From NCBI GenBank assembly GCA_963719515.1, contig CAVRCJ010000003.1:96001-160000 (forward strand): 64,000 nt of DNA. Direction: 5' to 3'. The stretch is from an uncultured cyanobacterium. Lineage in GTDB: Bacteria; Cyanobacteriota; Cyanobacteriia; CAKZMO01. Positions 1-64,000 of this stretch are shown here, in pieces. Below the pieces are notes generated by a model. That model was not told the DNA's origin and ran no database searches. It worked only from the letters and a program-made list of their open reading frames with translations. A program made the position numbers and the translations under genes. Every line of letters starts with the position of its first letter. The stretch's first letter is position 1.

Positions 1-1309
1 CCGCATGTCTCACTTCTCGCTGATTGCCGAAGACGGAGAAAAGTCGGTGCGCATGGCGCATCTGGCCTGCGTGGGCAGCCACCACATCAACGGCGTGGCG
101 GAGCTGCACAGCAAGCTGATGAAGCAGGACGTCTTTAAAGACTTCTACGGCCTCTGGCCCCATAAGTTCACCAGCGTCACCAACGGGGTGACGCCTCGCC
201 GCTGGATGGTGCTCAGCAACCCACAGCTCACCAGTCTCATCAGCGATAAGATTGGCCGCGACTGGGTTCATGACCTAGAGCAGCTGCGGCAGCTAGAGCC
301 CTACGCCGACGACCCCGAATTTCGTCAGCAGTGGCGTCAGGTGAAGCAGGACGTCAAGCGCGAGCTGGCGACCCATATCTACACCACCACCAAGCAGAGC
401 GTCAATCCCGAATCCATGTTTGACGTGCACATGAAGCGGATTCACCAGTACAAGCGGCAGCACCTCAAGGTCTTGCACGTAATCTGGCTGTACAACCGCA
501 TCAAGCAAGATCCCACCTTCGAGGTGCTACCGCGCACCTTCCTGTTTGCGGGTAAGGCGGCGCCGGGCTACCGCGAAGCGAAGCTGATAATCAAGCTGAT
601 TACCTCAGTGGCTGAGGTGGTCAACCGCGACCCGGCGGTGGGCGATCGCCTCAAGGTGGTATTCATTCCCAACTACAACGTCTCCAACGGCCAGCGACTC
701 TACCCCGCTGCCGACCTGTCGGAGCAGATTTCCACGGCGGGCAAGGAGGCGTCGGGCACCGGCAACATGAAGTTTGCCCTTAACGGCGCTTTGACGGTGG
801 GCACTCTAGACGGCGCTAACGTCGAGATCCGCAGCGCCGTTGGCGAGGAGAATTTCTTCTTGTTTGGTCTCAGCGCCGACGAGGTCTATCGTGCCAAGGC
901 CGAGGGCTACAGCCCTCGTAGCTACTACGACACCAACACCGAGCTGCGGCAGGTGATGACCCTGATCCAACAGGGTGTGTTTAGCCACGGCGATCGCGAC
1001 TTGTTCAAGCCGCTGGTTGACCGGCTGCTCAACCACGACCCCTATCTGCTGATGGCCGACTTCCAGTCCTACATTGACTGTCAGCACCGGGTCGACGAGG
1101 CCTACCGCGACCCCGAGCAATGGACCCGCATGTCCATCCTCAACTCGGCGCGCATGGGCTACTTCTCGAGCGATCGCTCCATCCAGGACTATTGCGACAA
1201 GATCTGGAAGGTTGAGCCTGTTTCTGTAGAGCCGAGGCCCTACGACCAAGAGCGGGCCGCCCTCAAGGTTGACGACTACTTCCGCGCGCACCCGGAAAAC
1301 GCGGTGTAG
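1..1309 (+). CDS. glgP: Glycogen/starch phosphorylase, 5' part outside the window
   Basis: Motifs NGVAELHS, TNGVTPRRW, KRIHQYKRQ, FAGKAAPGY, and EASGTGNMKF (PLP lysine). Frame is open from the window edge. Confidence 0.96.
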   Translation, partial: RMSHFSLIAEDGEKSVRMAHLACVGSHHINGVAELHSKLMKQDVFKDFYGLWPHKFTSVTNGVTPRRWMVLSNPQLTSLISDKIGRDWVHDLEQLRQLEPYADDPEFRQQWRQVKQDVKRELATHIYTTTKQSVNPESMFDVHMKRIHQYKRQHLKVLHVIWLYNRIKQDPTFEVLPRTFLFAGKAAPGYREAKLIIKLITSVAEVVNRDPAVGDRLKVVFIPNYNVSNGQRLYPAADLSEQISTAGKEASGTGNMKFALNGALTVGTLDGANVEIRSAVGEENFFLFGLSADEVYRAKAEGYSPRSYYDTNTELRQVMTLIQQGVFSHGDRDLFKPLVDRLLNHDPYLLMADFQSYIDCQHRVDEAYRDPEQWTRMSILNSARMGYFSSDRSIQDYCDKIWKVEPVSVEPRPYDQERAALKVDDYFRAHPENAV

Positions 1310-1333
1310 TGGGCCGACTGATTGACTGAAAGA

Positions 1334-1368
1334 AAGGCCCCAGAGATTTCTGAAATCTCTGGGGCCTT
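1334..1368. terminator. Perfect 17-bp inverted repeat, probable bidirectional terminator
   Basis: aaggccccagagatttc-t-gaaatctctggggcctt lies between convergent glgP and the glutathione peroxidase gene. Confidence 0.75.
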
Positions 1369-1400
1369 CAAGTGGTATAAGGAAACGCTAGGGAGCTGTA

Positions 1401-1865
1401 CTAGCTCAGCTCCTTTTCGATTGCGGTAGTAACCTCAGAGGCATCGGGGGCCGTTTTGGGTTCAAAGCGGGAGACCACTTCGCCCTTGCGGTTGACCAAA
1501 AACTTGCCAAAGTTCCAGCCGATGTCGGGGCCGTCGCCCACCAGCTCTTGATAGAGTGGGCTGCGGTTAGGACCATTGACGTCTTGCTTTTCAAGCAAAG
1601 TGAAATCGACGTCGTACTTGGTTTTGGCGAAGGTCTTGATTTCCTCCGGGCTGCCGGGCTCCTGCTCACCAAACTGGTTACAGGGAACGCCAACAATCAT
1701 GAAGCCGCGATCGCTGTACTGCTTATCTAGCGCGACAAGCTCCTTGTACTGCGGCGTAAGGCCGCACTTGCTGGCGACGTTAACAAATAGAACAACTTTG
1801 TCCTTGAGAGCGTCAGCGGGAAGGGCGTTTCCGTCTAGCGTGGTTAGGTTATTGGGTATTGCCAT
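1401..1865 (-). CDS. Cys-type glutathione peroxidase (BtuE/Gpx family)
   Basis: Motifs NVASKCGLT, PCNQFG and WNFGKFL. Start placed at MAIPNN (ATG at 1865). Confidence 0.93.
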   Translation of the reverse strand: MAIPNNLTTLDGNALPADALKDKVVLFVNVASKCGLTPQYKELVALDKQYSDRGFMIVGVPCNQFGEQEPGSPEEIKTFAKTKYDVDFTLLEKQDVNGPNRSPLYQELVGDGPDIGWNFGKFLVNRKGEVVSRFEPKTAPDASEVTTAIEKELS

Positions 1866-1961
1866 AGTTAAATCCGAGCGCGTACGGCACTGCTTGCAGT
1901 TGACGCCTTCATTATCGGCTATTTGAGGCACGACCGAGACATCAACTTCTGCGCTCAGCCT

Positions 1962-2891
1962 TTAGTTCAGTCGCCCGAACTCGTCCATAGTAATCTGCTG
2001 AAAGCGTCCTACCATCGGGATTTCGTCTTGCTCGCTTTGAGCGATGTTGCTGTAAAGACGATTTATAGTCCGCTGTCCGTCTAGGGTTACCTTGAGATAG
2101 CGCAGGCCCTGTTGAATATAGGGCTCGACGCTATAGCGATAAAATTCCGGGTAGCTATTTAGCATGTCTTGAGGGCAACGGTATCCCAGCGCTTGAGCCG
2201 TCCCGGTTTCTCGCATCTCTGCAAGCAGAAGAGGAAGCTTGGCGAGGTAAGCCGGATCTGCAAGCTGACCAATTAGATCGGCGGCGCGGACCAGACCGGG
2301 GTAGTTTTGGGTGTTCTGATAGGGCTGCTCAGCGGGAACCGGAAAGCGAGTAAATTCGATGGCGGTTTTAACCCTGTCGGCGTCAATGCTGACGGATGCG
2401 AGCCGCTCTTCGACCACCATCTGCCCGCGCTTCACGTGATAGGGCGTTAAGCTCGCATCCGTAGCGTTGGGGTTGAGCTGCACCGCGGCGTCTCCGGTCA
2501 CGTAGCAATTTTTACGAACCTGATCGCCCTGGCAGGCTCCTTTGATGTAGCCCACATCGTGGCACATTAAGGCCGTAGTCACCTCAAGCCAGTCTTGACG
2601 GCTAACATTGCTCTCTAGTTGGTGCTTGCCTTCTAAAATTTGATGGCCAACGAGAATCACGGCGATCGTGTGTTCTAGGTTGTGGTAAGGTGCATCAGTC
2701 CATGCAATAATAGGCAAGATTTCATCAGTAATGTTGTCAATCAACGTTACATCAGAGGTCAGGGTAGGGCCGTACATACGCTGATAGTTTTTCTTGATGG
2801 CGTAGCGGCATTGGCTAATGCTTACACGAGCGTAAGCGGATTGCGAGCATTGAGCTGCATCTAATTGAGCTGCATCTAAAACGAATTGCAT
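1962..2891 (-). CDS. HD-domain metal-dependent phosphohydrolase (cyanobacterial Npun_R2479-like, PDE-like motifs)
   Basis: Motifs APYHNLEHT, CHDVGY, LTPYHVKRG and RAADLIGQL. Start uncertain. Confidence 0.85.
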   Translation of the reverse strand: MQFVLDAAQLDAAQCSQSAYARVSISQCRYAIKKNYQRMYGPTLTSDVTLIDNITDEILPIIAWTDAPYHNLEHTIAVILVGHQILEGKHQLESNVSRQDWLEVTTALMCHDVGYIKGACQGDQVRKNCYVTGDAAVQLNPNATDASLTPYHVKRGQMVVEERLASVSIDADRVKTAIEFTRFPVPAEQPYQNTQNYPGLVRAADLIGQLADPAYLAKLPLLLAEMRETGTAQALGYRCPQDMLNSYPEFYRYSVEPYIQQGLRYLKVTLDGQRTINRLYSNIAQSEQDEIPMVGRFQQITMDEFGRLN

Positions 2892-3337
2892 TGTCTGCCT
2901 CCTGCATATCAGGGTTTTCGGGTTGTGAGGTAAAGGTGCGACGCACTTGGCATAGTGGCTTAGCTGCCATCGGTTTGGCACAGTAATTCACTAACGCAAG
3001 GTGCGATCGCCGATGGCGGCAGCTTGGAACTGTAACCCCTGGTTGCGGGCTGAGCTGCACCCTTGGTTTAAAAAGAAACGCTCTGGGAGTCGGGATGACT
3101 TACCACAGCGTGACGATCCGCTAATGCGCTAGCTGGGACTTATCTCAGCTGGCGATATCAGCTCATGTCGGTATTAAAGCGCATCGATACCTGCGTTCCG
3201 GACGAAGGCATCCAAACTTACTTCAAACTCGTTGATAACTTATAGCCGTTCTACTACGCGACCGACTTGTGTAGGCCTTATCGAGATACGCTGTTGCTTC
3301 TTATACAATCAAAAGTCGTTGCAGGCAGGTTGAACCC

Positions 3338-4654
3338 ATGACTCGAGCACCTCGATCACGTAGGATTCGTAGCGAATGTATCGAGCAGGTTAAGCGAGCG
3401 TTGCTCATGCAGGGCTATGCCCGGCAGGTCGATTTGGCAAGCGACGTGAAGCTTTCGTTGACAACCGTCAACAAATTCTTGACCGGTAAACGAGTGGACC
3501 AGTGGAATTTTCTTGAGCTTTGCCGGTATCTCAACGTTGATACAGCGACAATCGCGGCCCTAGAAAACGAAGACGTTGGAACTGACGGAGATGTTCCCAC
3601 AGAAGAGCCCCTCGCGGGTGATTTAGACCTAGCCATCGATGAAGAGGCCTTGAACGACTATGTTGAACGACCGCCTTTAGAGAAAGCTTGCTGCAATACA
3701 CTTCTACAGCCTGGCGCTCTAGTACGAATCAAAGCGCCGAGCCACATGGGTAAGACATCGCTTTTGCGGTACGCTCTGTTTCAGCTTCAAGAGCAAAAGC
3801 AGGAATTTCAGACAGCCCTCGTCAATTTTCATATGGTCGGGGCCGCAGACTTTGAGAGCCTAGATTCGTTCCTACGGTGGTTCTGCATTAGCGTTGGGCA
3901 GCGGCTCCAGCGTCGCAACCGACTAGAAGAATTGTGGAATAGTCAGCTTTTAGCGCCCAAAGAAAACTGTACGCAGTATTTTGAGCAATATTTGCTTGCT
4001 GAGCAAACCAGACCGCTAATTTTGTGTCTAGACCAAGTGGATCGTATCTTGAAAGATCCTCAATCGGAGATTGTTCACGAATTCTTGAGTCTTTTGCGCG
4101 CTTGGCATGAGCGCGCCAAGATTGAGAAGCGCTGGGCAGTTATGCGTCTAGTTCTTCTGTATTCGACGGAGGTTTACCTTCCTATGCGGGTAAATCAATC
4201 CCCCTTTAATGTGGGTGAACCTATTGAACTGATGGAGTTTACCCCAAAGCAGGTCGAAGCGCTGGCCGAGAATCATGACGTCATCCTCGATCAAGCGCGG
4301 CTCCGACGGCTGTTCGATATGGTAGGCGGTCATCCTTATATGTTAGAAAAAGCCTTCGCCTACCTCAAAAGCCACGATCAAGACGTTTTCGAAACGCTTT
4401 TGGAGCTAGCGCCGACGCAGGCGGGAATTTATAACAATCATCTGCGCGATCACTGGACAGCGCTCCAAAGCAGTTCTGAGTTGAGCGGTACGTTAAAGCG
4501 CATTATCGACGTTGATGGCCCTCTACTCATCGACCCTAGTCAAGCCTATCAGCTGTACAGTCGAGGTTTGATCAAGTTCCAGGGAAACGAAGTTGTCGTA
4601 CGCTGCCGTCTCTATCAGCAGTACTTTGCTAGCCAGCTCAAGCTTAATTTTTAG
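3338..4654 (+). CDS. N-terminal XRE-like HTH fused to an AAA_35 (STAND-like) NTPase domain
   Basis: HTH: QVDLASDVKLSLTTVNKFLTGKRV. NTPase: YVERPPLE, Walker A IKAPSHMGKTS, Walker B LCLDQVD, QSPFNVG, VGGHPY. Confidence 0.88.
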   Translation: MTRAPRSRRIRSECIEQVKRALLMQGYARQVDLASDVKLSLTTVNKFLTGKRVDQWNFLELCRYLNVDTATIAALENEDVGTDGDVPTEEPLAGDLDLAIDEEALNDYVERPPLEKACCNTLLQPGALVRIKAPSHMGKTSLLRYALFQLQEQKQEFQTALVNFHMVGAADFESLDSFLRWFCISVGQRLQRRNRLEELWNSQLLAPKENCTQYFEQYLLAEQTRPLILCLDQVDRILKDPQSEIVHEFLSLLRAWHERAKIEKRWAVMRLVLLYSTEVYLPMRVNQSPFNVGEPIELMEFTPKQVEALAENHDVILDQARLRRLFDMVGGHPYMLEKAFAYLKSHDQDVFETLLELAPTQAGIYNNHLRDHWTALQSSSELSGTLKRIIDVDGPLLIDPSQAYQLYSRGLIKFQGNEVVVRCRLYQQYFASQLKLNF

Positions 4655-4710
4655 AGGGCTCTCAAGGTTTTACATTTATTCTTTTCTTCAATTTTTCGGG
4701 TTGATTCATC

Positions 4711-6125
4711 ATGGTTTCAGCATCCCTCTACCAATATCAAGTGGGAGGATCTCTTCCCGCCGACGCCCCAAGCTATGTCGAGCGTCAAGCTGACCACGAG
4801 CTATATCAGGCGCTGAAGGCAGGCGAGTTTTGCTATGTCTTGAACTCTCGCCAAATGGGCAAGTCGAGCCTTCGCGTTCGAACCATACAGAAGCTCAAGG
4901 CAGATGGCCTTGTCTGTGCTGATATCGACGTCACGGCGATTGGAACGCGAGACGTCACACCCTTGCAGTGGTACGGTAGCCTGATTCAGTCCCTAATCCG
5001 GAGCTTCTGTCTACCGCTGAGCCTAACGGACTGGTGGCGCGATCACCAACAAATGACGCCACAGATGTGCTTCTGGGAATTTGTAGAGCACATTCTCTGG
5101 AACACATTCCTCAGCGCGTTGTTATCTGCATTGATGAGATCGATAGCGTTTCCGATCTGGCCTTCAAAGATGATTTCCTAGCCTTGATTCGTGCTTGTTA
5201 CAACCAGCGTGCTGCCAACCACAACTTCGAGCGTCTCACCTTTGGTCTAATTGGATCAGCTGCACCGTCAGACCTAATCCAAAAGAAAACTCGCACACCG
5301 TTCAACATTGGGCGGGCGATAGACCTCAGCGGTTTTACGTCTCAAGAGGCCGCTAAGCTAGCCCAGGGACTTGTAGGCAGCGCGGATAACCCGCCTATCG
5401 TTCTTCAAGAGGTCTTGAACTGGACTAAGGGACAACCCTTCCTTACTCAAAAGCTTTGCAAGATCGTCAAGACGCGATCGCCTCGAATAGCCATAGGTCA
5501 AGAGGCAGTGCAGGTCGGTCGCTTAGTAGAACGCTACATTATTCAGAACTGGGAATCTCAAGACGAGCCTGAGCACCTGAGAACCATTAAAGATCGGGCC
5601 TTGAGCGATAAACGACATACGAGTCAGCTGCTAGGGCTTTACGAAAACATTCTGCGTGACGGCAGTATTGCGGCTACTCAAAATCCTGAACAGATGGCAC
5701 TCCAGCTGTCAGGACTAATTGTTAAGAGACAAGATCGGCTCAGCATTTATAACCGAATTTACCAGGCTGTGTTTGACCAAGGCTGGATCGATCAGGAGTT
5801 TCAAAATCTGAGACCCTATAGTGATGCTATTTGCGCATGGCAAAACTCGAATTATGACGATCGCGACTTACTAACTGGAGAAGCTCTTGATTATGCACTC
5901 GGCTGGGCAATCGACAAAAGTCTGAGTACTTTAGATTACAAGTTCTTGACTACTAGTCAAGAGCGTCGCGGCAGAGAATTTCAGAAAGATATCGAAGAGC
6001 TAAATCAGCTGTTAGCCGAAACAGGATATTGGACTATGGAGCTGCAGGAAATTAAAGAGAGAAGTCTAGACCAGGCCAGTTCAGTGAGCACCATAAGACA
6101 GCCTTTCAAAGGCTACAACGCCTAG
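4711..6125 (+). pseudogene. AAA_35 NTPase domain split by a frameshift near 5097 (ORFs 4711-5181 and 5034-6125)
   Basis: YQVGGSL..YVERQAD and Walker [10 protein letters not shown] are in one frame. Walker [23 protein letters not shown] and QDEPEHL are in another. Could also be a sequencing error. Confidence 0.8.
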
Positions 6126-7336
6126 TGTCTCACATGACTCCAGCCAGCTTTCGCGGAGTTGTTCCCACTCTGGAAAAAAACTTTAGCCTAATTAGTCAAA
6201 CGCTGTCTATGGTAGATCAGATGATGGACAGTGGAGAGCTGGGCTCTGAATTTTATCGAGTCATAGAGCTAATTGCAATGAAAATTAGCGAATTTCTAAA
6301 TGCCGATCGCACTAGTATATTTCTACTCAATGCAGACGCCAATGAACTGTGGTCTATAGCTGCTGAAGGAGAAAACGGTTCTTGGGAGAAGATTTGCGTT
6401 CTCCTGGGTGAGGGTATTGCTGGTCAAGTTGCTAAAACAAAGAAGTTCGACAATATTCCATTTGACTTTTATGATGATCCTCGCTCTAAAACAGCGAAGA
6501 TATTCGATCAAAAAATGGACTACCGAACCTACACAATGGTTGCTATTCCTTTGCTGGATGAGCGGAAAAATTTAATTGCCGTAGCTCAGATTCTCAATAA
6601 GCAGAGACCTAATATAGACCCCTCAGCACCTTTACGGGAAAGAATCGACGAGAAAGGATTTAGCGAAAATGACGTCACAAAATTCCTGGGATTTGCACCT
6701 TCAATCCAATCCGCTCTTAAATCTTTTCAGCTTCTTTACAAAACTGCTCAAAAGCAGCAAGCTGCTAAGGGATTGATGCGATCTATTCAGTCTTTGAGTC
6801 GAAGTAATTTTGACCTTGATAAGACATTGGCTTGCGTTATTGACGAAGCTGAAAAACTCATGAATGCCGATCGCAGCACGCTGTGGCTAATTGATAGAGC
6901 CCGTCAAGAGTTGTGGACAAAAATATCTGACGTAGACGGAATTATGCAAGAGCACCGTATTCCAATAAACGCTGGTTTTGTCGGCCAGGTCGCAACCACA
7001 GCCCAACCGCTCAATGTCCCATTTGACTTGTACGATGACCCCAATTCTGATACGGCTAAACAGACAGACCGTGCTACCGGATATCGGACCTGTAGTCTGC
7101 TCTGCATGCCGGTATTCAGCCCCAGCGGCGAACTGTTAGCCGTAACCCAGCTCGTTAACAAGAAGCGGTACGGTCATCCTTCAAACTACGATTCAGCGCA
7201 GTGGCCCCAGGTCCCAGACTGCTGGAAGGCTAGCTTCAACCCCACCGACCTCGAATTCATGGTGGCTTTCAATATTCAGGTCGGCATTGCGCTGCAAAAT
7301 GCCTGGATCTTCAACAAAACCAACTATCAGCAGTAG
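6125..7336 (+). CDS. Tandem GAF-GAF protein (CyaB/PDE-type cyclic-nucleotide-binding GAFs) with no catalytic domain; probably the C-terminal part of the upstream AAA_35 gene
   Basis: Two repeats of NADR(T/S)..F/WL, G(I/F)xGQVA, FD(F/L)YDDP, YRT..P and NK...F..D. Confidence 0.88.
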   Translation: MSHMTPASFRGVVPTLEKNFSLISQTLSMVDQMMDSGELGSEFYRVIELIAMKISEFLNADRTSIFLLNADANELWSIAAEGENGSWEKICVLLGEGIAGQVAKTKKFDNIPFDFYDDPRSKTAKIFDQKMDYRTYTMVAIPLLDERKNLIAVAQILNKQRPNIDPSAPLRERIDEKGFSENDVTKFLGFAPSIQSALKSFQLLYKTAQKQQAAKGLMRSIQSLSRSNFDLDKTLACVIDEAEKLMNADRSTLWLIDRARQELWTKISDVDGIMQEHRIPINAGFVGQVATTAQPLNVPFDLYDDPNSDTAKQTDRATGYRTCSLLCMPVFSPSGELLAVTQLVNKKRYGHPSNYDSAQWPQVPDCWKASFNPTDLEFMVAFNIQVGIALQNAWIFNKTNYQQ

Positions 7337-7400
7337 AAAGGCGAGGAGTTTTGCATCCATCAGCCTCCCATCGCATTGCGCTCATCTACAGAGAGCTCAT

Positions 7401-7598
7401 CTACAGGGATAGGGCTAGCAGCCAAACCACTATCCGCACAGTAATCAGCCCCAGCAATATCGCCACTAGCCACCACCGCTGTCGCCTGGTTTTAGGTAGC
7501 GTAAGCTTGGGCCGCTTGGGCAACGGGACCTCCGAAGTTGCCTTTCGTTCCTCTTCCGAGGGGCGGACAGCGCAGGGGTCTTGACGGCGATCAGACAT
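7401..7598 (-). CDS. Small hypothetical membrane protein (65 aa)
   Basis: ATG preceded by GAGGAG RBS; basic stretch followed by a C-terminal hydrophobic helix. Confidence 0.55.
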   Translation of the reverse strand: MSDRRQDPCAVRPSEEERKATSEVPLPKRPKLTLPKTRRQRWWLVAILLGLITVRIVVWLLALSL

Positions 7599-7630
7599 GG
7601 GAACTCCTCAAATTCTTAGCGGCTCAGCGC

Positions 7631-8340
7631 TCATTTTGATAAATTGGGTGCCACCACCTCAGGGAAGCTCTTAAAGTTGTGCTGCACCCAATCCATGCCC
7701 ACTTCATTATTGAGCTTAATGCCCTTGGGGGTATCTGGATAGATTTTCCTTAGAATATCCGCATCTTGGTCTACAGCGGCCTTACCGAACTTGAGGTAGG
7801 CCTTGCTCAGGGGTTTGAGGGCGGGATGTCTGGCCTGACCAAACAGCAAAACGTATGTCCTGGTCCGGTTTTCTGCCTCTGGCACAAAAAAGTGGCACTG
7901 CGCGAGCTCACCCAGCGGCGACTCTGCGCGAAAGATCACTAGGGAAGGAAAATGATTTTCCAGATGGGCCTTGAGCGTGGTTGGCAGCAGAAACAAATCC
8001 GGCTGCCTCAGCTTTTCTGCCAGGCTATAGGGAGCCGTGGGCATATCGTAAAAGGCTTCGGACGTATACCCGTTGTCGATAAATCGGCGAAAAACCGCCG
8101 TAATGCGAAACAAGTCCCGGTGGGTTCCATTTTGGTGATTGTAGTCGTGCATATTCAGCAGCATTGTGAGCAAATCGGTCTCGACGCTCTGGTCTGCCGT
8201 ATGGCCGATGAAGTCATAATCGGCTGCGATCGCCTCCATGACGTCAGGAATCGGAATTTTGGGCTCGTGCTCACCGTAGGAGCAAATGAAATCCCTCTGA
8301 ATCGTCAGCGCCAGAGGATTCAGCTGAGGCAGCGCTTTTA
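7631..8340 (-). pseudogene. C-terminal catalytic part of a Rieske non-heme-iron oxygenase; Rieske [2Fe-2S] domain missing
   Basis: NMHDYNHQNGTH (mononuclear Fe His pair) and DQDADIL are present. No CxH...CxxH Rieske motif upstream. Confidence 0.7.
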
Positions 8341-8746
8341 CCCAACGCGGCAAATTTTTCAGTCCATCGACGAAAGCATGACCCAAGAGGCGATCGCCTT
8401 TATGGCGAGCATTTTCCTAGAGCGTCGTCCTACGTTGGGGCAGACGCAGTGTGATTTACTGGCCGAGGTCTGCGTCCACAGCGGCAACGCGGTAGTTCTA
8501 GCCGCCCTGCGCAGCGCTGAGCTAGAGCACCGCCAGCAGTTGGTTCAACAAATCGAGGCCCTCCTCGTGTCGTATTTGGAGCCGCATTTGGGGGATGACC
8601 AGTCGAACTATGTAATGAAAGTAATGATTTGCCCTCACTGCCAATCTAGCCAGCTGTCTAAAAACGGACGCCGCCGGGGTAAGCAGTGCTACCTCTGCAA
8701 GGACTGCGGCAAACAGTTTGTGGAGAATTCGTCGCGCCTGCAGTAG
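8335..8746 (+). pseudogene. C-terminal part of a TetR/AcrR-type regulator with an appended InsA-like zinc ribbon; HTH missing
   Basis: Helical region IFQSIDESMTQEAIAFMA...LLVSYLEPHL followed by CPHC..KNG..GKQCYLCKDC. Confidence 0.6.
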
Positions 8747-8884
8747 AGAGGCGCGATCGCCCACCCTTCAGCTCGCCACATCATAAACTTTAGGGTCATT
8801 TTTTCTACGCTGACCCCGTCTGGGTATATCGTTCAGGTATGCGGTGCGCTGCGCCGAATGTAACAGTTTCAAAGAGCTAGCCCC

Positions 8885-9535
8885 ATGACCTCAGAATCTA
8901 CTCCCATTGAGCATCAGGACGTTCCCGAAGCGCATCAGGGGCTCCACAGCTTTTTGTATTCCTCTGATGATGAGCATGGCGTAAATTCCGCCGGCACCGC
9001 GCCGCCCGTTCAAGGTGCCGAAACGCCCGTTGACGTTGAGGCTTGGTGCGACGACGCTCAAAACGCTAAGGTCGCCGGAGTCTACGCCGTGCTGGATAGC
9101 GATCGCCAGCCCCAGTTCATCGGCTACTCCCGCAACGTTACCCGCTCCCTGCGCGGCCACCTAGCCCAAAAAGGCGACGTCTGCGCTCTGGTGCGAGTGC
9201 AGCCCTTCCAGTTTCCCAAGCGAGACGCCATGGAAGCCCTGCGGGACGAGTGGGTGGCCGCGCTGCCTAGCCCGCCCCCCGGCAACGTAGACGAGGCTTG
9301 GGCCGGGACAATTCGAGAAGCCCAGGCTCAGACGATGTCTGCCGCTGAGCGTCAGGCCTATGAAGAGAAAAAGCTGAAGCTGCGCCGCGCTATGGCGGAC
9401 GGATCGCTGTCGCAGGATGAAGTGAAGACGCAGGCGGAAGCGCGACAGGATTTGGCGGCGGCGGTCAATGATGACAACTGGAGCGCCGTGATTCGCGAAC
9501 AAACTCAAGAAACGCGGTCAACTGGCCTCGATTAG
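8885..9535 (+). CDS. GIY-YIG nuclease-superfamily protein (conserved cyanobacterial type)
   Basis: Motifs AGVYAVLD...FIGYSRNV..SLRGH and PPPGN. Confidence 0.8.
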   Translation: MTSESTPIEHQDVPEAHQGLHSFLYSSDDEHGVNSAGTAPPVQGAETPVDVEAWCDDAQNAKVAGVYAVLDSDRQPQFIGYSRNVTRSLRGHLAQKGDVCALVRVQPFQFPKRDAMEALRDEWVAALPSPPPGNVDEAWAGTIREAQAQTMSAAERQAYEEKKLKLRRAMADGSLSQDEVKTQAEARQDLAAAVNDDNWSAVIREQTQETRSTGLD

Positions 9536-9907
9536 TACAGATAGAGCATTCTTGGCGTGCTCCGCTCCATTCGAGTTTCCCTCAATCGTAGCGACAAGAC
9601 TGGCCCCACCGATCAAGAGCAAATACTGCTGTGAGAAGATCTCAGGGTTTTTGACGCCGGCTTCCGCAGCTAGGCGCATCACATACTGGCGGATAGACTC
9701 TCTCACATTCACGGAAGTTTGATGCGCCGGATGGGCTGCATCTGCAAGCTCCAAGACAGCGTTGATGAACGGGCAGCCTCGAAAGCTCGGGTCAGCGTAC
9801 CAATTTTGCAGCACATCAAAGGTGGCCAGCAGCCGCTCTTTAGCGATGTTGCCGCGATCTTCAACGGCAGACTCAAACCACTGGAGCCACTGCACCGCCC
9901 GGTATTC
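9518..9907 (-). pseudogene. TetR-family regulator, ligand-binding C-terminal domain only
   Basis: RLLATFDVLQNWY...FRGCPFINAVLE is typical of TetR C-domains. The in-frame upstream sequence shows no HTH. Confidence 0.75.
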
Positions 9908-10157
9908 ATCACCATGAGGTCGAAGCCACTTTGGTTTCAGGAAAACCGAAGCAACAGGGTGTGAGAACCGTATTTTGTAGCCTTCATTTTGGTTTGTACT
10001 GCTCAGCGCAGTAGGGGAATCTCGTCTGGTTACCCAAAAAATAGTCTTGCATAATCGAGTTGTTGAGACGTTAAAACCTGTAGCGTAAGCCCAACTTTGC
10101 GATCGCTTCACCGCTTCGTCTCTTGCAACGACTACTATCCAAAGAGACAAAACCAGC

Positions 10158-11927
10158 ATGAAAACGGCAACCCTCTCCCACGCGGCCTACAGCACTTTTA
10201 TTGAGCAGGTCAGCGGTCAGCAAGTGCTGCGCGTGACCTTTAAACCCCATCGAATTGAATATTGCCTCAAGCCTGACTATGGCTACAAGCGGTTTTACAC
10301 CAATAAACCAGCGGGCAACACCGACGATATTCCCGCCCTGCTGCGGACTCACGGCGTTGAATTTTCGGCGCCGAGCGCTGACCTGGGGGTTATCACAGGG
10401 CTACTGGGGCTCCTTTCAACAGGGGCGCTGCTGGGAGCAGCTTGGTTGATGAAAGAAAATGCTGGGGGAGCCGGGATGGGTGCCGTGCCAGGCAAGACCA
10501 AAGCAAGAACCTACAGCCCTAGCAAAGGTAGCAGCAAGCGAATCACCTTTGCCGATGTGGCGGGGGTTGATGAGGCTAAGCAGGAGCTTCAAGAAGTGGT
10601 TGGCTTCCTCAAAGATGGGGAGAAGTACCGCAAGATTGGGGCGAAGATGCCGAAGGGAGTACTGCTAGTGGGGCCTCCGGGAACGGGTAAAACTTTGCTG
10701 GCAAAGGCGGTAGCGGGAGAGGCCAACGTACCCTTTTTAAGCATGGCCGCGTCGGAATTTGTGGAGCTTTACGTGGGTGTGGGCGCATCGCGGGTGCGGG
10801 ATCTGTTCAATAAAGCCAAGCGGCAAGCGCCCTGCATTGTTTTTATTGATGAGCTAGACGCCATTGGCAAATCTCGGGGCGGCAACCCTCAAGGTGGGAA
10901 TGACGAGCGGGAGCAGACCTTAAACCAGCTGTTAACAGAAATGGATGGGTTCGACGGTAACGAAGGCGTGATCCTGATTGCCGCTACCAACCGCCCTGAA
11001 ATTCTCGACCCGGCCCTGAAGCGAGCGGGACGCTTTGACCGCCAGGTGTTGGTAGATCGCCCCGATAAAAGCGGGCGTCTGGAGATTTTGCAGGTGCATT
11101 CTCGCCAGGTGCTGATGGGCGGGGACGTAGATTTGGAGGCGATCGCCGCTCAAACCTCAGGCTTTGCCGGAGCGGATCTGGCCAACTTGATCAATGAAGC
11201 GGCCCTGCTGGCGGCGCGCAACAACCGCGAGGCGGTGATGATGGCGGATGTGAGAGAAGCCATTGAGCGCGTGGTGGCGGGGCTGGAAAAGCGATCGCGC
11301 ATTCTCTCCCCCACAGAGCGCAAGACTGTGGCCTACCACGAAGTGGGTCACGCTATCGTCGGCGCGCTGATGCCCGGCGGGTCTAAGGTCTCGAAGATCT
11401 CCATCGTTCCCCGGGGCCGAGGAGCCTTGGGCTATACGATGCAAACTCCCGAAGGCGATCGCTTTTTGATTTTAGAAGATGAGCTGCGGGGCCAACTTGC
11501 CACGCTGTTGGGCGGGCGCTCGGCGGAGGAGGTGGTGTTCGGTAAAGTGTCGTCCGGGGCCAGTGACGATATCCAAAAGGCGACGGACTTAGCAGAACGC
11601 GCCGTGACCCAGTACGGCATGGCCCGCGACTTGGGTCCCATTGCCTTTGAGAAAAGCCAGTCGCAGTTCCTGGACAATGGCAGCACCCGCCGTCCGATGG
11701 GGGGTGACGTTGCCGCCGAGATTGATCGGCTGGTAACGCAGTCGATTCACCACGCCCACGATATGGCGATCGCTATCTTGAACCTCAACCGTGATTTGCT
11801 AGAGTCTATGGCCCAGCAGCTTTTGGCGGATGATGTCCTAGAGGGCGAGCAGCTGAAGGAGATGCTGGCTCAGGCTCAAAACCCGGTGAATACGCAAATC
11901 TGGCTGGCGACGGGGCAAATGGCTTAG
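10158..11927 (+). CDS. ftsH: ATP-dependent zinc metalloprotease FtsH (FtsH4-like paralog, short N-terminus)
   Basis: Walker A GPPGTGKT, Walker [28 protein letters not shown] zinc motif, GASDDI. Confidence 0.95.
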
Positions 11928-11930
11928 GAG

Positions 11931-12035
11931 TATTGCGCTGGTTCAGTTGCTTAGGACACCAGAAACGGCTGAAAGTCTGACGTTGTGTAGGCAACTGAAC
12001 GCGCAAATGTCCTAATGCCTCAGGATATTTGCTAT
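11931..12035 (-). repeat. ~105-bp MITE-like dispersed repeat, copy A
   Basis: Reverse complement aligns with 27650-27754 (atagcaaat.tcct.aggc.ttaggacatttgcgcg...ttgccta...tgtcctaagcaa). Contains internal palindromes. Confidence 0.75.
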
Positions 12036-12060
12036 CCCGTATACCGCCATATCATCGTAT

Positions 12061-12090
12061 TGGTAGGGACAGAATGTCGTGTCCCTACCA
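12061..12090. repeat. GTAG-type REP-like hairpin
   Basis: tggtagggaca-gaatgtcg-tgtccctacca, between convergent genes. Confidence 0.6.
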
Positions 12091-12135
12091 GATCCACGTT
12101 GAGAGCTCCTCTAGCCGACCTAGTGAATCCTTAGA

Positions 12136-13353
12136 TCATCTACAACCTGCACTCACTGGGCTAAAGACTGGCGCAGGTTGCCACGCTCTTGCCGTATCTA
12201 GCAGGTATTTTTCGACAAAGGTTTCTAGGCCAGATCGAGAAACATGCTCCATTGTGAAAATGTGCGTATAATCTCCCTCCGCAGCACTATAGCGAGGCAA
12301 GTGGTACTCTCGGGCAAGTTGAGGAGACGGTGCCGGTAGAACGGCACAGGGGGAATGGCTATTGCACCAGGCTGAAACGCCATTCTGGCGCAGTAAATCG
12401 ACCAACCACGCTGCTTTATCAATTACCCGCTGAGTTCTTTTACGCATCTCTGAATGGCCTAGATGCTTTAACTTCATCAGGGTGATGAAGGGAGACAGTC
12501 CATCGCGGGAGCCGCCAAGGGTGGTGTCGTACGAGGAATAATGCTCAGCGTAGAGAGAAGGCGGCAAGTTCTGGAGGCTACTTTTTCGGGCAATGAAAAG
12601 CGAGCCAGGTAAAGGAATACCCAGTCTTTTGTGAAAGCTGACGGATAGAGAATCTGCCTCCAAGATCCGAAAGTCTAATTTAATGGGTTCCCCCATTAAG
12701 AAAGGGGTAACCATTCCCCCTAGGGCCGCATCAATGTGCAAGTGGTAATCATCAGGTTCAATACCACAGCCAGAGATGACCTGAAGCAGCTCTTCAGAAT
12801 TGTCGTAGGCCCCTTTGGTTACAGAGCCGGAACAAAACGCAAAGATGTAGTTTTTTCTATTGAGCGCTTTTAGCTGCTCTTCAAGATGGTCCGGCAGCAT
12901 CCTCCCCTGCAAATCCGTCTTTATCTTGACAAGCTCTTTGCATCTAGTGACAACTGCAGCTTTCTCAAAGCTATTGTGAGATTCTTCAGAAATGATAATG
13001 GTCGGTTCTTCAAACCGCCTCATGCCTAAATGCACGCCATGCATGTTTGAGAGCGTTGACCCAGGATTGTAGTATCCCCAACTATTATCTGAGCTTAGAT
13101 GCAGTAGAGAAGAAACCAAGCTGACCAACTCTCTCTCATAGTCAAAAGTCACTAAATGTCCGCCTTGGCCGGAGAAAGGATCTCCTAAATTGTTAAGGGT
13201 GTGCGATAAGAGCGGAGCAAACATCTGACAATCTCGAACATCCTGGTTAATTTGGATACCAAAGCACTTATGCTGCTCTTGGTCCAAAAAATGCAAGAAT
13301 GCCTTAACTTCTTGCTGAACTCGATCGAGGCTTAATCCTGGAAGAGCATCCAT
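12136..13353 (-). CDS. Group II PLP-dependent amino-acid decarboxylase (histidine/serine decarboxylase-like)
   Basis: Motifs LNNLGDPF, HIDAALGG, SLSVSFHK (PLP Lys) and GSRDG. Confidence 0.88.
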   Translation of the reverse strand: MDALPGLSLDRVQQEVKAFLHFLDQEQHKCFGIQINQDVRDCQMFAPLLSHTLNNLGDPFSGQGGHLVTFDYERELVSLVSSLLHLSSDNSWGYYNPGSTLSNMHGVHLGMRRFEEPTIIISEESHNSFEKAAVVTRCKELVKIKTDLQGRMLPDHLEEQLKALNRKNYIFAFCSGSVTKGAYDNSEELLQVISGCGIEPDDYHLHIDAALGGMVTPFLMGEPIKLDFRILEADSLSVSFHKRLGIPLPGSLFIARKSSLQNLPPSLYAEHYSSYDTTLGGSRDGLSPFITLMKLKHLGHSEMRKRTQRVIDKAAWLVDLLRQNGVSAWCNSHSPCAVLPAPSPQLAREYHLPRYSAAEGDYTHIFTMEHVSRSGLETFVEKYLLDTARAWQPAPVFSPVSAGCR

Positions 13354-13713
13354 GGGCGATGAGAAGTTAGTTTTCAGAGCAATACATACCGCGAAAATAT
13401 AATTCGCGTATACCGTGTTTTCTACAGTCACGCTTTGATGGTCCTGCAGAAGTTAGGTAGGATTGGCGTTGTCTATCAATAGTCATGCCAGTCTTCAGGT
13501 CCCCATTTCTGAAAATGGTCCGCTATATGAATTATTTTTTATAAGAGAGAAATTCTAAGGATAGTTATGGACAGCTCGTTGCGTTGACAAGACTGCGAAA
13601 TATTTCGCCACTATTGCCGCATTATTCGAACATGACGACAAGGCAATATAGATATTCTGTCGATTTAAATATAATTTAGCTATAGATTTGTACTGACGAT
13701 AACGGGGGGCTTC

Positions 13714-13950
13714 ATGTCTGGTTCTACTGAGCGCGAGCCCGTTAAGGCTGGCAATATTGTCTACCTGAAAAACAGGAGTGGCCAATACCTGACTTTGGCT
13801 GATGCGGGTAGAACCAAACGGTACTACTGGCCAAGATTAAGCGCCAATATAGAAAAGAAAGCCGCTACTTCGGAACACCGTAATCCAAAATTTGGCGAGA
13901 TGATGGATGCGATCGCTGAATTTGAACAAGCGATGACGGAGAAAATTTAA
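13714..13950 (+). CDS. Short hypothetical ORF, possibly a gene fragment
   Basis: 78-aa ORF with a purine-rich upstream sequence; no recognisable complete domain. Confidence 0.3.
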   Translation: MSGSTEREPVKAGNIVYLKNRSGQYLTLADAGRTKRYYWPRLSANIEKKAATSEHRNPKFGEMMDAIAEFEQAMTEKI

Positions 13951-14042
13951 ATAGAGCAGGAACGCCCTAGCTTCAAGCGCTGCGTGAGCGTTTCTAATCT
14001 CAAGAACGGCCTACTTATAATGAAGGGATAGAGCCTGTGCCC

Positions 14043-14375
14043 CTAACGCCGCCTATTGGGTGGCCCAAACAGGCCAAACCATCCTGGACTCGGCTTATCA
14101 GCCCTACGAGCGTGATGGTGCTCAGCCCTAGTGCGGCCTACGGAATTACCGCCGAGAAACCGGGACAGCATGGTCACGGGTTTGAGCAGCCGCTCATCGG
14201 TGTCTCCGCCCTCTATGACGGTTTTAATGGACCACCATTTAGAAAGTAAGCCCCCCGTCCAACCTGCCAGCGCCCCTAGGAAGATGCTCTGCACAGCCGA
14301 AAATCCCGCTAGCCAGAAGCACAACAGAAAGACAAGCCAAAACTTTAGAGCTGCTGCAACTTTAATCATTAGCAA
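14043..14375 (-). CDS. Small hypothetical membrane protein
   Basis: Two N-terminal hydrophobic segments and a basic tail; lies immediately downstream of the kinase gene on the same strand. Confidence 0.6.
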   Translation of the reverse strand: MLMIKVAAALKFWLVFLLCFWLAGFSAVQSIFLGALAGWTGGLLSKWWSIKTVIEGGDTDERLLKPVTMLSRFLGGNSVGRTRAEHHHARRADKPSPGWFGLFGPPNRRR

Positions 14376-14405
14376 TAGGCGGTAGACAAATAATCAGGTG
14401 ATGCC

Positions 14406-15941
14406 TTAGCGATCGCTACTGAGTGGCTCAAGCTGAGACGAAACGGGCTGAGTCGTATCGACGGCATGAACGTAGGGCTGCTCGTCCGCAGTAAAGGACT
14501 CGAACGTCTGTTTCTCCATCACCTCTACCGTAGCATCTGCAATATCCTGCCGGGACCGGAGGCGATCGCTCCTCACGTCTTGGGGAGCCTCACAATGGAC
14601 GATCTGTAGTGGCACCTGACGGGCCTTAGCCTCAGTTAGGATTGCGGATCGCTGGGCAGCGCGATCGTATTTGGCATCTAGAATCACAGAATACCCCGCG
14701 TCAATCAGCTTAAACGCCAGGTCAGCGAGCCTAGCGTAGGTCTTCTGCGTCATTTCGGGGGTGTAAAGGCTATCGTCCCCCTTTTGCTGTAGAGGGACGC
14801 CGCCTAGATGCTTACGGACGGCGTCGGAGCGGATTTGAATGGCTCCGGTGTGAGCCGCTAACTCCCGGCCCACGGTGGATTTACCGCTGCCCGACAGCCC
14901 ACTCATCAGGGTGAGGGTACCCTGGCTCGGTTGAGCATAGCGCCAGGCCAGCCGGTAGTAGCGGGCGGCGGTGGCGGTGGCGGCCTGCTTGTCCTCGGCG
15001 GAGACGCTGGGGTCGCCCAGCAGGAACGAGGTCACCTTGGCCCGCACGTAGGTTTGGCGGCTGACATAGAGGGGCAAGACTTGCAGGCCCTCCCAGTCTC
15101 CGGTTTGCTCGACGTAGGCGTTGAGGAACAGGGTGCTGAGGTCGGGCCGCTCTCCCGCCTCTAGGTCCATGACGATGTAGGCCACGTCGAACATGACGTC
15201 GACGTAGCGAAAGGACTCGTTGAACTCAATGCAGTCAAACAGCAGATACTGGTCTTGCCAGTAGCAAATATTGTTAAGATGCAGGTCGCCGTGGCACTCC
15301 CGAATCCAGCCGTTGTCGATGCGCGAGCGGAACAGGGGAGCTTGCTGCTCAAAGAAGCGATCGGTGTAGGCGCGGGTGTCGTCGAACTGCTGCTGGGTTT
15401 GAGGACCGCCAATGTACTGCTCCGTCTGGTCGTAGTTTTCGTCGATGGACTGCCGCACCTGGGCAACTTCGCCAAAGCTACGCACGTAGTCGCTGGAGGG
15501 GGCCGCCTGGTGGAACGCTGCAATCTTGCTGGCCAGCGTCTGGAGCTGCTCCGGCCCCAGTCCCCGCTCGAAGTAGCGGCTCAGCAGAGTGTCTTGGGGA
15601 AACTGCCGCATCTTGACGGCGTATTCGACGGGTTCCCCATCGCCGCCCAAGATGTAGCGATCGCCTTGTTGAGCGATAGGTAAAACTTCCAGGTAGATCT
15701 CAGGCGCGCCGCGCTGGTTAAGGCGCAGTTCTTCATGGCAAAAGTGCTTACGCCGGTCCAGAGTTGAATAGTTCAAAAAGCCAAAGTCTAAAGGCTTTTT
15801 CACCTTGTAGGCAAATTCCCCCGTCAGCAGAACGTAGGAAATATGGGTTTGTACAAGCTGAATCGGCGTTTGAACCGCATGACTGTAAAAGTCAGGGCTC
15901 AGCATCTGCTCGATCAAGGCTGGCCTGGTCGTATCGCTCAT
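14406..15941 (-). CDS. Aminoglycoside-phosphotransferase-like kinase fused to a P-loop (AAA_33/gluconate kinase-like) domain
   Basis: Motifs QTHIS, AYKVKKP, RECHGDLHLNNI and FDCIEFN, followed by GLSGSGKST and RSDAVRK. Confidence 0.9.
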   Translation of the reverse strand: MSDTTRPALIEQMLSPDFYSHAVQTPIQLVQTHISYVLLTGEFAYKVKKPLDFGFLNYSTLDRRKHFCHEELRLNQRGAPEIYLEVLPIAQQGDRYILGGDGEPVEYAVKMRQFPQDTLLSRYFERGLGPEQLQTLASKIAAFHQAAPSSDYVRSFGEVAQVRQSIDENYDQTEQYIGGPQTQQQFDDTRAYTDRFFEQQAPLFRSRIDNGWIRECHGDLHLNNICYWQDQYLLFDCIEFNESFRYVDVMFDVAYIVMDLEAGERPDLSTLFLNAYVEQTGDWEGLQVLPLYVSRQTYVRAKVTSFLLGDPSVSAEDKQAATATAARYYRLAWRYAQPSQGTLTLMSGLSGSGKSTVGRELAAHTGAIQIRSDAVRKHLGGVPLQQKGDDSLYTPEMTQKTYARLADLAFKLIDAGYSVILDAKYDRAAQRSAILTEAKARQVPLQIVHCEAPQDVRSDRLRSRQDIADATVEVMEKQTFESFTADEQPYVHAVDTTQPVSSQLEPLSSDR

Positions 15942-16057
15942 AGAGACTGGGTCAAGATAACAAAAGCCAGGAAAATTCCCTGGCTTGGACATTATTGCAC
16001 TGATTGCAGCGCTACATGCATTGAAGCGTTAGAGGGGTGCGCTTAGAACTTCAGGCT

Positions 16058-16711
16058 TTATTCTGCCTGAGCCGTCTCTGCGTCTAACTCATTAGTCGCC
16101 TCTGGCGCAGCCAAACCAGTGAGAGCGTCACTGGCCTCATCGGCTGCAGTAGGTAGGGTGGGAGACTGAACTGAGACTACCGTGCGCTGAGGATCGAGGG
16201 TCGACTTGACTCCTTTGGGAAGAACGACGTCTTCGACGTGCAAAATATCTCCCACCTTAAGAAAGGAGATATCGACGTCAATGACCTCAGGAATCGCGGT
16301 GGGATCACACTGAATAGGCATCTCGTTAACAATCGTATCGAGGATACCTTTTTCCTCCGTCACGCCCACAGCCTCGCCCGTAAAGTTGAGGGGTACAACG
16401 ACGTCAACGGAAGACTGGTTGGCGACGGAGAAAAAGCTCAGAGAGTATATTGACCCGCGCCAGGGGTGCATCTGCGCCTCACGAATCAGCACCTGACCAT
16501 CCCATGACATATCGGGAATCGAGAGCTTAACGAGCGAGCCGTTGACGGTGGCGTAGCGCAGCAGGGTGGTCGCGTCCTTGGCGTCAATGGTCAAATCGAT
16601 CGAATTGCTGCCGTCGTGACCGTAGAGAGAGGCCGGAATGCGGCCTTCCCGGCGGAGCGCCCGCGGTTTGCTGCCGGGCGATCGCGTTTCGCAGTTGAGC
16701 GTGAGTTCCAT
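16058..16711 (-). CDS. rplY: 50S ribosomal protein L25/general stress protein Ctc
   Basis: Motifs RALRREGRIPASLYG, QMHPWRG and VPLNFTGEAVG. Confidence 0.95.
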   Translation of the reverse strand: MELTLNCETRSPGSKPRALRREGRIPASLYGHDGSNSIDLTIDAKDATTLLRYATVNGSLVKLSIPDMSWDGQVLIREAQMHPWRGSIYSLSFFSVANQSSVDVVVPLNFTGEAVGVTEEKGILDTIVNEMPIQCDPTAIPEVIDVDISFLKVGDILHVEDVVLPKGVKSTLDPQRTVVSVQSPTLPTAADEASDALTGLAAPEATNELDAETAQAE

Positions 16712-16790
16712 AGTGGTGTGTCTCCCTCGATGTAGTTTTAGTGTTGTTGCAGTGTCGGTCTATTCACTAAGCTTGCCGGGCGCTAGCCTC

Positions 16791-18179
<1,389 letters not shown>

Positions 18180-18247
18180 CTACTTAAAGTCACAAATTAC
18201 AATTATGCTCAAATATATGCAATTGTGTCAACTCATCGGAGATCACT

Positions 18248-19273
18248 ATGGCTCTTCACGCTGAACTGCACAGACATCTGGGGGGCTCTGTGGTTCCCCG
18301 CGTATTGTGGCGCTATTTTCAGCGCAGCGACGCTGAGCTGGCGCAGCGCTTTCCCGACTACGCCGAGTTCGAAGCCTTTTATACTCGCCCTCGCAATACC
18401 CTAGACGAGTACTTGGAGCTGCACACGCTCGTAGAGGGCGTGCAGACCGAGACGGCCCTCCCCTACTTTGTCTACCGGCTGGTGAGGGGAGCCTATATTT
18501 TTGAAAACCTGGCGTATCTAGAGCTGCGCTATACCCCCTACCTGAGAACCCCAGAGCACTTGAGCCAGAGCGATCGCATCGAGGCCATGGCGCGGGTGGT
18601 TGAGGTGGTGGGGGAGGCCGGAAGCATTGAAGACTATCCCATTGTCCTGCGCCAAATCCTATGTATGCATTCCCGGCTGCCCTACGAGGTCAACCGCGCC
18701 ATCGTAGACTTGGCGGCGGCGTCACCCTACGTCTGCGCCATAGATTTAGCGGGCGGGGACGCCCACTACAGCGATCGCCTTGCGGAATATGCATCGCTCT
18801 ACGAGTACGCCCGCGATCGCGGACTCAAAACCACCGGTCACCTCTACGAGACCACCGACGGCTGCTACCCTGAGCTGCTGCCCTATCTGATGCGTATCGG
18901 CCACGGCATCCAAATTCCGCTGCGCCACCCCCACCTGCTAAAGGACGTGGCGGCGCGGGGCCAGTGCCTGGAAGTTTGCCCCACGACTTATCTGAAGACG
19001 GGAACGCTAGAGGAGCTAGGGCAGCTGAAGACCGTATTCGATCGGTGCTTCGACGCAGGGGTAGACATTGCCATCTGCACCGATAACGCCGGACTGCACA
19101 ACGTCCGGCTGCCGTTTGAGTATGAAAGCCTACTCACCCACGACATCATCGACTTTGAGCAGCTGCAGGCCTGTCAGCTCGCGTCATTCCGCCACGCCTT
19201 TGGCTGGCCCCACGACACCTATCCCAGCTCTATTCTCTCCAGCGCACTTCAGCAGCCGTCTTTGCCGGTGTAG
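18248..19273 (+). CDS. add: Adenosine deaminase
   Basis: Motifs AELHRHLGGS, TGHLYE, RIGHG, EVCPT and CTDN. Confidence 0.9.
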   Translation: MALHAELHRHLGGSVVPRVLWRYFQRSDAELAQRFPDYAEFEAFYTRPRNTLDEYLELHTLVEGVQTETALPYFVYRLVRGAYIFENLAYLELRYTPYLRTPEHLSQSDRIEAMARVVEVVGEAGSIEDYPIVLRQILCMHSRLPYEVNRAIVDLAAASPYVCAIDLAGGDAHYSDRLAEYASLYEYARDRGLKTTGHLYETTDGCYPELLPYLMRIGHGIQIPLRHPHLLKDVAARGQCLEVCPTTYLKTGTLEELGQLKTVFDRCFDAGVDIAICTDNAGLHNVRLPFEYESLLTHDIIDFEQLQACQLASFRHAFGWPHDTYPSSILSSALQQPSLPV

Positions 19274-19311
19274 CGCTGGCGGCAGCTGGCTTCGCCCTGC
19301 AGGCGATCGCG

Positions 19312-19656
19312 CTAGAGGCCAGGCAGATTGAGGCCGCCCGTTAGCTCTTCCATGCGATCGCGCATGGTGGCAGTGGATTTGTTGTAGGCGTCCTTCATAG
19401 CGGCGGTAATTAGATCCTCTGCGACGCTGGCTTCTTCCTTGAGGACGTCTGGCGAGAGCACGACCCGACGGGGCTCTTGGTTACCGCTGACGATCACCTT
19501 AACCAAGCCGTCGCCCGCCTGGCCTTCGATCTCCATTTCCTCTAGCTCTTCCTGGAGACGCTTAGCCCCCTCCTGAACCTGTTGAGCCTTTTTGAAGGCG
19601 TCTGCGAGCTCCTTCATTTTGCCTAAACCGAGGCCAAATCCTTGCCCTTTTGTCAT
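19312..19656 (-). CDS. ybaB: YbaB/EbfC nucleoid-associated protein
   Basis: Motifs [18 protein letters not shown] and [10 protein letters not shown]. Start at MTKGQG. Confidence 0.93.
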
Positions 19657-19870
19657 GATGTTCCGCTTGTATTGGGTATCTCGTTTACGGTAGTTCGCCA
19701 CGGAGGGACGGCTAGAAAACATCCTAACCAATTTTCGCGTCTCCATGCCGCGTGATTGCCGAACGTCGGCGGGCGGCTACTGGCCGGCCAACGTTTACGC
19801 CACTTTAGCAGCTCAGGGCGCTCCCATCGAAATGCGCCGCTGCTAATTTTGGGAATAGCCTTCGCGGGCG

Positions 19871-20923
19871 CTAAAATTCTCCCAGCAGGCGGACCTCGGG
19901 ATGTAGCCACACAGACCACCGGCTCTCAACCTGCTGCTGCACATGGGCAATCAGGTTGAAAATGTCCTGGGCAGTGGCCCGCTTTAGGTTGACGATGAAG
20001 TTAGCGTGGCGCTCTGACACCTGCGCTTGCCCAATTTGCCAACCCTTGAGCCCGGTTTGTTCGATCAGCCACCCTGCCTTATGGGATGACGGATTACGAA
20101 ACACGCTGCCGCAGCTCGGTAGGTCATAGGGTTGGGTAGTGTGCCGGTAGTTGAGGTACTCTCGGGTTTCGGCGGTGACCCGCTGGGGATCGAAGCCGGG
20201 GGAGAGCTGAAAGGTCGCTTGAGTCACCAGGCTCTGCTGCTGCTGCAAAATGGACGTCCGGTAGTCAAACTGCATCTGATCGACGCCCAGTCTCTGCACT
20301 GTGCCGTCGGGCAGTATCACCTCAGCGTTTAAAAATATGTCCGCTGTCGACCGGCGGTGAGCTCCTGCATTCATTGCGATCGCACCGCCGACGGTACCCG
20401 GAATACCCGCTGCCCACTCTAGCCCTTGCCACCCCCGCTCAGCTACCTGCCAGGCCAGTCGGGCAATAGGTTCGCCCGCCGCTGCCGTGAGCTGCGCAGC
20501 TGTGACGTTAAGGGCGCTATGCCGCAGGTGGCGCGTGCAGATGACGACCCCAGGAATGCCGCGATCGCTTACTAGTAGGTTTGTGCCTGCCCCTAACAGC
20601 GTCACAGGCTGACCGCGATCGTGAGCCCACTGAAAACTCTCTTGCAGCTGCTCGGGCGTGCGTGGAGCAATGAACAGCTCGGCTAAGCCGCCTACTTTAA
20701 AGGACGTGAATTTTCCCAAAGAGACGCAAGGGCGGATTTCACAGCGGGTCTCAGGGAGATAAGCCGGGGCTGGCGATACGCCGATGGGCCCTCTTCCAAT
20801 TGAGGTGGAGACTGCCGGCTGGCTCTGAAGTAATCCCTCTCCTGACGATGGGGACACCGGCAGGCCACCTGAAACATTGTCAGCATTGGGGGCAGAGAAC
20901 TCAGACACTGAAGACTCGATCAT
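19871..20923 (-). CDS. murB: UDP-N-acetylenolpyruvoylglucosamine reductase
   Basis: Motifs TSFKVGG, LGAGTN, GIPGTVGGAIAMNAG, SCGSVFRNP and HANFIVN. Confidence 0.96.
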   Translation of the reverse strand: MIESSVSEFSAPNADNVSGGLPVSPSSGEGLLQSQPAVSTSIGRGPIGVSPAPAYLPETRCEIRPCVSLGKFTSFKVGGLAELFIAPRTPEQLQESFQWAHDRGQPVTLLGAGTNLLVSDRGIPGVVICTRHLRHSALNVTAAQLTAAAGEPIARLAWQVAERGWQGLEWAAGIPGTVGGAIAMNAGAHRRSTADIFLNAEVILPDGTVQRLGVDQMQFDYRTSILQQQQSLVTQATFQLSPGFDPQRVTAETREYLNYRHTTQPYDLPSCGSVFRNPSSHKAGWLIEQTGLKGWQIGQAQVSERHANFIVNLKRATAQDIFNLIAHVQQQVESRWSVWLHPEVRLLGEF

Positions 20924-22473
20924 TTCACTACTACATTTAGCGATACTTCCGGATAGTTGGGCTCACCTGCGTCTTTTGGCTGAAAGAACGCCATGACTTC
21001 AGGAATAATCCGGTTAAGGTTACCCGCCCCTAAGAAAAGAGCGACATCCCCAGGAGAAAGCGTGTCTTTTAAATAGGTTGAGACATCCGCCAGGCCCGGC
21101 TGATAAGTCACGCAGTCGTGGTTGCAGCGAACGGCACTGGCCAGTGTCTCACCGCTGACTAGGGGAGATGAAGCTTCCCCAGCAGCATAAATATCTGTAA
21201 TCACGACGCAGTCGGCGTCGGCAAAGCAGTGAGCAAACTCTTTGAGTAGTGCCAGGGTGCGGCTGTAGCGGTGGGGCTGAAAGACAGCAATGATACGGCG
21301 GTGTGACTGAGCCTGAAGCCGCGCGGACGTCAACGTTGCTTGAATCTCGCTGGGATGGTGAGCATAGTCATCGATGAACGCAATTTGATTGACCTGCCCC
21401 CTCAGCTCGTATCGTCGTCTTGCGCCTTCAAACTCAATGAGCGCTTCGGCGATTGTTTCGAACGGCAACCCAAGTAAACGGCCTAGAGCCACAGCAGCAA
21501 GGCTGTTACTCAAATTGTGAGCGCCCAAAACCTGTAGGCTAAGGCAGCCTAGTGGGGTTCCCCGCTCATAAATGACGGCTTGAGTACCCCTCTCGCTATA
21601 GGTAATCTCTGCTGCAACATAGTCTGCGTCGCTGTCGGCGTTGATACTGTAGGTGGCAGTGGGCTCCAGCGCCCGCACGACGGTTTCACAGTCAGCAGAA
21701 GCAATTACAATTTTGCACTGCTGGGAAAACTTTTGAAATATCTGGATAACATCGTCTATGGACTGATAGTGGTCAGGGTGATCTAGCTCAATATTGGTCA
21801 CGACGCCAATCTGGGATGAGAGCTTAACGAGAGAGCCATCTGACTCATCCGCCTCAGCAACAAGGTATTCTCCTGAGCCAGTGCGGGCATTGCCCTGCCA
21901 AGCGCCTACCTCTCCGCCAACGATGATGGTTGGGTCGAGTCCTGCTTTGAGCAGAACATATCCAATCATGCTGGTGGTCGTGGTTTTGCCGTGGGTTCCT
22001 GCAACGGCGATGCCTCGATAGCTCTGCATCAGCCCCGCCAAAACATCCGATCGATGAAAAATTGGGCAGCCCAAGTCTAAAGCAGCTTGATATTCCGCGT
22101 TTGTTTTGGAAATTGCGGTTGAGCAAATAACCTGTGGAATGCGCTGTTTGGAAGCTGAGTCTTGAGCCAACAACGTTGAGTCACCAGAACGGGACTTCAT
22201 CACCGCTGATTGGTAAGATTTGACCGGCACCTCTGTTCGTGCGGTCTTTGGCAAGAACAGGGTCAAGTTCTCTGCGTCTTGAGTGTCAAAAATATGAGCG
22301 CCATTCTGCTTTAGCCGCTGCGTAATGTGGGTCAGATTTTTGTCTGAACCAGAAACCAAAAGCTTTTGCTTGAGCAAGACATACGCAATAGCTGACATGC
22401 CGATGCCACCAATTCCGATAAAATGGAACGGTCTGCCGCTAAAATCAACTTGATCTTTAACCTGATTTAGCAT
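20920..22473 (-). CDS. murC: UDP-N-acetylmuramate-L-alanine ligase
   Basis: Motifs GIGGIGMS, GTHGKTTTT, EADESDG, DDYAHHP and QPHRYSR. Confidence 0.97.
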   Translation of the reverse strand: MLNQVKDQVDFSGRPFHFIGIGGIGMSAIAYVLLKQKLLVSGSDKNLTHITQRLKQNGAHIFDTQDAENLTLFLPKTARTEVPVKSYQSAVMKSRSGDSTLLAQDSASKQRIPQVICSTAISKTNAEYQAALDLGCPIFHRSDVLAGLMQSYRGIAVAGTHGKTTTTSMIGYVLLKAGLDPTIIVGGEVGAWQGNARTGSGEYLVAEADESDGSLVKLSSQIGVVTNIELDHPDHYQSIDDVIQIFQKFSQQCKIVIASADCETVVRALEPTATYSINADSDADYVAAEITYSERGTQAVIYERGTPLGCLSLQVLGAHNLSNSLAAVALGRLLGLPFETIAEALIEFEGARRRYELRGQVNQIAFIDDYAHHPSEIQATLTSARLQAQSHRRIIAVFQPHRYSRTLALLKEFAHCFADADCVVITDIYAAGEASSPLVSGETLASAVRCNHDCVTYQPGLADVSTYLKDTLSPGDVALFLGAGNLNRIIPEVMAFFQPKDAGEPNYPEVSLNVVVK

Positions 22474-23049
22474 CTAATTCCCTCACACCGCGCTGTACCA
22501 GAGATACCGGGTCATCATAACAAGGTTTGTTTCGTGAGCATACATAGAGGTAGACATATCTTGGTAGACCTCAGGAAAATGACAGACGACAGCGCTGTTG
22601 TCTGCGATGAGATTTTAATCGAGGTCACGTCGCCCTTTTTCTCACAACTCGATTTTCCTTGAGCGCAGATGCCTCTCAATCTAAGGAATCTTAGGCCGCC
22701 TGCAAAGTGCTTGCCGTTGCATTTGCATCTTTCTTCGGGTAATTGTAGTGACTATACACCGAAGATCCTGACTCGTCAGGGTCCGATCAGGACAGTGCGG
22801 CTGCTGGTTGGTCTCACCCTGCTCAGGTCTTAACGACTCTAGGCGTCGGCCTAGCAGAGGCAGACTATACCCTGAACAATATAATTTGCGGTCAAATGCT
22901 GCGATCGCCTTGTCGCCACTAGCGCAATCGACCCTGTGTCATCATCTCTCAGGATTTTGCTGCAAACGGAAGTCGCGGTCCCCGGAGATGATATGATCTG
23001 ACTCGACATTGGAGGTTTGGATTTTAGTTAAGCAAGAGGGCAAGACGCA

Positions 23050-24066
23050 GTGATTAGAGTAGCGATTAACGGTTTTGGACGTATTGGGCGCAATTTCTTG
23101 CGATGCTGGCTGACTCGAGAGAACAGCGGTCTCGACGTTGTGGCAATCAATGATACGTCCGATCCCGGCACAAACGCGCACCTGCTGACATACGACTCCA
23201 TGTTGGGCAAGCTAGATGCGGATATTACGGCTGATGACAATTCCATCACCGTTAACGGTAAGCCGATCAAATGCGTATCCGATCGCAATCCCCTCAATCT
23301 GCCGTGGAAAGCGTGGGACATCGACTTAGTTATCGAGTCAACCGGGGTCTTCAGGGACGAAGCAGGCGCGGGCAAGCACATCGAAGCCGGTGCTCAGAAA
23401 GTTTTGATTACGGCTCCGGGAAAGGGTAGTGGTGTTGGCACCTACGTCATGGGTGTGAACCACCAAGACTACTCCCATGATGGATACAGCGTCATCAGCA
23501 ACGCCAGCTGTACGACCAACTGCCTAGCACCTGTCGTCAAAGTCCTTCACGACAACTTCGGCATCATCAAAGGCACGATGACCACCACCCACAGCTACAC
23601 AGGAGACCAGCGTCTTCTAGATGCGAGCCACAGAGATGTGCGCCGTGCCCGCGCCGCCGCCCTCAATATTGTCCCGACCACGACCGGAGCTGCCCAGGCG
23701 GTTGCTCTAGTCATTCCAGACATGAAGGGACGGCTGAACGGCATTGCGCTGCGCGTCCCTACGCCCAATGTGTCTGTGGTCGATTTAGTGGCTCAAGTCG
23801 AGAAAAAGACGATTACCGAGCAGGTTAACGAGACGCTGAAGGCTGCTGCTGAAGGCCCTATGAAAGGTGTTTTAGGCTATAGCGACCTTCCCTTGGTTTC
23901 GTCCGACTATAGGAAGAGCGATGACTCTTCTATCGTTGACGCCAGCTTGACGCTGGTGATGGAAGGCGACCTTGTTAAGGTTATCGCTTGGTACGACAAC
24001 GAGTGGGGCTATAGTCAGCGCGTTGTTGACCTAGCTGAGCTGGTTGCTGAGAAGTGGGCTGCTTAG
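23050..24066 (+). CDS. gap2: Type I glyceraldehyde-3-phosphate dehydrogenase, Calvin-cycle NAD(P)-dependent type
   Basis: Motifs [40 protein letters not shown] and WYDNEWGY. Confidence 0.95.
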
Positions 24067-24096
24067 GCGGTTCAACCTGGTTCAACCTAGCAGGCC

Positions 24097-24134
24097 AAGC
24101 AGCAGGGGCATAGTACACTATGCCCCTGCTGCTT
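24097..24134. terminator. Perfect 18-bp inverted repeat, probable bidirectional terminator
   Basis: aagcagcaggggcatagt-ac-actatgcccctgctgctt lies between convergent genes. Confidence 0.75.
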
Positions 24135-24191
24135 ATTTGTCGGTTTCATGCGCAGGTTCGTCAGGGACAGGAATAATCTGCCGTATGGCAA

Positions 24192-24914
24192 TTATCCTGC
24201 AGCTACTGCGCTTGCTTCAGCGCCTTCGGGGGCTTCAAACTTATAGCCTACGCCTCGCACTGTCTGTATCAGAGCTGGCTGCGAGGTGTCGGTTTCGATC
24301 TTCTTTCTGATCTGACCGATATGCACATCGACAACGCGCTGATCGCCGACGTATTCATAATCCCAGACCTTTTGAATAAGCTCTGCTCGCCGCCATACGC
24401 GCCCGGGGTGGCTGGCTAGGAAGTGAAGCAAATCAAACTCAAGGGCAGTTAGGGAAATTGGACTACTGTCCAGCGTCACCTCCCGCCTAACTGGGTCGAT
24501 CATCAAGCGGTTAAACGTGAGTCTTTGCTGCTCAGCTGCCGTGACGGGACGCTGGCGCTTCAAGATCGCTCCCACCCGCACCTCTAGCTCTCCCAAACTA
24601 AAAGGCTTGGTCAGATAGTCGTCCGCGCCCTGGGAGAATCCTCTGATTTTATCGGCCTCGTCGGTACGGCTCGTCAACATCAAGACAAACACGCCCGTGC
24701 GCTTTTGCATGTCCTCACAGAGGGCATAGCCCGTGGCGTCGGGTAAGTTAACGTCAAGAATGACTAAGTCCGGGTTGAACTGCTCAAAAACAGAGAGCGC
24801 TGACTTCCCGTCTTCAGCGGATTCAACGTGGTAGTCGTGTTTAGATAAGAATCGATAGATAAGCGTCCGGATTGCAGGATCGTCATCAACGACAAGGATC
24901 TTGGCTGATGCCAT
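24192..24914 (-). CDS. OmpR-family response regulator (RpaB-related, possibly SrrA-like)
   Basis: Receiver domain (VVDDD, LDVNLP, KPF) plus winged HTH (RVVDVHIGQIRKK, TVRGVGY). Confidence 0.93.
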   Translation of the reverse strand: MASAKILVVDDDPAIRTLIYRFLSKHDYHVESAEDGKSALSVFEQFNPDLVILDVNLPDATGYALCEDMQKRTGVFVLMLTSRTDEADKIRGFSQGADDYLTKPFSLGELEVRVGAILKRQRPVTAAEQQRLTFNRLMIDPVRREVTLDSSPISLTALEFDLLHFLASHPGRVWRRAELIQKVWDYEYVGDQRVVDVHIGQIRKKIETDTSQPALIQTVRGVGYKFEAPEGAEASAVAAG

Positions 24915-25413
24915 AGTCGTAACCTGTGTGCTAAAGAAATAGTGAACATCTATACAAAGCGAGATGCCTTCTTGGGAAGGCTGTAGTATGCTGACCTTGG
25001 AGATCAGCCATCAAGACCACTGGCCGGGCCAGTAGCTACACCCAATCAGCGGAAGCAGCCGAGTGTCGGCACCACCGCTAGTCAATGTTAACCGATAGTC
25101 AAAAAAGAATAAGCCGAGACTATGCATACCGCATTATAACTAGCAGGTTCAAATGTGCTCCACCCAATAAGATTAGAGAAAGTGCCGCTTCAATCGTGGA
25201 CGATTCGGGGTTAGATTTGCGAGAATCTATATAGGCGTACCGCTATAGTCTATTGCGGACGTCACTGTACCGAATCCGGGATCTTCGGTAAATCCAGAGC
25301 AATACTCTCAGCAGCCTGGACAGGTAACATGGGAGAGCTAGACTGATAATGTGGATTTTGGTTAGTCTAGGTTAATTCAGTCTAGTTGTTGCTAGCCCAA
25401 CAGGGATTAATAG

Positions 25414-26022
25414 ATGAGCACTCAGAGCTACTATGACAAATTGGGGGTCGATGAAAATTCCTCATTTGAGGAGATTCAGAATGCTCGTAGCCGACTCCTA
25501 GACGAACACGGCAGCGATCGCAAGCTGGCTGACGACATTGAGGCGGCCTACGACGCCATCCTGATGGATCGGCTACGGCTGCGTCAAGAAGGAAAGATCC
25601 GGGTTCCGGACCGCATTCGATTTCCTGAACGGCTTGCGGCTGAAGCGCCGTCCCAATCTGCTTCAGCGCCCGCTAAGCAGTCCTTGGGCTGGCTGCAGCG
25701 CTCCATTGATAACCCCAGCCAGAGCGAAGTGATTTGGCCCGCCCTGTCATTTGTTGGGGTAGGGGCACTGGGTCTTGCGAGTCCATCGGTGGCCCTGGCG
25801 CTCGGCGTTGGATTCTGTCTCTACTTCCTCAACCGCAAGGAGCGAAAATTTGGGCGATCGCTCTTGCTCACCCTTGCGGCGCTTATCTTTGGAGTTGTGC
25901 TCGGCCTGCAGATCGGTAACCTCACAGCCCTCCAGCTCAGCGCATTTCAGATGACGCCTGATGCATTTGCTGCGTTGGTGACAGCGTTTGTCTTTTGGTT
26001 GACGAGCAGCTTCCTTCGGTAG
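25414..26022 (+). CDS. CPP1-like (DUF3353) J-like membrane protein
   Basis: YDKLGVDENSSFEEIQ...EAAYDAILMDRLRLRQEGKI followed by TM helices. Confidence 0.88.
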   Translation: MSTQSYYDKLGVDENSSFEEIQNARSRLLDEHGSDRKLADDIEAAYDAILMDRLRLRQEGKIRVPDRIRFPERLAAEAPSQSASAPAKQSLGWLQRSIDNPSQSEVIWPALSFVGVGALGLASPSVALALGVGFCLYFLNRKERKFGRSLLLTLAALIFGVVLGLQIGNLTALQLSAFQMTPDAFAALVTAFVFWLTSSFLR

Positions 26023-26757
26023 AGACATCGTGGCAGAGATTTAATAGGGTATAGGGCCACGGGAGTAGAGGGCGCTGAAGCCGGAGGCGTAGGCGCTAAA
26101 GCGACAGAGGTTAGAAGGTCTAGCGCCGAAGAGTACGCCTAGTTCTGCTCGCTGCTGAGGAAACGATAAAGATTTTCAAAGAATAGGCCCGTCAAAACTG
26201 ACGCGGCCTAAAATTTTGTGCGCGTGCCGCCGACCGGCCTGAATGTGCGATCGCCATTGAAAAGAGTTCTAAAGCGGCAGGGCTAGTGTCAAACGTTCGC
26301 AATGGTTTCTTGAGAATGCGGTTGATGCTGTAGGTGAGAAGTGCAGTATCAACCGCGATATGCGCCTACCCTGCCGCGATGATGCGATGGGGCGGCCCGA
26401 TTACCCTACGGGCGCGTTTAAATGAGCGCTGCCTCATCAGATAGCTCAGCACCTGCCCCTCTGCAGGGGTAATCCTGACGCTTTTCTCGCCAATGGTGGC
26501 GAAGTCGCTCCACAGGCCCACGGCAAAAGTCTAAGGCAGGGTTCGTCTGTCGCCGACTAGGACGCGATCGTCGCTGATGACCAAATTTCTGGGGAGTAGA
26601 GCGCTACAGCGAACGGCTCTAGATGGAGGAAATAGCGTATCGAGGAGCAGTATGCAAGCCAAATGATTTCGCTGCGATCGCCCCACGCTTTACTTGCCTC
26701 GCTCCCAAGGATTGCGTACCATCAAGCTAGCAAGCTGAATACTCATTTGCATTTTCC

Positions 26758-27222
26758 ATGGCAAACTGGCTACGCCCCCTCCTAGAGCCGATCGCATCCT
26801 GGTTCAATAGCTTAGGCATTCCCACCCCCATCATCAGCTGGGGCCACCCTGCCATGATGGCCATTGTCGTCTTCGTGCTGGGGAGTTATGTCGGGCTAAC
26901 GGGCTGGCGGGTCCGCAAAGTTAACGATGCGGAGAGCGCCAAAAGTCACAAAGTTCTAGCTCCAATGATGTTTGCCTTTATGGCCATCGGCTCCACGGGC
27001 GGCCTGCTGGCCCTAGTGATGCGGGGCGAACCCATCATGAGCAGCCCCCACTTTTGGACTGGCACCGGGGTCTTGCTTTTGCTGAGCGCCAACGCGGCGA
27101 TCGCCCTCTTAGGATTCAAGGGGGGTACCCTCAGGCAGGCCCACGCCTATATCGGCAGCACCGCGCTGTGCCTTGCCTTTCTGCATGCGGTGTTCGGCCT
27201 GAAGCTGGGGCTATCGATCTAG
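26758..27222 (+). CDS. DUF4079 family membrane protein (cytochrome b561-like His pattern)
   Basis: Motifs WGHPAMM, SHKVL, SPHFWTG and AHAYIG; four TM helices. Confidence 0.85.
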   Translation: MANWLRPLLEPIASWFNSLGIPTPIISWGHPAMMAIVVFVLGSYVGLTGWRVRKVNDAESAKSHKVLAPMMFAFMAIGSTGGLLALVMRGEPIMSSPHFWTGTGVLLLLSANAAIALLGFKGGTLRQAHAYIGSTALCLAFLHAVFGLKLGLSI

Positions 27223-27327
27223 CCTCAAAAGCGGCGCTAAGCCTTAAATCATTCCATAAAATCGACCGGCATCGCCGTAAGCAGCGTTACACCTAAGGGA
27301 GTGATTTAGTCTCCTGAGGTCATTGCT

Positions 27328-27648
27328 ATGGCGACGAAACAGACGTTTAAGAGCTTTGAGGACATGCTAGCGGGGTCAGAGCTGCCGCTGCTCGTGGATT
27401 TCTACGCGACCTGGTGCGGCCCTTGCCAGATGATGGTGCCGATTCTCGACCAGGTTGGCTCCCGGCTCAAAGGCCAGCTGCAGGTGGTGAAGATTGACAC
27501 CGAAAAATACCCAGCGATCGCCAGTCAGCACCAAATTCACGCCCTGCCGACCTTGGTATTGTTCAAGAATGGCCAGCCTGCCCATCGAATTGAGGGTGCT
27601 CAGACGGCCGATCAGCTGGTGCAGACGCTAACGCCGCTGCTGGCTTAG
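27328..27648 (+). CDS. trxQ: Thioredoxin, y-type (TrxQ-like)
   Basis: DFYATWCGPCQMM and KIDTEKYP. Confidence 0.9.
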   Translation: MATKQTFKSFEDMLAGSELPLLVDFYATWCGPCQMMVPILDQVGSRLKGQLQVVKIDTEKYPAIASQHQIHALPTLVLFKNGQPAHRIEGAQTADQLVQTLTPLLA

Positions 27649-27649
27649 T

Positions 27650-27754
27650 TATAGCAAATGTCCTAAGGCTTAGGACATTTGCGCGCCGCATTGCCTATGC
27701 TATGTAAGGGTTTGAGTCCACGACATTGTCCTAAGCAATGTGGCCAAAGCTATA
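27650..27754 (+). repeat. ~105-bp MITE-like dispersed repeat, copy B
   Basis: Ends tatagc...gctata; internal hairpin gcaaatgtcctaag-g-cttaggacatttgc; homologous to 11931-12035. Confidence 0.75.
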
Positions 27755-27785
27755 TTTACAGCTGGAGACACAGCGAGCAGGCCCA

Positions 27786-28937
27786 ATGGGTTTAGAGTTG
27801 AGCGCCATCGCAGCAATTGACCAACAGGGCTATGCTCTGCTGCTGCCCGACGTTGCGGCGACCCTGCCCTACGCCGCTATCTTCACCAAGAGTCACGATT
27901 CTGAAGTCATCAAGCAGGTGCCGCACACCCTGGCCTATCGGCGCGGCCTGCGAACCATAGCCGCGCTGCTAGACTGCGAGGCAACTGCAGAGGCGATCGC
28001 CGAAAAGCGAGCCGCAATGGACTGGGAGACCTTGGCCGAGCATTGCCTCACCTCGGCGAATCTAGAGAGTTTATTGCTAGACGACAGCGTTTTACCAGAG
28101 GCCTCTCTACCCATAAGCGGGCACCAGCGCCTGATCCCCACGCGCCGAATTTTGCAGCTCGAATCTCTTGCGGAGGCTTTACTACCGCAGGTGAACCAGT
28201 TTGAGGTGTTTTTAGAATGGTTCCGCAGCGAGCTCGATCCCCTGCCTGCAGGGGTAGTGGCCTTCAAAAGTATTGCGGCCTACCGGGGCGGGCTAGACCT
28301 TTCGAGCGTTACCTACGAGCAGGCGGCCCTCAGCTTTGAGGGGATACAGGACGCCATTGACGCGGCGGTCCAAAAGAACCCCGCTGCGAGAGGCCGCGAT
28401 GGCGCCCGCTTAGACAAGCCCATGACCTGCTTTTTGCTGGCCCATGCCTTGGAAATTGCGGCCAAGTACAGGTTGCCGGTTCAGATGCACGTCGGGGCTG
28501 GGGACACCACCTTGGATTTGCGGCTTGCCAATCCCCTGCACCTGCGCGCCCTGCTAGACTCACCGGTTGGCCGTCAGGTGCCCTTTGTGCTGCAGGGAGC
28601 CTTTCCCTTTGTGCGGGAAGCGGGCTATCTGGCCGCCGCCTACCCTCAGGTTCACGTGGAATTTGGGCCAGCGGGGCTGCTGTTGAGCACCGCTGGCGGG
28701 CAGCAAGCGCTAGAGACGCTGCTAGAGCTTTGCCCCACCCGCAAACTCCTCTATGGGTCGGGGGGGCGATTTTTGCCAGACGCCTTCTACATCGCGGCGG
28801 TAGTAGGGCGGCAGCGACTGGCTCAGGTGTTGGAGAAGGCCGTCTCCGACGGGGATTTCACGGGTCAGCAAGCGGAAGCGGCGGCGATCGCTCTCCTGCA
28901 GGGCAACGCTCGACGGCTCTACCTAAGATCGTCGTAG
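27786..28937 (+). CDS. Amidohydrolase_2/FluG-N-like protein with degenerate metal ligands
   Basis: Motifs AFKSIAAYRGGL, LPVQMHVGAGD, ANPLHL, FPFVREAGYLA and GNARRLY. Confidence 0.85.
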   Translation: MGLELSAIAAIDQQGYALLLPDVAATLPYAAIFTKSHDSEVIKQVPHTLAYRRGLRTIAALLDCEATAEAIAEKRAAMDWETLAEHCLTSANLESLLLDDSVLPEASLPISGHQRLIPTRRILQLESLAEALLPQVNQFEVFLEWFRSELDPLPAGVVAFKSIAAYRGGLDLSSVTYEQAALSFEGIQDAIDAAVQKNPAARGRDGARLDKPMTCFLLAHALEIAAKYRLPVQMHVGAGDTTLDLRLANPLHLRALLDSPVGRQVPFVLQGAFPFVREAGYLAAAYPQVHVEFGPAGLLLSTAGGQQALETLLELCPTRKLLYGSGGRFLPDAFYIAAVVGRQRLAQVLEKAVSDGDFTGQQAEAAAIALLQGNARRLYLRSS

Positions 28938-28955
28938 TGCGCTGGCAAGCCCAAT

Positions 28956-29567
28956 TCAGACCGACGTCAATTGGGTATCGCCGCTGCGCTGTTTCGAGCT
29001 AGACCCGATTGTTCCTAGTCGCCCCAAAGGCCAAAACCGCCACACCGCTCGCCCAATAACCTGCTCTCTGGGCAGAAATCCCCAGACGTGGGAGTCGTTG
29101 CTGTTGTTGCGGTTGTCCCCCATGACAAAATACTCCCCCTCAGGCACCTTGATTGCCCTCAGCTCATAGGCCGGGGCCGCCGCAATATAGGACTCTTGGA
29201 CAGGCTCACCGTCGAGGAGCACCTGACCGTTGTGGACCTGCACCATCTGACCGGGCAGGCCCACCACCCGTTTAATAAAGACCTGGTTCTCGCCGTAGCC
29301 CAGCTCTTGCAGCAGTGCAGGAGGTTGAAAGATGATCACCTCACGAAACTGGGGATCGCGGAATCGGTAGGCTACTTTCTCAATAACGAGGCGATCGCCT
29401 ACCTGCAGCGTTGGGGCCATAGAATCTGAAGGAATGTAGCGCGGTTCTGCCACAAAGACGCGAATTAGCAGCGCCAGCATGAGGGCAACGACAACCGTGA
29501 CGGCGTTATCGAGCCATCCGCTGCGGGGTTGGGAGTCTGAGGAGGTCGAAGGGTTAGGGGTGGTCAT
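28956..29567 (-). CDS. lepB: Signal peptidase I
   Basis: IPSDSMAPTL (Ser), FIKRVVG (Lys) and MGDNRNNSNDSH. Confidence 0.96.
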   Translation of the reverse strand: MTTPNPSTSSDSQPRSGWLDNAVTVVVALMLALLIRVFVAEPRYIPSDSMAPTLQVGDRLVIEKVAYRFRDPQFREVIIFQPPALLQELGYGENQVFIKRVVGLPGQMVQVHNGQVLLDGEPVQESYIAAAPAYELRAIKVPEGEYFVMGDNRNNSNDSHVWGFLPREQVIGRAVWRFWPLGRLGTIGSSSKQRSGDTQLTSV

Positions 29568-29642
29568 TCAGCGTGAGATTAAGGGAGCATTCTCTAGCGT
29601 AGGGGATCAGGGGCGGGCATGGCCGATCCGCCGATCTGCAAA

Positions 29643-31853
29643 TTATTCAGCCAGAGCCGCTTCGGGGAGGCGCGTGACGACGCTTACCAGAGGGCCAGCC
29701 TGGTCTTGCCCCGAGGTGGACAGATCGCTGTGGCACAGATACAGTCGCTCCCCCACCCGCCCCGCCAAATCTACGAGGCTGCGGTGCAGACGAACCTGAT
29801 TGATAGAGAGGGTATCAGCAGCGGACCAAGGGTGCCCGGACCAGCTTTTCAAAAACAGCGGCGCGCCAAACAGCGGCGGAGCCCCCGTCAGCCACAGCGG
29901 CGAGCCCACATCGAGCCAAAAGTGCCAGCGGTGGGACAGCCGTAGGGAGCGGTACTGAAAGGCCGTCGCTAGGGTGACCGCGGCGGCAGGCTTTAACGGA
30001 CGCACCGGGTAGGGGTCGGCAGTAATGGTTCCGTCCCGCAGCAGCTGGATAAAGCGGGCGATCGCCAGGGTCCCTGTCTCTTGTAGCCCAGACGACTGGA
30101 GGCGGGCCTCCACCTCCCAATAGTGCTGGGCAGTCTCCATTAGCTCCCGCAGCGACGACTGGGCGTCGACGGGCAGGTGGGTACCGCCGTACAAAAATTG
30201 CTGAATCGCCCGGTCAAGCAGGGTTGCCGGGTTAGGCAGCAGGCGCTGCTGCAGCTGGGTTTGCTGGGCCATAATCCACTGGCGGAGCTGCTCATAGGCG
30301 TCTGCAGCCCGATAGCCGATGCGATCCCAGCGGGGAAATACCGTCACCGGCAGCAGCTGAGGCTGGTCGGGATCGGCCTGGAAGCAGTGGTCCACAATCA
30401 GCCCCGCCCTGACGGGGTCGATGGCCATGGGGCTAGTGGCTTGGCCTGTCACCTGTCCCGTCCTCTGGCCCGCGGCCTGTCCTGTGTCTTGGCCCGTCGC
30501 CTGGCCCTTCCCTTGGCCTATGCCTGAAGCTAGCCCCTGGGGCAAAGCGCTGAGAATAATCAGCATCTCCGCCACCTCTCGCTCGCTCACCAGCCGCCCC
30601 AAGCCGGGGTACACCAGAGCCACCAACGTCAGCAGCGATCGCACCAAAGAGGAGCTGATCAGCGGCTGCTGGTCATTGAGAGAGGCGACTTCGATTCCCT
30701 GGTCCATCAAAATCGTGCGCAGCGTGTAGCGGGCGATGCTGTCGAGTCCGGGGCCGACGATCGCAACGTCTTGGGGCTGTACCCGCTTCGACTTCACGGC
30801 TTGGACAATGGTGGTGGCCATCTGCCTCAGCAGCGCCGCCCGCGATAGGGTTTGCAGGGCGTGAACGCTGCCGCCCTGAGTAATGCGCTCCACCGGCTGC
30901 AGAGGGGTTTGCAGCGCCTCCCACAGCTGCTCTCCCACCGGCTGTAAAGACGCTGCAAGGGGCTCTAGTGCCTCAATTTGGCAGCGCGACTGCAGCTCGG
31001 CTAGGGCATCGGCGTCGCCCCCCAGCCCCCAGCGAATATTGCCGTCGGGGTTGGAGGTAAACAGACCTGGGAGTCCGGCGTCTAGCAACAGGGAAAACAG
31101 CTGGGCGGCGATCGCCGGATAGTTGTCCACATCGTCAGCCAGCACGGCGGCGTAGCGGCGCTGCAGCTGCTCCCGGTAGATTGGATTGGTCAGCAGCACT
31201 CGCCAATAGAGATCGGAGACAATCCCGTAGGTCAGCAGCCCTCGCTCCAGACACCAGCGCCGCCAGCCGCGCAGCGCTTCCCCATAGGATATCCAGTCTC
31301 GCTCGCTGGAAATGCCCTGATGCAGCAGCGCCGGAATGTCATCTACCGGCACGGCCCCGCTGCCCGCCAGCTGCAGCAAATCCAGCAGTCGCCGCACTAG
31401 GGCATCGTCGCTGAGGCCCTCTTGCTGAAGCTGCCCGCCGTCAAGCAAGGGCTGCCACAGCCTTTTGGCGAGCTGCTGCTCCGTCTCAGGGCGCAGCAGC
31501 AAAGGGAAGCGCACGGGAATCTCAAGCGCTTGAACAATCAAGGGCCAAAACAAAACCACCTCGTCTTTAAAGAAGCCCAGGGGAGTCGTGGAGTCAAAGG
31601 GAGAGCGGCCCGGTGATGGTTGCTTCGACGCCAGCGCCGTAATCTGCTCTACTAGGGCGATGCGCGTGTCCCCCGTGGCGGCAAAGACAAGCAAACCGCG
31701 CCCGCGCCAGTCCGGACGGGGCAAGTCACGGGGCGGGGGGAGCTGACCCGCTGACCCGCTCCAGTGACGAAACTGCTCAATCAGCCGGGCCGTTTTCCCG
31801 CTGCGGGTCGGTCCCGAAATCCAGTAGGCGGTCGATAGGTCAGCCGCAAGCAT
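29643..31853 (-). CDS. Conserved cyanobacterial UvrD/REP-helicase-like P-loop protein
   Basis: Walker A GPTRSGKT, degenerate ADDVDNY (DEYQD-like), motif-VI-like RVGERLYL. Confidence 0.75.
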   Translation of the reverse strand: MLAADLSTAYWISGPTRSGKTARLIEQFRHWSGSAGQLPPPRDLPRPDWRGRGLLVFAATGDTRIALVEQITALASKQPSPGRSPFDSTTPLGFFKDEVVLFWPLIVQALEIPVRFPLLLRPETEQQLAKRLWQPLLDGGQLQQEGLSDDALVRRLLDLLQLAGSGAVPVDDIPALLHQGISSERDWISYGEALRGWRRWCLERGLLTYGIVSDLYWRVLLTNPIYREQLQRRYAAVLADDVDNYPAIAAQLFSLLLDAGLPGLFTSNPDGNIRWGLGGDADALAELQSRCQIEALEPLAASLQPVGEQLWEALQTPLQPVERITQGGSVHALQTLSRAALLRQMATTIVQAVKSKRVQPQDVAIVGPGLDSIARYTLRTILMDQGIEVASLNDQQPLISSSLVRSLLTLVALVYPGLGRLVSEREVAEMLIILSALPQGLASGIGQGKGQATGQDTGQAAGQRTGQVTGQATSPMAIDPVRAGLIVDHCFQADPDQPQLLPVTVFPRWDRIGYRAADAYEQLRQWIMAQQTQLQQRLLPNPATLLDRAIQQFLYGGTHLPVDAQSSLRELMETAQHYWEVEARLQSSGLQETGTLAIARFIQLLRDGTITADPYPVRPLKPAAAVTLATAFQYRSLRLSHRWHFWLDVGSPLWLTGAPPLFGAPLFLKSWSGHPWSAADTLSINQVRLHRSLVDLAGRVGERLYLCHSDLSTSGQDQAGPLVSVVTRLPEAALAE

Positions 31854-32070
31854 GCTCACAAGTTTGATACGATACACATACTTTACCGATTGGGCCCGCT
31901 GCCAGCCACCGGTCTAACCAGCCCCTCATTTTCTCGGCATAGGCAGCTCTGGGCTTTGAGCTTTCGTTGTTTTAGCGCCTTCAGTTTCAGCGCTGCCGCC
32001 TCAATCGTCAGTTTAGCTGAGTGGCCGCGATCCTGCCCGTGGTCGTTCTACCTGTATTGCACTACACCCC

Positions 32071-33507
32071 ATGAGATCATCTCCGTCCGGCACGATTCAA
32101 GGCCTTTTCCGCAGCGCCAACCGCTGGTTTGAGCGCACGCCGAGACGTGCCCTCAACGACGCCTACGAGGCCGCGATCGCCATCAAGGCGATTGAAGACA
32201 ACCACTTTGGCGGCGGCAAAATCGCCTCTGAATCCGGCGAATATAGCCAAAACGTCTATGGCTACTTTCGCTCTCAGCTGACCAGCAATCTGAGAACTAT
32301 TCGAGTGCGGCTGACGGAATTTAAGCTGAGCGACTCGGTGATTCGTGCCACCCGCTCGAGCCGAAGCCCCGATCAAATTGACGTTGATGAGGTGGCGACC
32401 GAGCTGCAAACGATAGACATCAGCAACGACGCCCGAGCCACCCTGCGCAAGCTTAAGTTTATTGACCAGGTGCTGAGCCGCTACCGGGCGGTCCCCAGTG
32501 AGCCAGCCCAGACTGAGGCAGCGGCAGGAGAGCGCCAGCGGCAGGGCGGCCTACGCTTCGGACGGGCCGCTCCCCCCGGTGGCCTAGCCCCAAACGGCTC
32601 AGCGGCCATGCTGTCGGCTACTGCAAAAGACGAAGCGCAGATGCGGCAGGCCCGCCGTGCAGGGAAGTCTGACGTCAAGTCGTCCGTGCTCAAAGATACG
32701 GCCTCCCTTACCGATAAGACGGGGGTCCTGCCTCGCTCCATCCTGCGGACGGTGGACCGAATCACGCGGGAGCTTGATCCCGCCGCAGAGAACGAGGTGG
32801 TGGACGAATTCCGCGATTCCAAGGCGCGTACAGCGGTATCGCTGCGGTTCATTCTGCTGCTGATTATCGTGCCGCTGCTCACCCACCAGGTGAGCAAAAA
32901 TTTCATAGTAGGGCCAATTGTAGACGCGGTGCGCCCGGTTGAAGAGACGACCATATTTCTCAACGAAGAGATGGAAGAGGAGGCCATACGCGAGCTCAAC
33001 CTGTTCCGCGAGCGTCTCCAGTTTGAGCGCCTTGTGGGGGTGGCCCCAGAACTCACCAACGACGCCATCGATGAGCAGGTGAAAGAGAAGGCTCAGGACA
33101 TTGAGGTGGCCTACCGCCGCCGCAGCGGTGGCGCCGTCAAGAACGTGTTTGCAGACATTTTGTCGGTACTGGCGTTCGTGTCGATTCTCATGATTAGTAA
33201 GCGCGAGATCGCTACCCTCAAATCCTTTATTGATGAAGTCGTTTACGGCCTCAGCGACAGCGCCAAAGCCTTCATCATCATTTTGCTGACCGATACCTTC
33301 GTAGGCTTTCACTCCCCCCACGGCTGGGAGATCATTTTGGAAGGAGCCGCTCGCCATTTCGGGCTGCCCGCCAATCGAGATTTCATCTTTATCTTTATTG
33401 CCACCTTTCCGGTCATCCTGGATACGGTGTTCAAGTACTGGATCTTCCGCTATCTCAACCGAATTTCGCCGTCGGCGGTGTCCACCTACAAGACCATGAA
33501 CGAGTAG
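32071..33507 (+). CDS. pcxA: Proton extrusion protein PcxA (CemA family)
   Basis: Motifs GVLPRSILRT, GLSDSAKAFIIIL, VGFHSPHGWE and KYWIFRYLNRISPS. Confidence 0.95.
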   Translation: MRSSPSGTIQGLFRSANRWFERTPRRALNDAYEAAIAIKAIEDNHFGGGKIASESGEYSQNVYGYFRSQLTSNLRTIRVRLTEFKLSDSVIRATRSSRSPDQIDVDEVATELQTIDISNDARATLRKLKFIDQVLSRYRAVPSEPAQTEAAAGERQRQGGLRFGRAAPPGGLAPNGSAAMLSATAKDEAQMRQARRAGKSDVKSSVLKDTASLTDKTGVLPRSILRTVDRITRELDPAAENEVVDEFRDSKARTAVSLRFILLLIIVPLLTHQVSKNFIVGPIVDAVRPVEETTIFLNEEMEEEAIRELNLFRERLQFERLVGVAPELTNDAIDEQVKEKAQDIEVAYRRRSGGAVKNVFADILSVLAFVSILMISKREIATLKSFIDEVVYGLSDSAKAFIIILLTDTFVGFHSPHGWEIILEGAARHFGLPANRDFIFIFIATFPVILDTVFKYWIFRYLNRISPSAVSTYKTMNE

Positions 33508-33532
33508 GGATAGGGCAGTGCCCTGCCCTTGC
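33503..33532. repeat. Degenerate GTAG-type REP-like hairpin/terminator
   Basis: gtagggatagggcagtgccctgcccttgc, between convergent genes. Confidence 0.45.
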
Positions 33533-33540
33533 AACCCGGC

Positions 33541-34917
33541 CTACGACTCTACCTTCGTTTCTTGCAGCGCCTGACCAACAGCGATCGCCGCAGCAACCTC
33601 ACCTTGCTGCGGCCTTGCCTGGAGGCCCGGATCCGTTACTCGCAGGGCAAGCAGCGCCCCGATGGCAAAGCATACCCCCCCCAGTATCACCGCCGAGAGC
33701 CGGTTGTCGTGAAACACGTTGGACATCACCCAGCCCAACCCCAGAGAGGCCAGCACCTCCGGCAGGACGATGAAAGAATTAAAAATGCCCATGTAGATGC
33801 CACCCTTTTTAAGGGGTAAAGACCCCACCAAAATGGCGTAGGGCATCGACAGCAAACTAGCCCAGGCAATGCCAACCCCCACCATCGACAGCAGCAGCAG
33901 GTAGCGATCATGGACAACCCCAATGGAAAGGGTGCCCACCGCCCCGGCCCCCATACAGAGCGCGTGGGTCACCTTGCGGCTGGTGAGCCGCGCCATCTGA
34001 GGCAGCAAAAAGGAGGCCACGACGCACACCGCGTTGTACATCGCCATGCAGACCCCGGCCCAGGCAATGCCCTCGGCGTAGAGGGCGGAATGTTCATTTA
34101 CCGCGCCAAACACATTGCGGGCGATCGCTGGGGGAAAGTAGAGGAATAGACAGTACATTCCGAGCCAGCTAAAGCACTGGGTCCAGGCCAGCTGCCGCAT
34201 GGTCAAGGGCATTTCCCGCAGCGCCGTCCCGATTTCCCGAAAGGTGCTGCCCACCCCCAGCCGCCGCTCCTGCTGACGCTCAAAGGCCGCCATGTCTTTG
34301 GGCGGGTATTCCTTGGTGGTGAATACGGTCCACAGCACGCAGCTCAAAAATACGGCGCTGCCAATATAAAAGGAGAGGGTGACGCTGAAGGGAATGGTCT
34401 CAGACTCAGCGCTGATGGGAATGAACCACTGATTGAGTACCCAGGGCAGCGCCGAGGCGATGATGGCTCCCACCCCCACAAAGACGCTCTGCATCGCAAA
34501 GGCCTTGGTGCGCTGCTCCGGCGGCACTAAATCCCCCACAAAGGCGCGAAACGGCTCCATGCTGATGTTGGCAGCGGTGTCGAGCAGCCACAGCGACCCC
34601 ACCGCAATCCAGAGGCTGGAGGAGTTGGGCACAATAATCAGCGCGATGGAAGCAAGAATCGCGCCGATCAAGAAGTAGGGCCGTCTGCGCCCCAGGGGTC
34701 CCCAAGTGTTGTCGCTGAGGTTGCCAATAATGGGCTGGACGATCAGCCCTGTGAGCGGCGCGGCCAGCCACAGAATAGGAATCTGGTGGGCGTCAGCTCC
34801 TAAATATTCAAATATGGCGCTTGTGTTGGTCATCTGCAGACCCCAGCCAAACTGAATGCCGAGGAACCCAACACTCATGTTTGAAAGCTGCCAGAGGGTC
34901 AATTTTGGTTTATTCAT
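33541..34917 (-). CDS. MFS sugar:H+ symporter (sucrose/maltose SUC-MalT/SLC45-like)
   Basis: Motifs GFLGIQFGWGLQ, IVQPIIGNLSD, GRRRPY, MEPFRAFVGD and GIYMGIFN. Confidence 0.9.
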   Translation of the reverse strand: MNKPKLTLWQLSNMSVGFLGIQFGWGLQMTNTSAIFEYLGADAHQIPILWLAAPLTGLIVQPIIGNLSDNTWGPLGRRRPYFLIGAILASIALIIVPNSSSLWIAVGSLWLLDTAANISMEPFRAFVGDLVPPEQRTKAFAMQSVFVGVGAIIASALPWVLNQWFIPISAESETIPFSVTLSFYIGSAVFLSCVLWTVFTTKEYPPKDMAAFERQQERRLGVGSTFREIGTALREMPLTMRQLAWTQCFSWLGMYCLFLYFPPAIARNVFGAVNEHSALYAEGIAWAGVCMAMYNAVCVVASFLLPQMARLTSRKVTHALCMGAGAVGTLSIGVVHDRYLLLLSMVGVGIAWASLLSMPYAILVGSLPLKKGGIYMGIFNSFIVLPEVLASLGLGWVMSNVFHDNRLSAVILGGVCFAIGALLALRVTDPGLQARPQQGEVAAAIAVGQALQETKVES

Positions 34918-35101
34918 TTGTGAAGAAATACCGTCAGCGCCATTTCGAGCATATCGCGATATCTCTAAGCTCTGCATAGCTCAGGCTACAAGACCATGTC
35001 AGCGATCGCCAATGGACCAAGTGAATAACTATCTAAAAATGCGCTCAAGAGAGTCAAAATCGCGGGGTACAATAGAGCGGTTGTATCCTAGAACACGAGC
35101 C

Positions 35102-36397
35102 TTGATTGAGCGCTACACCCTTCCCGAGATGGGCGATTTGTGGACAACCGAATACAAGCTTAAGACCTGGCTGCGGGTCGAGATTGCCGTTTGCGAGGCT
35201 CAAGCAGAGCTAGGGTACATCCCTGCTGAGGCGGTAGAGACAATTAAGGAAAAAGCTGACTTCGACCCCGACCGCGTGCTGGAGATCGAAAAAGAGGTCA
35301 AGCATGACGTGATCGCGTTCCTCACCAACGTCAACGAATACGTAGGGGATGCGGGGCGCTACATTCACCTGGGGATGACCAGCTCAGACATGCTGGATAC
35401 GGCCCTCGCGCTGCAGATGGTGGATAGCCTAGACGTGATGCTCAGCGCCGTAGAAGCCCTGACCCAGTCTATCCGCTACCAGGCTCAGCAGCACCGCTAC
35501 ACCGTGATGATTGGCCGCTCCCACGGCATCCACGCCGAGCCCATCACCTTTGGCTTCAAGCTAGCAGGCTGGCTGGCGGAGATGCTGCGCCACCGCGATC
35601 GCCTTTGCCAAACCCGCAGCCGGGTCGCGGTGGGTAAGATCTCCGGGGCGGTAGGCACCTACGCCAACATCGAGCCCCGTGTCGAGGCGCTCACCTGCCA
35701 AAAGCTAGGGCTGCAGCCCGACTGCGCCTCCACCCAAATTGTCTCGCGCGATCGCCACGCTGAATTTTTGCAGACTTTGGCCCTGGTGGCCGCCAGCCTG
35801 GAGCGCTTCTCGGTGGAGATTCGCAACCTGCAGCGCACGGACGTACTGGAAGTAGAAGAGTATTTTTCCAAGGGGCAAAAGGGCTCGTCGGCCATGCCCC
35901 ACAAGCGCAACCCGATTAAATCGGAGCGGATATCGGGGCTGGCGAGGGTGATTCGCGGCAACGCCGTGGCTGCTCTAGAAAATGTGGCCCTGTGGCACGA
36001 GCGGGATATCTCCCACAGCTCCGTAGAGCGGATGATTTTGCCGGATTCCTGCACCCTACTGCACTTCATGCTGGTGGAGATGACGGGACTGGTGCAGAAC
36101 CTGCTGGTGTACCCCGAGAATATGGCCCGCAACATGAACTGCTACGGCGGAGTGGTGTTCAGTCAGCGGGTGCTGCTGGCGCTGGTGGACAAAGGCATGA
36201 ACCGTGAGGAAGCCTACAGCGCGGTGCAGGGCTGCGCTCATGCGGCCTGGAATACCGCCGATGGAGATTTCCAGGCGCTGGTGACCCAGAATGAGACAAT
36301 TACCGCGCAGCTGTCGTCAGAGGAGATTGAAGATTGCTTTGACCCGAAGCATCACCTGCGGCATTTAGATCAGGTGTACGAGCGGCTGAACATTTAG
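35102..36397 (+). CDS. purB: Adenylosuccinate lyase
   Basis: TTG-IERY start; motifs KHDVIAF, GRSHGIHAEP and GSSAMPHKRNP. Confidence 0.97.
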   Translation: MIERYTLPEMGDLWTTEYKLKTWLRVEIAVCEAQAELGYIPAEAVETIKEKADFDPDRVLEIEKEVKHDVIAFLTNVNEYVGDAGRYIHLGMTSSDMLDTALALQMVDSLDVMLSAVEALTQSIRYQAQQHRYTVMIGRSHGIHAEPITFGFKLAGWLAEMLRHRDRLCQTRSRVAVGKISGAVGTYANIEPRVEALTCQKLGLQPDCASTQIVSRDRHAEFLQTLALVAASLERFSVEIRNLQRTDVLEVEEYFSKGQKGSSAMPHKRNPIKSERISGLARVIRGNAVAALENVALWHERDISHSSVERMILPDSCTLLHFMLVEMTGLVQNLLVYPENMARNMNCYGGVVFSQRVLLALVDKGMNREEAYSAVQGCAHAAWNTADGDFQALVTQNETITAQLSSEEIEDCFDPKHHLRHLDQVYERLNI

Positions 36398-36648
36398 GCA
36401 AACTTAGCGCTACGGTTGAGATTGATAATCTCGCGTCGATTTGCCTATGGGAGCCTCCATAACTGGTATTAGTTCTAGGGCTGACTTGCTGACTGCCATC
36501 AGCCCTAGACGTTTTCCCCTAGCTCAGTTTGGGTTCTGCCTCAATCGGCCTAACCCGAACTAATGCTAAGAGACGAAACGCGGATAAACCAGTCGAGGTT
36601 TTGGCGATCGCCCCTCTGTGCGAGGAATCGCACCAAAGCAGCCGCAGC

Positions 36649-36918
36649 TTAAGGATCGCACACTTTTTCTGCAATTTTTTGCCTACGGAACGCTCTCGCT
36701 TGCGCTCTCGTGCTGAAGCAACCAAGCTCCTGTGTTGCTACCGCCTCTGCACCTACCTCAGATCCTTCTGCAGTCTCCCGTGAAGACGCAAGTCCTGCGA
36801 ATTGAACGATTATGCACCGGCCGTCATTTTGCTTATAGACGCACCATACGCCTGCGGAATTCTGTTCAATTTCCATACCGTCCTGTTCAATTTCCATACC
36901 GCTTTGTTCGGCTTCCAT
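36649..36918 (-). CDS. Small conserved-type cyanobacterial protein with N-terminal 7-aa repeats
   Basis: W.VYKQNDGRC.I...GCFSTRAQA...C.P pattern; 21-bp tandem repeats at 36861-36918. Confidence 0.5.
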   Translation of the reverse strand: MEAEQSGMEIEQDGMEIEQNSAGVWCVYKQNDGRCIIVQFAGLASSRETAEGSEVGAEAVATQELGCFSTRAQARAFRRQKIAEKVCDP

Positions 36919-37175
36919 AGATCTCTGTCCAAATTTTACTAAGTGATTGTATAGCACGGCCAGAACCAAACGTGAGAGAACAATCCCAAGGGGAGTTCAC
37001 CCTCAGATGGCCAAAACCAGCGCTCAAGGTGTCGCTGGATCTTGAGTTTTTAGTCGATCTGGCAACTCAGAGATTCAGTGACTTTCTTAAAAGCTTATAC
37101 GGTAGAGTTTGAGAGATTATGCAAGGATAGCCTAGGAAGGTTGAGTAAATTAGCCTCAAGCGCGGGCAATATCCC

Positions 37176-40100
37176 TCAGTTCTCGCATGGAAGCGAGGAA
37201 GACGCTAACGGCTGCGCTTCTGCCACCAACACAATCTGACCCTGCTCATTTTTTATCCAGCCCTGGGCTTCAACAACAGGGACAATCGCCGGTCTAGCTT
37301 CTCTGGAGAAACTGCGCCGACCGCTGTCTACGGCCGGCCTCTGGTCATCGTGCGCCTGGCTTTGGATTTCGTTAGGGACAGCTTCATGACCGACAATGGG
37401 CAGCACGTCCTGCCACGGCGCGATCGCCGCCGGGTCGAGCGGACTTTGAGGAATACCGCCCCGACCCGTAACAATGAACTGGCTACCGGAAGCGACAAAC
37501 GTCTCGCGGCAGCTTTGGACCAAGTCTGGGGCCGCAAAGGTAGTGGGGAGCTCGACGGTCGATTGATCAGGATCGACCTCAGGGCTTTGAATGACAATTT
37601 CGCCGAAGACGCCGTTGCGAGAGCTAGCGGTAATATCGCTTTGGGTCGTGCGAAAGCGACGGGGAACGATACCAAAAATACCGCTGCTGGCGGTGATATC
37701 GACGTTGCCACCCATGCCATCAAAGGCGTTGGCGGTGATATCGCTGTTCCCGCCAGCCGTGAGAAAGCGGGTAGTGATGGAGATATCTCCGCCGTCGCCA
37801 CCGCCTTCAGCGGCTCCGGCGGTAGTAGAAATTTCGCTGCCGCCCTGGAGCAGCAGCAGGTCGCTCAGAGCGAAGCTCAGGTCACCGCCGTCGCTGCTGA
37901 GCGTGGTGGCACTAATGCGGCTGTTGTCGGCAAGCGTAAGTAGATCTCCCTCTAGGGAAACGCTGCCGCCCTGTCCCTGACCCGCAGAACTTACTGTAAT
38001 GCGGCCGCCGTTGCGTAGCGCCGTCTCACCTGCGATGACGGTAATGCGGCCGCCCTGCCCCGTCGATCTGGGCCCTGTACTAGATTCAATAGAGCTGCTG
38101 TTAATATCTAACCGATCGGCATTGATGCGAATTGCCCCCGCGTTACCCTCCCTGTTGGTATTGCTGTTGATTCGGCTGTCGGTCAGCGTGACCTGTCCGG
38201 GGCTGGTGATGGCGACGCCGCCGGCAGGCTGGCTACCGTTGGCGTCAGCTTGAATTTCGACGTTGTTGAAGGCGATGTTACTAGCACTCTCGATCGCTGT
38301 ATTGCCGGCTTGACCAAAATCATCTAGGTCAAGTGTAAGCGTCCTGGCGTTAGGAACTGGAAAAGGATTAGGAATCTCTACTTGGCCGCTCGTAGTGGTG
38401 CGCAGATTTCTGATCCTCAAGGTTTCTATGAAACCCCGAACGTCAACGTCGCCCGACTGCCCATTGCTCGAGAGCGTGATTATCTCTAGCCCTGAGACAG
38501 TATCAGACATAAAAGAGACTTCCCCCCCAAACCCTGTAATTTCTCCTGTCTCGGCAACAGAGAACGTAACTACCTGAGTCTCATCACCGGCGATCGCCCC
38601 CTCTATTGCCGCTAGGGAAATTTTTCCGCCATTTCCAGCAGTCCCCGAGTTTGAGAAAGAGAATGCGCTCAAATCACTGTCTGTAGAGATATCCCCGGCG
38701 CGCGAGGAGAGGGTGATATTGCCGCCATCGCCACTGTTGCCAGCGCTTGAATCTATTAAGTCCGATGCTAAGTTTGTATTTACGGGGAATACATTGGATA
38801 TCGAGAATGAGTTGGAGTCTAGACGTCTCCCGCTGATGACGATATCCCCGGCGCGTGAGGAGAGGGTAATACTGCCGCCATCGCCACTGTTGCCAGCGCT
38901 CAAATCTGCCGAAAACGGCCTTGAGGTGGCGGGTTTAGAAGTAGCGGAGCTTGAGAACGAATTGGATCTTAGGCTGCCTTCCCTGATGGCGATATCCTCA
39001 GAGCCCGAGGAGATGACGATATCGCCAGAGCCTGAGGAGATGGAGATAGGTCCCCCATCGCCACTATCGCCAGAAACTCCACGTGAGAATGAGGTCGAGG
39101 TTGTGCTGGTCCGTGAGCCTGAGGATGAAGACAGGTCGCCATTGACCGTAACGTTGCCGGTGCGGGAGGAAATAGCAATAGCTCCGCCATCGCCACTATC
39201 GCCGGAAATCGCACCTGCTTCTGATGGCATGCTTAGACCTGAGACCGAGGTCGAGATTGAGGATGAAGACAGGTCGCCATTGACCGTAATGTCCCCGGCG
39301 CGGGAGGACACAGTAATAGCTCCGCCATCGCCACTATCGCCGGAAACGGCGTCCAAACCTGAGAGCGCGTCAGAGCTCGACCCCGTTTCCAGGCTGCCGT
39401 CAATCGTAATGTCCCCAAAGGTAGAGGAAACGCTAATAGCTCCCCCGTCGCCGCTATCACTAGGAACGGTGCTCGAGTCAGCGCGCGACTCAGCGGTGAG
39501 CGGTGAGCTGACCTCAATATCGCCAAAGATAGAGGAAACGCTAATAGCTCCCCCGTCGCCGCTGTCCCCTAGAAGAGAGACAGCTGAGGCATCAACGCTT
39601 CCAACCAGGGTAATGCTCTCTTCAGCCGCTATCTGAATCTGTCCTCCATTTCCGCTATGCCCGCCTCCTGAAGCATCGATACCGGGAGTATCGACCTGGA
39701 TGTTGCCGCCTGCTAGCAAAACGACGTCGCTGCCCTGGTTTCCTGAAGAACCAGCATCGATTCTTGCTGCGGTAATATCGCCCCCGGCAGTGATTTCAAC
39801 CGCGCCGCTTGGGCTATCTATACCCGAGCTGGTCGTGATGACTGCAGCAACAGACAGGTTACCCAGGGCTTCTAGAGTCACTGCGCCCCCCGGCCCACCT
39901 CCAACCGAGGAGGCATTGATGATGAGCTGGGTTCCCTGAGCTGTCCCCCAAGGAGCTCTATTGCCTGCTTGAAGTAACCTGCCAGAATCTCCAGGGGCAT
40001 CGTCTGTTACGGTGAGCGTCCAAGTCCCTTCTGACAGCTGCCCATCGAAAACAGCGAGTCCCCCGTCCCCTTCCGGCTGAAATCTGCCGTTCAATGGCGT

Positions 40101-41387
40101 GGAGCCAGCAGAAATTGGCGCAGAAGCCTCATCATCGAGAATCGTATCTTGGAAATTATTGCCGCTCCCACCGATATCGCTAAAGAGCGGTAGCGCTGTT
40201 CCGTTCGGTGAGGTGAGTTCTGCAGACAGGTCCCCGGCGAAAGTATGCTCTGCTGAGAAGCGAACATCTACATCACTGATGTTGCTTCCCCCTGCGGATA
40301 CGGTGAAAGTAAAGCTAGCGGTTCCCAGCTCAGAACCGCTAACGGCATCGGGAATAGGGCCACCTGTATCAACGCCAATCACCTCACCCCCAACGACCTC
40401 TCGCTGCACTGAGGCGTCAATGATTCCCAAGGTCAAGTTGATTCCTGAAATAGCCAGGTTTCGGCCGTTGGTCTGCAGCGCGTCCTGTAGATCCAGCATC
40501 ACCACATCCCCCTTTCCGTTCCCGTCGGCGTCGGCCCACAGCACTATCTGGCCAGTGCCCCTCGCAAACAGCAGCGCGTTGTCAGCCGCATCGGCTATGG
40601 TGATGCCGTCTGCGGCTGCGACCAGCAGAGTCGTATCGCCAGAAGACTCTGATAACTCCGACGTCTCACTATCGACTAGCTCAACTCGGGTCCCCAAAAC
40701 CTGGGCAATTCCGCCAGGAGCAGCTAAGTGCACCGTGCTCGATACAGAATTTCCAAATAGCGTTAGGGTTTGCCCAGGGCCTACTTCTAGGTTGGCTTCA
40801 TTGACCAAATTCCCGTGGGGCTGATTTTGAGGCTGGGTATTGAACTGCACCCCCAGCGGTACGCTGATACTCAACAACTCGTTTTCTTGAGGTATAGCCC
40901 TAAAGTCACGGCCGTCGATAAAGGTAAAGCGGTCTCCCGTGCTGGCGGTAAACGACCCAGCAATGTCCAACTGCGCATTGGGACCAAAAACGATGCCGTT
41001 GGGGTTAAGCAAAAACACATCGGCATTGCCCAGACTGCCCAAGGTGCCAAAAATATCTGACGAAACGTCTCCCGTCACCCGACTAAATACCCGCGTGACT
41101 CCAGCCGGGTTTTCGAAATACACCCGCTGCCCTGCGCCAACGCTGAAGCGCTCAAAGCTATGAAAAACGTTCTCTCCCCGCCGTGCCCCAGCGCGAATCA
41201 GGTCAGCCGCCGCCTCATCCACCGTGACGCCGTCAATCAACAGCTGCGACGACTCCGCCCCCAGCGTCCGATCGGGGATGACCTGAGCCCCAACGCGATC
41301 GCCAACCGGGAAAGCCCAAAAAACGGCCAGCGGCACAAGACTCCAGCGAAGCCGTTGCGGTTTTAAAGAGGCGATCGCTTGCAGCAT
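37176..41387 (-). CDS. Filamentous-haemagglutinin-family TpsA exoprotein with an inserted proprotein-convertase P-like domain
   Basis: Signal-like N-terminus ending AQ; TPS domain (NVFHSFERFSV, FLLNPNGIVFG); GDSGDGG beta-helix repeats; C-terminal TGRGGIP and EAQGW motifs. Confidence 0.93.
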   Translation of the reverse strand: MLQAIASLKPQRLRWSLVPLAVFWAFPVGDRVGAQVIPDRTLGAESSQLLIDGVTVDEAAADLIRAGARRGENVFHSFERFSVGAGQRVYFENPAGVTRVFSRVTGDVSSDIFGTLGSLGNADVFLLNPNGIVFGPNAQLDIAGSFTASTGDRFTFIDGRDFRAIPQENELLSISVPLGVQFNTQPQNQPHGNLVNEANLEVGPGQTLTLFGNSVSSTVHLAAPGGIAQVLGTRVELVDSETSELSESSGDTTLLVAAADGITIADAADNALLFARGTGQIVLWADADGNGKGDVVMLDLQDALQTNGRNLAISGINLTLGIIDASVQREVVGGEVIGVDTGGPIPDAVSGSELGTASFTFTVSAGGSNISDVDVRFSAEHTFAGDLSAELTSPNGTALPLFSDIGGSGNNFQDTILDDEASAPISAGSTPLNGRFQPEGDGGLAVFDGQLSEGTWTLTVTDDAPGDSGRLLQAGNRAPWGTAQGTQLIINASSVGGGPGGAVTLEALGNLSVAAVITTSSGIDSPSGAVEITAGGDITAARIDAGSSGNQGSDVVLLAGGNIQVDTPGIDASGGGHSGNGGQIQIAAEESITLVGSVDASAVSLLGDSGDGGAISVSSIFGDIEVSSPLTAESRADSSTVPSDSGDGGAISVSSTFGDITIDGSLETGSSSDALSGLDAVSGDSGDGGAITVSSRAGDITVNGDLSSSSISTSVSGLSMPSEAGAISGDSGDGGAIAISSRTGNVTVNGDLSSSSGSRTSTTSTSFSRGVSGDSGDGGPISISSGSGDIVISSGSEDIAIREGSLRSNSFSSSATSKPATSRPFSADLSAGNSGDGGSITLSSRAGDIVISGRRLDSNSFSISNVFPVNTNLASDLIDSSAGNSGDGGNITLSSRAGDISTDSDLSAFSFSNSGTAGNGGKISLAAIEGAIAGDETQVVTFSVAETGEITGFGGEVSFMSDTVSGLEIITLSSNGQSGDVDVRGFIETLRIRNLRTTTSGQVEIPNPFPVPNARTLTLDLDDFGQAGNTAIESASNIAFNNVEIQADANGSQPAGGVAITSPGQVTLTDSRINSNTNREGNAGAIRINADRLDINSSSIESSTGPRSTGQGGRITVIAGETALRNGGRITVSSAGQGQGGSVSLEGDLLTLADNSRISATTLSSDGGDLSFALSDLLLLQGGSEISTTAGAAEGGGDGGDISITTRFLTAGGNSDITANAFDGMGGNVDITASSGIFGIVPRRFRTTQSDITASSRNGVFGEIVIQSPEVDPDQSTVELPTTFAAPDLVQSCRETFVASGSQFIVTGRGGIPQSPLDPAAIAPWQDVLPIVGHEAVPNEIQSQAHDDQRPAVDSGRRSFSREARPAIVPVVEAQGWIKNEQGQIVLVAEAQPLASSSLPCEN

Positions 41388-41492
41388 AATCAGTATCGAT
41401 AGGGATGGAGAGTCCTTAGGTCACCCTAAAGATTTCCTGCTCCACGTTACCTGAATTTCCGCATCATGTTCAAAGATGCGTAAAGGAATAGC

Positions 41493-42254
41493 CTATTCCA
41501 GCTCACAGCACGGCTGGATCGGAGCCGCTCCTACCTGCTCTAGCCCCACCTGCTCTAGCAGCGCCGCCCAGGCCTCCTGGCTTTCAAAATCGCCGCCATC
41601 CGCCCGCCGCAGCTCCCCTAAAACCGTTAAGGCATCGTGCCAAATTCCCGCACGGGCGTAGGCCTGAGCCTGAGACAGCGATCGCACTGTACCTGCCGAA
41701 AACGGCTCTACCGCCTCCGCTGCAGCGCGCTCAATCGTGCCGCGCACAAACACCGCCGCTGCCGGGCGGTCTGGGTCGCAGGCGAGAGAGAGCGTCCAAT
41801 AGTGGGGCTCATTTAGGGGCAGGGTGACCGTGTCAGGAAGGGCGATCGCCAGGGTTCCAGCGTCCGTATCGACAGCGAGGGACGTGGAATAAAGAAAGTT
41901 GTCGGCGGCATCCTGCACCACGAGCTCCATTGGCATCTCGGAGGTTACCGCAGTAGGAAGATAAAACCACAGGGTGGGGTGAGCAGCCGTAGTCTGGCCC
42001 CGAACTATCCCCTCTGTAATTGGCACCAGCGCCTTCAGACCGCTGTAGTCTAGACAGTCGCCTCGACTCGCGCCGCCGTCGCGTCGCCCCGCTGGGGCAC
42101 CTTGCCCTGAGGGTGGGGGCGGGGCATTGAAGCGTATCGAGCTGGGTTCGGAGGACGGCTGAAACTGCGCCGAGCTAGGCTGCGCTAAACCGAGTACCGC
42201 TAGCAGCGATAGGCCAGAGCCAAGACATTGGATGAGCGTAGAGCTGAGTGTCAT
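41493..42254 (-). CDS. DUF928 domain secreted protein
   Basis: Signal peptide; motifs GRRDGGASRGDC, HPTLWFYLP, YARAGIWHDAL and WAALLEQVGL. Confidence 0.9.
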   Translation of the reverse strand: MTLSSTLIQCLGSGLSLLAVLGLAQPSSAQFQPSSEPSSIRFNAPPPPSGQGAPAGRRDGGASRGDCLDYSGLKALVPITEGIVRGQTTAAHPTLWFYLPTAVTSEMPMELVVQDAADNFLYSTSLAVDTDAGTLAIALPDTVTLPLNEPHYWTLSLACDPDRPAAAVFVRGTIERAAAEAVEPFSAGTVRSLSQAQAYARAGIWHDALTVLGELRRADGGDFESQEAWAALLEQVGLEQVGAAPIQPCCELE

Positions 42255-42359
42255 AGAAGGTAGCGTGCAGTAACCCACACGAGAGAACGACAGAGACAAA
42301 ACAAAGAAATACTTGACCGCCCGAGCCAGATACAGCGTTTCTCAAGCTGGTGGAGTGCG

Positions 42360-42390
42360 GGCGGTGGCGTCGCACTGCGACGCCACCGCC
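42360..42390. promoter_or_regulatory. Perfect 15-bp GC-rich intercistronic hairpin
   Basis: ggcggtggcgtcgca-c-tgcgacgccaccgcc. Confidence 0.6.
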
Positions 42391-42430
42391 AAATCCATAC
42401 ATCACGTGAGCAAGAATTGCTATAAACCAG

Positions 42431-44935
42431 TCAAGCAAGGCGAGAATAGCTGCGGCTGATGATGCCAATGCCTGACCCCGCAAAAGCCAACGCGGCGGGC
42501 ACCAGCGGCACCCAGTAGCCCGCTACCAAAAGCCAAAGGCTGCCGCCCACCAGCACAACTAGGCCTAGTCCCCCTAGGGCTAGAGGTCGCCACAATCCCA
42601 CACCGAGTTGCGACCGCCCCACCACCCAGCCGCCCACCGCCCAGCCGCCAATCCACAGCAGTTCACCCCAGAGGGGCCACACCCTGAGCACAGACCGATC
42701 GCCCAGAGCAGCGCTAATCAGCTGGCTGGTCATCTGCGCCTGTAAAAATACGCCTGCAGTTTTGTCACCGCTGCTTGTCCCGTAGGGCGTAGCCCAGTCA
42801 TCCGTCATGCTGCTTGCCGTGACGCCAATCAGCACAATTCGATTGGCGATCGCCTCTGGGTTCACTTTGTCATCAAGAACTTGGGCGAGGGAAACCCGAT
42901 CGGCGATGACTCGCGGGGATGACAGGGCGCGGTAGTTAAGCAAGATCTGATTGCCAGCAGCGTCTATGGGCTGGTAGCCACCGCTGCGGGAGCGCAGTCG
43001 CGGAAACAGAGCGTCTCCAATGACTAGATTGCCTCCGGCGTCAAAGCGAGGGGTGATGTCTTCCCCTTGAAGGTATAAGAAGGCGAGGCGAGCGCTAAAG
43101 GCATAGGGCGTTGTACAGGTCGCGACGGGGTCGACTGCTAAAGAAACCAAGTGTCGCCGCACCACTCCGTCGCGATCGTCAAGGAAGTCGCTAAAGCCGA
43201 CTAGCTCTTCAGTCAGCTCAGGGGGAGGATCCACACCAATCGGATCGACGGTAGGGTCGCGGCTTTTGCAGACGCCCACCAGGCGATCGCCCGCCCGCAG
43301 TCGGGCTGCCAGCGTGGGATGGTTGGGGCTAACGGGATAGTCGCGGTAGATATCGAGACCAATAACTCGGGCCTGATGACGATCGAGGACTGTGAGCAGG
43401 CGGTCTAGCGCTTCATCTGATAAGGAGCCTCGCCGCTCCGGGGGCTGGGCGCGGATATCAGCTTCGCTAATAGTGACGACTAAAAATCGTGGGTCCGGTA
43501 GTTCAGCGGACCGCATCCGCATGAGGCGATCGAATACATACAGTTCTACGAGCTCTAAGCTCCCCAGCAGGCGCAGCCCCATCACGGCGGCGATCATCAA
43601 CAGCGGCATCCAGAGCGTGCCAATCTTGAGGGGCAGCGGCCCCTTCTCTCCTCCCGCTTTCTCTAACGCGGCTGAAGACGGGTGGTGAGTGCCTTTTAGC
43701 TCATCCCAGGTTACCGGCTGCTCAGCTGGGTTTTGCACAATTACAGGCAGCCAGGTGGCGCAGGGGCACAGCTGCTCCAAAGCCTGGAGCTGTTCGCGGG
43801 CGGCGCGGACGGCAAGGTAGAGCGGCTGACCCTCGGCAAAAGCCATAAGAAAGTGCTTTAGAAAGGCGTGGGCCACCCCATCGGGGACTGGCTCGCGCAT
43901 CACGATGACCTGGGGAATATGGAGGTCAGCCAAATCCCACGCTAGTCCCAGGCCATCGCAGGAATTGAAAATGGCCAGCTGTAGCCCTTGAGCGATCGCC
44001 CTGCGCAGGGCATATTGGAGCTGAACGAGACTGATAGTGTCCCTGCGGTTGAGCTGCAGTACGCCTTGGTTTTGGCTAGAGCTGTGGCCCGCAAAGAAGA
44101 GAATATCCCAGGAGCCTTGCCAAAGCTTCTGGTGCAGGTCGTCCAAACTGGGCTCGGCTAGGACCGTGACGGCGGCGCCGGGTAGGGTCGATAGAAGCTG
44201 CCGGTCCATCTCCACGTCGATGTCCTGGGCATTGCCCAAAACTGCTAAAACTGTAACCTGGCCGTCGGTCTTTTGGTGGGGCCGCTTGACAGAACGCTGA
44301 TAGTTGATCGAGCTCAGGGCGAGCTCAGCGTGGGGGTAGTCTTCGAACAGTTGCCAGAGCTGCCAGGGGTAGCGCAAGACTTCTCGATCCTCCGCCGCCA
44401 CGACGACGCGAATCTCATCGCTGCGCCCCAGCTGAGTTCTCAGCTGACGATCTATAAGCCGAAAGGTAGGCGATTCAAGCCAGCTGTTGAGCTGGTGCCG
44501 CAGGTCATGGCCAAGCTGTACAAACTCTGCCCCTGACACATGAGTGACGTCGTCCTCGTCAACATCGATGGGGAAGTCTAGCGAGGGCGCTGCTGAATCT
44601 GCAGACCCTTCTGCTACTGAATCTTCTGCTGAGTCGTCTGCTGGGCTGGCTTCATCCCCATTACGCCTCGGATCTGCAGAGCCCGGCGCCTTTACGTTTT
44701 GCCCTGCATCAGGATCCGTAGTCAGCGAGCGTCGTCGACTGCCGCAGGCGTCATAGAGGGCCTCGTAGAGCGATCGCCACCGCCGGTAAACCCGATCGAG
44801 GTCGGGGGCGATAGGTAAGCTGCCTGAAACCTGCATTGGCGCACCGCTGCCCGCTTCCCAAAGCTGCAGGGTAACGCTGGCAAACCCTTGCTGCCAGCTA
44901 CCTTGCCCCAACGTGAGCATCACGCGCTGTTCCAT
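42431..44935 (-). CDS. CHAT (caspase/HetF-like) protease - TM - CHASE2 sensor - 3 TM protein
   Basis: CHAT: FFAGHSS and IFNSCDGL. CHASE2: IGLDIYRD, DRDGVVRR and RIVLIG. C-terminal hydrophobic helices. Confidence 0.92.
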   Translation of the reverse strand: MEQRVMLTLGQGSWQQGFASVTLQLWEAGSGAPMQVSGSLPIAPDLDRVYRRWRSLYEALYDACGSRRRSLTTDPDAGQNVKAPGSADPRRNGDEASPADDSAEDSVAEGSADSAAPSLDFPIDVDEDDVTHVSGAEFVQLGHDLRHQLNSWLESPTFRLIDRQLRTQLGRSDEIRVVVAAEDREVLRYPWQLWQLFEDYPHAELALSSINYQRSVKRPHQKTDGQVTVLAVLGNAQDIDVEMDRQLLSTLPGAAVTVLAEPSLDDLHQKLWQGSWDILFFAGHSSSQNQGVLQLNRRDTISLVQLQYALRRAIAQGLQLAIFNSCDGLGLAWDLADLHIPQVIVMREPVPDGVAHAFLKHFLMAFAEGQPLYLAVRAAREQLQALEQLCPCATWLPVIVQNPAEQPVTWDELKGTHHPSSAALEKAGGEKGPLPLKIGTLWMPLLMIAAVMGLRLLGSLELVELYVFDRLMRMRSAELPDPRFLVVTISEADIRAQPPERRGSLSDEALDRLLTVLDRHQARVIGLDIYRDYPVSPNHPTLAARLRAGDRLVGVCKSRDPTVDPIGVDPPPELTEELVGFSDFLDDRDGVVRRHLVSLAVDPVATCTTPYAFSARLAFLYLQGEDITPRFDAGGNLVIGDALFPRLRSRSGGYQPIDAAGNQILLNYRALSSPRVIADRVSLAQVLDDKVNPEAIANRIVLIGVTASSMTDDWATPYGTSSGDKTAGVFLQAQMTSQLISAALGDRSVLRVWPLWGELLWIGGWAVGGWVVGRSQLGVGLWRPLALGGLGLVVLVGGSLWLLVAGYWVPLVPAALAFAGSGIGIISRSYSRLA

Positions 44936-44938
44936 GGC

Positions 44939-46180
44939 CTACGTCGTGAACGGTTCTAGAATTGTTGTGGTTCCCAACTGCACCTGGACGCTGAAGGCGC
45001 ATCTCGGCGGTAGCCGAAATCGCTTGAGCTGAATGTAATCCCCCATCCCTCTACTCTGCACCGTTTGTACGACCTTTTTTGATGGCGCAAGTAGACTGAT
45101 TTCAACACCCTTTGGCAAAGCCGCTTCTACTTCGGGCCGCAGCTGTACTCTTACGGCAGAGCGCCCATCGGCCTCCAATTCCACACTGACAAGCAAGATT
45201 ACCGGAACCGAGTCAGTATCGGCCTCTAAGGTAAGGCGCTTGCCTCGACAGACGATCCTTGCGGGCTCAAGCTTCCGAAATGCCATGGCAGCATCTGACA
45301 TAGGCAGGAGAGACTGCAGGGTCTGCCAGCCTTGATTCGACCGGTCAATTTCTGGCCTTGTCTGCGCTAGGCTGCGGAGCCACTGCCCCAAGTCTGTAAG
45401 GCTAAGCTCCTGAGACTGTCCCTGCAATTCATCTTGAACCTTTTGCCGAGCATTGTAAAGCCGCGATCGCCAGGTGGGATGCTCTAGCAGCGCTCCCCAA
45501 AGGGGGACCGGCACCTCTAAGCGGGGTATGGGGCAATCTGACCGGCCCAAGCGCTGAATTAGCGACTCGGCCTGTGGGGAAGGCAGGCCGGAAAGCGGCG
45601 GTACAGTCAGCCGCGTGCGTTCTTTAGGGCAAAGGGATCGCGATGCCGAGAGAACGGATAGATCGGCGAGCCTTTCGCCCGGCAAGCTGTAGGTGCGATC
45701 GCCGGAATCATAGCGTCCGTGCTGCTTAAGATCGGCGTGGGTCGTGTAGCTCCATAGACAAAGCTGGCGGTCATCGGGGTTGATTTGAACCCCGACGTAG
45801 TAGTCCCCGATCCAGCTTGGAATATCGACCCACTCTTGGGGAACGCGCAGCTCGCTAACGTCGATCGCTTCCGAGGGAACCAGGACTAGTCGAGCAGCTT
45901 GGGAATCCGCCGTGTCGGCAGCCGCTCCGTGAACCGAGACGGCGCTGCCGCCCACTAAATCCCAGATAGAGCGCCTGTTCCTATCGTCGAACTGCTCCGA
46001 GTTGACCCCAAACTCATCTTGTAGCCAAGGCAGGACGCCATAGAGACAAAGCTGGTTTAGGTAAGCCCGCCATGCCGCCGGACCCCGGTGGTGATTTCGG
46101 CTAGCTTGCCAGCTTTTAGCCTGCAGACTTGGGTCTAAATCAAGAAAAAGCTGCCCCGAGGGGTTGAGTAGACTTGTCAT
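44939..46180 (-). CDS. DUF1822 family protein
   Basis: Motifs AYLNQLCL, ELRVPQEWVDIPSWIGDYYVGVQI and YTTH; C-terminal Ig-like QLRP...YIQLK.F region. Confidence 0.9.
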   Translation of the reverse strand: MTSLLNPSGQLFLDLDPSLQAKSWQASRNHHRGPAAWRAYLNQLCLYGVLPWLQDEFGVNSEQFDDRNRRSIWDLVGGSAVSVHGAAADTADSQAARLVLVPSEAIDVSELRVPQEWVDIPSWIGDYYVGVQINPDDRQLCLWSYTTHADLKQHGRYDSGDRTYSLPGERLADLSVLSASRSLCPKERTRLTVPPLSGLPSPQAESLIQRLGRSDCPIPRLEVPVPLWGALLEHPTWRSRLYNARQKVQDELQGQSQELSLTDLGQWLRSLAQTRPEIDRSNQGWQTLQSLLPMSDAAMAFRKLEPARIVCRGKRLTLEADTDSVPVILLVSVELEADGRSAVRVQLRPEVEAALPKGVEISLLAPSKKVVQTVQSRGMGDYIQLKRFRLPPRCAFSVQVQLGTTTILEPFTT

Positions 46181-46197
46181 TGCTCCGTCTCCTGGGG

Positions 46198-47406
46198 TTA
46201 CTCTGCCGCACTGTAGTAGCTATACAACCATTCTTCCAAAACAGTACTCATCCCCTTCAATACGTCGGTGTTGAGCGAAATATGCAGGGTATCGCGACTC
46301 CAAAGAGAAATTTGTTTGAGCAGTGTCTCCCGCACTTTGCTCAACCGGCGTGACACCGTATATTGTTGGACCGACAGACTCTGCGCAATCTGCTGCTGCG
46401 TTTGTCCCTGACGGTAATACAATGCCAAGATGTCCTGGGCTTCTGGAGGGAGCTGCTCCAGCGCCTGACGCAGCTCTCGGTCAAGCTCAGTTTGCTGGTG
46501 CTGTCGGGCGTCAATCTCCTCTTGAAGCGCCAGGGCATCCAAGAGCGAATCGCAGGTCGGATCGCTGAGAGTGTCTTGAAGCTCGTCGCCACCTCCCAGT
46601 CTTGAGGTGTTGAGCGAGGTCGCTTTAGGGTATAGGTAAGACCGGGCAGCAGCGGCACAGTGGCGTAGCCAGACGTTGAGCGTAGCTCCATCAGCGCTTG
46701 GCGGTACGGGCGCTGAGGTCTGGCGCTGTTGGTTAAACTGGTGGGCGATCGCTTGCCAAAGCTCGGCGCTCGGCTGATTGAGCTGACGAGTCGCGTCCGC
46801 TGACGGGACGTAGATCGCTTTGAAGCAGCGCCACGCTAGGACGTAGGGGCTTACCTTATCTCCTAGCCCACTGGCCAGCAGCGCTTCTTCGAGTCGTTTC
46901 TGGCTGAGTCTACGCAGCAGCGCCCAATCGCTGCAAATGTCGAGCTCCTTTCGCTGCCGCAAAGTGTCGCGAATGATGTTGTTGAAAGCGGTGTGGGCAT
47001 AGGTATCAAGTCGGGAGCCTCTCTCAGGGGAGAAATGATCTAGAACATAGCCCAATCGAGCGATCGCTATCTGAAAGTAGTCCGCTAAACCATCGTAGTG
47101 GGCTGAAAACCGGGCCGTTTTGCTAGCGGCCCAGTAGCAAGTCTCCTGCAAGTACGCGGCCAGGTGACCATAGGGAAGATTGGCCCGGTTGTCTTGACCA
47201 CCGGTGAGACGCCAGCACTTATACCAATAGGTGATCAAGTATTTTGCAGTAGCTTGGGCCTGCTCGTCTTGTTCATAATTGATGCGGTTTAGAGCTGCTC
47301 TGGTGTGGCGGGCGAGCCGCACATCGGTGATCCACCGCTTAAAACGATCGTCCGCTAATTCAATGAAGGTCGAAAACTGCTCGACAACCGCAGAACGTTC
47401 CAGCAT
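46198..47406 (-). CDS. Cyanobacterial sigma-70-like factor (HetZ-related long ECF-like type)
   Basis: Region 2-like FSPERGSRLDTYA..IIRDTLR; region 4 HTH LYYRQGQTQQQIAQSLSVQQYTVSRRL. Start at 47406 or 47439. Confidence 0.85.
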   Translation of the reverse strand: MLERSAVVEQFSTFIELADDRFKRWITDVRLARHTRAALNRINYEQDEQAQATAKYLITYWYKCWRLTGGQDNRANLPYGHLAAYLQETCYWAASKTARFSAHYDGLADYFQIAIARLGYVLDHFSPERGSRLDTYAHTAFNNIIRDTLRQRKELDICSDWALLRRLSQKRLEEALLASGLGDKVSPYVLAWRCFKAIYVPSADATRQLNQPSAELWQAIAHQFNQQRQTSAPVPPSADGATLNVWLRHCAAAARSYLYPKATSLNTSRLGGGDELQDTLSDPTCDSLLDALALQEEIDARQHQQTELDRELRQALEQLPPEAQDILALYYRQGQTQQQIAQSLSVQQYTVSRRLSKVRETLLKQISLWSRDTLHISLNTDVLKGMSTVLEEWLYSYYSAAE

Positions 47407-47599
47407 AGAGGACAAAGGTCTAAAATCGCATCGTTTCATCTTAGATCCACTTCGCCCCGTAAATCTACTCGACCCAATCTACTCGACTATCACGGGCTAA
47501 TCCGCCGTTCTCACCACAATTTTATTTGCAGAGAATGCTATACATTGGGTGAGTTGGGGTCGGAACTGACCTGCTGTCCGTGTTCGTGTTTACAGAGTC

Positions 47600-49294
47600 A
47601 TGGTCATTGATGTACTCGCTCAAGTTTTGCTTCTCGATGTCCCCCCTAAGTCTATCCCGTCACACCTCGTTGCCCAGGTAGCCGAGCCCCCATCAACTCA
47701 GCCTCTCCCCGAACCCGACCTATCTCCGCTGCCACCACCAAGCGAGCTGCTACAGTCTCCCGAAGAAGAGCGTCCCTCCGAGCCTGAGGCCGAGGTGCCT
47801 GACCAGATTTTCGTCGAGCGCTTCACCGTCGAGGGCAACACCGTTATCGATGACGAAGCCTTAGCGGCGGTGCTCGACTCATTTGCGGGGCGATCGCTCT
47901 CTTTTGCCGAGCTGCTGCAGGCTCGCTCCGCCGTTACCCAGCGCTACGTCGATGAAGGCTACGTCACTTCAGGGGCCTTCATTCCGCCTCAGGTCTTGAC
48001 CGAAGGTGCGGTGATTATCCAGGTCTTGGAAGGGCGACTAGAAGAGATCAACGTCGACGTCAATGGGCGACTTAGCTCAGGCTACGTGCGGCGCAGACTG
48101 CGGCGGGCGGCTTCTCCAGTTCTCAATACCGATACTTTACTCAACGCCCTACAGCTTCTGCAGATCGACCCACTGATCGACACGATCTCGGCGGAGCTGT
48201 CGACGGGGGTACAGCCGGGGACTAGCGTACTGGATGTGGTGGTGGACCAGGCGGACACCTTTGACGTCACCCTGCAAACCAACAACGGGCGATCCCCCAG
48301 CGTAGGGAGCTTTCGGCGTGGCCTAACGCTCAGCGAAGGTAACCTCCTCGGCGTTGGCGATGGGATCAGCGTCGGCTACGCCAACACCGATGGGAGCGAC
48401 ACCCTAGACCTAAGCTATCGCGTTCCTCTCAATGCCTCAGGCGGTACCTTTGCCACCAATCTCGGCTTCACTGATAGCGAGGTGATTGAAGATCCGTTCA
48501 ATTTCTTGGATATTCAGTCCAAGTCACGGTTCTATGAATTCACCTACCGTCAACCCGTAGTCCAAGCGCCAGAACATGAGTTTGCCCTCAGTCTTACCGC
48601 TTCTCGGCGAGAGAGCCAGAGTGAGTTTCTAGAAGGGGTGATAGGGGAGTCGGTGCCCTTCCCGGCGCTGGGGGCAGACGAAGAGGGGCGCACCCGCATC
48701 TCGGCGCTGCGGTTTGCTCAAGACTGGACTCAGCAAGGGCCTCGCCAGGTGATTGCGGCGCGATCGCAATTTAGTCTGGGTTTAGATGCCTTCGACGCCA
48801 CTATCAACGAAACGGGCCCAGACGCTCGCTTTTTAGCTTGGCGAGGTCAGGGCCAGTGGGTACGGCTGTTAGATGAAGATCTGCTGCTGCTGGTGCGGGG
48901 GGACCTACAGCTGGCGGATAACAGCTTGGTTCCGCTGGAACAATTTGGTTTGGGGGGCGGGCAAACGGTGCGAGGCTACCGTCAGGACGAGCTGCTCACC
49001 GACAGCGGCGTGCTGTTTTCTTCAGAAATTCGGGTGCCCGTACTGCGGGTACGGCAGGCGGACGGACTGCTGCAGGTGGTTCCTTTCATTGATGTGGGGC
49101 GGGGCTGGAACATCGGGACATCTGATCTTGACCCAGCAACCCTAGCTTCCCTTGGTCTGGGCCTGCTGTGGCAGATGGGCGATCGCCTCAATGCCAGAGT
49201 TGACGTAGGGTTTCCGCTGATTGATACCGATACCGATGGCGGCACCCTACAGGAGGATGGTATCCATTTCACAGTCAGTCTAAGACTGTTTTGA
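47600..49294 (+). CDS. ShlB/FhaC/HecB TpsB outer-membrane transporter
   Basis: POTRA domains (YVDEGYVTSGA, EGRLEEI), VRGY motif, C-terminal Phe. Confidence 0.95.
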   Translation: MVIDVLAQVLLLDVPPKSIPSHLVAQVAEPPSTQPLPEPDLSPLPPPSELLQSPEEERPSEPEAEVPDQIFVERFTVEGNTVIDDEALAAVLDSFAGRSLSFAELLQARSAVTQRYVDEGYVTSGAFIPPQVLTEGAVIIQVLEGRLEEINVDVNGRLSSGYVRRRLRRAASPVLNTDTLLNALQLLQIDPLIDTISAELSTGVQPGTSVLDVVVDQADTFDVTLQTNNGRSPSVGSFRRGLTLSEGNLLGVGDGISVGYANTDGSDTLDLSYRVPLNASGGTFATNLGFTDSEVIEDPFNFLDIQSKSRFYEFTYRQPVVQAPEHEFALSLTASRRESQSEFLEGVIGESVPFPALGADEEGRTRISALRFAQDWTQQGPRQVIAARSQFSLGLDAFDATINETGPDARFLAWRGQGQWVRLLDEDLLLLVRGDLQLADNSLVPLEQFGLGGGQTVRGYRQDELLTDSGVLFSSEIRVPVLRVRQADGLLQVVPFIDVGRGWNIGTSDLDPATLASLGLGLLWQMGDRLNARVDVGFPLIDTDTDGGTLQEDGIHFTVSLRLF

Positions 49295-49379
49295 CCAGAA
49301 TTTTTACCAGCGGCCAAGCGCCCTTTCTCGATTGCCATAGGCAATAGGTTGAGAAATAGAGCTGACCGTTCCCAAGGAA

Positions 49380-49901
49380 TTACTGGGACGAGGTATATTC
49401 GCGGGTTTCAGAAGCATTTGGCGCAGCTGCCGACAGACGAACGACGTCCGTTCCGTTCTGCAGGTGATTCAACGCCTCAGCAAAATCTCGAATTCCCTGA
49501 AATTGTCGGTAGACAGACGCAAACCGCACGTAGGCAACCTCGTTAAGCTGACGCAGCTGCATCAGCACTAAGTCACCGAGTTCTTGACTCGTGACTTCGC
49601 GACCTGCACGCTGCTGAAGCTCCGCCTCAATTTCGTCTACAAGGTTCTCCTGCTGGACTAGCCTCAGCTCAGTCTTTTCTGCCGCCCGAGCAACACCTCG
49701 CAGAAGCTTGGAGCGATCAAAGGCCTCGCGATTTCCATCCCGCTTTATGACCGTGATGGGAACGAACTCGATACGCTCATAGGTCGTAAACCGGCGCTTG
49801 CAGTCCAAGCACTCTCGACGGCGACGCACGCTTTGTCCCGACTCCGCAGAACGAGACTCTAACACTCTGTTGTCAGGAAACTGACAAAATGGACATCGCA
49901 T
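49380..49901 (-). CDS. nrdR: Transcriptional repressor NrdR
   Basis: Motifs [24 protein letters not shown]-cone, and [10 protein letters not shown]. Confidence 0.97.
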
Positions 49902-50283
49902 ACTTGTATAGCCCTTCGTAGCCTTAGGTTTCGTAAAACCGCGCTTAAATAAACTAGCAAAGCTAAATACTCTGCATGACCCTTAGGGTATCACAAACAT
50001 ACGCTACCCGTGCCGTTTCGTTGCTGGTGCGCACGCTATTTCACGATCTTGCACTCAACGGAACTCTTATCTTGACTGCTCTAAGCCCCGGCTTTTTTGT
50101 CCGGACTACCCTACTTCAGCTTCTCGCTTCAAAACGCGAAAATGCCTTGCCGACAATAAGTTAGCAAAGCATTTTCTTTAAACTTAGACCTCGGAAGCTT
50201 CTGAAACATCCGATGAAATCAGCTAATTTCAGGGCCGTTCAATTTTGGCCATCTAATCTTGGCCAGACTGACTTCAACAGCGC

Positions 50284-50382
50284 TTAATCCTTATTGATTC
50301 GAGGCGGCTCTCGAAACGCGATCGCAAAGAATAGAACACCGATGGCACCAGCTAGGACAAGAATGTATGCAACACTCTCCAT
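50284..50382 (-). CDS. psbT: Photosystem II protein PsbT (not in the ORF track)
   Basis: Manual translation MESVAYILVLAGAIGVLFFAIAFREPPRINKD; lies downstream of psbB. Confidence 0.95.
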   Translation of the reverse strand: MESVAYILVLAGAIGVLFFAIAFREPPRINKD

Positions 50383-50459
50383 GACTGCAGATCCTCTATC
50401 AATTCATATTCCCCATCAGCTTATCACCAATTCACGCCTCGAAAGCGGATTATAGACAA

Positions 50460-50497
50460 AGATAGCCTGGACGCTTTGGTAGACGTCCAGGCTATCT
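50460..50497. terminator. Stem-loop between psbB and psbT
   Basis: agatagcctggacg...cgtccaggctatct. Confidence 0.65.
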
Positions 50498-50572
50498 GAA
50501 AGACATAGCGATCGCTAGAGGTGTACAGACTGCAGGCTGATTTTTCTTCTCAACCCGGCAGCGCTTAACCCT

Positions 50573-52105
50573 CTAGATAGGCTCTTCACGGCGGGTAGTT
50601 TTGTCACCCAGTTTCTGGAAGAAGCCCCACTCCACCTGTTCGGGAGATAGATCGGGGTCAACCCCAGCAAACACATCTCGGAACAGAGTGCGAGCACCGT
50701 GCCAGATGTGGCCAAAGAAGAAGAGCAGCGCGAACACCGCGTGGCCGAAGGTAAACCAGCCGCGAGTGCTGGTGCGGAAGACACCGTCAGACCCAAGAGT
50801 CTCGGTATCGAACTCAAACGGCTCTCCGAGCTGAGCTTTACGGGCGTAGCGCTTCACCACAGCGGGTTCGGTGAACGTCTGTCCTCCGAGGGCACCGCCG
50901 CTGAAAGCAACCGTAACGCCGGTCTGCTCGAAGCTATACTTCGATTCAGCCCGACGGAAGGGGATGTCAGCTCGAATCTCGCCTTCTTTGTCAACCAAGA
51001 TAACCGGGAAGGTCTCAAAGAAGTTGGGAAGACGACGCACCGAGAGCACGCGCCCTTCGCTGTCCGTGAACTCAGGGTGGCCGAGCCAAGTCTGGGCAAT
51101 ACCATCGCCCTTAACCATAGGACCAACGCGGAATAGACCGCCTTTTGCGGGGCTATTGCCAACGTAGTCGAAGAAGGCTAGCTTCTCGGGAATCTGTTCC
51201 CAAGCCGCTTCCTCTGATAGACCTGACGCGATACCGCTTTGAACACGGCGGTCAACTTCCTGCTGGAAGTAGCCGCTATCCCACTGATAGCGAGTGGGGC
51301 CAAAGAGCTCGATAGGCGTGGCGGCACTGCCGTACCACATCGTTCCGGCAACCACGAAGGCCGCGAAGAATACAGCAGCAATGCTGCTGGAGAGCACGGT
51401 CTCAATGTTACCCATCCGCAGCGCCCGGTAGAGGCGTTCAGGCGGCCGCACCGTTAGGTGAAACAGCCCTGCAATGATGCCAACCGTACCCGCTGCGATA
51501 TGGTGAGCCACGATACCGCCGGGGTTGAACGGATCGAAGCCTTCAGGGCCCCAGGCCGGCGCTACCGGCTGTACGCTCCCCGTCAGGCCAAACGGATCAG
51601 ACACCCACATCCCCGGTCCCCAAAGACCGGTGAGGTGAAATGCCCCAAAACCGAAGCAAAGTAGTCCCGACAGAAATAGATGGATACCAAACATTTTGGG
51701 GAGATCCAGCGCTGGATCTCCGGTGCGTGGGTCTCTAAATAGCTCTAGATCCCAATAGACCCAGTGCCAGCAAGCGGCCAAAAACAGCAGGCCAGACAGC
51801 ACGATGTGAGCAGCGGCAACCCCTTCGAATGACCAGTAGCCAGGGTCAACTGCCGTACCGCCCGTGACGCTCCAGCCCCCCCATGACTCAGTCACGCCGA
51901 GGCGTGCCATAAAGGGCAGCACGAACATGCCCTGACGCCACATCGGATTGAGAACGGCATCACTCGGATCAAAAATAGCGAGCTCGTAGAGAGCCATCGA
52001 GCCGGCCCAGCCAGCTACCAGCGCTGTATGCATGAGGTGTACAGCAATCAGTCGGCCTGGGTCATTGATGACGACTGTGTGTACCCGATACCAGGGTAGT
52101 CCCAT
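50573..52105 (-). CDS. psbB: Photosystem II CP47
   Basis: [12 protein letters not shown]...[17 protein letters not shown]. Confidence 0.99.
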
Positions 52106-52320
52106 CGACTACGCTCCTCCTATGCTTAAACGGTTTATAGTCTTGAACGGTTAAACCGTCCAAAGGTTCAACTTTAGACAGTTTGACAATTCAATTGTAA
52201 GAATGAAAGTGTATAAAGAAGTGTAACCATTGGCCGACCCTATTGCAAGGGGGTGGGACGGGGGCAGGGGCTCCTTCCAGTGGGAGATTATTTCGGTTAA
52301 GGCGTTCAGGAGCCAGTGCT

Positions 52321-52632
52321 GTGTCTAGTATTAAGTTTGTTGATGAAGAGGCCGAAATCATCGCCGCTAACGGCGCGAACCTCCGCCTCAAAGCGCTGGA
52401 GAATGACATCGATATCTACACCTTCACCGGCAAGTTGATGAACTGTGGGGGGTACGGCCAGTGCGGCACCTGCATCGTCGAGATCACCGAGGGAATGGGC
52501 AATCTCTCGCCACGCACTGAGGTCGAGAACCGTAAGCTTAAAAAGTATCCCGAAACCTATCGCCTGGCTTGTCAGACTCTTGTGAATGGATCGGTTTCGG
52601 TTCGCACCAAGCCTCAGAAAAAGTCGAAATAG
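52321..52632 (+). CDS. 2Fe-2S ferredoxin-like protein
   Basis: [11 protein letters not shown]...RLACQ; GTG start after an AGGAG RBS. Confidence 0.9.
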
Positions 52633-52747
52633 ACTCTTTTCGCAGGGGGGCATCCTAGCTCAGCTCTTGGTGCCCACGCCGGCAAAGACGGTACGACTCC
52701 CGCAAAGTGGTATGATGCTTGCTGGTAGTGTTGAAAGGCTAGGATCT

Positions 52748-52852
52748 ATGGAAGTCAACGACTTGGGCTTTATCGCAACTATTTTGTTTGTGTTCGTGCC
52801 GACGGTATTTCTGCTAATCCTATTTATTCAGACCAAAGAAGAATCTCGTTAG
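52748..52852 (+). CDS. psbM: Photosystem II protein PsbM
   Basis: [29 protein letters not shown]. Confidence 0.95.
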
Positions 52853-52987
52853 ACCCAGGTTCTACAGGTGGATGCCTGCGGCACTCGGGCATGGAAAAAG
52901 GCTCTGGGTGTGGCGGCCGTACCTCAGCAGCTACAGGCTAGAGCAGTCCAGAGCGTGTCTCCTTCGGGACCGCAGGGGTACAGGCTA

Positions 52988-53422
52988 ATGGCTATTTACA
53001 AAAGGCAGCTACGGGCTTTGCCCGCAGTTCTGGCCTGCCTACTCTTGTTGGGAGGCTGCACCTCTATAGAAGCGGATAGGCGCGCTAATCCAAGCAGAGA
53101 GCAGCCAGTAGCGATCGCCGAATCGTCAGGTTCGCACATGAATGGGGCGGACTCCGATACGGCTAGGTTACCGGCTCAGCTGCGCGATCGTCTCCTCCAT
53201 GAGGCTGCGCAGGATCTGTCTGTCCCCAAGGGCCAAGTCCAAATCCAGGGTGCTTGGCGCAGGACATGGCCTAACGGCTGCCTCGGGCTACCGCAGCCCG
53301 ATGAATTCTGCAGCATGGCGCTCGTCGAGGGCTGGCTTGCTGAGGTTATTGGGGGAGAGGAAACTGCAGCCTACCGCATTGACGCCACCGGGCTGCAGGT
53401 TCGTCGCGATCGCCAGCCCTAA
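52988..53422 (+). CDS. Hypothetical lipoprotein
   Basis: Lipobox LLGGC; TWPNGCLGL...CSMALVEGW motif. Confidence 0.7.
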   Translation: MAIYKRQLRALPAVLACLLLLGGCTSIEADRRANPSREQPVAIAESSGSHMNGADSDTARLPAQLRDRLLHEAAQDLSVPKGQVQIQGAWRRTWPNGCLGLPQPDEFCSMALVEGWLAEVIGGEETAAYRIDATGLQVRRDRQP

Positions 53423-53466
53423 GCGATCGCTTAGGGCCCCACCTCTTTTCGGCTCTATTTCTAGGG

Positions 53467-54258
53467 CTACCCCCCCGGAACGCGTTCGATTTGGGCATAG
53501 CCGCTAAATAGCAGCTGCTTTCCGCGAGTTTCCAGCCGGTTGATGCGCATCAGAACGCCGTCAAGGTCAAACCGATCGAGGTCTACCATGCCGTTTAGGA
53601 TTTCGGCAAAGGCATCGGAAACAATTTTGGATAACCCTTGAACATCCTCAGGAATAGCGTCCGGAACAAATTCAGCATCTTGAAACAGCACGCGACGACG
53701 CTTCTCCACTGCCAGAGTTGCCCGCAGACTAACCGGCAGATCTTTGCGGTTAGGAAGATCGGTTTTTGCCAAAATCATCACCCTGTTGTTGGGCTCTAGC
53801 ATCACCGTGACTGCTCTGAAGGAAACAGGTTCACCTCCCGAGAGATTAGTCAGTGACTCGATGTCAACGTTTTGCATACGCTGCTCTACAAGCTCGGCCT
53901 CGAAGGCCTGGTTGATGGCCTCCTCCGTGAGGACGACTTGAGCAACAGCCTGGGTCGGCTGCCGCAGGCGCAGCTTACCTCCCAGCATCGCCCTAACGTC
54001 TAGCGCGACCGCATCTGTCTCAAATGACATTTCATCCACCTTAAAGTCGCGGCGAATGACTAGCCGTTGCCCGCTCATCTTAAAGCTGTCTACGCTTCCC
54101 TGAAGAAGCTTGCTCGACGGAGAGCAGCGAATGGCGACGTCGACAGACTCGCTAGACGTAAATAGATGTCGGATGGTCTGACTGGCGACCGTATTGAGCA
54201 TACGTTCACCGAAGTCTCCCCCTGACTGATTTCCTAGGCCCGTAAGACCTCCTAGCAT
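53467..54258 (-). CDS. DUF2993 (LmeA-like) protein
   Basis: Motifs KLLQGSVDS, ETDAVA and AQVVLTEEAINQAF. Confidence 0.85.
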   Translation of the reverse strand: MLGGLTGLGNQSGGDFGERMLNTVASQTIRHLFTSSESVDVAIRCSPSSKLLQGSVDSFKMSGQRLVIRRDFKVDEMSFETDAVALDVRAMLGGKLRLRQPTQAVAQVVLTEEAINQAFEAELVEQRMQNVDIESLTNLSGGEPVSFRAVTVMLEPNNRVMILAKTDLPNRKDLPVSLRATLAVEKRRRVLFQDAEFVPDAIPEDVQGLSKIVSDAFAEILNGMVDLDRFDLDGVLMRINRLETRGKQLLFSGYAQIERVPGG

Positions 54259-54464
54259 ATGGCGTCCGGTCCTTTTCTAGCTTGCCTTATTTGTAACAAA
54301 TGGTTAAGCAAAACGACAACAGTTATAGGATTTTAGTATACATACCATAACATTGGCTAATTTTTATTAACAACAAATTGACAATAAGGCTCTCGTTTGC
54401 TATGTAAATTGTTCAGCTTCACTCTACCACGCTCACGACACAACACTCTATCCCCTTTGTGCTT

Positions 54465-55064
54465 ATGTCAACTCAGCTATCGGCAGTCATTTTAGCGGGA
54501 GGGCAAAGCTTACGTATGGGCCGTGACAAAGCTCTATTAACGTTTGAAGGACAGCCGCTCATTCGCCACGTCTACGATACCGCAGCGGCCTGTAGCGATC
54601 GCGTGGTGGTGGTGACGCCCTGGCCCGATCGCTACCGTCTTAGCCTTCCTGCAGCCTGTCGCTATGCAGAAGAGCCCTTTTGCGATCGCCCCCAAGGCCC
54701 TTTAGTTGGATTTTGCTATGGGTTGGGCGCAGTCGATACCGAGTGGGTGCTGCTGTTGGCCTGCGATTTGCCCCATCTGTGCGCCAGTACCCTACAGGTT
54801 TGGGCAGATTTACTCGCTGCGCTTCCGGCGCAGACCGTGGCGCTCCTGCCCCGCTCAGACCGGTGGGAGCCGCTGTGCGGCTTTTACCGCAGCCGCAGCC
54901 GTCAGTCCCTTAGCCGCTTTATCGACGCGGGGGGACGGTCTTTCCAGCAGTGGCTGAGCCAGCAGCAGGTTTGTCCTATTGCGCTGCAGGAGGCGCAGGC
55001 AAAGCTGCTGTACAACTGCAACACACCGGAGGATTGGTCTGAGGTTTCTCAAGATGCCCTATAG
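54465..55064 (+). CDS. mobA: Molybdenum cofactor guanylyltransferase
   Basis: Motifs ILAGGQSLRMGRDKA, GPLVG, LACDLP, EPLCGFY and NCNTPED. Confidence 0.95.
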   Translation: MSTQLSAVILAGGQSLRMGRDKALLTFEGQPLIRHVYDTAAACSDRVVVVTPWPDRYRLSLPAACRYAEEPFCDRPQGPLVGFCYGLGAVDTEWVLLLACDLPHLCASTLQVWADLLAALPAQTVALLPRSDRWEPLCGFYRSRSRQSLSRFIDAGGRSFQQWLSQQQVCPIALQEAQAKLLYNCNTPEDWSEVSQDAL

Positions 55065-55079
55065 GACTCTGGTGACCCG

Positions 55080-56123
55080 CTAGGCTTTGGCGATCGCCTT
55101 TTGAAGCGTCGTCAGCGACTGGGCAGCTTGTCCCGTCTCTAAAAAGGCTCGGGCCTGTTCAATGCCCTCTTCTAGAGTCTCTGCGCGGCCATTCTGCCAC
55201 AGATGAAACCCGCCATTCCAGATGGTGGCGGTGGCCAGCTCGTTGGCCTTGCCGTCGAGCACCTCGACCATATCCCTCTTAAGCTGTTCGGTTTCGGGTA
55301 AGGCCACTTCTGAGCCCGCCATACCGTAGTCCTGAGGGTGCAAAATTAGCCGCTCGAAGGGCTGAGAGGGCCGCTGCACTCCAATAATGCAGGCCCGATT
55401 GCGGGGGAGTTCGCAGCTGCCCTCTAGCCCTTTGATGGCCAAGTAGTCCAGCAGGCTGTGCTGCGCGAAGGTCCGCCGAGCTCGCTCCTCGGTGGGGGGA
55501 TGGACAAACCCAAACGCAACCCGCGATCGCCCCCGATAGGGAAACCACAGCAGCTCTAGGGTAGCGGTGGGGGGGCGCTTGCCGATTTGCTCCCGGTAAG
55601 TTACCAGCCCTTCTGCCAAAGGAAAATGCCGAGGCACGTAGAGGAACCCAACGTCAGCGTGCTGGAGCACTGCGTACGTCTGGTCGAGCGGCAGCGCCGT
55701 CCAATCGACCCCCAGCAGTTGCCAAACTTCACTGAGGGGAATGCCGTACTTCGTGGGCATGCGTTTGCCGCCGTGCATCAGGGTAGGGCATCCCGACGCT
55801 GCCAGGATTAAGCTCACCAGAGGGGTGACAGGAGCCGTCCGCGATCGCCCATCGTAGGGTGAATTGAGAATCAGCGGGATCTTGTCGCTGAGGGGGGCCA
55901 GCACGGGCCCTAGGGCAAAGTAAGCATCGAGCATCCCGGCGAGTTCGTCGCTGGTGGGGCGTCGGATGCGGTGGGCGATCATGAAGGCTCCGATTTGCGC
56001 CGGGGTGGCCTGCTGTTGAAGCATGAGTTCCGTCGCCGTTTTGGCTTCTTCTCGCGTGAGCACTTTCCCGGTGTGGGTTCCGCTTCCCACTTTTTTTAGC
56101 AGCTCTCGGAATAGGTCACTCAT
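55080..56123 (-). CDS. cnaT: Anthranilate-phosphoribosyltransferase-like protein (YbiB/CnaT)
   Basis: Motifs QIGAFMIAHR, PYDGRSRT, REQIGKRP and KGLEGS; directly downstream of ntcB. Confidence 0.8.
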   Translation of the reverse strand: MSDLFRELLKKVGSGTHTGKVLTREEAKTATELMLQQQATPAQIGAFMIAHRIRRPTSDELAGMLDAYFALGPVLAPLSDKIPLILNSPYDGRSRTAPVTPLVSLILAASGCPTLMHGGKRMPTKYGIPLSEVWQLLGVDWTALPLDQTYAVLQHADVGFLYVPRHFPLAEGLVTYREQIGKRPPTATLELLWFPYRGRSRVAFGFVHPPTEERARRTFAQHSLLDYLAIKGLEGSCELPRNRACIIGVQRPSQPFERLILHPQDYGMAGSEVALPETEQLKRDMVEVLDGKANELATATIWNGGFHLWQNGRAETLEEGIEQARAFLETGQAAQSLTTLQKAIAKA

Positions 56124-56180
56124 CGTTGTGGTTTGGCTATACGGGTTGGGGCAGGGTCTGAGCGTCGTAGGGTCTGAGCG

Positions 56181-57104
56181 CTATATTGCGGCGCCGGCTT
56201 TCAGCACCGCTGCCTGGGAGAGGTGCTGAGCCACAAGCTGACGAAAATGCTGAATCGGTGGAATCTCGAGGCGATCGCGGGTGGTCACAAACACAACCTC
56301 TCGCTGGAGTTCGGGGGCAGCGGTAGGTCGCACGACTAAACCGCTGCTGGGATGAATATCCTGCATTGCGGACAAGGGGAGTAAGGCGACGGTCTTGCCC
56401 TGGCGCACTACGCCGCGAAAGGCATCCAGCGTATTCAGCTCTAGCGCCGGCCTAAACGATAGACCTTGGCGACGAAACTGCTCTTGTACCAGCCGCTGCA
56501 TGCCATAGCCGTCTTTAAAGACAACATGGGGATAGTTTGAGAGTGAACGCCAGTCAATTTGCGCTTGTTTAGCGAGGGGATGGGTTGCGGACAGCAGCAC
56601 GTTGATAGGCTCGACATAGAGAGAGTCGATGACAATTTCAGCGCTGGCGGTCAGCAGGGGATTGTTCATGACGATGGCGACATCCACAAGTCCGTCTCGC
56701 AGAACTTTGAGGGCGCGATCGCTGCCTAAAGACGTCACTCGGAGCTGCACGTCTGGATAATCTTGGCAAAAGGTCTGTAAAATCGAGGGCAGGTAAAAAG
56801 CGCAGACTGAGTGAATCCCTGCAACGCACAGCTCGGGCTGCTTGCCGGCCTTAAAATCGGCTAGCTCTTGAGTGGCTTGAGCCCACTCCTGGCAAATCCG
56901 CCGGGCCCGGGGCAAAAATTGCTCCCCCGCTGTCGTTAGCTTTACCTGAGCGCTCCGGTGGAACAGCGGTAGCCCCAGCTCCAATTCAAGGCTTTGAATT
57001 TGACGGCTCACAGTGGACTGCGTCACGCTACAGCGCAGGGCCGCTCGCTGAAAACTTCCGACCTCCGCAACCTCCAAAAATGCATTTAGCTGCTCAAGCC
57101 GCAT
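56181..57104 (-). CDS. ntcB: LysR-family nitrate-assimilation regulator NtcB
   Basis: MRLEQL...TQSTVSRQIQSLE; GKQPELC; LRVTSLGSDRALKVL. Confidence 0.9.
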   Translation of the reverse strand: MRLEQLNAFLEVAEVGSFQRAALRCSVTQSTVSRQIQSLELELGLPLFHRSAQVKLTTAGEQFLPRARRICQEWAQATQELADFKAGKQPELCVAGIHSVCAFYLPSILQTFCQDYPDVQLRVTSLGSDRALKVLRDGLVDVAIVMNNPLLTASAEIVIDSLYVEPINVLLSATHPLAKQAQIDWRSLSNYPHVVFKDGYGMQRLVQEQFRRQGLSFRPALELNTLDAFRGVVRQGKTVALLPLSAMQDIHPSSGLVVRPTAAPELQREVVFVTTRDRLEIPPIQHFRQLVAQHLSQAAVLKAGAAI

Positions 57105-57214
57105 AGTCTCTCTTTAAACCCCAGTGCTTTAGCTCAGTGCTGATTGCGGCAAGCCTCCAAAAACCTCAAGGGCCTTACGGAAAAGTATCAGTATAAAAAT
57201 GCTTTCAGCCTATT

Positions 57215-57256
57215 ACGCTAAGAGAAAGTGGGGTTGAGTATTGTAGTCGAGGCTAC
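57215..57256 (-). promoter_or_regulatory. Class II NtcA-activated promoter of ntcB
   Basis: Minus strand: GTA-N8-TAC (57256-57243), 22-nt spacer, then TAGCGT -10 box (57220-57215). Confidence 0.8.
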
Positions 57257-57301
57257 CGTTAGCAACATCAGCTGTAGCCAGCCCTCTCTACAGGCCCTGA
57301 T

Positions 57302-58654
57302 TCACGACCCCTGAGCCGACTGCTTCCAGTCCCGTAGCGCCAGGGACGCGTTGTCTTGAAGCTCCGGTGACGCCTGTGACGATGTGGCGATCGCCGCCAG
57401 CTGGCGGTAGGCCTCATCCGAACCCAGCTTGCGCAAGGCCGCCGTAACGTGAAGACGGACACCCACATCGGCCTCGCTCAGCATCGAAATCAGAGTAGAC
57501 ACGCTGTCCATTTGCCCGAGCTGCCCCAGGCTAGTGGCAATGACCTGCCGGGCGGCGCTGTTGTCCGGGCAGGTCCACGACAGCAGCAGCTTCAGCAAAC
57601 CGACGGCGGCGGGAATCAAGTCAGGAGCCTCAATGCGTCCTAGCCCGGTGGCGACATCGCCAATCCAAGGGGTCGCCGCGCCGCTGTCGTGGCTGTCGCG
57701 GCTGCTCTGCGCGTAGGCGGCGATGTACTCTATCCCCGACCTAGTTTCCGTGTGGACCAGGGCCTGAATGAGTTCCCGCCGCAGCGTTGGGGGCGTACTC
57801 TCAGAGCAAAGCGCCTCGTAGAGGAGGTCGGCAGCGCCCTTACACCTCAGCCGGCCCAGCGCCAAAATGGTGGCCCGACGGACGCTCAAGCTGATGTCCC
57901 ACAAGAGCGTACCCATTTGGGTAACTGTCGCGGCAGAGAGCGTACTGCGCCGCGACCCCAAACCGATGACGGCGGCTCGCCTCACTTCGGCTGAAACGTC
58001 ATTTAGCGCAGCGATTAAAAGGGGTTGCGCTTTGGCCTGCTGCAAATCGCCTAGGGTGGCAATCGCCAAGGCCCGGATAGTGGGGTCATTGTCGCGAGTG
58101 GCGCTGGCGATCGCCGCAGCGGCGTCGGGGTGGCGAATGCGGGCGAGCACCTGAACGGCGGCGGGTCGAGTCTGGGGCTGATCGAGCAGCTGCCTGACGG
58201 AAGCAATCGCAGGCGCGCCAATGTTTCCCAGCGCTGTCACAATAGCGGACTCAACGTCTTCCGAAGGCGATCGCTGCAGCAAGTTTACTAAGGCAGAAAT
58301 GCTCTCAGGGCGGCGAAATTCCCCCAAAATGCGCACCAGAAACCAGGGGAGGCTCCAGTCATCGTCAGTCACCTGGTCCAAGAGCGGTATCACGCCGTCA
58401 GACAAAATCGCATCGGGTTCACAGCGGGCAATGAGTTTGGCAATATCCCAGCGGGTGTGAAAGTCCCCCATCTCTAGCGTCTGCAGCGCCAAGCCTCGCC
58501 ATGCTGACGCCTCAGAAGGCGTTTGCTGGGAGGATTTTTGAAGCGACTCATGGAGATAGTGAGAGGTCAGCGTCCAGTTGGATTGTGTCGCTGCTTCCCG
58601 CGCGAGCGCCAGCAAATCCGATATCGAATTTTCAGAATTACCTGTGCGGCTCAT
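57302..58654 (-). CDS. nirB: HEAT-repeat protein (NirB-like)
   Basis: PBS-lyase-like HEAT repeats, GDFHTRWDIAK motif, located upstream of ntcB. Confidence 0.7.
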   Translation of the reverse strand: MSRTGNSENSISDLLALAREAATQSNWTLTSHYLHESLQKSSQQTPSEASAWRGLALQTLEMGDFHTRWDIAKLIARCEPDAILSDGVIPLLDQVTDDDWSLPWFLVRILGEFRRPESISALVNLLQRSPSEDVESAIVTALGNIGAPAIASVRQLLDQPQTRPAAVQVLARIRHPDAAAAIASATRDNDPTIRALAIATLGDLQQAKAQPLLIAALNDVSAEVRRAAVIGLGSRRSTLSAATVTQMGTLLWDISLSVRRATILALGRLRCKGAADLLYEALCSESTPPTLRRELIQALVHTETRSGIEYIAAYAQSSRDSHDSGAATPWIGDVATGLGRIEAPDLIPAAVGLLKLLLSWTCPDNSAARQVIATSLGQLGQMDSVSTLISMLSEADVGVRLHVTAALRKLGSDEAYRQLAAIATSSQASPELQDNASLALRDWKQSAQGS

Positions 58655-58703
58655 GGAATCAGCATTTTAAGGACATCACTAGTTAGGACTCATTGAATTC
58701 TTT

Positions 58704-58754
58704 CTGCTGCACCAGCCGCCCTGCTGCACTGATCACCCTGTTACACTGATCACC
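58704..58754. repeat. Three degenerate tandem 17-bp repeats
   Basis: ctgctgcaccagccgcc / ctgctgcactgatcacc / ctgttacactgatcacc. Confidence 0.7.
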
Positions 58755-58783
58755 TCGTGGCAGCAATCGCTCTGTCGCAGCCA

Positions 58784-61700
58784 TCATTTCGCCGTAAGCC
58801 ACGGCACTAGCGGGTCACGGGCTAGATGCGTCGACATCTTGACAGCGCCGTAGCGATTGAGATGGCTCGGGTCAGAGAAGTATTGATGATAGTCGGGCTG
58901 CTCTAGCCAAAGGCGGCTGAGGTCCCGAAACACAAATTTATCCTGCTGAAGGGCGGTGTCGATCATGTATTGGCGGAAGGTCTGCTCGTGGCCTGAGCGA
59001 AAGGGGTCAAGATACTCTTGGGTCAGGGGCGTGTTGACAAAGATGACGGTGACGTTGTGCAGGGTCATGCTGGCAAGCAGGTTTCGCAACGCTTCAGTCT
59101 GCTCGCCTTGAAGCTGAAAGTTCGTGTAGTCTTTGTCGTAGTTGCCTGATACTCGGGCGTATTGATCGTAATAGGTTGACGGGTCGAAGCGGGCGGTGAT
59201 GGGCAAGAAGCCATTCGGCTCAATTTGCGCAAGCGCCGATGAAATGGGCACAGGATTTGTCGCATTCGATGGGGCTGAGGCGCTGCTTAGCCGGCTGTCT
59301 GAGCCTGTACCACCGTCGGAAGGGCCGCTCAGCTGGGGTGCGGAGGCCTGCCCTTCTAGCCTAGATAGGAACCCAGAAGCTGTCGCTTGGGCCGCCGAGG
59401 GATCAGACGGGGAGATCGCCCCGAACCTTTGGCCAATCCAAGCTTTGATGCGATCGCGATGACGGTGAGCGTTGGAAACTCGGCTAAGGCGATCGCTCAG
59501 CCAATCGTCGATGGCTTGGTAGCTCTCGAACAGGCGCGTGAACCAGGAGGTTGCCGCTGCGTTAGCGTCTGGTGCGGGTCGATTCCCCTCAGCAATCGCC
59601 TCGTCAAAGCCCTCGTAGAGGCGGCCTTCGGCAAGGGTCTCATATCCTTCAGAGGCAGCGATCGCCTGAAAGGTTTCGTCGACTCGTCCTCCGTTGAAAG
59701 CGCGTGTCCCATCTGCCCAAACCACGAGCTTGGGCAGGTGCTCAGGCGGCAGAATACGGCGCAGAATTAGATCGACCACTTGAGCGGTCGCCCCGTTGAC
59801 GCCAAAATTAAAAATGCTGGCGTCTGGGTACCCGAGAGCCGCAAGCTCCGTTTTGAGGACGGCAGGGTCAAGACTGCGCATAGCCCGCGAACTGCCAATA
59901 GCGATCACATCAGGTGGCCCTGCCGTTTGCAGCTGCTGATAATAGAGGGCGAGCTTGAGATCAAGCTGGGGATTATTGAAGCTTGGAAAGGGAGACTGCT
60001 CTAGCAACAGGGCCGTCACATCCTCTGTTAGAGGCTGGTCCGCCAAAATTTGAGGCTGAGTATCGCTCGCCTGTGTCAGGCTTTCGGCTGCTAGCACCCG
60101 TGAGTCAATCCACCAGCCCGTTGCGATGTCCACCTGGGTGAATAGCAGCAGCCCGACAGCGCTCCAGACGAGCGCGACCTGAAGATCGACCGGGGTGCTG
60201 CGGCCAGGACGCACTAGATCCCGGGCGCTGACGCTGGGGATAAACACCTGCGATCGCAGCATGGCGTGCCGCAGCCGCAGCCTTAAGGCCTGTAGACTTC
60301 GCTGCCCCACAACCCACAGTCTTTGGGGGGTGACTGAAGGGCTAGGAGAGAGCTCCGGCTCCGGGGAGACAAGCTCGGTGACATAGGCGTCCGTGGCGGC
60401 AAATGCAGGGGACGGCTCAGGCACAAACCGCTGGCGATCGCTAAAGTCCATCCCTGCTCGCCAGCGAGGACGGCGCTGTCCCGCCCTGCGGCCATATACG
60501 CGCACGCCGTAAATTGACTCTATGGCCAGCTGCGCCACAAGAGCCTGAACGGCCTCGGCGACAGCCGCTTTTTCTGGACAGAGCGAGCCATCACACATCA
60601 CATGCATCAGCCCGTCTTTGATTAAGGTCTGGACGCGGATACCGCCCGTAGCTAGCTGGTAGTCCAGGTCAGGGTTGAGCAGGCGGGCCAAAAGAAATCG
60701 AACTGCCGGCAGGTTACCGGCTTGGGCAAGTGTCCAGGGGCTTGGCGGTATTTTGTCCGTGGCGATCGCCCGCTGCTCTCGAAGCGCTACCTCTAGGCCC
60801 GCTAGCTCTAAGATCTGAATGCCGCGGGGGGCCAGGGTCTTTAGGTAAGGACTGAGAACATCAAGCGCTCGATTGAGCTGAGCTTGGGGGGTGAAGCGAG
60901 ACTCTCCTGGAACCGGTGGCTGATAGGTGAACCGCAGCGTTGTGCCGGTCAAGCTTCCGCCAACAATGCGTCCGAGCTGCTGTGAGTCCAGCCGGTAGTT
61001 CAGCAGGCGACCGATAGCCTCCACGTCCCCCCATCGTGCCCACCCCTGGAGGATTTCCTCCGCAGGGGTCAAATCGATCTTGAGCACCCAGTCCACGCGC
61101 TCTTCGCCGCGCACCTTGACCAGCACAACCGCATCCCGAACGCCTTCGAGGGGAAACCGACGGAGCTCGTGGGAGAGCGGCTCCGCAATCAGGCTCGGAT
61201 CGGGGCTATAGGAAGACTGACAAGCCACCCACAGTCGCTTTGCCGACGGGCCGTGGGGCTTAACGCGGATCGTAACGGCAATGCCGAGGGGACTGAGAAT
61301 TCTAGCAAGCTGCTGGGCGATCGCAGCTTTCGAGTTTTGCGGTTCGCTAGCGGGAGCTGTAAGGCTAGCCGCCCCCCCCGCCCTTCCAGTGGTAGAAAGG
61401 CGATCGTCACTGCGGACAGCCGTACGAGAGAATTCCCGAGCGGAAGACTCAGGAACAACGATATTGGCGTAGGACGCAGCCGATACGTTCGGGGTAACGG
61501 CGGTGCTCCAAGCCGGTTCGTAATCCCCCAACACGCGGCCGTAGCACCACAGCTGATAGATAGGAGGCTGCCCGGAATCAATATGATTGATGTCCTGCTG
61601 CTTTAAGAGTGAGACAACGCAGGCGATAACTGCGTCTTGCTCTGGGCAAGACGGGGCCTCACAGAGAATATGTAGGCTGTTGCCGCGCCGCCGCCACTTG

Positions 61701-61789
61701 ATAGCCGTACCGAGCGCCTTTGCTAGGGTGGCCACCCACTGATCGATGCATTGAGGTAGGTCAGCAATCGAAGTATTCGAATGGGTCAT
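58784..61789 (-). CDS. Large membrane protein with a C-terminal SGNH/DltD-like (DUF1574-like) domain
   Basis: Repeated N-terminal modules (HILCE/HVMCD, VYGR), one TM, then IGSSRA, FNFGVNGA and FSDPSHLN. Confidence 0.75.
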   Translation of the reverse strand: MTHSNTSIADLPQCIDQWVATLAKALGTAIKWRRRGNSLHILCEAPSCPEQDAVIACVVSLLKQQDINHIDSGQPPIYQLWCYGRVLGDYEPAWSTAVTPNVSAASYANIVVPESSAREFSRTAVRSDDRLSTTGRAGGAASLTAPASEPQNSKAAIAQQLARILSPLGIAVTIRVKPHGPSAKRLWVACQSSYSPDPSLIAEPLSHELRRFPLEGVRDAVVLVKVRGEERVDWVLKIDLTPAEEILQGWARWGDVEAIGRLLNYRLDSQQLGRIVGGSLTGTTLRFTYQPPVPGESRFTPQAQLNRALDVLSPYLKTLAPRGIQILELAGLEVALREQRAIATDKIPPSPWTLAQAGNLPAVRFLLARLLNPDLDYQLATGGIRVQTLIKDGLMHVMCDGSLCPEKAAVAEAVQALVAQLAIESIYGVRVYGRRAGQRRPRWRAGMDFSDRQRFVPEPSPAFAATDAYVTELVSPEPELSPSPSVTPQRLWVVGQRSLQALRLRLRHAMLRSQVFIPSVSARDLVRPGRSTPVDLQVALVWSAVGLLLFTQVDIATGWWIDSRVLAAESLTQASDTQPQILADQPLTEDVTALLLEQSPFPSFNNPQLDLKLALYYQQLQTAGPPDVIAIGSSRAMRSLDPAVLKTELAALGYPDASIFNFGVNGATAQVVDLILRRILPPEHLPKLVVWADGTRAFNGGRVDETFQAIAASEGYETLAEGRLYEGFDEAIAEGNRPAPDANAAATSWFTRLFESYQAIDDWLSDRLSRVSNAHRHRDRIKAWIGQRFGAISPSDPSAAQATASGFLSRLEGQASAPQLSGPSDGGTGSDSRLSSASAPSNATNPVPISSALAQIEPNGFLPITARFDPSTYYDQYARVSGNYDKDYTNFQLQGEQTEALRNLLASMTLHNVTVIFVNTPLTQEYLDPFRSGHEQTFRQYMIDTALQQDKFVFRDLSRLWLEQPDYHQYFSDPSHLNRYGAVKMSTHLARDPLVPWLTAK

Positions 61790-62007
61790 AGTCAGTGGTG
61801 CAGTCCTGACGGGTTGTTATTGGGGCAAGTTACAGTGGCAAACTACGGCGGCGCAGATGGCGACGGTCAAGCATAGCGCCAAAACTTAGTGGCCGAGCAC
61901 TGTTGCAAATCACAGCGGTAAAAGCAGTTGCCCAAACGCCTAAGTGATGGTAGCACAGCGACATACAAGAGTCGACGCCAGCTTGAGCAGGCAGCTGAGG
62001 TAGAGAG

Positions 62008-62856
62008 TCACTGAACCGATTCGGGAACCGACTGCCTAGAGGGTAAGACCTGATCGAGGGAGTCGGAAAAAAAGAACGCCCAGACAATTAGTCCTGCAAA
62101 GGCTAAAGCGCCCAGGGCTATCAGCAGCGATGCCAGCTGAGCGCCTTGCCCTTTTGACCTAGCCGCTGCAGAGCTAAAGCGCCTTGAGAGCTGCGGCGGC
62201 TGGGCTGGTCGCCCGGGTAAGGGTTGTCGCCTTGGCGCAGGGCGCGTCGGACTAGCGGTACGCCTGGTGGTGGCGACCTGGGATGGGCCGGAGAAGGTCC
62301 GACCCGTTGCCTTTGACGCCACGCCAGCGACCATGGCCGACCGCATCGAATTAGCGCCACGCATAACCTGAAGCTTTTGCTGGACCGCCTCTGGTCTCTG
62401 GCCGCTGCGGCTCCACTCCAGCAGCGCCGTGCTAGAAATAGCAGTCAAATTGGCCGTCTGCACATCCTCAATGCGCTGAATGATGCTGCGATCGCTGGCG
62501 ACTAAAATCACCAGGCTTTGGCCGTGCTTCTGGGCCATTCCGTACGCACAGCGCGCCACAGAGAGGGCGACTCTGACGCGGCGCGTGAGGGCATGACCGG
62601 TAGAGGACTTGAGCAGCGGATGGTGGCCTGCGACCTCAGTAATTTGCCAACCGCTGCTGGCGTAGAAGCGATTGAATTCTCGGGAGACCCGCTCTAGGTC
62701 AGAGTCAGGAGAGCGATCATATAAAAATCGCATCTCTTCAAACACCGTTTGAGGAATAAAGCAGGCACCAGCACGCGAAAAACTAATCCAGTCACGGACA
62801 TCGGTCGCAGTCAGAGTACTGACGTCAAGAATTAAAAGTATGGGGGGGGCAGACAC
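62008..62856 (-). CDS. PIN-like domain protein with a C-terminal membrane anchor
   Basis: Motifs LILDVS, IPQTVFEEM and VASDR; Pro/Arg linker; TM helix. GTG start. Confidence 0.7.
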   Translation of the reverse strand: MSAPPILLILDVSTLTATDVRDWISFSRAGACFIPQTVFEEMRFLYDRSPDSDLERVSREFNRFYASSGWQITEVAGHHPLLKSSTGHALTRRVRVALSVARCAYGMAQKHGQSLVILVASDRSIIQRIEDVQTANLTAISSTALLEWSRSGQRPEAVQQKLQVMRGANSMRSAMVAGVASKATGRTFSGPSQVATTRRTASPTRPAPRRQPLPGRPAQPPQLSRRFSSAAARSKGQGAQLASLLIALGALAFAGLIVWAFFFSDSLDQVLPSRQSVPESVQ

Positions 62857-62860
62857 GGGA

Positions 62861-64000
62861 TTAACCTCCGATACCGATTATCTCTGCCAAGCGGGGGGGC
62901 ATTGGCAGTAAAACAGCAGCAGTTAAAAATAGAACAAACAGTGCAATCGTTGCTCTAGCGTCATTGGGTTCTGTGAGTTCATCGAGACTCGGACGCTCCA
63001 AATCTCGCTGAAGAAACAGAATGACGATGGCCCAGTAAAGCGCCAGCGGATTAGCTAGAGTTGCGATCGCCAGCACGATCAGAGTGATAATGGTGGCCCG
63101 GCGGGCAATTTTTCGGCCATAGATGGCCTGAATAATTCGACCGCCGTCCAGCTGACCGGCTGGCATAACGTTAATTGCGGTAATCACCAGCCCCAACCAT
63201 CCGACGATGGTCAGCGGGTGAATATCGACTAGCGGCTGCTGGAGCGCTGGCCCCATCACCGCCTGTGACAAAGTTCCAACCAACACCGATCCCTGAAAAA
63301 ACTGGGATGGAATCTGGAACGCGCTTCCCTGATGAGATAAAAACAGGCCAGCCACGAGGAAGCTCAGTGATAGAGCGCCGCCCATGACCGGACCTGCAAC
63401 GGAAATGTCGAACAAGACGCTGCGGTTAGGCAACACCGACTCGAACCGCGTCAATGCTCCAAAAGAGCCAATTTGCCACGCGGGAATGAAAAACGGTGGC
63501 CCTAGCCGAACCCCATACTGCCGCGCCTGCAGCCAATGGCCGGTTTCATGGGCCAGTAAAACAAGAATGATTGAAATCGCAATGGGCCAGCTCTCTGAAA
63601 AGTGCCCCGGCTCGTTGAAAAAATCGAACCCCTGCAGAATCCCTGCCGTTTCTAGGCTAGTCGCCGTCGTCGCGGCGAGCAGCACCAGGGAAAACAGCCA
63701 CTGGGTTCTGGAAGATTGGGGTGGATCGCTGCTGCCGGTGGGCAGCACGATAACAACGGGTTTGTCCTCAGGGCCATCCAGCAAGAACAGGCGGTAGCGA
63801 TCGCCCACGCGCTCCGACAATTGCTCTGAGAGTATCCGGTGCGTCTCAGCCGCATTGCTGCCCCGGAGGTTGCCTTTGAAGATGGCTCCCCCTTGGTAAG
63901 GAACCGTCTCCGTAGCGAAAAAGGTGTCAATGCCGAAAATGAGCCGAATCTCGGCTAGGTCCTCGCTGGAAATCTTGTCGTCGCGGTTGTCCTCGCTGCT
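62861..64000 (-). CDS. Site-2 protease (M50, EGY-like), 5' part outside the window
   Basis: HETGH, AGP and NVMPAGQLDGG; frame continues to the window edge. Confidence 0.93.
   Translation of the reverse strand, partial: SSEDNRDDKISSEDLAEIRLIFGIDTFFATETVPYQGGAIFKGNLRGSNAAETHRILSEQLSERVGDRYRLFLLDGPEDKPVVIVLPTGSSDPPQSSRTQWLFSLVLLAATTATSLETAGILQGFDFFNEPGHFSESWPIAISIILVLLAHETGHWLQARQYGVRLGPPFFIPAWQIGSFGALTRFESVLPNRSVLFDISVAGPVMGGALSLSFLVAGLFLSHQGSAFQIPSQFFQGSVLVGTLSQAVMGPALQQPLVDIHPLTIVGWLGLVITAINVMPAGQLDGGRIIQAIYGRKIARRATIITLIVLAIATLANPLALYWAIVILFLQRDLERPSLDELTEPNDARATIALFVLFLTAAVLLPMPPRLAEIIGIGG

Follow-up and report, generated by a model that had tools for sequence, protein, structure and literature searches.

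We found that a six-gene locus of an uncultured cyanobacterium likely encodes a receptor-protease switch acting on a sigma factor. In this reading, to which we assign a probability of about one in two, the CHAT protease of a CHASE2 receptor likely cuts the neighbouring DUF1822 protein after Arg302 and likely frees the sigma factor, and DUF928 together with the two-partner secretion (TPS) proteins TpsA and TpsB is likely the envelope-side input. The window, meaning the whole stretch of DNA analysed, is 64,000 nucleotides of contig CAVRCJ010000003.1 and carries the following features of the locus.

37176-41387 (-), tpsA, open ORF, Pfam TPS match over the curated cut-off
39975-40277 (-), proprotein-convertase P-domain in TpsA, residues 371-471 (PF01483, E 4e-10)
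41493-42299 (-), DUF928 gene, open ORF, Pfam DUF928 over the curated cut-off
42063-42065 (-), Arg79 of DUF928, flexible Gly-rich tip before the Ig domain (pLDDT 56-70)
42431-44935 (-), CHAT-CHASE2 receptor-protease gene, Pfam CHAT and CHASE2 over curated cut-offs
43958-43960 (-), catalytic Cys326 of the receptor, in IFNSCDG, invariant in 43/43
44084-44086 (-), catalytic His284 of the receptor, in FFAGHS, invariant in 43/43
44939-46180 (-), DUF1822 gene, Pfam DUF1822 over the curated cut-off
44939-45265 (-), C-terminal beta-sandwich of DUF1822, residues 306-413, matched by hhalign to the PatU3 C-terminal domain
45275-45277 (-), Arg302 of DUF1822, predicted P1 residue, in the linker at the domain boundary of the model
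45446-45613 (-), helical insert of DUF1822, residues 190-245, candidate sigma contact
46198-47439 (-), sigma gene, Pfam Sigma70_r4 over the curated cut-off, TIGR02937
47462-47487 (+), 12-base direct repeat, two copies 14 apart, in the sigma/tpsB intergenic region
47600-49294 (+), tpsB, divergent from the sigma gene, Pfam ShlB and POTRA_2 over curated cut-offs

The receptor-protease and the sigma factor

An earlier note, made from the letters of this DNA, had listed these six genes with their orientation and with gaps of 17 nt between sigma and DUF1822 and 3 nt between DUF1822 and CHAT; all of this stands, and all six reading frames are open. The gaps that follow are 131 nt (CHAT to DUF928) and 105 nt (DUF928 to tpsA), and 160 nt separate the sigma gene from tpsB. 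The direct repeat in this divergent region, which has no further copy within the window at one mismatch, is a possible regulator site. The six-gene grouping is not due to chance, because it recurs in many cyanobacterial families.

The receptor-protease is 834 residues long and consists of an N-terminal domain, CHAT, a transmembrane (TM) helix, CHASE2, two to three further TM helices and a short tail. Its N-terminal segment is conserved and was assigned to EACC2 from position and architecture only. The CHAT domain passes the PF12770 cut-off and has the His-Cys dyad of this clan CD fold; the two residues, which had been reported as intact, are indeed so, and both are kept in all 43 related CHAT-CHASE2 proteins over which invariance was counted. 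The receptor's CHAT thus looks catalytically intact, as predicted from its sequence. At curated cut-offs Pfam found CHAT and CHASE2 in the receptor and no kinase or cyclase match, which agrees with the claim that the protease is the only cytoplasmic output. Of the three C-terminal TM helices claimed before, two are clear (786-804 and 809-827) and the third is weak (~754-772, hydropathy ~1.0).

The sigma factor probably starts at Met12 (47406), which matches the start of the database protein and the family consensus, and counted from there it has ~402 residues. It passes TIGR02937 (109 versus a cut-off of 42.9 bits), and with Sigma70_r4 over and Sigma70_r2 just under their cut-offs, regions 2 and 4 are present as in the sigma-70 family. 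Its nearest profiles are SigF (1l0o, E 2e-7) and FliA, and it gave a collinear 193-column match (97.4%) with two sigma factors of its own genome, which we take to be group 3. By these comparisons it appears closest to the SigF/FliA type (group 3), with a sigma2-sigma3-sigma4 layout bearing insertions. Its length, the collinear layout and the nearest profiles led us to reject an ECF (group 4) class. We also rejected HetZ as a relative, since the similarity is limited to the helix-turn-helix; the source genome has its own hetZ, with adjacent patU, elsewhere.

DUF1822 as predicted sigma partner and protease substrate

Across cyanobacteria, a sigma-like gene on the same strand lies immediately upstream of 64 of 66 full-length DUF1822 genes, and the two exceptions are near contig ends. 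The sigma type matches the DUF1822 clade in 19/19 loci of clade A, 12/12 of clade B and 33/35 of clade C, where the B and C profiles had been derived from the very loci being scored. A CHAT gene follows DUF1822 in 54/66 loci, and three further loci have a Peptidase_C14 gene there; five of the 19 clade A sigma-DUF1822 pairs (L008, L009, L010, L013 and L014) have no adjacent CHAT gene. Sensor domains are swapped freely among CHASE2, periplasmic binding proteins and nSTAND-WD40, and genomes hold 1 to 21 matches each. The loci are not independent, with 13 of 60 regions coming from one genome, and a related-locus search with the window sigma alone returned three true loci out of six. A count of 37/66 DUF1822 genes without sigma was discarded; two of these have a clade B sigma that the profile had missed, and the apparent loss in clade C was rejected on finding that this clade carries a short sigma-like gene. 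Its product, at ~216 residues, is ECF-sized but a weak match (SigK, E 0.004). This linkage makes DUF1822 look like a sigma partner, a prediction from gene neighbourhood.

DUF1822 has 413 residues, and its AlphaFold model (pLDDT 90.5) shows an N-terminal alpha/beta domain, the helical insert, a linker and a C-terminal Ig-like beta-sandwich. The model has no TPR array, and no TRADD-N or TPR entry is among the listed fold matches, which does not exclude either. The helical insert accompanies the long sigma types and is missing in the clade with the short sigma. An apparent insert-sigma co-evolution (24/29 versus 1/37, Fisher p 4e-12) was rejected (p = 1 over independent pairs): the correlation is a single clade-level event and is therefore not independent evidence. 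The best fold match of the N-terminal domain is to PD-(D/E)xK nucleases (DpnI, Z 6.9), at a level (Z <8) that may reflect merely a common arrangement. Clade C proteins keep an ADL...ECR motif that we take to resemble the active site of such nucleases; it is absent from the window's clade. Other searches with DUF1822 were unproductive: PDB sequences gave protein A constructs only, judged spurious, no Foldseek match reached E 0.001, and Atlas searches added nothing. No similarity to Csx30 was detected among the listed sequence and fold matches, which does not exclude one.

The linker holds the only Arg column above 65% among the 66 DUF1822 sequences. Arg302 is Arg in 63/66 locus sequences and 107/118 database homologues, and none of the three clades has lost it. 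Phe precedes it in 33/66 and Ser follows it in 30/66; in the window the following residue is Lys, not Ser. Conserved arginines can be structural. The F-R-S context is like that of PatU3, which HetF cuts after Arg117 at Y-R117/S (PMC9457339). PatU3 in turn inhibits and cross-links to sigma-HetZ (PMC13342950).

We found that the C-terminal domains of DUF1822 and PatU3 align by hhalign at 79% (P 1.6e-5, 71 columns), whereas the DUF928 Ig domain reaches 8.6%, a reversed control 1.5% and none of 40 block shuffles more than 44%. With a PatU3-C profile, DUF1822 ranks first among non-self matches and takes 49 of the top 100 places (of 184 DUF1822 and 4358 decoys), and the reverse search with a DUF1822 profile puts 16/30 PatU3 in the top 100. 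Taken absolutely, the similarity is weak (best E 0.005), and it is confined to a beta-sandwich, a common fold; the N-terminal parts are unrelated, and the conserved Arg lies ~40 residues ahead of the sandwich in PatU3 versus ~7 in DUF1822. The two C-terminal domains probably share ancestry, as judged by profile comparison. With the sigma linkage and the conserved linker Arg, this makes DUF1822 look like the predicted substrate of CHAT. The HetF system of Anabaena PCC 7120 likewise has a CHAT protease that is membrane-bound and carries a periplasmic domain, and there a cytoplasmic inhibitor is cut after Arg (PMC9457339, PMC13342950). That inhibitor is co-transcribed with a ~400-residue sigma bearing insertions, comparable to the gene pair here. 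Unlike HetF, the window receptor fails the HetF equivalog (25 versus 1200 bits) and has CHASE2 in place of HetF's TPRs, and the window sigma is not a HetZ.

DUF928 and the TPS pair on the envelope side

DUF928 probably starts at Met16 (42254), judged from a signal-peptide-like stretch, and is predicted to be exported. Its model (pLDDT 90.1) combines an Ig-like domain with TPR-like helices, and its best fold match among 48,161 chains is MtxA (4z29; Z 8.4, 146 aligned, rmsd 4.2), a match that covers both domains but is moderate, near the level of common folds and at 14% identity. MtxA is an exported Ig-plus-TPR protein encoded beside a CHASE2 receptor (PDB 4Z29; PMC4439547): in magnetotactic bacteria its gene precedes that of a CHASE2 adenylate cyclase, and its deletion is reported there to give no phenotype under standard conditions. 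Unlike the present system, that one has a cyclase output, and MtxA carries an additional beta region at its N terminus. A CHAT-CHASE2 gene precedes every one of the 33 DUF928 neighbours, and no DUF928 gene follows any of the 12 CHAT genes that were scored as lacking CHASE2; one of these 12 has CHASE2 by Pfam, and five of the eight scanned have periplasmic-binding-protein sensors. DUF928 therefore looks like a periplasmic partner of CHASE2, as a prediction; we found no report of a periplasmic CHASE2 ligand in the open literature since 2018. Its Arg79, which is Arg in 99/104 aligned sequences, lies in a tip that is a candidate cut site or receptor-binding tip.

TpsA is a haemagglutinin-like exoprotein of 1403 residues with an N-terminal TPS domain, a P-domain insert, Gly/Ser repeats and a C-terminal segment containing GRGG. 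TpsB has POTRA plus barrel, as expected of two-partner secretion, and an atypical signal peptide. The P-domain had been missed before; among the TPS proteins of the surveyed loci it occurs in the window TpsA only. TPS genes are present in 20/33 DUF1822 loci with DUF928 versus 3/33 without it, and in 14/39 DUF928 loci without DUF1822. The neighbourhood conservation proposed as a check in the earlier note was seen for sigma, DUF1822 and CHAT; the TPS genes track DUF928 instead. They go with DUF928/CHASE2 whatever the cytoplasmic output, kinases included: another locus of the source genome (L101) reads tpsA, TPR-CHAT, DUF928 and CHASE2-histidine kinase with no sigma. The order tpsA, TPR-CHAT, DUF928, CHASE2 recurs in unrelated loci, as do TPS-CHAT fusions; we found no report of a TPS-CHAT link in cyanobacteria in the open literature. 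Because TPS genes track DUF928 and occur without DUF1822, and the DUF928 model appears to fold like MtxA, TpsA, TpsB and DUF928 look like a portable input module that feeds a signal in rather than a product.

Proposed mechanism, alternatives and known systems

In the mechanism that we favour, exported DUF928 would bind the periplasmic CHASE2 domain, responding possibly to the state of a TpsA filament. It may first be trimmed at Arg79 by an exported TPR-CHAT protease; this locus has no such gene, so trimming would need one from elsewhere (L101, or the second module of the source genome, L001). CHASE2 would then rearrange the receptor and activate CHAT, a step of which the architecture and the invariant dyad are seen here. 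As in HetF/PatU3 and Csx29/Csx30, CHAT would cut DUF1822 between its N-terminal part and the PatU3-like beta-sandwich. The cut DUF1822 would lose its grip or be degraded, and the sigma would direct RNA polymerase to its regulon, in which tpsA/tpsB may be included. A bolder extension, which we consider unlikely, is a two-compartment, arginine-specific caspase cascade resembling Toll/Spaetzle: the TpsA filament would report surface or cell contact, TPR-CHAT would trim DUF928 at Arg79 into a protein ligand of CHASE2, and the inner CHAT would cut a PatU3-related anti-sigma at Arg302, with HetF/PatU3/HetZ as a specialised offshoot of a large receptor-caspase/anti-sigma/sigma family.

The same protease switch could instead have tpsA/tpsB (adhesion/biofilm) as its sigma regulon, perhaps as feedback, which is compatible with the input role. 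The divergent placement of tpsB across 160 nt from sigma, the position of tpsA at the close of the same strand, the TPS gene in 8/9 clade A loci with DUF928 and the predicted own-locus targets of CASP-sigma (PMC10028731) speak for this, but TPS genes follow DUF928/CHASE2 also at kinase loci and at loci without DUF1822, and the promoter searches, weak for sets so small and divergent, gave no shared motif above shuffles in the tpsA, clade A or clade B sets. Gibbs sampling upstream of 24 tpsA genes reached an information of 11.0 versus 10.5-10.8 in shuffles, two-box enumeration in mixed clade A sets found no motif above shuffles, and Gibbs sampling upstream of sigma genes (14 from clade A, 12 from clade B) found nothing above them; the sole positive motif, from Gibbs sampling of the sigma set, was coding sequence and was rejected. 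The window and L002 share a 15-base match before DUF928 that is upstream of no other identified DUF928, and a sigma-70 consensus scan gave 2 sites versus 5.3 expected. The earlier proposal that the freed sigma transcribes tpsA/tpsB therefore went unsupported, and we regard the regulon role as tentative, on the doubtful side. A TPS pair with no functional tie to the module, lying here only since such genes gather in variable islands, would fit the 43/66 DUF1822 loci with no TPS gene in the region examined (many regions end at contig ends) and L001, with none within its 20 kb; given the split by DUF928 (20/33 versus 3/33) and the repeated gene order and TPS-CHAT fusions in unrelated loci, this is very unlikely.

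Two other readings bear on DUF1822 itself. Section 9 of PMC8195603 proposes a conflict system, in which caspase self-cleavage would serve an anti-invader or cell-death response and DUF1822, instead of being an anti-sigma, would act as adaptor or latent effector. The freely exchanged sensors, the 1 to 21 matches per genome, the nuclease-like N-terminal fold (DpnI Z 6.9) and the clade C ADL...ECR motif are consistent with it; however, the window's clade is without that motif, a Z below 8 may be a common arrangement, and a substrate or inhibitor agrees better with the near-fixed sigma partner and with the one conserved Arg in the linker, which makes the conflict system quite unlikely here. DUF1822 could also be a scaffold or co-activator bridging receptor and sigma, with cleavage absent or acting as an off-switch. 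The sign of regulation is not deducible from neighbourhood data, and five clade A pairs have no adjacent protease, but both tested analogues, PatU3 and Csx30, are inhibitors relieved by a cut (PMC9457339, PMC13342950, PMC10028731), and PatU3 and DUF1822 probably have a domain in common; we consider such a scaffold highly improbable.

The claim that the circuit was undescribed proved overstated. Kaur, Iyer, Burroughs and Aravind (eLife 2021, PMC8195603) described EACC2-caspase-CHASE2 genes beside sigma and DUF1822 by computation only and proposed sensing, proteolysis and transcription, with CHASE2 as one C-terminal option. The window has the same three genes, with sigma and DUF1822 adjacent, and its receptor has the constant N-terminal domain, the caspase-type domain and the variable C-terminal sensor with TM. 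In their Figure 3 source data, three Fischerella rows also list a 'TM+beta_rich+TPRs' gene, which by our model would be DUF928, and a TPR-caspase. Their account differs: it has autopeptidase activation, assigns DUF1822 to the TPR or TRADD-N proteins and classes the sigma as ECF, and in these rows neither a substrate nor a cut site nor a link to TpsA/TpsB is given. Our literature searches found no experimental study of the sigma/DUF1822/CHAT-CHASE2 module. In type III-E CRISPR (Csx29/Csx30/CASP-sigma, PMC10028731) a CHAT protease cuts a two-domain anti-sigma and relieves a sigma, as predicted here; unlike the window's system, Csx29 is soluble and RNA-activated through Cas7-11 with an ECF sigma, and the window sigma scores 25 versus 100 bits against NF041236. 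DdvA/DdvS of Myxococcus xanthus (PMC11506125) also combines CHAT with a membrane span and with control of a sigma factor within a single module, but in opposite topology, with CHAT periplasmic, incomplete and part of the anti-sigma.

The gene set has been in print since 2021, which limits the surprise. If the favoured reading is true, DUF1822 would be a cleavable anti-sigma and DUF928 a CHASE2 partner, giving jobs to two uncharacterised families; many cyanobacterial CHAT proteases would gain a substrate rule, and the HetF-PatU3-HetZ circuit would gain a wider family.

Gene content and earlier description of the module

Re-reading the sequence agreed with the earlier note on all six ORFs and the strand of each, on the gaps of 17 nt and 3 nt and on both catalytic codons, and the domain calls (TPS, DUF928, CHAT plus CHASE2, DUF1822, sigma-70 factor and ShlB/POTRA) were backed by Pfam and NCBIfam.

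37176-41387 (−), tpsA
41493-42299 (−), DUF928 gene
42431-44935 (−), CHAT-CHASE2 receptor with the dyad His284/Cys326
44939-46180 (−), DUF1822 gene, the predicted substrate
46198-47439 (−), sigma factor
47600-49294 (+), tpsB

No kinase or cyclase matched in the receptor with either database, in line with the claim that it lacks such an output; of the three membrane helices assigned to its C-terminus, two stood and one is weak. The window's flanks carry nrdR, and a purB-like gene and psbB (these two labelled by reading translations), and the closest named relatives are Elainellaceae and other cyanobacterial assemblies; both point to a cyanobacterial origin of the window. A repeated element of ~50 bases, at about 11983-12030 in the window and also on other contigs, occurs in at least seven places in the genome and is probably an insertion sequence end.

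The module is real and intact, and the family to which it belongs has been catalogued by computation. The earlier note knew of no functional description of the circuit; the gene set has been known since Kaur et al. 2021 (PMC8195603). That paper describes a constant EACC2 and caspase module with a variable C-terminus, CHASE2 being among the options, whose genes usually adjoin an ECF sigma factor and DUF1822, and it proposes that sensing leads through autopeptidase activation to a transcriptional end step. Three of its supplementary rows, from Fischerella, list an extra 'TM+beta_rich+TPRs' gene and a TPR-caspase. We found no experimental study of the module, and no paper linking TPS to CHAT in cyanobacteria, in the open literature, where two papers name DUF1822 and one each DUF928 and EACC2; most subscription papers lay outside the search.

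DUF1822 with its sigma factor and protease

DUF1822 gave 121 matches, spread over 31 of 41 genomes. We fetched 60 regions around such matches, none longer than 20 kb, favouring long contigs and with 13 from one genome, and added regions L001-L004 and the window. From 69 DUF1822 ORFs we kept 66 of at least 300 aa, dropping three fragments, and a tree split these into clades A (n = 19, including the window), B (n = 12, one loosely placed) and C (n = 35).

Neighbourhood conservation of the sigma-DUF1822 pair was borne out: a co-oriented sigma-like gene lay directly upstream in 64 of the 66 loci, and in 44 of 44 with at least 7 kb available on both sides, a linkage that amounts to one homologous family per clade and not to independent detection, because the profiles for sigma types B and C derive from the very loci they score. 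Across the 66 loci the upstream sigma type tracks the DUF1822 clade. The window's sigma factor aligned collinearly with two others of the same genome over sigma2, sigma3 and sigma4 (97.4%) and matched SigF and FliA structures in a profile search, which places it nearer group 3 than ECF. Clade B sigma factors are relatives (98.9%), and the clade C partner is an only weakly sigma-like protein of 216 aa. This unannotated family of ~216 aa upstream of clade C DUF1822 (for example in regions L011, L020 and L033) has most members below every Pfam cut-off. A helical DUF1822 insert of 55 residues co-occurs with the long sigma types, a pattern amounting to one evolutionary event. Between the divergent sigma gene and tpsB lies an exact 12-base direct repeat (47462-47487), with no further copy in the window.

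Downstream of DUF1822, a CHAT gene was present in 54 of 66 loci, 42 of these with CHASE2, and a Peptidase_C14 gene in three further loci; clade A includes five sigma-DUF1822 pairs without an adjoining CHAT gene. The His-Cys dyad is invariant in all 43 CHAT-CHASE2 proteins. The DUF1822 model (pLDDT 90.5) predicts an alpha/beta domain (1-185) followed by the insert and a linker, with an Ig-like sandwich at 309-412, and contains no TPR array. Immediately N-terminal to the modelled sandwich sits Arg302. Conservation across clades reaches 85% or more at 13 columns, this one among them; the Arg is present in 63 of 66 locus proteins and in 107 of 118 database homologues. The residue before it is Phe in 33 of 66 and the one after it Ser in 30 of 66; in the window it is followed by Lys. 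In a fold search the modelled N-terminal domain bore a weak likeness to PD-(D/E)xK nucleases (Z ≤ 6.9); clade C retains a candidate motif, ADL...ECR, that looks like a nuclease site and that the window's clade is without. The window's genome holds a second module, of clade B, at L001:7338-13214, with TPR-CHAT genes and an IS around it; the assembly splits the CHAT-CHASE2 gene of this module into two frames.

Comparison with HetF, PatU3 and HetZ

Elsewhere in the window's genome (L069:394-2658) is a hetZ above the equivalog cut-off, adjoined by a patU-like gene that we take, by position, to be patU, no family model having matched it; a CHAT gene of about the size of hetF and two more genes related to hetZ are also present. 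An alignment of 30 proteins like the hetZ-adjoining gene matched the DUF1822 C-terminal domain (79% over 71 columns), scoring better than the DUF928 Ig domain, a reversed control or any of 40 block shuffles (best control 44%), and enrichment was reciprocal against 4358 genome decoys. These sequence comparisons suggest that the DUF1822 C-terminal domain is probably homologous to that of PatU3 (about 65%).

HetF cuts PatU3 between Arg117 and Ser118, with Tyr116 preceding (PMC9457339). PatU3 is an inhibitor of sigma-HetZ and can be cross-linked to that factor's insertions and sigma4 (PMC13342950; the main text makes no mention of DUF1822). Csx30 is described as a second tested CHAT-cut anti-sigma factor (PMC10028731). 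The module most likely works like HetF/PatU3/sigma-HetZ, yet it stands outside that system.

The envelope genes and the proposed circuit

DUF928 lay downstream in 33 of the 66 DUF1822 loci, every time behind CHAT-CHASE2, and behind none of the 12 CHAT genes scored CHASE2-free, two of which are truncated by contig ends and one of which has CHASE2 by Pfam; five of eight scanned genes of this CHASE2-free group carry periplasmic-binding-protein sensors. By hand count, 20 of the 33 DUF928-bearing loci had TPS genes, against 3 of the 33 others. A second sample took 40 regions in nine genomes around DUF928 matches (from 99 in 15 genomes), leaving out regions sampled earlier. DUF1822 was absent from 39, among which 14 had TPS genes, 18 CHASE2 and 14 an exported-type CHAT. 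One such region of the window's genome, L101, reads tpsA, TPR-CHAT, DUF928, CHASE2-histidine kinase. In another (L102:6530-16829), five TIR domains fused to CHASE2 are followed by a 319-aa gene of unknown type and a split tpsA.

The DUF928 model (pLDDT 90.1) predicts Ig-like and TPR-like parts, its best fold match being MtxA (Z 8.4, 146 residues, rmsd 4.2), which magnetotactic bacteria export; a CHASE2 cyclase gene follows that of MtxA, and deleting mtxA gave no phenotype (PMC4439547). Arg79 of DUF928, in a flexible Gly-rich tip, is kept in 99 of 104 proteins. TpsA carries a proprotein-convertase P-domain mid beta-helix (39975-40277, −), absent from other TPS proteins of the comparison loci. 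Of the 33 TPS proteins listed, 13 have a G-[RK]-G-G-[LI]-P segment after a Cys (37455-37466, −, in the window), 66-109 residues away from the C-terminus; the six TPS-CHAT fusions have none. The segment is possibly an Arg site for exported CHAT. TpsB lacks a clear hydrophobic signal peptide (47600-47700, +), and its reading frame meets a stop codon a short way upstream, leaving its export uncertain; a paralogue at L103 is likewise short-leadered.

Alongside the direct results (gene content, intact dyad, linkage patterns, conserved arginines and predicted folds), we propose that a ligand binding at the receptor's envelope side would activate its protease, which would cut DUF1822 at Arg302 and release the sigma factor. 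That this factor then transcribes tpsA and tpsB, as the earlier note had it, is unsupported: no upstream motif shared by the tpsA, tpsB, DUF928 or sigma genes rose above shuffles, in small searches that a degenerate promoter could escape. The simplest interpretation makes TpsA/TpsB, DUF928 and CHASE2 parts of one envelope input module serving several outputs, here a caspase-sigma switch. The gene set was already known; the cut-site, PatU3 and input-module predictions render the module directly testable.
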